Source: Eledone cirrhosa (taxonomy: Eukaryota). From it: a DNA stretch of 64,000 bases. Shown in pieces: positions 1 through 64,000 of this stretch. The notes beneath the pieces were generated by a model. It saw nothing but the letters and a program-made list of their open reading frames with translations. It was not told the origin of the DNA and did not search any database. The position numbers and the translations under genes were made by a program. The stretch's first letter is position 1. Every line of letters begins with the position of its first letter. The stretch is from positions 28,396,001 to 28,460,000 of the forward strand of contig OZ024752.1 in the NCBI GenBank assembly GCA_964016885.1, written 5' to 3'.

Positions 1-104
1 CAAGCTGCTTTCAAATATTTCACTACATAAAACATAATTGGAATAAGTTGGGAGTTCATACAACAATGTGAAATAGTTTAATATATCCAATTAGAAACTT
101 GGAA

Positions 105-107
105 ACA

Positions 108-195
<88 letters not shown>
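105..195. repeat. (CA)n microsatellite
   Basis: Pure CA run in the sequence. Confidence 0.97.
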
Positions 196-196
<1 letters not shown>

Positions 197-477
197 CAAA
201 CCACTACAAAATAACAAAATATAAGACCAATATGTGAAATTTCTAGATTGTTAATAGGAAATATTCATTACTCTTGTTGAACTTTATATCAGAGAAAACT
301 ACGACCATAACAACAACAACATTAAGAACAAGAAGAATGAAGATTACCGGGATGAGGACTAAAGGTAACGAGATTGTGTAAATGTAGATAAATAAATACT
401 ATTATACGACTTAACTAGTTCACATATATGTTTTCTTTGGCCGGTATGTATAATTATGTATGTGTATTACACACGCG

Positions 478-555
<78 letters not shown>

Positions 556-797
556 AATATGCATGTATACGTACATACATATATGTATACAGACGTACAG
601 TAGCATGCACATATATATATATATATACATATATACATACATATGCATACAGGTACACATACATATATGCACGTATCAGTTTAGCGGCGCTTATTATAAC
701 GTCGCTTTGTTCGTTTGTAAACAAACTGAACAGCCTGAATTTATGCCATACGGTGTTAAGGCAACCACGTCACCTTTTTGTTCAACACTGACACAGG

Positions 798-842
798 AAC
801 GATGTACTAGTTTCAAGCTTGTTAGCTATCATCAGCACCGTT
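798..842 (-). ncRNA. Minimal type I hammerhead ribozyme motif
   Basis: Reverse complement of the 1137-1181 motif. Confidence 0.85.
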
Positions 843-1136
843 TACCCATCTGCCAGATAGTTGAACGTTCGAAAGTATATACTTTCCTTATGAAAATTAA
901 CGGCTGAGCAGCCTAATTTGCATATTGAGTGAGTTAAATCGGGCAGGCATACCGATTTAAGTAAGTGCCATACTAAGAGTGAGAAATGAAATTTCGTTTT
1001 CATTTTGTTTCAATTTATCGTTTTCGGTATGCCTGACCGATTTAACTCACTCAATATGCAAATTAGGCTGCTCAGCCGTTAATTTTCATAAGGAAAGTAT
1101 ATACTTTCGAACGTTCAACTATCTGGCAGATGGGTA

Positions 1137-1181
1137 AACGGTGCTGATGATAGCTAACAAGCTTGAAACTAGTACATCGTT
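1137..1181 (+). ncRNA. Minimal type I hammerhead ribozyme motif
   Basis: AACGGTG-CTGATGA-t AGCT aaca AGCT t-GAAA-CTAG-TA^-CATCGTT: 7-bp stem I, 4-bp stem II, palindromic ACTAGT stem III, GUA cleavage triplet. Confidence 0.88.
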
Positions 1182-1542
1182 CCTGTGTCAGTGTTGAACA
1201 AAAAGGTGACGTGGTTGCCTTAACACCGTATGGCATAAATTCAGGCTGTTCAGTTTGTTTACAAACGAACAAAGCGACGTCATAATAAGCGCCGCTAAAC
1301 TGATACGTGCATATATGTATGTGTACCTGTATGCATATGTATGTATATATGTATATATATATATATATATGTGCATGCTACTGTACGTCTGTATACATAT
1401 ATGTATGTACGTATACATGCATACTTACATTTAAGTAAGTGCCATACTAAGAGTGAGAAATGAAATTTCGTTTTCATTTTGTTTCAATTTATATATATAT
1501 ATATATATATAGAAGTGCTTACACAACAGTTAGTTCACCATA

Positions 1543-1582
1543 CCGAGAACAATTGTTTCACCTTCGCGGATCTTCAGCTCGG
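1543..1582 (-). ncRNA. Minimal type I hammerhead ribozyme motif within a 22-bp outer stem
   Basis: Minus strand CCGAG-CTGAAGA-t CC gcgaa GG t-GAAA-CAATTG-TT^-CTCGG. 1519-1540 and 1616-1637 are perfect reverse complements. Confidence 0.8.
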
Positions 1583-1710
1583 GATGTATATGGTTATAGG
1601 AACAGGAAGGACAACTGGTGAACTAACTGTTGTGTAACCACTTCTATCTAACTCGTCCCTTGGACTGAGTACTCTACCACTACGGATATTACCTTCCAGT
1701 GTTCCACCAC

Positions 1711-1744
<34 letters not shown>

Positions 1745-1865
1745 CATATATAAATATATATGTGTATATATATATAAATACATATATATATACATATACA
1801 TATATATATATGCATATACATATATACATATAATAATAATAATAATAAAAATAATAATAATAATA

Positions 1866-2630
1866 ATTCTTTCTTTATTAACCACAGTGGTTTACTCATA
1901 GTGAGACATTAAGGACAGTACAGGACAGTACAGGACAATACAGGACGGTACAAATGGGCATTTCAGCGTTAAACAAATAAAAGCAGAGGATGTAACAAAA
2001 AAAGAACAATGAAAAATTCCCCAATAGGGGGAGACTTCCGAGGGCCATCGTGGAGAAAGCTCATTAAAAAACGCCACGGTGACCCTGACCACCAGGGCAA
2101 GTGCTCTCTCCCAGTTTTCCCCCTTCAATTTACAGGCTTATACTCAGAGTAGGCCCATTCACTCGGGCCATTCTTGCCTCTCTCACCCATCTTTCAACAA
2201 AATGCTGGGAAGAGAGCACTTCCCTCTCTACCCTGATTTTCCTTTTCAAATGAAATTGGTAAAAGTTAATCAGGGCATCACCGAAGAGCTAAGTGCTCGT
2301 CTTCAGCCCTTTCAGACGCGTCCACCATACTATCTCTTTCGCCATGGCCACCAGACAGATAAAAACTGCCTGCCGTTCCCGGCTAAAGGGAGAGGGCGGG
2401 GCAATCCTCACGATGGACTCAGCTGATAGCCGGATCCGTTCTACACGCGACAGCAGGTGTTCGACATAAACCCACAAGTCAGCAATGCTCTGACACTGGA
2501 CGAGTGCATGCAGGACGGTTTCATCGTCCTGCGCGCATCTCTGACATGCCCGGCTGACGGCACTTCCATGCCTGTAGAGTTTATCCCGAACTGGCAAGTT
2601 CCTCAGCAGCACTGCCAGCGAGAAAGGATC
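1866..2630 (-). mobile_element. 3' end of a Tx1/L1-clade LINE (ORF2 C-terminus, 3' UTR, (TTA)n tail)
   Basis: ORF 2289-2612 contains the ORF2 zinc-binding motif CQRCAQDDETVLHALVQC. AATAAA followed by a (TTA)n run on the minus strand near 1830-1875. Confidence 0.8.
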
Positions 2631-3546
2631 CGAACAAGGGGGATAACATAGATAATTTGAGGCCCATAACTCTGCTAAACACAGAGTTCAAGATGTTGGC
2701 CAAGGTGCTAGCAAAGAGGTTGGCGCTTGTCGTTGGTGGTCTGGTGGGAGAGGCGCAGACATGCGCCATTCCAGACAGATCTATCCACGACAACCTCCAC
2801 CTCATGCGATACATCGTGGAGAGGGTAGCTAGATTACTTGGCACGGGTGGGTCCTTGAAGGATGCGGAAGATCCGTGTCAGTATATGCGGACGATGTCAC
2901 CGTAGTGGTGTCGAACGCCAAACACATCGAGGCGATCGGCACTGCACTAAGAGAATACGAAGCGGTGACAGGAGCAATGATCAACCAGGAAAAGTCGGTA
3001 TGCCTGCAGCTCGGCACCTGGAGAGACGGGTCCATGCCGTCCAACAGCATCGTCGGGCGCTCGACGGACGGACCGGTTAAATTGCTAGGGGTCTGGTTCG
3101 GTCCGGACCTCCAGACGGAGAAAAACTGGGACGAGGTTACGAGCAGGGTGGCTTCTCTCACCCAAAAATGGGCAGAGAGGAAGTTATCCCTGAAAGGTCG
3201 AGTGGAGGTGGCGAATGCGTACATCGCGTCCGTCATCTACTGCCACCTGACCGTCGTACCTTGTCCTAAGCCACGCCTGACTGCGCTGGAGCGTTTTCCC
3301 TTTCGCTTTTTGTGGAAGGGACGTGCTCCGATGGTCAGGCGGTCCATCTGCTGTCAACACCCACTACGTGGAGGGCTGGGCCTGTCGTGGCTGATGATGC
3401 GCAGACATGCGCTCAGGCCACGACATCTCCACCTCTTCCTCGACGGTGATCAGGTGTGGTCGCCGTTTGCTAGACACGTTTTTCCCCAGCTCGTCTCCTT
3501 GACGGAGCTGCAGTCCTGGGTCAAGCGAAGACTGAGAGCGAGCGCT

Positions 3547-3549
<3 letters not shown>
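2631..3549 (+). mobile_element. Tx1/L1-clade LINE reverse-transcriptase fragment (internally deleted, inverted relative to adjacent 3' piece)
   Basis: RPITLLNTEFKMLAKVLAKRL, SVYADDVTVVV, KLLGVWF and GGLGL motifs. Clearly homologous to the ORF at 6354-7916. Confidence 0.85.
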
Positions 3550-3604
<55 letters not shown>

Positions 3605-3607
<3 letters not shown>

Positions 3608-3892
3608 TTTTTTTATTGGCCACAAGGGCTGACATCAAGAAAAGCATTACAGACGGCACAAGACGGTACAGGACGGTACGATGTGGGTTTTGTGCGTGTA
3701 AATATTTTTATTATTTATATAAGAAAAGAAAAAAAAGGACATAGAAACAGATATATATATAAACAATAAAAATGAAAATTGAAACAATGAAAAATTCCAC
3801 AATAAGAGGGAAACCTCCGAGGGTTACTCGTGGCGAAAACCACACAAAAGACCACGGCCACCCTAACCACCAGGGCAAGCGCCCTCTCTCAA
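3605..3892 (-). mobile_element. 5'-truncated 3' end of a related Tx1-like LINE
   Basis: Similar to 1870-2110 (ACAGGACGGTAC, AACAATGAAAAATTCC, ACCACCAGGGCAAG). Lies between (AAT)n runs. Confidence 0.65.
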
Positions 3893-3999
3893 TAATAATA
3901 ATATTAATAATAATAATATGTTTCGTCTTCAACGTAATGGTGTCACGCTAAAAAAAACACCGGTGGTGATACAACCATAAATTCATTAATCCTCGATAA

Positions 4000-6495
4000 G
4001 AGTGTTTAAATGTTTAATAACGGTGTGTGAAAGACACTCATCCAGCAAGTGCCCCCTTGGTGTTGGAGGAAGAAGAAAGAATGGGATAAGAACCAACTGG
4101 ACGAAAGAATTGAATAGAACTGTCGTGAAATGTTATCTGAAGAGTAACCCTATGGAAAAAGGCTATAGGAAACGGATGCATATCATATGGAACCAGATTG
4201 GTCTATTTAAATTAGGTGAACAAAAATTGTAATAAGAACTAATGGATGGATAAGTAAGTTGGAACTGGAGGAACTGAACAGAGTCATTGAGTTGGAAATC
4301 GAGAGTGGAGTATATCAGGCAAATGAGCGAGTGGGGGAAATGAAAGTGAAGAAGTTGAGAGACCTGAGTAAGCAACCGAAGCAGACAATGATCTGAATAC
4401 TGAAATAAATAACATCTGGAACAAAGATGCGGCCATTGAGGAAATGAATGCTGACGGGCTAGGGCAAGATTTTGTTGATATCCTGAACTTAGTGGTAGAT
4501 GAAATGAACAATGATAGTGGGAAAGCTATGAGCCTAAGATTTGTAGACAGGAAAAAGTTAAAAGAAACAACAATTAAGGTAAACAGAGTCATACCATACC
4601 TTGAGGCGAGGAACCTTCACCAATGCAACAATATCCTCAAAGCAACCGCAAATGTGGTGAAAAAGTTACTTGGTATAAAAACGAGAGGAAACAACAAACA
4701 AGAAAGATCAGAACCTTGGTCGTAGAAACAACTGGAAAGATCAAATCAAGGAAATGAGAAAAGACATCGAAAAGCTTGAGTCTTTACTGAATGGGACATT
4801 ACAAAACATAGACACTAAAGATAGATTGAAAATAAAATACAAAACGAAGGGAAAAGAGCTAAATGTTATCATAGAGGAACTGAAGCAACGCATTGTAGCA
4901 AAAAGTGCAAAGATTAGGCGGTATAGACAGAACCGCATGTTTGACAATAACCAGAAGATGTTGTTTGAACAGCTTGGGCTGAACAGACTAAGACATGCTG
5001 GAGAGGAATATGGGAGCAGGATGTTGAACATAATAGTCAGGCAGTGTGGATTGAGACAGTTCAAAGGGGAATTAGTGAACAAGCACACCAACAACCTGAT
5101 GATTTGAGTATCACAGCTGAAACTCTTAACGGGCAGGCCAAAAACCTAACCAGCTGGAAATCACCAGGCCCAGATGGTGTGCAAGGATATTGGATAAAAA
5201 ATATAACATCTCCCCACCCAAAACTGACAGCCATGTTCAATGACTGGTTGATGTTGGGTGAAGTACCAGACTGGTTGACAAACGGTACCACAGCTCTGGT
5301 AATGAAAGACCGAATCAAGGGTAATGAGGTTACCAACTATCACATGCCTATCCGTAATGTGGAAACTGTTAACAAGCATTGTGTCTGAGGAAATGTACTA
5401 TCACCTCCACATAAACAACTTGTTACCGGACTAACAGAAAGGATGCCGAAAGAAGTCCCGTGGTCCAAAAGACTAGTTGCTTATTGATAAGATGGTAATG
5501 AGGAATTGCAAGAGGAGAAACACTGGTCTTGCCATGGGATGGATAGATTACAAAAGGCATTCGACACGGTACCTCATTCTTTGAAAACCAAAAGCCTAGA
5601 GATCTTCAAGACAGCTATTAAGTAAAAGTATGAAGTCCTGGGAAACAGAGCTAACATCAGGTGAAGATCAAGAGAGGTATCTTCCAAGGAGATAGTTTGT
5701 CCCCTCTGCTGTTTGTCCTTACCCTCATACCCCTGTCCCTCATATTGCGAAAAGTGAGAACAGGATACAAGTTGGGAAGAGGAGAGCTTACCATCAACCA
5801 CCTCCTCTTCATGAACGATCTTAAACTCTTTGGGAAGAGTGAGAAGGAATTGGATTTATTTGTTGACACTGTCCATATTTTTAGCAATGTTATATGTATA
5901 GTATTTGGTGTTAATAAGTGTGGAGCCCTAGTGATGAAGAAGGGTAAATTGAGCAGAAGCAACGGAATCCAGGTACCAACAGGTGAGATGATAAAGGAAA
6001 TTGACACTGAAGAGGGATACAAATATTTAGGTTTTCTGGAGGGAGATGACATCAAGAAGAAAAAAAATGAAGGAATTGATAAGATCTGAATACATAAGGA
6101 GAGTAAGGAACATACTAAAATCACATCTAAATAGTAGGAATGTCATAAGTGCAGTAAATTCCCGAGCTGTGTCTATTATTAGGTACAGTGCGGGAATTCT
6201 GAAATGGCATGTTACTGAACAAAAAGAAATGGATAGAAAGACTAGGAAGCTAATGACTATCTACAACACGTTCCACAAGAGGAGTGATGTTGATAGACTC
6301 TACTTAAAGAGATCTGAAGGTGGAAGAGGTCCTATCAGCATAGAGAACTGTGTTCAGATGGAGAAAAACAGTCTGCACAAATATGTGTCTGACAGTAGGG
6401 AGCCAATGCTCAGAATTGTACTGAAGGAGAAGACAATATACCAGGGGATGCCCAAGGAGGAAGAGCAACCTTCATGAAAAATCCCTTCATAACAC
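4000..6495 (+). mobile_element. Decayed R4/Dong-clade (RLE) non-LTR retrotransposon, RT region
   Basis: KSPGPDGVQGYWIK, RGIFQGDSLSPLLF, INHLLFMNDLKLF, YKYLG and DVDRLYLKRSEGGRG motifs across frameshifted ORFs with several stops. Confidence 0.85.
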
Positions 6496-6496
6496 C

Positions 6497-9400
6497 TTCT
6501 CAAGCCTACTGACTTTTCCGGGTTAAGTTTTGCTCCCGTCAACCTTTCATATTCCTCCAATAAGTTGCCGACCACCTCGATTTCTGAGGTGTCCGACACC
6601 ATCACGGTGATGTCGTCCGCATAAGCCGACACAGCCTTTCCGCGTCCCGGTTCCAGCGGGATGCACTGCAACAGCTCCAGCTTCCGCAGTAAGGCCTCGA
6701 GAGTCAATACGTACAGAAGGGAGGAGAGAGGGCACCCTTGACGGACCGATCGGGAGACCTGAAACGGTTCCGAGAGATGGCCATTAATTTTGACCATCGA
6801 GCAGGTACTGCTGTGCATTGGAGTGATCCAGCTTCTGAAGACGGGGCCGAAGCCAGCCGCCTTGAGGACAGCTCCCAGGTACCGATGGTCGACCCTATCG
6901 AATGCTTTCGATTGATCTAAATTGATCAAAGCCCCACCGAAGCCAGGTTTACACCCTACCCTCTCTATGAGGTATCGCATTAGGTGGAGGTTGTCGTGTA
7001 TGGACCTGGTTGGGATTGCGCAAGTTTGCGCCTCCCCAACCAAATCCCCGACGACAAGCGCCAACCTCTTCGCTAACACCCTGGCCAAAATCTTAAACTC
7101 TGTGTTGAGCAGAGTTATGGGCCTGAAATTGTCTAATGTATCCCTCTTGTTCTCGTCTTTCCTTATCAGCGTCACTACGCCCCGGCTCACAGAACTGGGA
7201 ATACTCCCATTTTGCTGCCAGTTGCAGTAGAGGGCTTCGAGGAGATTGGAGAACAAGTATGGCATATTTACGTAAAGCTCGTAGGGCAGACCATCCAAAC
7301 CGGGTGACTTGCGCCTCATGCAGCCTACAAGGGCATCCTGAATCTCGGCTGAAGTAATTGGCCTTTCGCAGCGCCCAGCGTCAGCCGTCGAGAGTTGCGG
7401 CAAGCCATCGAGGTAGGGGCTGAAGTCCGCCACCATCTCTGACCCGCCACTTCCCCCGAACAACCGAGCAAAATGTTGGCGAAAGGCCTCACACATCCTC
7501 TTGGAATCGCTCAGCTCGAGCCCGTCTCGGTCCGTCAAAGACCTAATCGTGGTTTTATTACCACGCTGCGCCTCTGCCACGCGGGCCCATCGAACAGCTT
7601 TGGTTCCCTCGTTTCTCAGAGCACGCGCCTTAGCTCTGACAATGCAACCTTCGTGTTTCGCATTGAAGAAATGGTCTAATGCCATTCTCGCCGCTAGCAC
7701 ATCAGTTGCAATGCCACTACCAATAGCCTCGTCTAACTTATCTACCAACTCTCCCTCCTTTCTATTTTTCTCTAATGCTACTTCTTTGTTAAACTCTATC
7801 GCCATTACTCTAATCTCTCTTTTAAGAGCCCCCCACCATCTATTGTTGACGACTCCCCCTGTCAACTTTTTCTTAACTAAATTGTTGACCTGGTCTCTGT
7901 AAGCCTTACGTGCCAAAATGACATGTTTAGCTTCCAGTAACCAGGTCCTAACCTACGCGTCTTATCTAGGTCGACCATACAGATCACAAACTTGTGATCT
8001 GAATAGGCGACCGTTTCAAAACGTGGACAGCTTACACTATTTCTGTCTATTTTCCTAATGAATATCCTGTCTATATACGATCTAGAATACCCTATGCGGT
8101 TAGCCCAGGTCCACACTGGCGCATTAGGGAAATCTAGTCGGTACCTGTCAGACAGTTGGAACTGGCTGATCAGGTTCTTGAGGCTTTTGCACCCCCCGCT
8201 CCTATCGGATACTCCCACACAGTCCCAGCGTGCGTCTAAGATGCCCTTCCAGTCCCCCGCTAACAGTAAAGGGCGAGATGTACCCAGAAATGCTTCCAGG
8301 CGTCTAAAGAAGTCCGGCCGTCCTGCCCCAGTAGGAGCATAGACGGCCACCAGTCTAAAGGCACCACCTTCATTATTGTTCACGTCCAGGACCACCAACT
8401 TCCCGTCCGGGTCCCGGAAGATCGACCTTACCTCGAGATCCAGGCCTTTCCTAAACAGCACTGCCACCCCGCCTCCCATTCCCGGCTGGCAAACAGATGC
8501 AAAGATCTGATAATCGTCGAAAATGGGGGCTATGCGCGCGTGTCGGAAATCCTGGTCTCGCTGACTGCAATTACACCCATTTCTATAGACCTGAGGTCGT
8601 TGAGCAGGTGACCCTGCTTCCAGGACGATCCCAGGCCTCGAACATTTAAACATCCTACTCTTAGTACGGCCATGTTGGCAGGTTAAACAGAGAGAGAGGA
8701 AGGTTTACTTACCTTCCGGGCTCTTGTGAAGGTCGGGTTGTTCGACCTCCATAGTTAATGGGGTTTCTTTTGGGAACCCCTTTAAAAGTCTTGAAGTGGG
8801 TTTTACGTTCAGGGTTCCCACGTCCCGAGGAAAGCTGTCTCGTATTTCTTTGAATATGTCGAGCGACATTCGCACCAGAACCAAATCTTCCGGCACGCGA
8901 AATGTGCTCGATTTAAACATTTCCCCCTCTTTTTGTATACTTTCACTTCGTGCTACGAGGGCCATCAGTTCCTTGTTGGCCCTCCTGACGAGCACGAAGT
9001 TTTGTATGTTTTGTTGGTGTGATTTTATTTGTTTGCGTGGCTGTGGTGGTGATGGTTTTGGTGGTGTTGTTTCGGTTGTATCTGTGTTTATTGTGAGTGC
9101 GATGTCTGTGGTTTCAGATGTTTGTGTGTATATTTGTTTTTGCGTCTGTTTCGGTTGTTTGCGTTTGGGGGATTCTGGTGATGGTGATGGTGGTGTTGAT
9201 GTTGGTGTTATTGGAGAGATGTTTGCGTGGGTGGTGTCTGCGTTTTTTATTGTGGGTGCTTTTGTGCTTTGTTGAGTTTTTTTTTCTTTTTGTTTCCTTT
9301 TTTATATTTTGGGGGATTTGGGATTTCCCTCATCTTCACTACTGGTAGATGAAGGGTCTGTGTTTGTAAGTGTGTTTGTATGTATGTTTAAGGTTTTATT

Positions 9401-10682
9401 GGTGTGTGTATTTTGGGGGGGGGAGGGGGAATTTGACAGCTTTCCTCGTTTCCCCCCTGGGTGGTCAATGTTGGTGGTGTTTTTTCTATTGGTGTTGTTG
9501 TTGGTTGTTTTGCCGGTACAGGTGTTGGTTGTGGTCCTCGCCCCGGCGTCGGCAGCAGTGGAGCCTTTCGACCCCTTGCCTCTTTCAGCAGTTGAGGGCA
9601 GAAGGCTCGCAAATGGGTTTTTTCCCCACAAACAAAACACTGCGGCCTTTTGCCTTCGGTCATAATGTGAATTCTGAAGTCGGATATGGTCTGGGATTGT
9701 CTTCACATTCTCGGGTCTGATCTGGAGAAAGATCTCCAGGTCAACCCCGGACCAGTCCTCTCTGGCCGTTCTGGTCACTTCTATAGGGACTGTATCCGTC
9801 CCCTCCACAATCACACATCCCAGAAGCCACCACATGTCAAGTCCTGGTGTGATTCTGGGAATGCGGAGACGAGCCGTTCTTTTTCCCATGTCGGAGGTGT
9901 ACATTATGACCTTGCTGGTTTTGCAAGGAGTCATGGCGTGTTTCATCGCGAGGGCTTCTGACTTGAACAACAGCTCTTGCTTGATGAGCTTCCATGCCTG
10001 GGCCGACTTTTCATCTTTGTTTGAGAGGTCCATGTTGAAGCATGGCCTCTTTTTTGCTGCTGCCGCAGCGAAAGTGGTCTTGTTTTCGTTGGGGGTGTTG
10101 TTGACGTTGTTCTTGTTGGTGTTGTTGTTAGCACTGTCGCTGTTATCATTGTTGTCTTTGTTGCCACCGTTGTTCTCGGTGCAGTTGGTATTGTTGCTGT
10201 TGGTGTTGTCGCTATTTGTTTTCATGTTAGTGGTGTTGATATTGTTGTTGTATTTGTTTTGTTTTTTTTTGTTATCTGTATTTTCGTTGTCGGTGTTACT
10301 GTCATTATTTTCAAAATTAGAGTTCTTATTGGTATCATTGGTGTCTTTGTTTACCTTGTTTGTGATGGTGTTTGTGTTATCAATGTGTGTTAATTTCGCT
10401 GTAGCGCTCCTCTCAACTTCTACGTCATGTCGCACGACAGCCGACATATCGCTGGGGGACGTGGCTCAGCCATGTTTTTTTTTTCTTCGTAAATTTTTTA
10501 AAACATGTAAAAAAAAGTTCAAATATTTGGGCCAAAAGGCCCAAATATTATACTTTCCCCTTCACGGGGCAAAGTCTAAGGGCTTATATCCCTTACACAA
10601 CAAGAAATATTTAACAACAAATAATTTTAACAGGCAAATAAACTGATTTACTGTGAGCGAGCAAAATACGTCCGCTTAGACC
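6497..10682 (-). mobile_element. Tx1/L1-clade LINE copy 1 (5' UTR, ORF1, APE endonuclease, RT), 3'-truncated and frameshifted
   Basis: ORF1 zinc knuckle CFVCGEKTHLRAFC. APE motifs AVYAP, LLAGDW, SYIDRIF, SDHKFV. RT motifs KSPGLDGLP, LDQSKAFDRV, QGCPLS, AYADD. The 5' end abuts (AAT)n. Confidence 0.92.
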
Positions 10683-10716
10683 AATAATAATAATAATAAT
10701 AATGATAATAATAATA

Positions 10717-10927
10717 ATTGTTTCTACTTTTGGCACAAGGCCATCAATTAACCAGTGCATTACTGGTACTTTATTTTATCGACCCCCTAAGGATGAAAGG
10801 CATAGTTAACCTCGGCGGGATTTGAACTCAGACCGTAAATGATAATAATAATAATTGTTTCTACTTTAGGCACAAGTCCAGCAATTACCCAGTGCATTAC
10901 TCGTACTTTATTTTATCGACCCCGTAA
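10717..10927 (-). mobile_element. Two 5'-truncated Nin-domain-like SINE fragments in (AAT)n
   Basis: Match the 3' half of the SINE family seen at 17833-18022. Confidence 0.8.
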
Positions 10928-10949
10928 ATGATAATAATAATAATAATAA

Positions 10950-11535
10950 AGACTGGTTAGGTAGCTCAGGGCTAAAAGCATAGAGCGAAGGTTTCATCTT
11001 AGCTGCCCAAGATCAAAGCTTATTGACACGGAATTACCAATGTGATGAGAAAAGTAGTAAATCCAAAGTGCCGGTTCTACAATGTTGAAACAGTGAACCA
11101 CCTAGTTTCTGGGTGTAAAGTTTTAGCCGCAGTAGAGTATAAATATAGACATGACAGAGTAGGCCAATATCTACACTGGGTAATGTGTCAGCATTTTATA
11201 ATCAAAGCTGCTGACAAGTGGTACAATCATCACCTTGAGGCTGTAACTGAAGGAGAAAAAGTAACAATTCTTTGGGACTTTCCTGTACATACTGACCAGA
11301 CCATAAAAGCAAATAGACCAGATATCATTGAAAAAGACCAACATAGCAAGGTCTGTTTATTGATTGATATGAGCATTCCATGTGATCACAATATCGCGGC
11401 AAAAGAATTTGACAAGCTAAGAAAATATAAAGATCTGCTTATTGAAATCGAAAGAATGTGGCACCTCAAGGCCGTTACAATACCAGTGGTTGTGGGAGCA
11501 CAGGGAATGATCAAGAAAGGAACAGAAGAGTGTAT
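10950..11535 (+). mobile_element. R4/Dong-clade C-terminal fragment with restriction-like endonuclease
   Basis: EGFILAAQDQ, degenerate CCHC (CRF..ETVNHLVSGC), RHD, RPDI, IDMSIP and KLRKYKDL motifs. Confidence 0.85.
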
Positions 11536-14500
11536 GGATCTGGTCGGGTTGCGCAAGTTTGCGCCTCCCCAACCAAATCTTCGACGACTAGCGCCAACCT
11601 CTTTGCTAAGACCTTGGCCAGAATCTTAAACTCTGCATTGAGCAGAGACATGGGCCTGAAGTTATCTAATGTGTCCTTCTTGTTCTTGTCTTTCCACTAC
11701 GCCGCGGCTCACAGAACTGGGATTACTCCCATTCTGCTGCCAGTTGCAGTAGAGTGCTTCGAGGAGATCGGAGAACAAGCCTAGCATATTTACGTAAAGC
11801 TCGTAGGGCAGACCATCCAAGCCGGGTGACTTGCGCCGCGTGCAGCCGACAAGGGCATCCTGAATTTCGGTTGAAGTTATCGGCCTATCGCAGCACTCAG
11901 CTTCGGTCGCCGAGAGGCGCGGCAAGCCGCCGGGGTAGGGTCTGAAGTCCGCTACCGTCTCTGTCCCGCTACTCCCCGCGAACAACTGAGCAATGTGCTG
12001 GCGTAAGGCCTCACACATCCGCTTGGAATCGCTCAGCTCTGGTTCCCTCGTTTCTCAGAGCACGCGTCTTAGCTCTGACAATGCAACCTTCGTGTTTCGC
12101 ATTGAAGACATGGTCTAATGCCATTCTCGCCGCTAGCACGTCGGTTGCAATGACACTATAAATAGCCTCGTCTAACTTATCTACCAGCTCCCACTCCTTT
12201 CTATTTTTTCTCAAACGCTACTTCTGATCTCTCTTTTGAGAGCCTCCGATCTCTTGTTGACGACCCGCCCCACCCCTCTCAACTTTTGCTTAACTAAATT
12301 GTTGACCCGGTCCCGGTAAGCCTTACGTACCGGAAATGACATGTTCAGCTTCCAGTAACCAGGTCCTAACCTACGTGTCTTATCTAAATCGACCATGCAG
12401 ATTACAAACTTGTGATCTGAATAGGCGACCATTTTAAAACGTGGACAGCTTACACTATTGCTATCTATTTTCCTAATGAATATCCTCTATATACGATCTA
12501 GATGAACCTATGCGGTTAGTGCAGGTCCACATTGGCGCATTAGGTAAATCTAGTCGGTACCTGTCAGACAGTTGGAACTGGCTAATCAGGTACTTGAGGC
12601 TTTTGCACCCCCAGCTCCTATCAGATGCTCCCACACAGTCCCAGCGTACGTCTAAAATGCCATTCCAGTCCGCCGCTAACAGTAAAGGACGAGACGTACC
12701 CCGAAACGCTTCCAGGCGTCTACAGAAGTCCAGCTGTCCTGCCCCCGTAGGGGCGTAGACGGCCACCAGTCTAAAGGCACCACCTTTGCTATTGTTCACA
12801 TCCAGGACCGCCAACTTACCGTCTGGGTCCCGGAAGATTGACCTTACCTCGAGATCCAGGCCTTTCCAAAACAGCACCGCCACCCCATCTCCCATTCCCG
12901 GCCGACTAACAGATGCGAAGATCTGATAGTCGTCGAAAATGGCGGCTAGTGCGCGCGTGTCGGAAATCCTGGTCTCGCTGATGACAATTATATCCATTTC
13001 TAGAGACCTGAGGTCGTTGAGCAGGTGACCCTGCTTCCAGGGCGACCCCAGACCTCGAACATTTAAATTTCCTACTCTTAATATAGTGATGTTGGCAGGC
13101 TAAAAGAGAAAGGAAAGGTTTACTTAGCTCCCGGGCTCTAGTGAAGATCGGGTGGTTCGACCTCCATAGTTGGTGGGGTTTCTTTTGGCAACCCCTTTAA
13201 AAGTCTGGATGTGGGTTTTACGTTCGGTGTTCCCATGTCCCGAGGCAAGCTGTCACGTATCCCTTTGTAGAAATCGAGCGACATTCACACCAGAAACAAA
13301 TCTTTCAGCACGCGAAATGTGCTCGATTTAAAAATCTCCCCCTCCGTTTAGATTTCTTTACTTCGTTCTACGAGGGCCATCAATTCCTAGTTGGCCCTTC
13401 TGACAAGCACGAAATTTTGCATGCTTTGTTGGTGCGGTTTTATTTTTGTGTGTGTCTGTGGTGAGGATGGTTTTGTTGTTTCGGTTGTGTCTGTGTTTGT
13501 TGTGAGTGCTGTGTCTGTTGTTTCAGAGGTTTGTGTGTGTATTTGTTCTTGCGTCTGTTTAGGTTGTTTGCGTTTGGGGGATTCTGGTGATGGGGATGGT
13601 GTTGGTGGTGTCGATGTTGGTGATGTTGGGGATATGTTTGCGTGGGTGGTGTCTGCATTTTTTATTGTGGGTGTTTTTGTGCTTTGTGGAGTTTTTTCGT
13701 CCTGTGTTTTCTTTTTCTTTTTTTTATTCTTTTTTGTGGGATTGTGGTTTTCCCTCATCTTCACTACTAGAAGTTTGAGGGGTCTGGGTCTGTAAGTGTG
13801 TCTGAGTCTGTGTGTGTTTATGTTTTTATTCATATGTGTAATTTTGCGGGGAGGGGGAATTTGACAGATTTTCTCGTTTCCCCCTGGGTGTTCAATGTTG
13901 GTGGTGGTCCTTCCATTGGTGTTGTTGGTGGTGGTTTTGCCGGTGCTGGTATTGGTGGCGGTGTTGGTCCTCGCCCCGGCATCAACAGCAGTGGACCCCT
14001 TCAACCATTTGCATCTTTCAGCAGTTGGGAGCAGAAGGCTCGCAAATGGGTTTTTTTCTTCGAAAACGAAACAATGAGGCCTTTTACCATCGGTCATAAT
14101 ATGTATTACCGTCCCGTTCTGAAGACAGATGTGGTCCGGGATTGTTTTTTACATTCTCCAGCCTGATCAGGAGAAGTATCTCCGGACCAGTCCTCTCTAG
14201 CAGTCCTTGTAACCTCTATCGGGACGGTATCCGTCCCCTCCACAATCACACATCCCCAAAGCCACCACATGTCAAGTCCTGGTGGGATACTGGGAATGCG
14301 GTATGGAGCTATTCTTTTTCCCATGTGGGAGGAGTACATTATGACCTTGCTTGTTTTTCAAGGGGTCATTGCATGTTTTATAGCGAGGGCTTCTGACTAA
14401 AACATCACCGAAATGGTGCTGTATTGTCTGCCCTTCGCGGCTTCAACACGCGGCTTCAATATCTGCCTGTGCAATTAAAGCTACCCTCTTTGTTTCTACT

Positions 14501-14868
14501 GAGATGCATCTGTAATGCACTTTTCTGCGCTCTACTGCTTCAATAGCTTCAACCGGGACAGTTAAGTTGGCCCAGGTTTGCTCTTCTTTGATGAGCTTGC
14601 ATGCCTGGAGCAACTTTTCATCTTTATTCGAGAGGTCCATGCTAAAGCATAGCCTCTTTTTGGCTCCTGCCACGACGCGAAAGTGTTCTTGTTGTTGGTA
14701 ATGTTCTTGTTGTCGTTGGCGTTGTCATCGTTGTTGTCGTTGTTCTTGTTGGTGTTGTTGCTGTTATTACTGTTGCAGTTGGTTATATCTTTGGTGCTGC
14801 CGTTGTTGTTCTCGGTGCAGTTGGTATTGTTGCTGTTGGTGCTGTCACTGTTTATGTTCTGTTTCTGT

Positions 14869-17162
14869 AAGGGCGGTGGATTGGCAGTATCTGTAGAGGG
14901 CCGGACGCCATGGTAGGGCGGTGGCTTGGCAGTATCTGTAGAGGGCCGGACGCCATGGTAGGGCGGTGGCTTGGCAGTATCGGTAGAGGGCCGGACGCCA
15001 TGGTAGGGCGGTAGATTGGCAGTATCTGTAGAGGGCCGGACGCCATGGTAGGGCGGTGGCTTGGCAGTATCTGTAGAGGGCCGGACGCCATGGTAGGGCG
15101 GTGGATTGGCAGTATCTGTAGAGGGCCGGACGCCATGGTAGGGCGGTGGATTGGCAGTATCTGTAGAGGGCCGGACGCCATGGTAGGGCGGTGGCTTGGC
15201 AGTATCGGTAGAGGGCCGGACGCCATGGTAGGGCGGTGGCTTGGCAGTATCGGTAGAGGGCCGGACGCCATGGTAGGGCGGTGGATTGGCAGTATCGGTA
15301 GAGGGCCGGACGCCATGGTAGGGCGGTGGATTGGCAATATCGGTAGAGGGCCGGACGCCATGGTAGGGCGGTGGCTTGGCAGTATCTGTAGTGGGCCGGA
15401 CGCCATGGTAGGGCGGTGGCTTGACAGTATCTGTAGAGGGCCGGACGCCATGGTAGGGCAGTGGATTGGCAGTATCTGTAGAGGGCCGGACGCCATGGTA
15501 GGGCGGTGGATTGGCAGTATCTGTAGTGGGCCGAACGCCATGGTAGGGCGGTGGCTTGGCAGTATCGGTAGAGGGCCGGACGCCATGGTAGGGCGGTGGA
15601 TTGGCAGTATCTGTAGTGGGCCGGACGCCATGGTAGGGCGGTGGATTGGCAGTATCGGTAGAGGGCCGGACGCCATGGTAGGGCGGTGGATTGTCAGTAT
15701 CGGTAGAGGGCCGGACGCCATGGTAGGGCGGTGGATTGGCAGTATCGGAAGACGGCCGGACGCCATGGTAGGGCGGTGGATTGGCAGTATCGGTAGAGGG
15801 CCGGACGCCATGGTAGGGCGGTGGCTTGGCAGTATCGGTAGAGGGTCGGACGCCATGGTAGGGCGGTGGATTGTCAGTATCGGTAGAGGGCCGGACGCCA
15901 TGGTAGGGCGGTGGATTGGCAGTATCGGTAGAGGGCCGGACGCCATGGTAGGGCGGTGGATTGGCAGTATCGGAAGACGGCCAGACGCCATGGTAGGGCG
16001 GTGGATTGGCAGTATCGGTAGAGGGCTGGACGCCATGGTAGGGCGGTGGCTTGGCAGTATCGGTAGAGGGCTGGACGCCATGGTAGGGCGGTGGATTGGC
16101 AGTATCTGTAGAGAACTGGACGCCATGGTAGGGCGGTGGATTGGCAGTATCGGTAGAGGGCTGGACGCCATGGTAGGGCGGTGGATTGGCAGTATCGGTA
16201 GAGGGTCGGACGCCATGGTAGGGCGGTGGATTGGCAGTATTGGTAGAGGGCCGGACGCCATGGTAGGGCGGTGGATTGGCAGTATCGGTAGAGGGCCAGA
16301 CGCCATGGTAGGGCGGTGGATTGGCAGTATCGGTAGAGGGCCGGACGCCATGGTAGGGCGGTGGCTTGGCAGTATCTGTAGTGGGCCGGACGCCATGGTA
16401 GGGCGGTGGCTTGACAGTATCTGTAGAGGGCCGGACGCCATGGTAGGGCGGTGGATTGGCAGTATTGGTAGAGGGCTGGACGCCATGGTAGGGCGGTGGA
16501 TTGGCAGTATTGGTAGAGGGCCGGACGCCATGGTAGGGCGGTGGATTGGCAGTATCGGTAGAGGGCCGGACGCCATGGTAGGGCGGTGGATTGGCAGTAT
16601 CTGTAGAGGGCCGGACGCCATGGTAGGGCGGTGGCTTGGCAGTATTGGTAGAGGGCCGGACGCCATGGTAGGGCGGTGGATTGGCAGTATCGGTAGAGGG
16701 CCGGACGCCATGGTAGGGCGGTGGCTTGGCAGTATCGGTAGAGGGCCGGACGTCATGGTAGGGCGGTGGCTTGGCAGTATCTGTAGAGGGCCGGACGCCA
16801 TGGTAGGGCGGTGGATTGGCAGTATCGGTAGAGGGCCGGTCGCCATGGTAGGGCGGTGGATTGGCAGTATCGGTAGAGGGCCGGACGCCATGGTAGGGCG
16901 GTGGATTGGCAGTATCGGTAGAGGGCCGGTCGCCATGGTAGGGCGGTGGATTGGCAGTATCGGTAGAGGGCCGGTCGCCATGGTAGGGCGGTGGATTGGC
17001 AGTATCGGTAGAGGGCCGGACGCCATGGTAGGGCGGTGGATTGGCAGTATCGGTAGAGAACTGGACGCCATGTTAGGGCGGTGGATTGGCAGTATCTGTA
17101 GAGGGCCGGACGCCATGGTAGGGCGGTGGATTGGCAGTATCGGTAGAGGGCCGGACGCCATG
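14869..17162 (+). repeat. 45-bp minisatellite, 51 units, made of the SINE 5' end (Pol III A-box region)
   Basis: Unit GTAGGGCGGTGGATTGGCAGTATCGGTAGAGGGCCGGACGCCATG recurs every 45 nt from 14871 to 17121. Confidence 0.97.
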
Positions 17163-17341
17163 CTTTGACGCATAGAGTTACGGGCCTTTATGATCTGAGT
17201 TCAAATCCCGCCGAGGTTAACTTTGCCTTTAATCCTTACGGGGTCGATAAAATAAAGTACCAGTCACGCACTGGGGTCGATTTAATCGACTTTCCCCTCC
17301 ACCAAAAATTGCTGGCCTTGTGCCTATATAAGAAACAATTA
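17120..17341 (+). mobile_element. tRNA-derived SINE (Nin-domain-like), terminal complete unit of the array
   Basis: A box TGGCAGTATCGG, B box GAGTTCAAATCC, central GAGGTTAACTTTGCCTTT(C/A)ATCCTTACGGGGTCGATAAAATAAAGTACCAG resembling the Nin/Deu domain. Confidence 0.85.
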
Positions 17342-17832
17342 TTTCTGTTGTCTGTCTTTTGGTTGTCGCTCTTACTGCTGTGGTTGGTGCTGTTGTTGTT
17401 GTTTTTGTTGGTGTTGTTGTTGTTGTTGTTGTTTTAAGGTTATTGTTCTCACATTGGTATTGCTGCTGCAGCTGTTCATACCGTTTGTGGTGGTGCTGCT
17501 AAATGTGTTTGTAATATAAATCAATATGTTTGCCGCTTCCCTCCTGTCATCGTTTAGGTCGCTGTCACACGACAGCAGACCCAAAGTTGGGGGGCGGGGG
17601 GTGGCACAGTCATGTTTTTTTTACGAGAAATTTTTTTTTTTTATACAAAAAGTTCAAAAATTTGGACCAAAAGGCTCAAATATTATACAGTCACCCCTTC
17701 ACAGGGCAGGAAGTCTTACGACCCTTTTCAAAGCATGCAACAATTATTATAAATGAAAATAAACAGAAAATTTGTCACTTTTGCGGAGCTCCAAAAACAC
17801 GTCTTCACTGTCTGACAACCAATAATAGTAAT

Positions 17833-18022
17833 AATTGTTTCTACTTTTGGCACAAGGCCAGCAATTACCCAATACATTACTGGTACTTTATTTTATCGAC
17901 CCCGTAAGATGAAAGGCAAAGTTAACCTCGGCGGGATTTGAACTCAGAATGGCAAGGGCCATAACTCTATGCGGCCAAGCATGGCGTCCGACCTTCTACC
18001 GATACTGCCAATCCACCGCCCT
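17833..18022 (-). mobile_element. Full-length tRNA-derived SINE (Nin-domain-like)
   Basis: Same A box, B box and central domain on the minus strand. Confidence 0.88.
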
Positions 18023-18026
18023 AATA

Positions 18027-18093
<67 letters not shown>

Positions 18094-19449
18094 AATAAAT
18101 AGGATGATAATAAATAGGATGATGTAGTTTGTAAGGGCTGAAGTAGAATTTATGTTTCTATTAATTCTTAGAAATTACATTAATGTTAACATCTTTGAAA
18201 TGTATTTTGAAAATATTTGAATAACAAGTTCCAAAGCTCTTGAGATACGACCGGCTTCATAAGTAGTTAAGCTGGTTATAAATTATGAATGGAAGTTAAT
18301 TTCTGAACATATGCCGGAATTTATGCATGCATTAGTGTTTGTATGTCTTTTGCGTTTCAAAATTCTTTGGATTCCTTTTATACATAGAATGTTGGTTTAT
18401 GACTACAAAATAAAGAGCCATAATTGTAAAATTTTATAACAAGAAATATTTAAATGCTTCTATTTAGAAATGGCTAGAAGTATTTACTGTTTTGGTCAGA
18501 GATTGAATTAACAGAAACATTATTTAATAGTCTTTTTCTTTGTCGAAAGTCCGAACAATTCACTTAAATATAAGGGAATAATCTACGTAGATAATATGTA
18601 ATATTCAAAATTCTTGTCCATGTATGTTATCCCTCTTACCGATGTGTAATTAAACTTCCACACTAATTGAGTAACTGGAATTTAGTAAAGAAGAAATACA
18701 TAGGATTAAATAAACATTCTTCAATGACTAGTACTCAAATAATCTAATAACTAAGTTCACATATTATTATCTACATAAATACGATGCAACATACATCTGA
18801 ACACACAAACCGTTGAAAATACGTAAAATATATATAAAGCATATAGGATTTAAATGAATACAAATTACAGAACAGATCAACACAATCAAAACTCTTATGA
18901 AAAGTAAAAATAAAAATACATCACACGAAACTATAAATTAGCACTAATATAATACAATAATTCTAAAATCAAACCCAACCTTATAAATTACAAACAACAA
19001 GCATGTAAAACAGAAAATTCGACAGAAAATATAAAAATGTTAAAGTTCATGAAACATATTGTTATATTAACCATACAAGTGCAACACTGTCTCGAAGATT
19101 CACTTGTATTTACAACAACAAACTACACATCACAAAACAGAGATGGATAAAAGAAGACTAATGGAGAATGTATGTGTAGGTGGTGGTGATCTCTCAGGAA
19201 ATGAATTACATTAGGATCAATAGATTTTAGCAAAGAAGTAGCAGTAAGTAAGATGGAGTAGAGAGAGATTTAGTAAAACTACTAGTTAATGTTAAAGAGG
19301 CGACAATGTGTAGGGTTGCAACCAATGTGTTAGCTACACCTATATGTGAAACATGGTGGATACACTTTGAGACCTACGGAAGTGTTCTGAGACAGGAAAA
19401 TAACCAAAGCCATTTGATGAACCCGAGATTTAGAGGTGCAGCGTGCCAA

Positions 19450-19592
19450 CAAAGTGGTGGTGGCGGTGGTGGGGTTGTGATGTGGGTTGTGATGGTGGGG
19501 GTTGTGGAAGTGGTGGTAGTGGTGATGGAAGCGGTGGCGGTGGTGATGGAAGCGGCGGCGGTGGTTGTAGTAGTAGTAGTAGTAGTAGTAGC

Positions 19593-19630
<38 letters not shown>
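19450..19630. repeat. (GGT)n/(AGT)n trinucleotide low-complexity tract
   Basis: Direct reading. Confidence 0.9.
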
Positions 19631-19960
19631 ACGACACACACAGGCGATAATGATAATCCAGCCTAAGAATTATTTCCTGTATAACAGCAATAATTATAGT
19701 TGATTATAGTTTGGTTATGACACAAATTATTATTAATATTGTCCATCTACCCTATATTTAGGGTAGAGGGAGAGAGAATGAATGAGAGAGCTAACAATAC
19801 ACAGTATGTTTTGTATCAAATAATTGTGCTGTTTATGTGTTTGTGTGTATGTGAATATGTTTCTGTATATGTGTATTTGTTGTGTGTGTGCGTGTGTAAT
19901 CGTGACTCGAAATCTTCTTCCTAAAGTACGTAAAGAAATCCGAATACCGATGTTTCTAAT

Positions 19961-20598
19961 AATGATTTCAAGTATAGGCACAAGGGCAGTAATTTCGGAG
20001 GATGGCAAAGTCGATTAAATCGACCCCGTAAGGATGAAAGGCAAAGTTAACCTCGGCGGGATTTGAACTCAGACCGTAAAGGACCCTAACTCTATGCTGC
20101 AAAGCATGGTGTCCGACTCTCTACCGATACTGCCAATCCACCCCCTTTACCGATGTTTCTAATAATTGTTTCTACTTTTTGGTACAAGGCCAGCAATTAC
20201 CCAGTACATTACTGGTACTTTATTTTATCGACCCCGTAAGGATGAAAGGCAAAGTTAACCTCGGCGGGATTTGAACTCAGAATGGAAAGGGCCGTAATTC
20301 ATTGCGTCAAAGCATGGCGTCCGACCCTCTACCGATACTGCCAATCCACCGCCTTAATGTTTCTAATACTGCCAATCCACCGCCTTAATGTTTCTAATAA
20401 TGGCAAGTAATTTGGGGGATGGAAAAGTCAATTAAATCAACGCCAGTGCGTAACTGGTACTTTATTTTATCGACCCCGTAAGGATGAAAGGCAAAGTTAA
20501 CCTCGGCGGGATTTGAACTCAGACCGTAAAAGATCGTAACTCTGTGCTGCAACACATGGTGTCCGACTCTCTACCGATAGTGCCAATCCACTTCCCTT
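19961..20598 (-). mobile_element. Three tandem SINE copies of the same family
   Basis: Copies at about 19961-20148, 20165-20355 and 20400-20598, separated by repeats of (ACCGA)TGTTTCTAATA. Confidence 0.88.
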
Positions 20599-20764
20599 AC
20601 CGGTGTTTCTAATAATAATACTTTCTTTATTAGTCTCAGAGACGTGTACATAAAATACAGTAAACATTATAAACACATTGATTCCAATACATGTGTAGCT
20701 GAATAGAAAACAGTATTTCTTTCTATTTTTTTTCCTGTAACTCCTGTATGTCAATACGGAGTTT

Positions 20765-21035
20765 CTTGGGCATTTTTAAACCTGGAGGAGCCCATCTCCT
20801 CTCCAGGTCTGAATACCTTCCAGAGAAAGATAAAGAGGGTGAGAGAATAGAAGTTAGAAAGATATATAGAAGAAGAATCTACCCCAGTACTTGACTGGTA
20901 CTTTTTTTATCGACCTCAATAAGATGAAATGCAAAGTTGAACTATGAAGGATTATTTGAACTCAGGGAGCAAAGAGCCGAAACGAATACCACAAAGCATT
21001 CTATCCGACGTTTTAACGACTTTGCTAATTCGCCG
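20765..21035 (-). mobile_element. Older, diverged SINE subfamily with an extended tail (second copy at ~53450-53670)
   Basis: Degenerate Nin-like core. The tail GGGCAT..TTAAACCTGG...GTGAGAGAATA..GAAAGATATA is shared by both copies. Confidence 0.6.
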
Positions 21036-22216
21036 AGAAAATGCCATATAAACATAATTACATCTTCAGGAAGATGCCTCACATTCATTCACCCCCGGTG
21101 AACATAGCCTGATGTGAATGAATGTGAGGCATTTTCTAGAAGATTTAATTATGCCTATATACCGCTTAAAAATGAATTTAGGGACAAGATTATATAAATG
21201 TGTTTAGGGACAAGAATGTTATACAAGTTCTGATTTTAGCAAGCAACAATGACAGTAAACCAATGGAAATGTTATACTATAGCGAATTCAGTTTGATAAA
21301 ACATGAAATAAGTAAAATTACTGTGGGGGGCAAATAATTCTGAGAGCGTTTACTCACACTGGAGATAATCACCCAAAGCTTATCACACGAGCCCCTGTTC
21401 TGGCCATATAGAAAAGCCGCCTGATGACCTGAATAAAGTAATGAAACTATGCCTGGCGCAATAGGGTGCTTTATTGAATCATAGAAATTGTGCAAATCAT
21501 TTCACAGCTTGCATTTGGCTGTATTGCCCCATGTAATTCCAGCAACCAACCACTATTGTTTCACTAACAGCTGTCTGGAAGATCCCGTCGAAACAGCCGC
21601 ACACCAGTCTCTTGATTTTTAATCGGATATGACAACTATACAATGATGTATCAACGTAAAACTGTGGCTTAGCATTTCTTAGCATCACTATTTTTTAAAT
21701 AAAACATAAGTGCAACATATGATGGCTGATACGTCCACCCAGATATTAGAAATATCCTTAAATCTGGCTATTGAGACTTCTTTTGTTATAGTCATATGAT
21801 TCTAGCTATTGATTCCTTGGAGAGTGGGTCCCACTAATTCTTCGAGAATATCTTATGTACAGATACACACAACGTCCACTTACAAGAAATTGAAACTACC
21901 TTGATGAATAGATAAAAGAGATTGGGCTCATTTGCCTAAAACACAAAATTTCAGAAAAGTAAAGGAAAGCTCCGAACACATAATAAACCGAACGGTACCA
22001 CAGCGCAGCTAGATTTCATTCTTATAAACAGTAAATGTAGCGGAATAGGATAGAATTGTGATTACTCGTTTGGGGACAGAACAGCGTAAACACATTGACC
22101 GACATATTCTAAACACACGCGCACACACACACACACAAGTGCAACCAAGTACACACATCCAATCACCTCCCCCATATATATGTACATATATACATACGAA
22201 GGCACGCACTTAAACA

Positions 22217-22274
<58 letters not shown>

Positions 22275-22305
22275 ATATATTATATATATATATATTATAT
22301 ATATA

Positions 22306-22350
<45 letters not shown>

Positions 22351-22712
22351 AAAGTTCTATTTAAAGTTGTTGGGATACAACAAGTAAATATTTTTATAAC
22401 TGATATAAAGCACTCGACAAGTTTTTGGAGTAGATATACTTTCTTTTCTCCATACATTTCTCTCTCTCTCTCTCCGATATTTCTCCAGGGTTTCTTTCTC
22501 TTTCTTTCTCTCTCTCCGTCTTTGTTCTTTTCTCTGTCTTTTTCTCTCTCTCCGTCTTTTTCTTTTTCTTTCTCTCCGTCTTTTTCTAATTGTGCTTAAC
22601 ACTATGACTTATTAAAACAATGTAAACAAATCACTATCCAGACAGCCTCCAAAACTAATGGTTGTATTTTAAAAGGGTACGTCAAAGCTATTTGTAAAAC
22701 TGTTATATATTG

Positions 22713-22777
22713 TATTTTGTCTGATGAAGGCATACCATAATTTAATGTGGTATCTCTGAAATATGTATAATGAAATA
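22713..22777 (+). ncRNA. Type I hammerhead motif (family also at 49103 and, degenerate, 47174)
   Basis: TATTTTGT-CTGATGA-stem II (ATACCATA/TGTGGTAT)-GAAA-TATGTA-TA^-ATGAAATA. Confidence 0.72.
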
Positions 22778-22816
22778 AATATGGTTTTATAAATATAGTT
22801 TCCATTTATTAATATC

Positions 22817-22877
<61 letters not shown>

Positions 22878-22912
22878 AAATAGACAAAGAAGCCTTCAAT
22901 ACATCAAAAGTC

Positions 22913-22967
22913 TTTATTAGCCTACAATGTTTCGTCCCATTAATAAGGACTCATCAGGGCAATTAAA
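22913..22967 (-). ncRNA. Type I hammerhead motif
   Basis: Minus strand GCC-CTGATGA-GTCC ttattaatg GGAC-GAAA-CATTG-TA^-GGC, with a canonical GUCC/GGAC stem II. Confidence 0.85.
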
Positions 22968-23696
22968 CAGATAGGAAGCATTAACGGCCAGAACAATCCA
23001 AAACTCAGAAGAATAGGGAATTCATATCTATGAAAGCTTATGAGAGATATGAAGGAAAAGCATGCTAAAGCTAAACGTTTGCAGTTACAAAAATAGATTA
23101 TATAGCAAGGAAGTGAGTAAAATGTCAAGCCAACGTAGAAATTACAGCATGATACAAAAACATTGAATACAACATGGTAATATAATATGAGAATTATAAT
23201 ACAATATAATGGGTAATAAAGCTTAATATATGTATATATATATATATCCATATATATATATACATTTACACAAACACATACTAACACTTAATAAGTATAA
23301 ATATACTCTTTATAATATAAAATAAAATAAAAACACCCTGACGGTGCGCATAAACTATACAAAAAATAAACTATACAAAAAATAAGCTATTCAGGAATAA
23401 TATAATAATATAGACATCAAAAATATACAAAACTACATCAAACATATCACTTAATGTCAACAAGTTGTATATAAAGTTATACACAGGGCAAGAAAAAATA
23501 TCTTAATAAAACTGGAGTATGTTGAAAAATATATATATATACATAAATACATAAGTACATAAAGTATTGATAATAAGTATATAGTGGTATATGCAGTATA
23601 CATTTATAAAATATTACAAAGTATTATAAAATATAACAAAACAGTACCTTAAAAATCAGACATAAAATAATACGTATAATTCCATTGCATAGAAAT

Positions 23697-24093
23697 GATT
23701 GTTTCTACTTTTGGCACAAGGCCAGCAATTACCCAGTGTATTACTGGTACTTTATTTTATCGACCCCGTAAGAATGAGAGGCAAAGTTAACCTTGGCGGA
23801 ATTTGAACTCAGTATGGCAAGGACCGTAACTCAATGCGTCAAAGGATGGCGTCCGACCCTCTACCGATACTGCCAATCCAATATATAAATATTAATATTA
23901 TATAAGGGCGGTGGATTGGCAGTATCAGTAGAGGGTCGGACGCCCTGCTTTCCAGCATAGTTACGTCCCTTTACGATCTGAGTTCAAATCCCGCCGAGGT
24001 TGACTTTGCCTTTCATCCTTACGGGGTCGATAAAATAAAGTACCAGTAATGCGCTGGGTAATTGCTGGCCTTGTGCCAAAAGTAGAAACAATT
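23697..24093. mobile_element. Head-to-head pair of SINEs (23697-23880 -, 23904-24093 +)
   Basis: Same SINE family in opposite orientations, about 23 bp apart. Confidence 0.88.
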
Positions 24094-24684
24094 AATATTA
24101 TAATGATAAATAATATAATAATATAAAAATATAAAAATATAAAAGCAGACTGGCAGAGTCAATTGAAAATGTTTAAGAGATATTATGCAAACCATATTAT
24201 AGGAAGATAAAGCAGCAAGTGGTAGTGAAGAAGTAATGATGATGATAGGACGACAGACATCAAGTGGTAGTAAAAAAATAAATAAAATGAAATAAAACGA
24301 AGAACAAAAACAAAAAACAAAAACAAGCACAGTACGTAGGTATAACGATTCATTATGTAAATATAGAAGGTATTATTATTCTAAACTAAAGAGTTGAATA
24401 GAAAACCTTATTAAATTAATTAATATTAAAATTGGCTAAAGGATATTATTAGTAAGTCTAAATGGGAAAAAGTTTTAAGTCATCAGAGTCGTATAAAATT
24501 AGGATATTTTAATAAAAACTATAATATATATTACGGTCCGATAAGACTTTTGATGTATTGAAGGCTTCTTTGTCTATTTTTATAATTTTTCGGCTCTGTT
24601 GTATTACATTGAGCTATATCCTATACTGTCATTTCTATAATATGACGAGTGTGTTTTACTCCAACGCACTCTAGTATTTTAATT

Positions 24685-24800
<116 letters not shown>

Positions 24801-25077
24801 GAAAGAAGAGTGACAGGGTTTGCTATACAAAAAAGGTTTTTAATCTCATTGCTGACAATTGTTTCTCTGAACTGGTAGGTCTAGAGATCGCTATCCGCTT
24901 ATTTTCACGTTACTCGATCATCAATACAAAGTTATAACCAGTCAATTCATCGGAGCTTGTGAGAATGGAAACGCCTTGTTGAGTCAAACTTAGCCAAGCG
25001 TTGATATCGTCCACTACCCAGAGTACCATAACTGGACTACCTAAGTGGGCTACCTATAACAATAATTTGTTACCCCG

Positions 25078-25114
<37 letters not shown>

Positions 25115-25348
25115 CGTATCGAGAGAGAGAGAGAAAAAGAAAGGATAGGTGATACATGTAGTTATTTGCCAAATAGCGTATGCAAAAGGTCCTCAATACT
25201 AGTGCCGGCAGTATTAAATATTAGAAGTGTTAATATTTAGTGGGCGAGAGAGTTAGCAGAGTGTAAGCACGGAGAACAGACCATTAATACATGTTTATTT
25301 AAATAAACATGTATTAACGGTCTGTTCTCCGATTTCTTACTTTTCCAC

Positions 25349-25394
<46 letters not shown>

Positions 25395-25643
25395 TTTGAG
25401 TATATGTTGGTTGTTTACCGACACCTCAGTATGCAGATTGGAGCACTCGACGAAGTGCGCAGGTTGGTTTGGTTATTCCGGAGTAAAATAAAATAATTAA
25501 GTCAAATATTTAAAATTTGGCTTCGTTTATTAAAGGTCTACTGCTATATATATTTCGGTGACAGCCATCCTTGGCTGTGACCTCTTCATATATATATATA
25601 TACATATAATATATAAGTGTGTGTGTGTGTGTGAGTGTGGGTG

Positions 25644-25707
<64 letters not shown>

Positions 25708-25715
25708 CGCGCGCG

Positions 25716-25784
<69 letters not shown>

Positions 25785-26172
25785 GGGCAAAATTCGCGAG
25801 ATCCAGCGGTCTCTGTCCCTCATCATCACCGCCAAGACCTGCATCTCCCATATATGTCATCCTTGGTCTCCTTCTTCTAGTGTGTCCCAGTAGGGGCGCC
25901 CACGGGACTACTGAGTGCAGTGTCAACTCTGAATGTCGGTGAGCATGTCCAGCTAACCTCAGTCACCTCTGTGTTACTTTCGAGCTGACTTCTGGTAGGC
26001 GCCCGTTCAGCTCTGAGTTCTTCATCCTCAATGTATACTGATTAATGTTCAGAGCCATCCTCAGCATTCTCGTGTAGCACCCTTCCACCATCTGAGTGAG
26101 TCTCTTGGTCAGTGTCCAAGTCTCAGTCGTGTACAGCAGCACAGACTCCACTGTAGCGACGAAGAAACGGAT
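25785..26172 (-). mobile_element. 3' fragment of an RTE-type LINE ending in (CA)n
   Basis: FFVATVESVLLYTTETWTLTK..GCYTRMLRMALN, LRLAGHAHRH and RRRRPRMTY are typical RTE ORF C-terminal motifs. Confidence 0.75.
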
Positions 26173-26201
26173 CTGTATTTATATATATATATATATATAT
26201 A

Positions 26202-26749
26202 CAGACTGGGACAGAAAGGTTACCCCGATTTCAAAGGTTAATAAAAAAACAAACACATGATTATAAGAGAAAAACTTTGTATTTATAATAAATACATTAC
26301 ATGCCATTTTGGTTTAAGTGGCAGATGCGTGTTTTCGTGCGGAACGTCTGGGAGACTGCTGTATTGAAGCTGCCACAGCTGCTATATTTTCTGCCCCTGT
26401 AGCGGTCCTAGGACGGCGGGGACTATTTTTTTACAGCCGATGATGTTTGTCTAAAGTTAGAAACCCACAGACGAATTGTTTTTCCATCCGGTACGGGATC
26501 GTGACGACGAAGCGCAAAGTGTCTTCGGAAGGAACGCTGCGTCGTTACATCGGACTGACCGTTCTTAAGAAACTCTTCCACAACAAATGCACGATGATCT
26601 CCTCTCCAGGCCATGCTGGGGTACTATCTGAAACAGAAAATTAATGGCATATATGGTACTTATTATAAATACAAAGTGTTTTCTCTTATGATCATGTGTT
26701 TGTTTTTTATTAACCCTAGAAATCGGAGCAACCTTTCTGCCCCACCCTG
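26202..26749 (-). mobile_element. Internally deleted Tc1/mariner DNA transposon
   Basis: TA|CAG...CTG|TA ends and imperfect ~110-bp TIRs. Remnant N-terminal HTH region MAWRGDHRAFVVEEFLKNG..TTQRSFRRHF..TIRLWVSNFRQT followed by PGRPRT. Confidence 0.85.
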
Positions 26750-26751
26750 TA

Positions 26752-26827
<76 letters not shown>

Positions 26828-26886
26828 TTGAAATAAAATGAAAACGAAATTTCATTTCTCACTCTTATATATATATATATATATAT

Positions 26887-27336
26887 ATTGTTATACTTTG
26901 TGAGGGTCATGTTGCCAATAAGAAACACACGCACCAGTTGCTTTCACTTCAATTTATTATAATAAATTTATAAATTTAAGAATTTATAAATTTCCGGTTG
27001 GTTGGTTCCACAACCAGATGGTTGTTTATATATTGTCAAAGTTCTTTCGTCACACATTCTGTGACATCTTCAGTGACTTGTTTCAGAAACAAGATGACGT
27101 AGGACGGAACAAAGGAGAGGCACAAAAACAAAGAAAAGAATCCCCAGTCACTGAAGAGGTCACAGAATATCTGACGAAAGAACTTTGACAATATATAAAC
27201 AACCATCTGGTTGTGGAACCAACCAACCGGAAATTTATAAATTCCTAAATTTATAAATTAATTATAATAAATTGAAGTGAAAGCAACTGGTGCGTGTGTT
27301 TCTTATTGGCAACATGACCCTCCCAAAGTATAACAA
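26887..27336. mobile_element. Fold-back element with ~190-bp inverted arms, each with a hammerhead (27035-27077 -, 27147-27189 +)
   Basis: 26887-27078 is the reverse complement of 27146-27336. Motif GTCA-CTGAAGA-(g)GTCA..TGAC-GAAA-GAAC-TT^-TGAC. Confidence 0.8.
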
Positions 27337-27421
27337 TATCGGTTTCAACACACGTTTTCAGATAAAGAATCTTGCTAAACAAATTCAGAAACGAAATATA
27401 TATATATATATATATATATAT

Positions 27422-28030
27422 GGTGGCTGCCAACTCGTTTTCGAGTACGGCCACTACTTTATATCCATGTTGGAGAACCCCTACCGAAGCGCTGAACGAG
27501 TGTGACTTTTTAGTCCAGCCAGCGACTTGAAACCTCTGGTAAAAACACTACACTTGTGACAATTATTGACACATAGTGCTGGGCCCATGGTACCATGTGA
27601 GGACAAGTGCAGAGAGATCTCCAGATATAAAGCAATGCCTGTGCCGTGAAGCTTTTATAGTGAGCAAAGGCACTGCACAAAGCCAGTCCCACTCTCTTAA
27701 CCAAGATGATATTTACCAAAAAGAAGAACAAGTCAACATCATTGGATACCATCAGGGTTGCAGGTGTTATATCAGAGTTTTCCTTCTCCTAGAATTCTGC
27801 CTTGACAAAGGCTAAGGGGTCATCTCTCCCGGTGATTTTGGATGGCCATTGACTCTTAAGAGCTCCTTTGCCCTTTGACAGGTTTTGTTTTTAGTCCTGC
27901 AGGATGTCCAAAGTCACCCTCCTCACCAAGAAACCTTGGTGGGGTTGCCAGTTTAATCGCCAACGACCCGACCATGAGACAGGTTGTACTGGGATACATG
28001 TTACCAGTAGCACCAACTGGTGACCTGACA
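27422..28030 (-). mobile_element. ~610-bp interspersed non-coding repeat, possibly RTE 5'-UTR-derived (near-identical opposite-strand copy at 50541-51148; diverged piece at ~49390-49620)
   Basis: End-to-end similarity of the two copies, both embedded in TA/TG microsatellites. The RTE origin is inferred only from recalled motif resemblance. Confidence 0.7.
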
Positions 28031-28492
28031 TAATATATATACATATATACATATATATATATATATGTGCATGTGTGTGTGTATGTGTGCATGTATGTAT
28101 ATATATATATATATATATATATTTAATACATTAACAGAGAAAGCTTTAAGCAATACTCCGACCGGCTTCCGTCTCACTCAACAAACATTAGGATATACCT
28201 TAGTATAATCCCAATTTTACGTATGGGGTGCTAACTATACGTATTTTGCGGATACCCAGTTGTATTATTTTATATGAGATATAATTAAAATACATCTCTC
28301 TTTCCAAACAAATGTTTCATTATAAGTTTTCTACAAATTGGGAAAATAATGTCCAGGTTATGTGGAAGCCTACACTGAGTCCGTAGGAATATATGTAGGT
28401 GGGCACTTATAAATCATCAGTGGATGCCCGACAAATATCGATATAAAAAAAAACCCTTACCGACATTAATGTTCAGCGATGGTACCCTTCCG

Positions 28493-28553
<61 letters not shown>

Positions 28554-29155
28554 CCTGAACCATTGTCTCTGAGGATGAACGGCAGAATTGATGTATTTTA
28601 CCGAGGCTAATCCTTAAGTGTTGCATAACTGCTATCGATTAGTCTATATAATAGTAATATCCTGGTTTATTTTGCCCTTAGAAACGATCGTGAAACAATG
28701 GATTAGATAACAACTAAACCTCGTCTTATTTATTTTCCTCACTCAAATAAATATATATGTGTGTATGTGTATGTGTGCGTGTGGTGTGTGTCTGTGTGTG
28801 TGTGTGCGTGCGTGCGTGTGTGTGTGTGCGCGCGCGCGAGTGTATGTGTATATATATATGTATAATCAGATAATTACGTATATGTTGTGCACATGGTGTA
28901 ATTTCATAAACAAAAGGAGACAAAAGGAAATGTTCACACATACACATAAACATACACATACAACATATACCAACACCCACATACACGAACACATTGATGT
29001 GGTAGGGAACTGGTGCACATGTTTTTAAGAGTTGTATAATATCTGCAAACATGGAAATGCACCAAGAACGCAGTTGTAATGCACAGAATTACCTAACAGA
29101 ACGAGCAAATCACAATACATGTAAGCACAAAATAAATACATGTACGCATATATAA

Positions 29156-29283
<128 letters not shown>

Positions 29284-29371
29284 TGATCAGCAGACAAATG
29301 CGTTGAAAGCTTAATGATGCATAATAGTGCAGACAATGTAAATTTGCAATTATTAGTTATTTAGAAAACAG

Positions 29372-29585
29372 TGCTGAGGTTGCATTCAGAAAACACCCAC
29401 CACCCAGTACGTCTGTCATATTATCCTGCAACTGTAATTGCTGCAATTAAAAGGTGAATCAGCATTGATTGCAATGTATTTGCACCTGTAATGACACCAG
29501 GCCATTTTCAGGAAATCTAATGATCGCAAGCAATTTTCTGCACTATAAAATACAGCGTTACCTTCGAAGTTTCAATCATTTCATT
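29372..29585 (+). promoter_or_regulatory. Putative S-crystallin promoter: TATA box, Inr-like site, AP-1/ARE- and MARE-like sites
   Basis: TATAAAA at 29544-29550, TCAAT/TCATTT about 30 nt downstream, TGAATCAGCA at 29455-29464, TGCTGAGGTTGCA at 29372-29384. Confidence 0.6.
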
Positions 29586-29652
29586 CTCTCTTTGCAGAAG
29601 ATTTCTAAGCTGTTAAAGCTTCGGAAAACGCAAAAGTAATTCATTTGATTAA

Positions 29653-38404
<8,752 letters not shown>

Positions 38405-38644
38405 ACCCTGAAACGAATCTACCAGTTAATTAAGGCATATGGAAATGATTATTTTGCTTTTTTCTTAAAAGTCAAATTTGATTATTTGTAGTAATCTCCC
38501 ACAAATATACGGATTAAAATGGTATTCAAAAGCATTATGTGACCCGATTTAAATCTTTATCAGCCGATGATGTCTGTGAACTTTAATCGTTTAGACACCC
38601 ATCATGAGATTGTTCTAACTAGAAATATTTCAATATAGGAATTC

Positions 38645-38650
38645 AATAAA
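38645..38650 (+). terminator. Putative polyadenylation signal of the S-crystallin gene
   Basis: First AATAAA, 240 nt after the stop codon, followed by a pyrimidine-rich tract. Confidence 0.65.
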
Positions 38651-38712
38651 AGTTTATCAAAAATATTGATCTCCCTCTTCTTACTTTTGATTATCTGCCA
38701 TCTGACAATAAT

Positions 38713-38875
38713 AATTTCTGATTAAGGCACAAGGCCAACAATTTTGGGATGGGAAAGGAAAGTCGGTGAAATCAACTCCAGTGCGTGACTGGTACTTTAT
38801 TTTATCGACTCCGCAAGGAAGGGGTAGCTAACCTCGGTGGGATGTCATCTCAGAACGTAAAGGGCCGTAACTATG
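38713..38875 (-). mobile_element. Diverged, truncated SINE
   Basis: Family tail and core match. Confidence 0.7.
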
Positions 38876-39115
38876 CCGTGCCGTAGAAGAATTAATAAGA
38901 TTCAGGGTATTTTGTAGCAATTATATTATATTTTGTCATAGTTAGTACTAGAAAATAAGACCAGTTAATTATAGTGTTTAGTCTATTTAAAATAGTGATA
39001 TGTACTTACCAAGTGGATCTAATTCCCGTTAACGTGGATTTGATCATTTAAGAGATGAGTGTCGAAGTCATTGATAATATAAAGTTTCAGGAAGGGATAC
39101 AAGCTATCAATCGTT

Positions 39116-39360
39116 CTGTTGGTATACAATATACACTGTCAAATACTAATTCCTTCCTGTAGGTACACTGTAACACCATATAGACTGTCAAATATTAATT
39201 GCTTCCTGTTGGTATACTGTTACACTATATACATTGTCAAATACTAAATCCTTCCTGTTGGTATACTGTATACTGTTACACAATATAGACTGTCAAATAC
39301 TAAATCCTTTCTGATGGTATACTGTATATACACTGTTCACTGTCAGGGGCTAATTCCTTC
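39116..39360. repeat. Degenerate ~52-60-bp tandem repeat, 4-5 units
   Basis: Recurring CTGTTGGTATAC..ACTGTCAAATACTAA.TCCTTC. Confidence 0.8.
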
Positions 39361-40039
39361 TTTAATTGCTCACCATGTTGATATTTTACGTGAAGATATA
39401 AAGTTTATTTCATTAGATACGAAGCCAAAATTTCCGAAGAGACCACGAAATTCGATAAATTGAACCCAACCTATTGCTGGTATATATTTTATTGACTTAG
39501 AATAATGAATGTCAAACCAGACAGAACTTGAATGCAGTAAGCAAATGGATAAAACTAGTTGATGTCACCTGCTTCATCCAGCAATCTATAGTTTCTGTAA
39601 AACAACTGATTCCGTATATTAAGGTGTAAAAGAATACAAATAAAACAATGAGTTATGAAGAATCATTGGGAGTAATCAAATAGTTTTTCTTCCTTGACTA
39701 ACGTGTAGTGGTTCAGAAAGAAATGAAATAAACATGATAAAAGTCTTGTTAACCATTCAACATTTACATTACTCTATATTTACTATTGCATTTTCATGGT
39801 AAACAGTATACCTCACATAATTCTCTCACATAATATCGCATCTATGAGATTTTGATATTATTTGTTTTGAAAACAATACATTAACATCAGTATGAGTGGC
39901 CAGTTACAGTCGGTTTAAACAGAAAGAGGTTAGGGAATACAGGTGAATTTAACACAAATTAGCGCGGAATTACTATCTACTATTAATGCTTACATAATTC
40001 ATGTAGCATTTTTATTATACATATTTGGTACCCGTAATA

Positions 40040-40484
40040 ACAGTTTCTACTTTAGCACAAGGCCAGCAATTACCCCGGTGCATTATTGGCACTTTACTTT
40101 ATCGACCCCGTAAGGATGAAAGGCAAAGTTAACCTCGGCCGTATTTGAACTCAGAACGTGAAGGGCCATAACTCTATACTGAAAGCATGGTGTCTGACGC
40201 TCTACCGATCCTGCCAGTCCACCGCATGGAACCTGAATAATATATGAGCCATAGAATCGACTTATCGATTTGGCAACCATTACACATTATCTAAAATGCG
40301 TTGGATTGGCAGTATCGGTAGAGGGTCGGACGCCATGCTTTGCAGCACAGTTACGTCCCTTTACGGACTGAGTTCAAATCCCGCCGAGGTTAACTTTGCC
40401 TTTCATCCTTATGTGGTCGATAAAATCAAGTACCAGTAATACACTGGCATAATTGCTGGCCTTGTGCCAAAAGTAGAAACAATT
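40040..40484. mobile_element. Head-to-head SINE pair (40040-40225 -, 40302-40484 +)
   Basis: Family match. Confidence 0.85.
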
Positions 40485-41439
40485 ATATATTATCTAAAAT
40501 TCTCATATACCTTGTTATAATTAAAATACTAATTATTTTCGTACTATTCACTTCATCTTTAGACATTAAGTTTGTAATATTTATATATACACTATGCGTC
40601 AATTTGTTTTGATTGACACGCGATTAAAATCCAGAATCATATATGAAAGCATTGTCAAAATTATATTCATAAAAGATAAAATTAATTGTCCTCAAAATAA
40701 AAAACATTAACTATTTATTATATTCTAATAAATAAAATACATACCTCAAAATCATAAATAACTGTCCATATTTTGTGCTTAAAGCTGCAAAGTGAATATA
40801 TTATAAATATTTCATGGACCTTACGCCAATCTATCAAATGTAACAGGGCATTTATTTCTGAGACATAATGGAACTATTGTAGAATAAAGTTCCCTTCTCA
40901 CGAAAAACAAGCAATTAACCGTTGGACTCTAGGTAAGCTTATAATGAAATAGTTTAACACTATACGGTTCATCGACTCAACTATTCAAAGCCAGACATTT
41001 TAAAAATCTTTCTTAGTCGTATTTCTAATGTGATACATTATTTCAATTAATTAGTGAATAATGTTAAGAGATTTCCTACAATTATTATGTATTTTATTAC
41101 TAAGAAAGTAAGAGGATATATGTTTCTGGTATAAATTATGTTGGAAGATTGTAATTTACATAGGAATGCTTTAAAATATGTGCTTTTGTTTGAGAGAACC
41201 TGTTTTGTCCGGGTTGGTATCAAAAGGGTTAACACCATACACAAAACCAAAGTATTCTAAATTGAGATATAAGGTACCGGGAAGCCATATCAGTGAGTTT
41301 ATTTCAATACCGTGTTCAACAAGTTTCACATAAACACTAATATTGTTGAATATTTAGGTAAGTTACAGCTTACAATGTCACTTCCATTGAGCCTTTGTTC
41401 TAACTCAAACATAAATCTTAACAAAAACTCAGTAGGCAT

Positions 41440-41780
41440 CAGATTGGTCCGAAGAGAGTTTTGGGAGTCAGTGGGTTGGTAGGGGTGAGAGTTAGTAGTG
41501 TTGTAACAGATGGAGGATGAGAGGGTGCGATGACGCTGATAGATAAGAGAGATATCTAAAAATTGAACAGGAGAGTCAGGAAAGGAGGTGGTGAATTCAA
41601 AAGCGGGAGGAAAAGGTCGGACAAAGGAGAAGATACAGTCGAGCTGTTCGCACGCAAAAGAAAGAGATAGCGAGGCGCGTCGAATCAGTCATCAGTATAA
41701 TCACAGTATAGCTTTGGGATTTTCAGAGGAGATCTGCACCTCAATGTAGCCAACGAACAGGTTAGCATCGTGGGGGATGG
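41440..41780 (-). mobile_element. Old Penelope-like RT fragment
   Basis: Minus-strand translation gives DANLFVGYIE, PAFEFT..VQFLDISL and PTDSQNSL, resembling the PLE motifs YANLF.G..E, FT...FLD and KPTDS..YL. Confidence 0.65.
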
Positions 41781-43040
41781 CCAATGTCAATAGAAGCTTC
41801 ATATTGTGGATTTTGAATAGAGAATGTTTACCAATATCCAAATGTATGTCGAGTAATATCATGAAACCATAATCACCATCCTCCTCTTAATTACCCTCAT
41901 ACTGATCATCATTGTCATCGTTAGCACAACCTTTATAATCCTGATCATATCATTAGCACCAGTAATGCGCTGGAGTCGATATAATCAACTTTCTCCTTCC
42001 CAGAATATTGTTGGCCTTCTCCCTAAATCAGAAACAATTATATTTCATATAATTTAAATGGCTAAAGTAACGACTCATTCCACGTTGTCATACCTAGTAG
42101 TGTTGTAATTCGGAGTTAAGTAAGAACGATATAACACACTGCAACTGCTGTGAATCAGATCAGCTTACCTTGTCGTGCCTAACAATAAATATGTTATATT
42201 GTTGCTGCTGACAATGGTTTTGATTTAGGTACAAGGCCAACAATCTCGGTACATGGTGAAAGCCGATTATATTATCTTCAGTCCTTGTCTGATATTTCAT
42301 TTGATCAACTCTTCGAAGATGAAAGGCGCAGTTGCGTCGGCTGGATTTGAACTCAGAATGATAATACCAGAACCAATACTGCAAAGACATTACATCCGAC
42401 ACCCTGCCACTCTGCAACTTCATCACTGTCACTGGCATAATCATATTTACTATATTGATGAGTTATTCCATAGTTTGCATCTTAAATATATCTTAATGGC
42501 AGTCAGAAATAACATGTTACTGTCAACTTACAAATTAATAGTGCTTAGAGCAATGCCGGTTTGATCAGTTGTCAACATAACATGGCATGTCTATAAATCT
42601 ACATTAAATCGAAATAGTAAGTTAAGAAGTTAGACTCTAAAGTAAACTTTAAATCGAATAGATCATGTAAAAACCGTGATAGGTTCTATATTTTATGGCA
42701 TAAAATTGAAAGAATTGTGAACAAATATGGTTTGTCTTGTGTTCACATACATTTATCTATTGAGAAATTGAAAAGATAATTTCCACTTAACAGATGCAGT
42801 TCTTCTGTTAACGATATACATTCATGGACATATTCGATGTCTGCGACATTTTCGTACTCAACCAGCCTTATGTATATATAAATTATAGATATAGTACAAT
42901 CTTATGAAGGACTAGTGTCCTAAACGTTAAAACTATTTTCCTACTATTTCAAGCGTTAAACTAATATATTACTTCATTGTACTGTGTCCTTTGCTTTGTT
43001 ATTTCTGTCTACGTTTTATATACATGCATATATATATATA

Positions 43041-45332
<2,292 letters not shown>

Positions 45333-45501
45333 AGTATATTTACCAACATATGCGTACAGATGTACACTAATGCTAGCAAATACATAAGTTATGTCATAGT
45401 ACCTAGGTGGTTCAATGCAGGAGGATGCAGAACAATTATATGAAAGACGTAAAATAAGAAAATATTAAAAATTAAAAATTTACTTACTTACTAAAATTTT
45501 C

Positions 45502-45583
45502 ACTCCAACTAATTAATTTCTGTAATGGGATAAAGATAGTTACGCAATGTAACTGTCGAGAATTCATTACGTCATCAGGGAGT
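45502..45583 (-). ncRNA. Type I hammerhead motif (inverted partner of 45967)
   Basis: Same motif with one C>T change in stem III (U-G wobble). Confidence 0.8.
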
Positions 45584-45966
45584 CTATTCTCAGCTAAGTC
45601 TCCAGGTAATGCGCGGACACTAGGGACTCATATACAAATAATAATACATCTGTACGCATATGTTGGTAAATATACTAATTCTCTATATTTATCTCCAAAT
45701 TATTTATTTGTTGAGCAAACCTGCCAAATCCACTACTAACTTATTGTAGTGGTAGTAGGCTTTTGTCATTTTACCACCCCACTCCTTCCGACTAGCCTCA
45801 GTGTCATGTGATTGATTCTTTAGAATCTGCCATTTGACCAGAGACAGTGAACCTTTTCAGTGCTTTGGAATTCAGTCCTCGCTAGCTGTTCCATCCACCG
45901 AATTATTATTATTTTTATATGAGTCCCTACTGTCCGCGCATTGCCTGGAGACTTAGCTGAGAATAG

Positions 45967-46048
45967 ACTCCCTGATGACGTAATGAATTCTCGACAGTTA
46001 CATTGCGTAACTATCTTTATCCCATTACAGAAACTAATTAGTTGGAGT
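45967..46048 (+). ncRNA. Type I hammerhead motif with 51-nt stem II
   Basis: ACTCC-CTGATGA-c GTAATG...CATTAC a-GAAA-CTAATTAG-TT^-GGAGT, with palindromic ACTAATTAGT stem III. Confidence 0.88.
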
Positions 46049-46104
46049 GAAAATTTTAGTAAGTAAGTTAATTTTTAATTTTTAAAATGTTCTTATTTTA
46101 CGTC

Positions 46105-46174
<70 letters not shown>

Positions 46175-46176
<2 letters not shown>

Positions 46177-46470
46177 TGTCGTTTTGGAAGCTTCAACAAT
46201 ACAGATGGGTTATTCTCCAGGTAACAAAATCAGGTGGTAATGAGAGAGAGCTGTAAGACGAAGTGTAGAAAGAGATGTAGAGAATGTAAATGAACGTAGA
46301 AAAAGTGTACAAAATAATAACACGAGATAGAGTTACCCTGGAAGCGATTTAATAGTCCCTTAGTCCCTATATTTCGGATTTCACATCCATCAATAGAGGG
46401 GTTTACCGAGGGAAAAACAGTTGTGTCGGAGAAGGGCAACACGTGGCCTTCGTTGTTTACCATGCGCGTA
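46175..46470 (-). mobile_element. Diverged solo copy of the Penelope pLTR (cf. 44930-45228)
   Basis: Reverse-complement similarity, e.g. TTGATGGATG..ATCCGAAATATA and ATCTG.ATTGTTGA.GCTTCCAAA.CGAC. Confidence 0.75.
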
Positions 46471-46744
46471 CAACTGAAAATATATATATGTACATAAAGA
46501 TGACCGTTATTGCTCCAACCAGTCTATTTACCTTGGATAACTATCCTGAATAAACATACATCTATGCCACATATATATCTATACCATATACATAATAAAA
46601 CAAACACAAGGAATCACCGAATGCCTTATGTCTAAGCAAGGCACTTGAAAAACAAAGCCAACAATAAACAAAGCAACCAGTGGACAAGACCTTCCTTCGG
46701 ATTCTAATATATATATGAATATGTATATGTATATATATATATGT

Positions 46745-46858
<114 letters not shown>

Positions 46859-46908
46859 TAATAAAATAATGAATAAACAAAGAAACAGTTCCTTATATTA
46901 AAAAAATT

Positions 46909-47044
46909 CATCATTTTACGATCGTTTCTAGGATATATATGTTAGTGTTGGTATGCATATCCTATAGATCTATGTAAAATGTTTACAAACTATCAGAGGG
47001 AATATACATACCTACACATATATATGCTGTCTTCAGAAATAATG
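46909..47044 (-). ncRNA. Type I hammerhead motif with ~100-nt stem II
   Basis: Minus strand CATTATTT-CTGAAGA-long self-complementary insert-GAAA-CGATCG-TA^-AAATGATG. Confidence 0.7.
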
Positions 47045-47059
47045 TATCAGGGATTTATC

Positions 47060-47134
<75 letters not shown>

Positions 47135-47369
47135 ATATTAAATAAATGGAAACTATATTTATAAAACCATATTTATTTTATTATATATATTTTAAGGGTA
47201 ACCAAGACAACATTGGTACACTTTCAGCAGATAAAATACAAAGTTTGTTTCATAAATAGAGACATACCCATGAAAATCATACCTTATAGGTTGAAAATTC
47301 ACTGAGTGCTCTAAATCAGTTATAAACATTTGTTTGTCGGACTTCCAACAAATTAAATACCACTTCTAC

Positions 47370-47404
<35 letters not shown>

Positions 47405-47505
47405 TATACATACATACATACAATCTTTGGATTTTAGTCTTCACATTTATTATTATTACTATATATATATATTTATTAAAATAACAGATTAAAGTTTAAG
47501 TAAAG

Positions 47506-47605
<100 letters not shown>

Positions 47606-47964
47606 TTGCATGTGTGTGTGTATCCCGCGTTCAATCGGGGGTAACCACAGTAAGGTACTCAATACATAGCAGAGTATAAATATTTAATGTAGAAATGGCT
47701 TCTACAGGACTAGAACTGTTTCATTCGAAGGAAATCATCATTCCTTTGAATGAAACAGTTCTAGTCCTGTAGAAGCCATTTCCCATATTAAATATATATA
47801 TATACAGTATATATATATAACAAAGACAGGGCAGTAAGAAGTCAGGTGGACCATAACGCACCAGAGTACTCGATACATAGGGTAGTAGAGTGGGGAATAC
47901 TGCTGGGTTAGTTCGGATCTAGCTGTCGAAACGGCCGGAGCTCAGACGTCGGGGTCCTGACTCT

Positions 47965-48006
<42 letters not shown>

Positions 48007-48086
48007 CAAATATAGACGGTAACAAAACAGAGAGGCAGACAAATAAAGGTTTATTAGGTTCACGCTCTTGAGAGTGGGGGGTGGGG

Positions 48087-48120
48087 AACGACGTTTCGGG
48101 AATACGCCCTTCTTCAGGAT
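48087..48120 (-). ncRNA. Hammerhead core with weak stem I
   Basis: CTGAAGA-a GGG cgtatt CCC-GAAA-CG-TC^. Only one clear stem I pair. Confidence 0.5.
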
Positions 48121-48785
48121 AAATAGGTTAGGAAGAGAGTTCTGAGGGTGTGTGGAAATACATTTAGAAAAAAGGGGGAAGGAGAACAAATAAAAATAAA
48201 AATAAACGTAAAAATAAACATAAGAATTAACAATAAGATGAGCAAGTGGTGGAAGGGTGTGACGCGTGTAAGGGTGGTGGCGGGTGGAGTTGGGCGAGGG
48301 AGGCGCGGGGGGGGGGGTCGAACCCAAGCAAAAGAGAGTTCATTAAATTCTGAAGGGCGGTGCCCCAGCATGGCCTCAGCCGGATGGCTGGAGGAGGTAA
48401 AAGAGTAAAAGAGTAAATACGCCATGTAAAATATATGACATGTAGAAGTTACTAACTCCCACAGGGGCTGGTGATAAATTATTGTGCTGTGGTATTGAAG
48501 AAAGGAGAGGTAACTCTACCGTATTAACGTCCATTAGTAAGAGATATAACTCCATGATTCTCTCTGTAGTTATGTGTCATTCTAATGACTTATCTTACTA
48601 ACATGTTCAGAGTCAATTGGTTGGTCAGATGTGTATCGAACCAGTACATTGGCTCGTCTATGGAAGCAGCAAGAAGTCCTTTCCGATTTACCTGTGCAAC
48701 ATAAACGGACACACTTATCTATATGTGTATGTTTTACATATGTATATATATATATATTTGCAAACTTGACTGTCACCACAGAATA

Positions 48786-48824
48786 TGAACCTGAAGATTG
48801 CGAAATCATGAAAGTACTTGTTCA
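48786..48824 (+). ncRNA. Minimal type I hammerhead motif (39 nt)
   Basis: TGAAC-CTGAAGA-t TG cgaaat CA t-GAAA-GTAC-TT^-GTTCA, with palindromic AGTACT stem III. Confidence 0.78.
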
Positions 48825-49102
48825 ATTAACACTTAACATTTAATATTCTACCATACTATTTCATTCTAATACTATTATAAATTTTAAAGGATTGTAAATA
48901 AAACGAGTAAATCAGACAAAGTTGGAATTACTTTTATTAATATGTATATATATATATACATTTTTTTCTTTTTCTTCGCTTTCTTTCTTTCTTTCTTTTT
49001 ATAACTGTCCCTAACATTTTTCACTACCAAATCAACTTTTTAAATGGAAGTTGAAGTTGTAAGGTATGTCAAATCTATCTATTTATAAGACTGTTTATAT
49101 TG

Positions 49103-49168
49103 TATTTTGTCTGATGAAGGCATACCATACTTTTAATATGATATCCCTGAAATATATATAATGAAATA
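49103..49168 (+). ncRNA. Type I hammerhead motif (same family as 22713)
   Basis: TATTTTGT-CTGATGA-...-GAAA-TATATA-TA^-ATGAAATA. Confidence 0.72.
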
Positions 49169-49684
49169 AGTATGGTTTTATAAATATAGTTTCCATTTAT
49201 TTAATATCGTAAATATACTCCAAATACTTGTTGAGTGCTTTTATATCAGTTATAAATATTTACTCGTTGTAACCCAACAATTTAAATAAAACTTTGAATA
49301 TATATATATATATGTATGTATATGCATGTGCTTGCATATGCGCGGAGACATAGAAATAATCGGGCTGGACACCCAATCCCACCACTGGGAGTGAAGGACC
49401 CCTAGCCTTTGTCAGGGCATTCTTCTAGGAGAAGGCAACTCGGGAAACTGGGATAACTCCGATATAAAACCTGTGGCTCAGTAGTTACCGATGATGTTGA
49501 TCTTTTCTTCTTTTCGGGTCATAGCTACTGTCGCCCAGAGAGTGGGATTGGCTCAGTGCACAGTCTTTCCTCACTTTAAAAAGAAATCTTCACGCACAGG
49601 CATTGCACGATAGAATTAATTGATAATTATTAATAATGGTATATCGTGCAATGGCCATACTCGATAACGAGGGGGCAACCATCA

Positions 49685-50540
49685 TGTGTGTATACATGTG
49701 TGTATGTGTATGGATATGTGTGTATATGTATGTACATGAGTTTATGTGTGTGTATGTGTGTGTATATGTGTGTATGTGTATGTACATGTATGTATGTGTA
49801 TGTAGATGTGTGTGTGTGAATGTATATGTGTGTATGTATATGTGTGTATGTGTGTGTATATGTGTGTATGTGTATGTACATGTATGTATGTGTATGTAGA
49901 TGTGTGTGAAGGTATATGTGTGTATGTATATGTGTGTATCCGTGTTTACAAGTGCGTATGTGTATGTACATGTGTGTGCACGTGCATGTACATGTGTGTG
50001 TATGTGTAAGTATATGTGTGTATGTGTATGTACATGTGTGTATATGTATGCACATATGTATATGAGTGTATGTGTATATACATGTGTGTATGTGTGTGTA
50101 CATGTGTGTATATGCGTGTGTATGTGTATATATATGTAAGTATAGTGTATGTACATATGTGTGTATGTACATGTGTGTATATGTGTGTATATGTGTGTAT
50201 ATATGTATATGTGTGTATATGTATATGTGTGTATATGTGTGTAAATGTGTGTATATATGTATATGTGCGTATATATGTATATGTGTGTATATATGTATAT
50301 GTGCGTATATATGTACATGTGTGTATATATGTATATGTGTGTACGTGTATGTACATGTATGTATATGTAAATGTATATATATGTGTATATATGTGTATAT
50401 GTGTGTATATATGTATATGTGTGTACGTGTATGTACATGTGTGTATGTATGTACATGTGTGTGTATGTATGTACATGTGTGTATATGTGTGTATATGTGT
50501 GTATATGTATATGTGTGTATATGTGTGTATATATGTATAT
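49685..50540. repeat. Compound TG/TA low-complexity tract
   Basis: Direct reading. Confidence 0.95.
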
Positions 50541-51148
50541 GTCAGGTCACCAGTTGGTGCTACTGGTAACATGTATCCCAGTACAACCTGTCCCATGGTC
50601 GGGTCGTTGGCGACTAAACTGGCAACCCCACCAAGGTTTCTTGGTGAGGAGGGTGACTTTGGACATCCTGCAGGACTAAAAATAAAACCTGTCAAAGGGC
50701 AAAGGAGCTCTTAAGAGTCAATGGCCATCCAAAATCACCGGGAGAGATGACCCTTAGCCTTTGTCATGGCAGAATTCTAGGAGAAGGAAAACTCTGATAT
50801 AACACCTGCAACCCTGATGGTATCCAATGATGTTGACTTGTTCTTCTTTTTGGTAAATATCATCTTGGTTAAGAGAGTGGGACTGGATTTGTGCAGTGCC
50901 TTTGCTCACTATAAAAGCTTCACGGCACAGGCATTGCTTTATATCTGGAGATCTCTCTGCACTTGTCGTCACATGGTACCATGGGCCCAGCACTATGTGT
51001 CAATAATTGTGACAGGTGTAGTGTTTGTACCTGAGTTTTCAACTCGCTGGCTGGACTAAAAAGTCACACTCGTTCAGCGCATCGGTAGGGGTTCTCCTAC
51101 ATGGATATAAAGTAGTGGCCGTACTCGAAAACGAGTTGGCAGCCACCA
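50541..51148 (+). mobile_element. Second copy of the ~610-bp interspersed repeat
   Basis: Reverse complement of 27422-28030. Confidence 0.75.
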
Positions 51149-51589
51149 TATGTATATGTGCGTATATATGTATATGTATGAACGTGTATGTACATGTGTG
51201 TATATGTACATGTGTATATATGTACATGTGTATATATGTGTGTATATGTGTGTATATATGTATATGTGTGTACGTGTATGTACATGTGTGTATATGTACA
51301 TGTATATATATGTGTGTATATGTGTTATACCTCCGTTGGTGCTGGCAAAGAGTGTTCTAGTTGGTCGAGCAACAGATCACTAAGCTCATGAATTTAACAT
51401 GTGGCTGAATATTCCTCAGATGCGTGCACCCATGACGTAGTTCTCAGGGAGATTCAATCCAACACAGTGTGTGGCAAAAATGACACTAAATTACAGATAC
51501 AACTCAGTTTACCAGTTGATTCGACTGGAGCAACAGGAAACAAAATATCTTGATCAAGGAAACAGGGCGCGGCAGAGTATTGAACTCAT

Positions 51590-52256
51590 AACTTTACGAC
51601 CCGAACAACTTTACGACCTAACAACTTTAGGACCGAACAACTTTACGACCTAACAACTTTACGAGCCGAACAACTTTACGACTGAACAACTTTAGGACCG
51701 AACAACTTTACGACCCGAACAACTTTACGAGCCGAACAACTTTACGACCGAACAAATTTAAGACCGAACAACTTTACCACCGAACAACTTTACGACCGAA
51801 CAAATTTAAGACCGAACAACTTTACTACCGAACAACTTTACGATCGAACAACTTTACGACCGAACAACTTTACGACCGAACAAATTTAAGACCGAACAAC
51901 TTTACGATCGAACAACTTTACGACCGAACAACTTTACCATCGAACAACTTTACGATCGAACAACTTTACGACCAAACAACTTTACGAGCGAACAACTTTA
52001 CGATCGAACAACTTTACGATCGAACAACTTTACGACCGAACAACTTTACGAGCGAACAAATTTAAGACCGAACAACTTTACGATCGAACAACTTTACGAC
52101 CAAACAACTTTACGAGCGAACAAATTTACGAGCGAACAAATTTAATACCGAACAACTTTACCATCGAACAACTTTACGACCGAACAACTTTACGACCGAA
52201 CAACTTTACGAGCCGAACAACTTTAGGACCGATCAACTTTACAAGCCGAACAACTT
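51590..52256. repeat. 17-19-bp minisatellite (AACAACTTTACGACCG-like) expanded inside the tRNA head of a minus-strand SINE (~51380-52275)
   Basis: The left flank TATTGAACTCATAAC (B-box complement) and right flank CTTAACCACAAAGCCACGCGTC (A-box complement) match the SINE family at 32030. Confidence 0.88.
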
Positions 52257-52821
52257 AACCACAAAGCCACGCGTCATCCCTACATACGCATACACACGGG
52301 CATATTTCAAATCCTAGTTAAACCCACAAACCTACTCACTTGTATATATAATCATATATATCTATATTTGTCATTTTGCTTAAATAATTGAAAGCTAGGC
52401 TGTATTGTTCTCTTAGTAAGATTTATATATCTATTTAATAAGCATACACCGTATCAGCTCTCTTCTTAGCGTGACCTCGATACTGCCATTTAGTCGTCAA
52501 ACATTTCCTTTTAGTTTCATTCCGGAAGAGTTGATGAGAAGATAATCACCATTTTCCGAATCCTACAGATATTAATAACGTTCTATAATTATTGAAATAC
52601 TATGTGTAAACAGCTTATTATTTCTAGTTACGTTATAAATATTGAAGTGTATTTGGATCCAGGTAAGATTATGCGAAGTCCATAACAAATGCAAGTTCAC
52701 ATTGCTGGGATTCAAGGTGCGGCATAAAGTACAGATAAATTGTGTTTTTTTAATCTTGCATACTTACATTACACAAGAACGAGAACAGTCGCATTATTTT
52801 GCTATATTTAGTATTTACAAT

Positions 52822-53228
52822 AAGGGCAGTGGATTGGCAGTATCGGTAGAGAACCGGACACCATGCTTCGCAGCATAGAGTTACGGTCCTTTACGATCTG
52901 AGTTCAAATCCCGCCGAGATTAATTTTGCCTTTCTTCCTTACGGGGTCGATAAAATAAAGCACCAGTAACGTACTGATGTCGATTTAATCGACTTTGTGC
53001 CTATACTAGAAATCATATTTAGTATTTACAATAAATAATTGTTTCTACTTTTGGCACAAGGCCGGCAATTACCCAGTACATTACTGGTACTTTATTTTAT
53101 CGACCTCGTAAAGGATGAAAGGCAAAGTTAACCTCGGCGGGATTTGAACTCTGATCGTAAAGGGACATAACTCTTTGCGTCAAAGCATGGCGTCCGACCC
53201 TCTACTGATACTGCCAATCCACCGCCCT
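52822..53228. mobile_element. Tail-to-tail SINE pair (52822-53015 +, 53037-53228 -)
   Basis: Family match. Flanking repeat TATTTAGTATTTACAATA. Confidence 0.88.
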
Positions 53229-54377
53229 TGTATTTACAATATATAATATACGTTCATGAGTGGGATATGAACTCATGCGAGTGTATAAACGACTGCCACT
53301 ATATTTCGAAGTGATGATCTGTGGGTTGCTAGAGTATAAAATATTCAGTATCGCAGACGCTGAGTTTGATATTGTTTGATGGTATGATACTGTATGGTCT
53401 CGACACTCATGAAGGAGTCGTAATGGTGCCGTAGTAGCATACAGCATTTCAAGGGCATCTTAAACCTGGTGTAGCCTATCCCTCTCTAGGTCTGAGGGCA
53501 GAGAGAATTCTTCCAAAGAAGAGGAGAGAGTGAGAGAATAAAAATGAGAAAGATATATACTTTTTTATCGACCTCAAAAGGTTTAAAGGCAAAGTTGACC
53601 TCGGTGGAGTTTGAACTCACAGATCAGAGACCATTTTATCCGACGTTCTAACAGCTCCGCTAATTTGCAACCTCATAATTTGATTGGACAACAGAAATCT
53701 ATAAATGCAGGAGTTATCCTCGCTAGTTTCACAAATACTGTGGTCTCTGTAAGCTGAAAGATCACGATGACATAGGTCTGAATTCTGTTGAAAGCACTAA
53801 GCTACAGAAAATGAGTAATTAAACTGTCTAGACCAACACTTGGTCACTTGACCCTCACAAGACCATTTACTTCAATAGGTTTAACTGATATTTATCATTA
53901 CTTTAGCTCTTTGACATTGGTTATCTTTCTGCAATGGTTTGGGGGAAATGATGCAAAGCGGGGAACAGCTCCAATGAATAAAACATTGATGCACAAAAAC
54001 TTTCATGCTGAATAAGCAACTACAATAGCTTAAGTTTTGTTTTCAAATATATATGTTGATCGTCTTAAACATATGGCATGGTTTGAGAAGCATAGCAAGC
54101 GAAATTTCACCGTCATTAGTTTTCTTTATTCGTTAAATATTGTGTTTGAGTTGATCAAAATATATTTTCCACATATCTCTGCCTCATATTCAAAACTAGA
54201 CAGCAGCATTGATTACATATCATAGTCTTACCGTCACAGAGTAGAGTAATGAATCGCTGTTTTGACAAGATACGGGAGAATTTTAGGAAGTGCCGACTCC
54301 AGCAGGACTTGAACTCAAAATATATATTGCATTATATAAAACCGTCTATAATTTCTGTACAAAATTATATATATATA

Positions 54378-54507
<130 letters not shown>

Positions 54508-54701
54508 CAGTAAAGATTGTTTTAGTAAAAACAGGAGCAAGCAGGAGAGAGCTCGCGACATTCGTAGTCTATAGTTACGTTGGAGAGTCAGTATAAGAAT
54601 GACATTAAGAAAGATGGTGATGATACATAAATCCTTTATTCATACTGAATAAACGATTTATGTAACATCAACATCGTTCTTAATGTTATTCTTTTATATA
54701 A

Positions 54702-54800
<99 letters not shown>

Positions 54801-54906
54801 TTTGTTTTGGAAGGTTTTTGAAGCGAAAGCCAATCCAAACAAAACGGTGAGTGTGTTTTATTATGAATTCTGGCAATATTATAACAATATGACTCTCGCC
54901 AAATAT

Positions 54907-54968
<62 letters not shown>

Positions 54969-55269
54969 CGAAGGAGTTGTGGTTAGGAACCAGATGTACC
55001 ATAACGCACCAGAGTACTCAATACTTAGGGTAGCAGAGTGAATAATAGGAAAATGTATGAACCCGACGGCAGAACTCAAGCCGTTTCGGCGGCTATTTCG
55101 ACGTCTATGACCAGAAATAGCCGTCGAAACGTCTTGAGCTCTGCCGTCGGGATCATACATTTTCCTATATATATATATATATATCAAATGTATATATTGA
55201 GTTAGAAACACAAAATAGTCTCTTACAATTAAATAGCTCAAAGAAAGAGATTTTTCCGAGCCGTATATT

Positions 55270-55642
55270 ATAATTGAATATAAAAGAGACATAAACAAAG
55301 ATATATACATATATGTGTTCAAATCGTAAGGGACCAGATTCGCTAGGGTGAAAAAGATACTAACTATGAACAATAGGGTTTGCCAGACTCAATTTAAGAA
55401 TAAATCAAGAAAATAAATACAAACTGATATTGTGGAACAACCAGACACCTTGACGACGTTTGGTGATGCTGTTTCACAATTTAATTATGAAGAGAATTAC
55501 CAATTCTTTTGCTAATCAGTGGGTGTAAAATTAATAAACTCCTCACTCCTAAGTATCTCAGAAGAGATATTGTGGGTATATAAAATAGCGCATATAGTTT
55601 GTATCTTTTTCACTCTAGCGAATCTGGTCCCTTACGATTTGA

Positions 55643-55702
<60 letters not shown>

Positions 55703-55726
55703 TTATCTCTCTTTTATATTCAATTA
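55270..55726. repeat. ~100-bp inverted repeat, one arm with an expanded (TA)n(TG)n tract
   Basis: 55270-55368 is reverse complementary to 55592-55726 (GTGTTCAAATCGTAAGGGACCAGATTCGCTAG). Confidence 0.8.
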
Positions 55727-55747
55727 TACTACATATATATATATATA

Positions 55748-57658
55748 TATATTTTCGAATATTCTATGTTTGTCTTCACATATATATCTCTATTTCAGAG
55801 CATTTTATCCAAATTCTAATTTCTGTCGGACCGGCAACCGCTCTTTCAAACCAGTTCCTGTACACAGCTAAGTATTCTATAAGTCTCTAGCTGTGTCATT
55901 CTCGATAAAAGCACTGGATATGTAATCCTGATTATTTCTAATAAGAATGAAACGCGTAGGTTACTTCCCTTGCTTTTATCGAGAATCTCAAATTGTAATA
56001 CGTGACGTATTCTATTCTATAGCGATTGGGTCTTCGAAATGTTTATTATAAACATACAGAATATTTTCGAATATTCTATGTTTGTCTTCACATATATATC
56101 GCTATTTCAGAGCATTTTATCCAAATTCTAATTTCTGCCGGACCGGCAACCGCTCTTTCAAACCAGTTCCTGTACACAGCTAAGTATTCTATAAGTCTCT
56201 AGCTGTGTCATTCTCGATAAAAGCACTGGATATGTAATCCTGATGATTTCTAATAAGAATGAAACGCGTAGGTTACTTCCCTTGCTTTTATCGAGAATCT
56301 CAAATTGTAATACGTGACGTATTCTATTCTATAGCGATTGGGTCTTCGAAATGTTTATTATAAACATACAGAATATTTTCGAATATTCTATGTTTGTCTT
56401 CACATATATATCGCTATTTCAGAGCATTTTATCCAAATTCTAATTTCTGCCGGACCGGCAACCGCTCTTTCAAACCAGTTCCTGTACACAGCTAAGTATT
56501 CTATAAGTCTCTAGCTGTGTCATTCTCGATAAAAGCACTGGATATGTAATGCTGATGATTTCTAATAAGAATGAAACGCGTAGGTTACTTCCCTTGCTTT
56601 TATCGAGAATCTCAAATTGTAATACGTGACGTATTCTATTCTATAGCGATTGGGTCTTCGAAATGTTTATTATAAACATACAGAATATTTTCGAATATTC
56701 TATGTTTGTCTTCACATATATATCGCTATTTCAGAGCATTTTATCCAAATTCTAATTTCTGCCGGACCGGCAACCGCTCTTTCAAACCAGTTCCTGTACA
56801 CAGCTAAGTATTCTAAAAGTCTCTAGCTGTGTCATTCTCGATAAAAGCACTGGATATGTAATCCTGATGATTCCTAATAAGAATGAAACGCGTAGGTTAC
56901 TTCCCTTGCTTTTATCGAGAATCTCAAATTGTAATACGTGACGTATTCTATTCTATAGCGATTGGGTCTTCGAAATGTTTATTATAAACATACAGAATAT
57001 TTTCGAATATTCTATGTTTGTCTTCACATATATATCGCTATTTCAGAGCATTTTATCCAAATTCTAATTTCTGCCGGACCGGCAACCGCTCTTTCAAACC
57101 AGTTCCTGTACACAGCTAAGTATTCTATAAGTCTCTAGCTGTGTCATTCTCGATAAAAGCACTGGATATGTAATCCTGATGATTTCTAATAAGAATGAAA
57201 CGCGTAGGTTACTTCCCTTGCTTTTATCGAGAATCTCAAATTGTAATACGTGACGTATTCTATTCTATAGCGATTGGGTCTTCGAAATGTTTATTATAAA
57301 CATACAGAATATTTTCGAATATTCTATGTTTGTCTTCACATATATATCGCTATTTCAGAGCATTTTATCCAAATTCTAATTTCTGCCGGACCGGCAACCG
57401 CTCTTTCAAACCAGTTCCTGTACACAGCTAAGTATTCTATAAGTCTCTAGCTGTTTCATTCTCGATAAAAGCACTGGATATGTAATCCTGATGATTTCTA
57501 ATAAGAATGAAACGCGTAGGTTACTTCCCTTGCTTTTATCGAGAATCTCAAATTGTAATACGTGACGTATTCTATTCTATAGCGATTGGGTCTTCGAAAT
57601 GTTTATTATAAACATACAGAATATTTTCGAATATTCTATGTTTGTCTTCACATATATA
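55748..57658 (+). mobile_element. Retrozyme-like tandem array: 6 x 312-bp non-coding units, one type I hammerhead per unit
   Basis: Exact 312-nt period (CGAATATTCTATG at 55756, 56068, 56380, 56692, 57004, 57316, 57628). Each unit has GTAATC-CTGATGA-t TTC taataa GAA t-GAAA-CGCG-TA^-GGTTAC, with cores at 55928, 56240, 56552, 56864, 57176 and 57488. Flanked by (TA)n. Confidence 0.88.
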
Positions 57659-58372
57659 TATATATATGAAAAAGTTTGTCCTCATCAGTGGCCATCCAAC
57701 CGTCGTAGGCATTTCGTCGCATTAGAGGCCATATACCTCAGGTTGGTGCGAGCAACGGCTAAAAAAAAGTCGTTGGGACACGTAAATAAGGGGGACGCTA
57801 GGGTGAACGAACAAAATGGTTTAAGCAGCAGAAAGTAATGAAGAAGGAAACAAGTCCCAGATTTCTATGAATATAAATTCGGTGAAATCGTGAACGAGAG
57901 AATAAAGACCATCAAACCTGGTTGAAATGTGAGCAAGGAAGGAATTTCGCACAGGTCTAACGGGAGGAAGAAGGGGTCTGGTCTGCGAATTCGGTAAACT
58001 TAAGTTTTGTGAAGTCGCAGACGAGAGAGAGAGAGAAAAAAAATTCATACCGGCTTGGCCAAGTGCCCGCGAGAAAAAGGAATACGGACAGGTGAAACGG
58101 GAAGAAAGGGGAGGAGGAGAGGTAGTGACAGAGAGTGAGTGAGTGAAAGGTGAGGAAGAGGCTAACAGAGAGAGAGACTGCTAGAAGGGGTAAAGACACA
58201 AAGAACGAAACAGACCGGTGGCAGCAGAGGAAAAAATATATGTGTAAATATGATAATAATGGAGCTGCGACGCTGCAAATGGGTTACATATGAAAAAGTT
58301 TGTCCTCATCAGTGGCCATCCAACTGTCTGCATGTATGTATATATATACATACTACTGTACGTCTCTATACA

Positions 58373-58558
<186 letters not shown>

Positions 58559-59212
58559 TAGTTTATACAGTTAGATCCGAATTATTATAAGTTTCACAAA
58601 CTAGAAGAAAACATGATTGCTCAGATTGCAGATGTTTTGAGCCCAAATATCCAGAAATAATACAAAAAGTTTGTCTCCATTGAGTTCGTTTCTATTAGCT
58701 AATTTCAGTCATTCAGACAACTTCTACGCCATTGCTAGGGGCGCAGCACTCCTGTCCCCTTGCTCTAGGCCCAAAGCCCAATCACCCTCACCCTCATCCC
58801 CTCTCTTCTGAGACACCAGTGCTCTTGCCAGCCCCTCCCTTCCCCGTTCTTTTTCTTCTATCGTTCTCTCTTTTTCTTTTTTCTATATTTCCCTTTTCTT
58901 TCTTTTCTTTTGTTTCCTCTTTTTTTTTTCTTCCTAAATAAGTTTTTTTTTTTTGCTTTTGAATAACTTTTTCTCTAATGAATACATATATCTATATAGT
59001 TATTGTATTTTTTGCTAAATTAGAGTCAGCTTTGACCTAATTTTATACATAGACTGAATTCCTTCATTAAAAATTCGGGGGGGAAATTTTAGTGAAGTTT
59101 CTACGAAAATTACGAATGAGTGTTATCAATTTAAAATGTCACTTGTGACTTTTGACTTCAAATTTGCTGACAAAGAGAGTGGGCCTACAAATGAGACTGC
59201 CAACCTACAATA

Positions 59213-59919
59213 ATGATTTCTAGTATAGGCACAAGGCCAGTAATTTGGGGGGAAGGGAAAGTCGATTAAATCGATCCCAGTGCGTTACTGGTACTTTATT
59301 TTATCGACCCCATAAGAATGAAAGGCAAAGTTAACCTCGGCGAGATTCGAAATAATCAAAAGGGTAATATTTATTGTTATTAGTGTTGGGGGTAATATTT
59401 GGCGTTGAGCAGGGTTGCAATTTAGTTCATTAGTGTTGAAGTTAATTGAATGACGACGGTGATATGATGGTAATTAGGTTGAAAGTGAAGGGGAGCATGA
59501 TAATAATTTGTTTCTACTTTTGGCACAAGGTCAACAATTATCCCAGTGCATTACTGGTACTTCATTTTTATCGACCCTGTAAGGATGAAGAGCAAAGTTA
59601 ACCTCGGCAGGATTTGAAGTCAGACCGTAAAGGGTCGTAACTCTATGCTGAAAATGAAAGTGTCCGACTCTCTGCCGATACGTCCAATCCACAATGATGG
59701 TTTCTTATATAGGCACAAGGCCAGCAATTTTTTTTTTTTGGGGGGGGGGCCAATTAAATTGACGCCAGTGCGTCACTGGTACTTTATTTTATCGAACCCG
59801 TAAGGATGAAAGGCAAAGTTAACCTCTGCAGGATTTGAACTCGGATCGTAAAGGGCCGTAACTCTATGGTGCAAATCATGGTGTCCGACACTCTACTGAT
59901 ACTGCCAATCCACCGCCCT
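59213..59919 (-). mobile_element. Three SINE copies (~59213-59350, 59507-59692, 59697-59919)
   Basis: Family match. Confidence 0.85.
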
Positions 59920-60051
59920 TGCCAATCCACAATAATAAAACATTTTCCAATCCATGTTAAATCCCTAACCCATACAATACTTGCTTTTTCTATATTTCTG
60001 TTATATAACATCTTTCTGATTATTTCTCGCCACTCCATAATCTCTCCCCCT

Positions 60052-60537
60052 CTCTAGCTACATATGTAGCTTCATCTCTATCTCTTTCCCTAGCTACCTC
60101 TTTAGCTACCTCTCTAGCTACCTCTCTAGCTACCTCTCTCTTTAGCTACCTCTCTAGCTACCTCTCTAGCTACCTCTCTCTCTCTAGCTACCTCTCTAGC
60201 TCTCTCTCTCTCTCTAGCTCTCTCTCTCTAGCTCTCTCTCTAGCTACCTCTCTCTCTAGTTACCTCTCTAGCTACCTCTCTAGCTACCTCTCTCTCTAGC
60301 TCTCTCTCTAGCTACCTCTCTCTCTAGTTACCTCTCTAGCTACCTCTCTCTCTAGCTACCTCTCTAGCTACCTCTCTATCTCTGTCTCTCTCTAGCTACC
60401 TCTCTAGCTACATATCTCTCTCTCTCTCTCTCTCTCTCTCTAGCTACATCTCTCTCTCTCTAGCTACCTCTCTCTCTCTCTCTCTCTAGCTCTCTCTCTC
60501 TACCTCTCTCTCTCTCTTGCTCTCTCTCTATCTCTAA

Positions 60538-60580
<43 letters not shown>

Positions 60581-60600
60581 TCTCTCTCTAGCTCTACTCT
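60052..60600. repeat. (CT)n / CTCTAGCTAC compound repeat
   Basis: Direct reading. Confidence 0.93.
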
Positions 60601-61074
60601 CCTTTCCTCTTTTGTGGAGCTTCTGGTTTGCCAAAAGAATGATTATTATTTTTTTCACTTTGGATGAATGATGGAAGCAAGTATCTGTTCCCAATTGTCC
60701 CAAACTCAACACAATACACAGACGTTATATATGTATTCAAATTCGAGTTTAAAATATCCACCGGAGGTCATATTTGCCTTTCATCCCTCAATGAGTAGAT
60801 AAACTACAATCTATTCAAGTGATAGAATCGATAAAATCGATTATTTTCCTCACAATACGTGTACACTTGTGTCAATGTCAGAAAGTTTTAATGCTATTGT
60901 ATAGACGTACAGGATTGCAACAAAAAAATTCGAGACATTTGTGTCTACATTTCATTCTTGAAATAAATGCGTGGAATTGGATTATGCACATAAAAACACA
61001 TGTGTACATATATATGTATGTGTGTGCGCGCGTGTATGTGTGTGTGTGCGCGTGCATATCTCACAAAAATATAT

Positions 61075-61198
61075 ATGCATACATAGATGCATACATAGAT
61101 ACACACATACATATACACATACGTACATACATACATACATACATACGTACACACATTCATGCATGCATTATACATACATACATACATACATACATACA

Positions 61199-61229
<31 letters not shown>

Positions 61230-61823
61230 GTACACATTTATGCATGCATACACACATACGTACATATATATATACATACATATATACATATATACATACA
61301 TACATACACACATACATACATATATACATACATATATACATACATACACACATACATATATACATACATACATACATACAGACATACACACATACATATA
61401 TACATACACACACACATACATACATATGTACATACATACATATATACATATATACATATATACATACATACACACATACATACATATATACATACATATA
61501 TACATACATACACACATACATATATACATACATACATACACACAGACATACACACATACATATATACATACACACACACATACATACATATGTACATACA
61601 TACATATATACATACATACATACATATATACATAAATACATACATACATACACACATACATACATACATATATACATACAACATACATTCATATGTACAT
61701 ACATACATACATACAGACATACATACATACATATATACATATATACATACATACATACATTCATACATACATACATACATACATACATACATACATACAT
61801 ACATACGTACATACGTACATACA

Positions 61824-61859
<36 letters not shown>

Positions 61860-62147
61860 CATACATACATTCATACATACATACATACATACATACATAC
61901 ATACATACATACATACATACACACACACATACATACATACATATATACATACATACATACATTCATATGTACACACACATACATACATACATATATACAT
62001 ACATACATACATTCATATGTACACACACACATACATACATACATATATACATACATACATACATTCATACATACATACATACATACATACATACATACAT
62101 ACATACGTATATACGTACATACATACATACATACATACATACATACA

Positions 62148-62183
<36 letters not shown>

Positions 62184-62485
62184 CATACATACATTCATAC
62201 ATACATACATACATACATACATACATACATACATACATACATACACACACACATACATACATACATATATACATACATACATACATTCATATGTACACAC
62301 ACACATACATACATACATATATACATACATACATACATTCATATGTACATACATACATACGTACATACGTACATACGTACATACATACATACATACATAC
62401 ATACATACATACATACATACATACATACATACATACATACATACATACATACATACATACATACATACATACATACATACATACA
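61075..62485. repeat. (TACA)n compound microsatellite
   Basis: Direct reading. Confidence 0.96.
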
Positions 62486-62834
62486 CGTGTATGTTTTTCG
62501 TTTACAATCGAATTATTTAGCAATTAACTACGATCTTAGGTTAAAGATGTAGCCATCGTTTCCAATTTTGTTTAACATTCTGGCTAAGAAGATCACAGGC
62601 GAGACAGAGATGATAAATAGATCGAAATATGTGCTCGTGTTTTTGTGTAACCTTTTACAATGTATTTTTTATTATTTCAGACGTAATATTGGGGGAAGTT
62701 TGTTTTGCATTTCCTTTTGCTATATTTTGCTATATTCTGGCGTTTTTCCCAGAAACATTTCTCTCTAGATAGCCATAAATCCCAATAAAACACACGTAAA
62801 CACATAGACAGAAATACACAACCTTAAATAGCTG

Positions 62835-62842
62835 TTTGTGTG

Positions 62843-62918
<76 letters not shown>

Positions 62919-62933
62919 GTGTGTGTGTATGTG

Positions 62934-62982
<49 letters not shown>

Positions 62983-63139
62983 ATAAATATATATATGTAT
63001 ATATATATATAAATATAGAGAGAGAGAGATCATATACATATATACATATATATATATATATACATACATATATACATATACATAGATATACATCCATATA
63101 TATATATATACATACATATATATATACATATATATACAT

Positions 63140-63230
<91 letters not shown>

Positions 63231-63280
63231 TACATATAAATACATATATATATATTTATTTATATATGTGTATGTAGATA
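62835..63280. repeat. (TA)n/(TACA)n compound tract
   Basis: Direct reading. Confidence 0.95.
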
Positions 63281-64000
63281 TATAAATGTCAGTGTACGGG
63301 TGTTTGTGATAATGTTTTATATGCGTCTGTATGACAGTCCCCGCCATAAAAAAATCCCACTTTTTATATAATCTAATATTAATATATGAAAGAGATTTTT
63401 TTAGATTAACGATTGCATTTCATTACAAGATTTTTAAAAAGTCTTTGACCTAAAGTGGAGGTCTTAGTCCTTCATTCATAATGGGACATTTCTGTCGGAT
63501 TCAAGTTTGTCGATTTTAGCAAATTATTTTAATAGACAGAACATTTTTTTCAATTACAGAATTTCTCTACTGATGTTTTTGATATTTTTGTTTTTTATAA
63601 ATTTAATTTCACTGCAGAATAGAAATAAATTTAATTGTAAATTTTAATGATTTAGAATTGTTTAATTTTTTTGTTTTTCTTGTGTCACGTAAAGATTTGT
63701 TGTTTTGTTAAATTATACTGTGCTACAATGGTTTGGTCTGCAATAAGATTAAATAAATAAATAAAAAGCCAGCTTGAAGGAAGAATTAAACACATTTAAG
63801 ACAAAATGTCTGGCGCATGTAAAAAAGAAGAAATCACAAAAAACATCCTGGTTAACTATGAGAAAATGGCAAGGACGAAAATTATAATCTTTCTGCAGCT
63901 GTTAATGCGACAATTAATAGTGATTCAACTGTTTTTTAGTCACTGTCTGTGCACCAACATTGACTCTTGAGACCGACATATTTTAACATAGCTCGGCTAT

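Follow-up and report, generated by a model that had tools for sequence, protein, structure and literature searches.

The tandem array at 55749-57659 of the window (the whole 64,000-nt stretch of DNA analyzed here) represents a recent insertion of a non-LTR retrozyme, which is non-autonomous and belongs to a class of element that has already been described. The locus was probably produced by rolling reverse transcription of one circular monomer by a Penelope-type reverse transcriptase (RT), judging from the units, insertion ends and variants of the family to which the array belongs.

The array and its units

A tandem-repeat call on 55749-57659 (+ strand) gives a period of 312, 6.1 copies and 99% matches, and comparison of the units agrees with the first-pass annotation of this DNA, which had described six 312-bp units: six are full, each 0-3 nt from their majority, and 39 matching nt follow (Table 1). 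An overlap of ~35 nt had been noted at the end of the array; it is there, at 39 nt, and is not a family property, the 3′ end being fixed and the 5′ end lying at position ~1 by chance. The 5′ end of the window's array falls at ATAT beside a (TA)n tract, giving the appearance of a whole-number array. The units are separated by 8 single changes, and one private variant is common to all of them (57A>T, at 55805, 56117, 56429, 56741, 57053 and 57365), being fixed at the window locus and at none of the other members of the 71-locus sample described below. Position 57 is also the sole difference between unit 2 and the family majority.

No ORF of 150 amino acids was found in the array and no ORF of note in unit 2, nor was there in the array an RT plus GIY-YIG ORF, the mark of an autonomous Penelope-like element. 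The traits of a non-LTR retrozyme, tandem units of some 150-400 bp at less than 45% GC (here 312 bp and 35%) that encode no protein, were found in a dispersed multicopy family lacking an LTR/PBS/PPT frame. The identification as a retrozyme, made in the first-pass annotation, is borne out by these ORF-less ~300-bp units, by their type I hammerheads and by the dispersal of the family. Its description of the array as cephalopod is consistent with the mollusc-type hemocyanin genes of the host genome, which have seven units each, an arrangement that we take to be octopod-like.

Table 1. Features of the retrozyme array, in window coordinates.
Feature	Position	Strand	Basis or remark
Left (TA)n tract	55732..55750	.	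5′ truncation joined via ATAT microhomology
Retrozyme array, 6 x 312 bp + 39 nt	55749..57659	+	Single-armed insertion, "short" 3′ end
Hammerhead, unit 1, core broken (G8U at 55933)	55922..55964	+	Unit comparison
Unit 2, reference unit (position 1 = 56061)	56061..56372	+	35% GC
"Tail" (unit positions ~31-66), bounded by the short and long 3′ ends	56091..56126	+	Holds the 17-nt motif
Locus-private variant 57A>T	56117	+	In 6/6 units
16-bp helix enclosing the ribozyme	56210..56298 (56210-56225 with 56283-56298)	+	Present in each unit
Hammerhead, unit 2, intact, predicted cut after 56270	56234..56276	+	Sequence, Rfam, descriptor
Hammerhead, unit 3, stem I closing pair lost (C56551G)	56546..56588	+	Unit comparison
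Hammerhead, unit 4, stem II mismatch (T56873C)	56858..56900	+	Unit comparison, descriptor
Hammerhead, unit 5, intact	57170..57212	+	Rfam, unit comparison, descriptor
Hammerhead, unit 6, intact	57482..57524	+	Rfam, unit comparison, descriptor
"Short" 3′ end, unit positions 30-39, running into (TA)n	57650..57659	+	End mapping
Right (TA)n tract, target site	57652..57667	.	Read from sequence

The hammerhead ribozyme

In unit 2 the parts of the motif are as they had first been described: stem I (56234-56239/56271-56276), CUGAUGA (56240-56246), GAAA, a palindromic ACGCGU, and a GUA with a predicted cut after 56270, i.e., after unit position 210. Stem II begins with U.U, followed by 4 bp. The label "minimal", by contrast, does not apply: helix III is present, with a palindromic insert, and the motif has the "canonical" metazoan type I form (helix I of 6 bp, helix II of 4 bp, short palindromic helix III), which is reported to work as a dimer, whereas the minimal hammerhead of the same paper is without helix III and loop 3 (PMC4209133). 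Both boxes had been reported as intact in every unit; this holds for five of the six cores, and unit 1 carries G55933T (CUGAUUA). Fully intact hammerheads are found in only three of the six units (2, 5 and 6), and units 5 and 6 provide the two consecutive complete motifs which the 2026 preprint (bioRxiv 10.64898/2026.07.22.740005) uses as a criterion (at least two). The 16-bp helix proposed to enclose the ribozyme has 16 of 16 pairs, and a helix of altered sequence lies at the same place in an older 329-bp relative.

When the unit was shuffled 20,000 times with its dinucleotides preserved, 1 shuffle satisfied the hammerhead descriptor (either strand counted), and a descriptor scan of the minus strand of the array gave no hammerhead. 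Rfam reported nothing at gathering level in the array; units 2, 5 and 6 gave no more than weak matches to Hammerhead_HH9 (E 0.28, 19.9 bits against a gathering score of 52). A pattern scan of metagenomes returned 0 matches. The circular monomer folds with z = -3.5 against 200 shuffles; the minus strand folds too (z = -4.3), so that folding alone gives no polarity. The active stem II, opening with its U.U, has a probability of only ~8% in the circular monomer, and for the genomic dimer a double-hammerhead fold lies 0.9 kcal/mol above the minimum free energy.

Across the 71 loci, 216 of 231 cores are intact, and stem III is palindromic in its commonest forms. The first-pass annotation had suggested looking for covarying stems, and the old 329-bp relative does covary in all stems and in core pair 3-8, which changes from C-G to U-A in that family (7 rows CG, 8 rows UA), U3-A8 being a described natural hammerhead variant (PMC4209133). 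Over an alignment of 15 rows, 93.8% of cells are paired and 8 of 14 pairs have changed on both sides; the rows are related and represent two or three lineages, so this covariation amounts to few independent events. The enclosing helix was left out of the count, there being a one-column offset between the families in the alignment, and in one row, p071, the alignment of stems I and III is faulty. Selection on the ribozyme, as suggested by these few events, lends support to the circle as template. The cleavage position is occupied by G in all units at L067 and in five of six at L046, so that arrays with a presumably poor ribozyme exist.

A dispersed family with two fixed 3′ ends

Searching the genome with the unit gave 242 matches among the best 40 scored of 439 candidate places. 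The 30-nt ribozyme core has 619 exact copies in the genome, and a 17-nt motif (unit positions 38-54) has 21,542, sister subfamilies included; the reversed control gave 0 for each. Among the first 100 matches listed for the motif, array periods of 310, 311 and 312 occur and arms reach 11 units. Between the 310/311-bp sister subfamily and the 312-bp unit there are differences at 14-15 positions, and a third unit type occurs at L071. The older 329-bp relative, 63% identical to the unit and with 1089 candidate places, has kept the 17-nt motif. Run X1 was considered as another species and rejected, its majority alleles being those of this genome's 310-bp sister subfamily. Dispersal at (TA)n, anticipated in the first-pass annotation, was found at hundreds to thousands of loci with unrelated flanks, and these copies exclude the contrary case that it had named, a dead pLTR duplicated at a single locus. 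The youth that it ascribed to the insertion was also confirmed, and the family is still active, to judge from arrays with 13 of 13 identical units.

Insertion anatomy was read from 71 loci: the window, 39 other best unit-search loci, 11 from a second search, and 20 of 26 new chromosome-1 loci. Since 51 of the 71 were chosen by best score, the sample is biased toward long, young arrays. Two adjacent head-to-head arms, with their 3′ ends outward, make up 47 of the 71 loci, one arm having a short end (unit position ~30-39) and the other a long one (~57-72, mode 66). The rest comprise 4 loci with one odd end, 19 that are single-armed (9 short, 10 long), and 1 irregular locus; the variant and pairing counts disregard arms below 40 nt, so that L174 and L176 count as single-armed. 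No short-short or long-long pairing occurs among the 71. Such ends run into (AT)3 in 112 of 120 cases. Two further loci of the 310/311-bp subfamily obey the short-plus-long rule, and the 329-bp relative has the same two 3′ ends.

The 5′ ends are scattered round the unit (chi-square p = 0.08), and the arm junctions are mostly overlaps of a few bases (microhomology). The "variable phase" expected of dispersed arrays is thus true of the 5′ ends and untrue of the 3′ ends, which keep to two fixed sites separated by ~35 nt. The lengths of the two arms show no correlation (rho -0.05, 46 loci), implying that neither was made by folding back and copying the other; fold-back copying was rejected because either arm can be the longer one (the short-ended arm in 26 of 46).

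An inverted, 5′-truncated arm with a 30-40-nt tail at one end is the Penelope pattern (PMC8557442, PMC3846280), and the tail has been traced to two internal RT starts, the protein cutting and extending both DNA strands (PMC11167929). The two inverted arms and two fixed 3′ ends of the retrozyme family, the main diagnostic and one that the first-pass annotation had missed, are this Penelope "tail" signature: all 47 of the two-armed loci whose ends are canonical pair a short end with a long one, and the inverted 5′-truncated arm, the microhomology junction and the (TA)n target are all present. The window holds a single-armed member of the family with the short end. That end is presumably where target-primed reverse transcription started at this locus, and the tail the probable RT start region.

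Local duplication after insertion is real as well, and has changed the unit number at several loci. Variants alternate or occur in blocks within one arm at L044, L042, L061 and L065. L189 and L190 (G000:C1, ~211.77 and 212.24 Mb) are segmental duplicates of one insertion event, sharing the arm junction and having different unit numbers in both arms; unit number is therefore not a pure count of RT turns. A different kind of complexity was observed at L053:3490-4274, where one (TA)n tract contains both a young 312-bp insertion and, next to it, an old relative of the 329-bp type; a short stretch is triplicated internally at the junction of the insertion.

Template record and proposed cycle

Variant records over the 71 loci comprise 136 fixed (24 distinct), 211 singletons, 19 partial, and 41 seen once. 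If one monomer is copied repeatedly, inherited variants should appear in all units of both arms and later ones in one, and this is the pattern seen. Of 114 variants observed more than once where both arms cover the site, 100 are present in every unit; there are 14 private fixed variants, and all 10 of those covered by both arms occur in both. Units are identical across both arms at L197 (13/13) and, with one exception, at L196 (13/14), and the two loci differ from each other. In the 312-bp set the predicted cut site is crossed 240 times with 0 indels at 205-216. These locus-wide shared variants and the scarless cut site lend indirect support to the rolling reverse transcription of a circle that the first-pass annotation had suggested.

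The cycle that we favor would begin with transcription, on the + strand, of an array with at least two ribozymes. By analogy with the class, adjacent hammerheads would come together through their palindromic stems III and cleave as a dimer; the 312-nt monomer thus set free would be circularized by a host ligase. A Neptune-type Penelope protein (RT plus GIY-YIG) might then bind the tail and cut both strands of a (TA)n tract, whereupon the two DNA ends would act as primers within the RNA, with reverse transcription starting at ~30-39 from one and at ~66 from the other; these end positions are observed, and the enzymology is modeled on that reported in PMC11167929. Both RTs would travel on one circle, or on sister circles with a common source, each going a variable distance; microhomology would then join the two cDNAs head to head, or one end would be lost, as in the window. 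Some arrays would later gain or lose units by local duplication.

The strongest alternative, unlikely in our estimation, is that Penelope proteins mobilize uncleaved multimeric transcripts, copying each once, with local duplication making the units uniform and the ribozyme and circle being side matters. Ribozyme mutants leave Poseidon insertion in vitro unaffected, unprocessed RNA being the main substrate (PMC11167929); eight of nine Xenopus retrozyme dimers are reported not to have cleaved, and a local amplification model is discussed in the same preprint (bioRxiv 10.64898/2026.07.22.740005). The local duplications in this genome (L044, L042, L061, L065, L189/L190) are also in keeping with this alternative, as are the arrays with G17 (L067, L046) and two variants that are mirrored only. 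A multimeric template, however, would leave unit-specific variants at the same turn of both arms, and there are 6 mirrored variant rows (mirrored-only at L184 and L190) versus 102 unmirrored. Every nested haplotype would need a master homogenized on its own (there are 24 distinct fixed variants), while the 211 singletons stay unhomogenized beside inherited variants that fill all units. The arms of source arrays average ~630 nt, so RT should often reach the source's 5′ junction; a third, re-inverted segment is found at 0 of 71 loci, and a shared junction only in the segmental duplicates L189/L190. The covariation of stems and core between relatives likewise counts against it.

Improbable, and more so than the multimer, is the cleaved linear monomer as template, with RT copying again and again by jumping from the 5′ end of one monomer to the 3′ end of another. 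Unit-level uniformity would be accounted for in this way, as would occasional mosaics: 14 singletons match variants fixed elsewhere and the arms differ at L054 and L169. Such mosaics, which need template switching or mixed templates, count against the single circle. A fixed 1-nt insertion at L197, two bases after the cut and in an interval that is indel-free in the 312-bp set, would also fit the linear monomer and likewise counts against the circle. Jumps of this kind should leave RT stops or scars at 210/211, yet all 240 crossings are free of indels, 5′ ends at 208-214 number 1 of 125 (2.8 expected) with no pile-up at position 211, and 95 of 120 arms are longer than one unit. A satellite, an assembly artifact, or a dead pLTR duplicated locally in tandem is a very improbable origin for the locus and is refuted for the family: unit number can shift after insertion or in assembly (L189/L190) and no run contig spans the array, but the same two 3′ ends recur, amid unrelated flanks, at dispersed loci numbering in the hundreds to thousands, and the window's units differ by 8 single changes while sharing their private variant.

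A separate observation comes from run X4 (kind unrecorded), coded as another organism, which gave over window positions 56191-56532 a single self-closing unit near the L177 haplotype, without flanks or flanking repeat. It is a single 342-nt contig (312+30), the length expected of a closed cycle with 31-letter words, and a tandem transcript would look the same; as a hint only, the unit could come from a related species, from carry-over, or from a free circle.

A candidate Penelope helper

Mobilization by a Penelope-type protein is shared by the circle and the multimer as templates, and it is the firmer conclusion. Among the 10,597 GIY-YIG candidates of the genome are RT plus GIY-YIG ORFs of 930 and 1025 amino acids with the CxxC linker of the Neptune/Nematis type. 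The pLTR at L100 has a U3-A8 hammerhead whose stem III is palindromic and which lies ~142-150 nt short of the TA end, compared with 132-141 nt in the retrozyme, and in an Atlas search the L100 protein falls among HTH_animal/GIY-YIG clusters. The tail signature points to the Neptune-type elements of this genome, and they provide a candidate helper.

The search for a partner covered 48 Penelope loci (the 30 best of 150 scored GIY-YIG matches and 18 long-ORF stretches, of the 10,597 candidates). No pLTR matching the unit was found among the 48; older relatives, and small hammerhead elements in nested positions, were all that turned up. The L100 element itself (L100:7435-7398, - strand, with the downstream pLTR) is of Neptune type, in partial tandem, with an ACCGGU palindrome, and the 5′ part of the ORF in this copy appears frameshifted.

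A>G changes and possible editing

Among distinct fixed variants A>G accounts for 8 of 24, against 12 of 197 singletons (Fisher p = 3e-4), rising to 11 of 24 once positions 24, 280 and 288 are polarized by the sister subfamily (Fisher p = 1e-6); the contrast with T>C alone is weaker (p = 0.09 and 0.013). All four UAG triplets on the ribozyme strand, one of which contains the cleavage base, show A>G, versus T>C at one of nine mirror CTA sites (p = 0.007); several of the UAG changes occur in single units, and positions 177 and 212 could not be polarized. Clustered A>G changes in run X6 are absent from X1 (different samples, kind unrecorded).

ADAR prefers UAG. One tentative reading, about which we remain doubtful, is that a single circle is copied by a Penelope dimer from both DNA ends and that A-to-I edits to it would be written into the germ line, RNA editing thereby steering the evolution of the element; an edit of the cleavage base, which lies in a UAG, would on this same joint reading switch the ribozyme off and stabilize the circle. 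Wobble (G.U) tolerance and RT misreading are rival sources of the A>G changes.

Neighboring and related elements

An inverted-repeat element at 55266-55731 adjoins the array (arms 55291-55367/55594-55670 and 55266-55314/55683-55731). This appears to be a further non-autonomous element with two arms, its (TA)n end having served as the target of the array. Further upstream, at 55045-55168, is a 55-bp near-perfect hairpin; similar sequences at L109 (~6130-6270) and L120 suggest a dispersed family in (TA)n tracts. Two more opposite-strand hammerhead pairs, at ~800-1190 and ~27040-27200, each recur at other loci and likely represent other two-armed hammerhead families. A small two-armed element with a hammerhead region 74% like the 312-bp unit was seen at L109:7500-7710 and L111:5130-5330.

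The window also has a broken Penelope-like RT remnant in two frames at 42965-44314 (+ strand), and Pfam gave no score for its Penelope-like fragments. LINE-like RT and endonuclease fragments lie at 2833-3549, 6354-8704 and 12473-14148, and 51 copies of a 45-bp unit at 14870-17162, resembling the start of a dispersed repeat that flanks L035 and L053.

Comparison with known systems

Non-LTR retrozymes and their circles were described in PMC7229834, where rolling reverse transcription was proposed and Penelope elements were named as candidates; phylogenetic links to pLTRs, mainly in vertebrates, are reported in bioRxiv 10.64898/2026.07.22.740005. A literature search, mostly outside subscription journals and repeat databases, found no paper on a cephalopod retrozyme, and within the same scope (few subscription journals) none that reports the tail signature from retrozyme arrays or deals with retrozyme editing. 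What is new here is the insertion record; the rolling-circle step and the helper are proposals.

How animal retrozymes return to DNA is a matter of proposals, for the helper enzyme as for the rolling-circle step (PMC7229834, PMC7761336). A two-start signature at essentially every insertion, together with a single-template record per locus, makes this open mechanism testable in vitro, with a 312-nt substrate, mapped start sites, and candidate helper ORFs in one genome. In PMC7761336 retrozyme repeats are described as without a motif pointing to a helper; the tail signature is such a pointer. The strict pairing of short with long ends is relevant in turn to the way in which a Penelope dimer employs its two starts, and to the question of template polarity raised in PMC3846280.

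Among metazoan non-LTR retrozymes (coral, mussel and axolotl, PMC7229834; Xenopus, bioRxiv 10.64898/2026.07.22.740005) there are the same ORF-less ~300-bp tandem units with GC under 45%, the same single type I hammerhead per unit, a self-paired fold, and co-occurring Penelope-like elements; axolotl HHR_Amex2 even has the U.U at the base of stem II (PMC7229834). The published elements, as described in these sources, are tandem repeats only, whereas the family reported here has two inverted arms and two fixed starts. Circles have been shown for the coral, mussel, axolotl and Xenopus retrozymes, and the present family is known from genomic DNA.

The pLTRs of Neptune and Poseidon (PMC11167929, PMC8557442, PMC3846280, PMC4209133) share with it the head-to-head, inverted, 5′-truncated arms with a 30-40-nt tail at one end only, the (TA)n targets, the microhomology junctions, and a hammerhead that lies upstream of the RT starts and has a palindromic stem III; the U3-A8 variant is common to both as well. 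They differ in that the retrozyme is without an ORF, has whole-unit tandems of up to 11 per arm where theirs are partial, and gave no sequence match to the pLTRs of the 48 sampled loci. Chlamys MRC1 (PMC8557442) is likewise a non-autonomous Penelope derivative with multicopy head-to-tail insertions; the Chlamys elements are described as mostly without hammerheads, and are algal and of another clade. Hammerhead viroids and viroid-like circles resemble the unit in size, branched fold and ribozyme; unlike them, the retrozyme is encoded in the genome and, by the descriptor, has its ribozyme on the + strand only.
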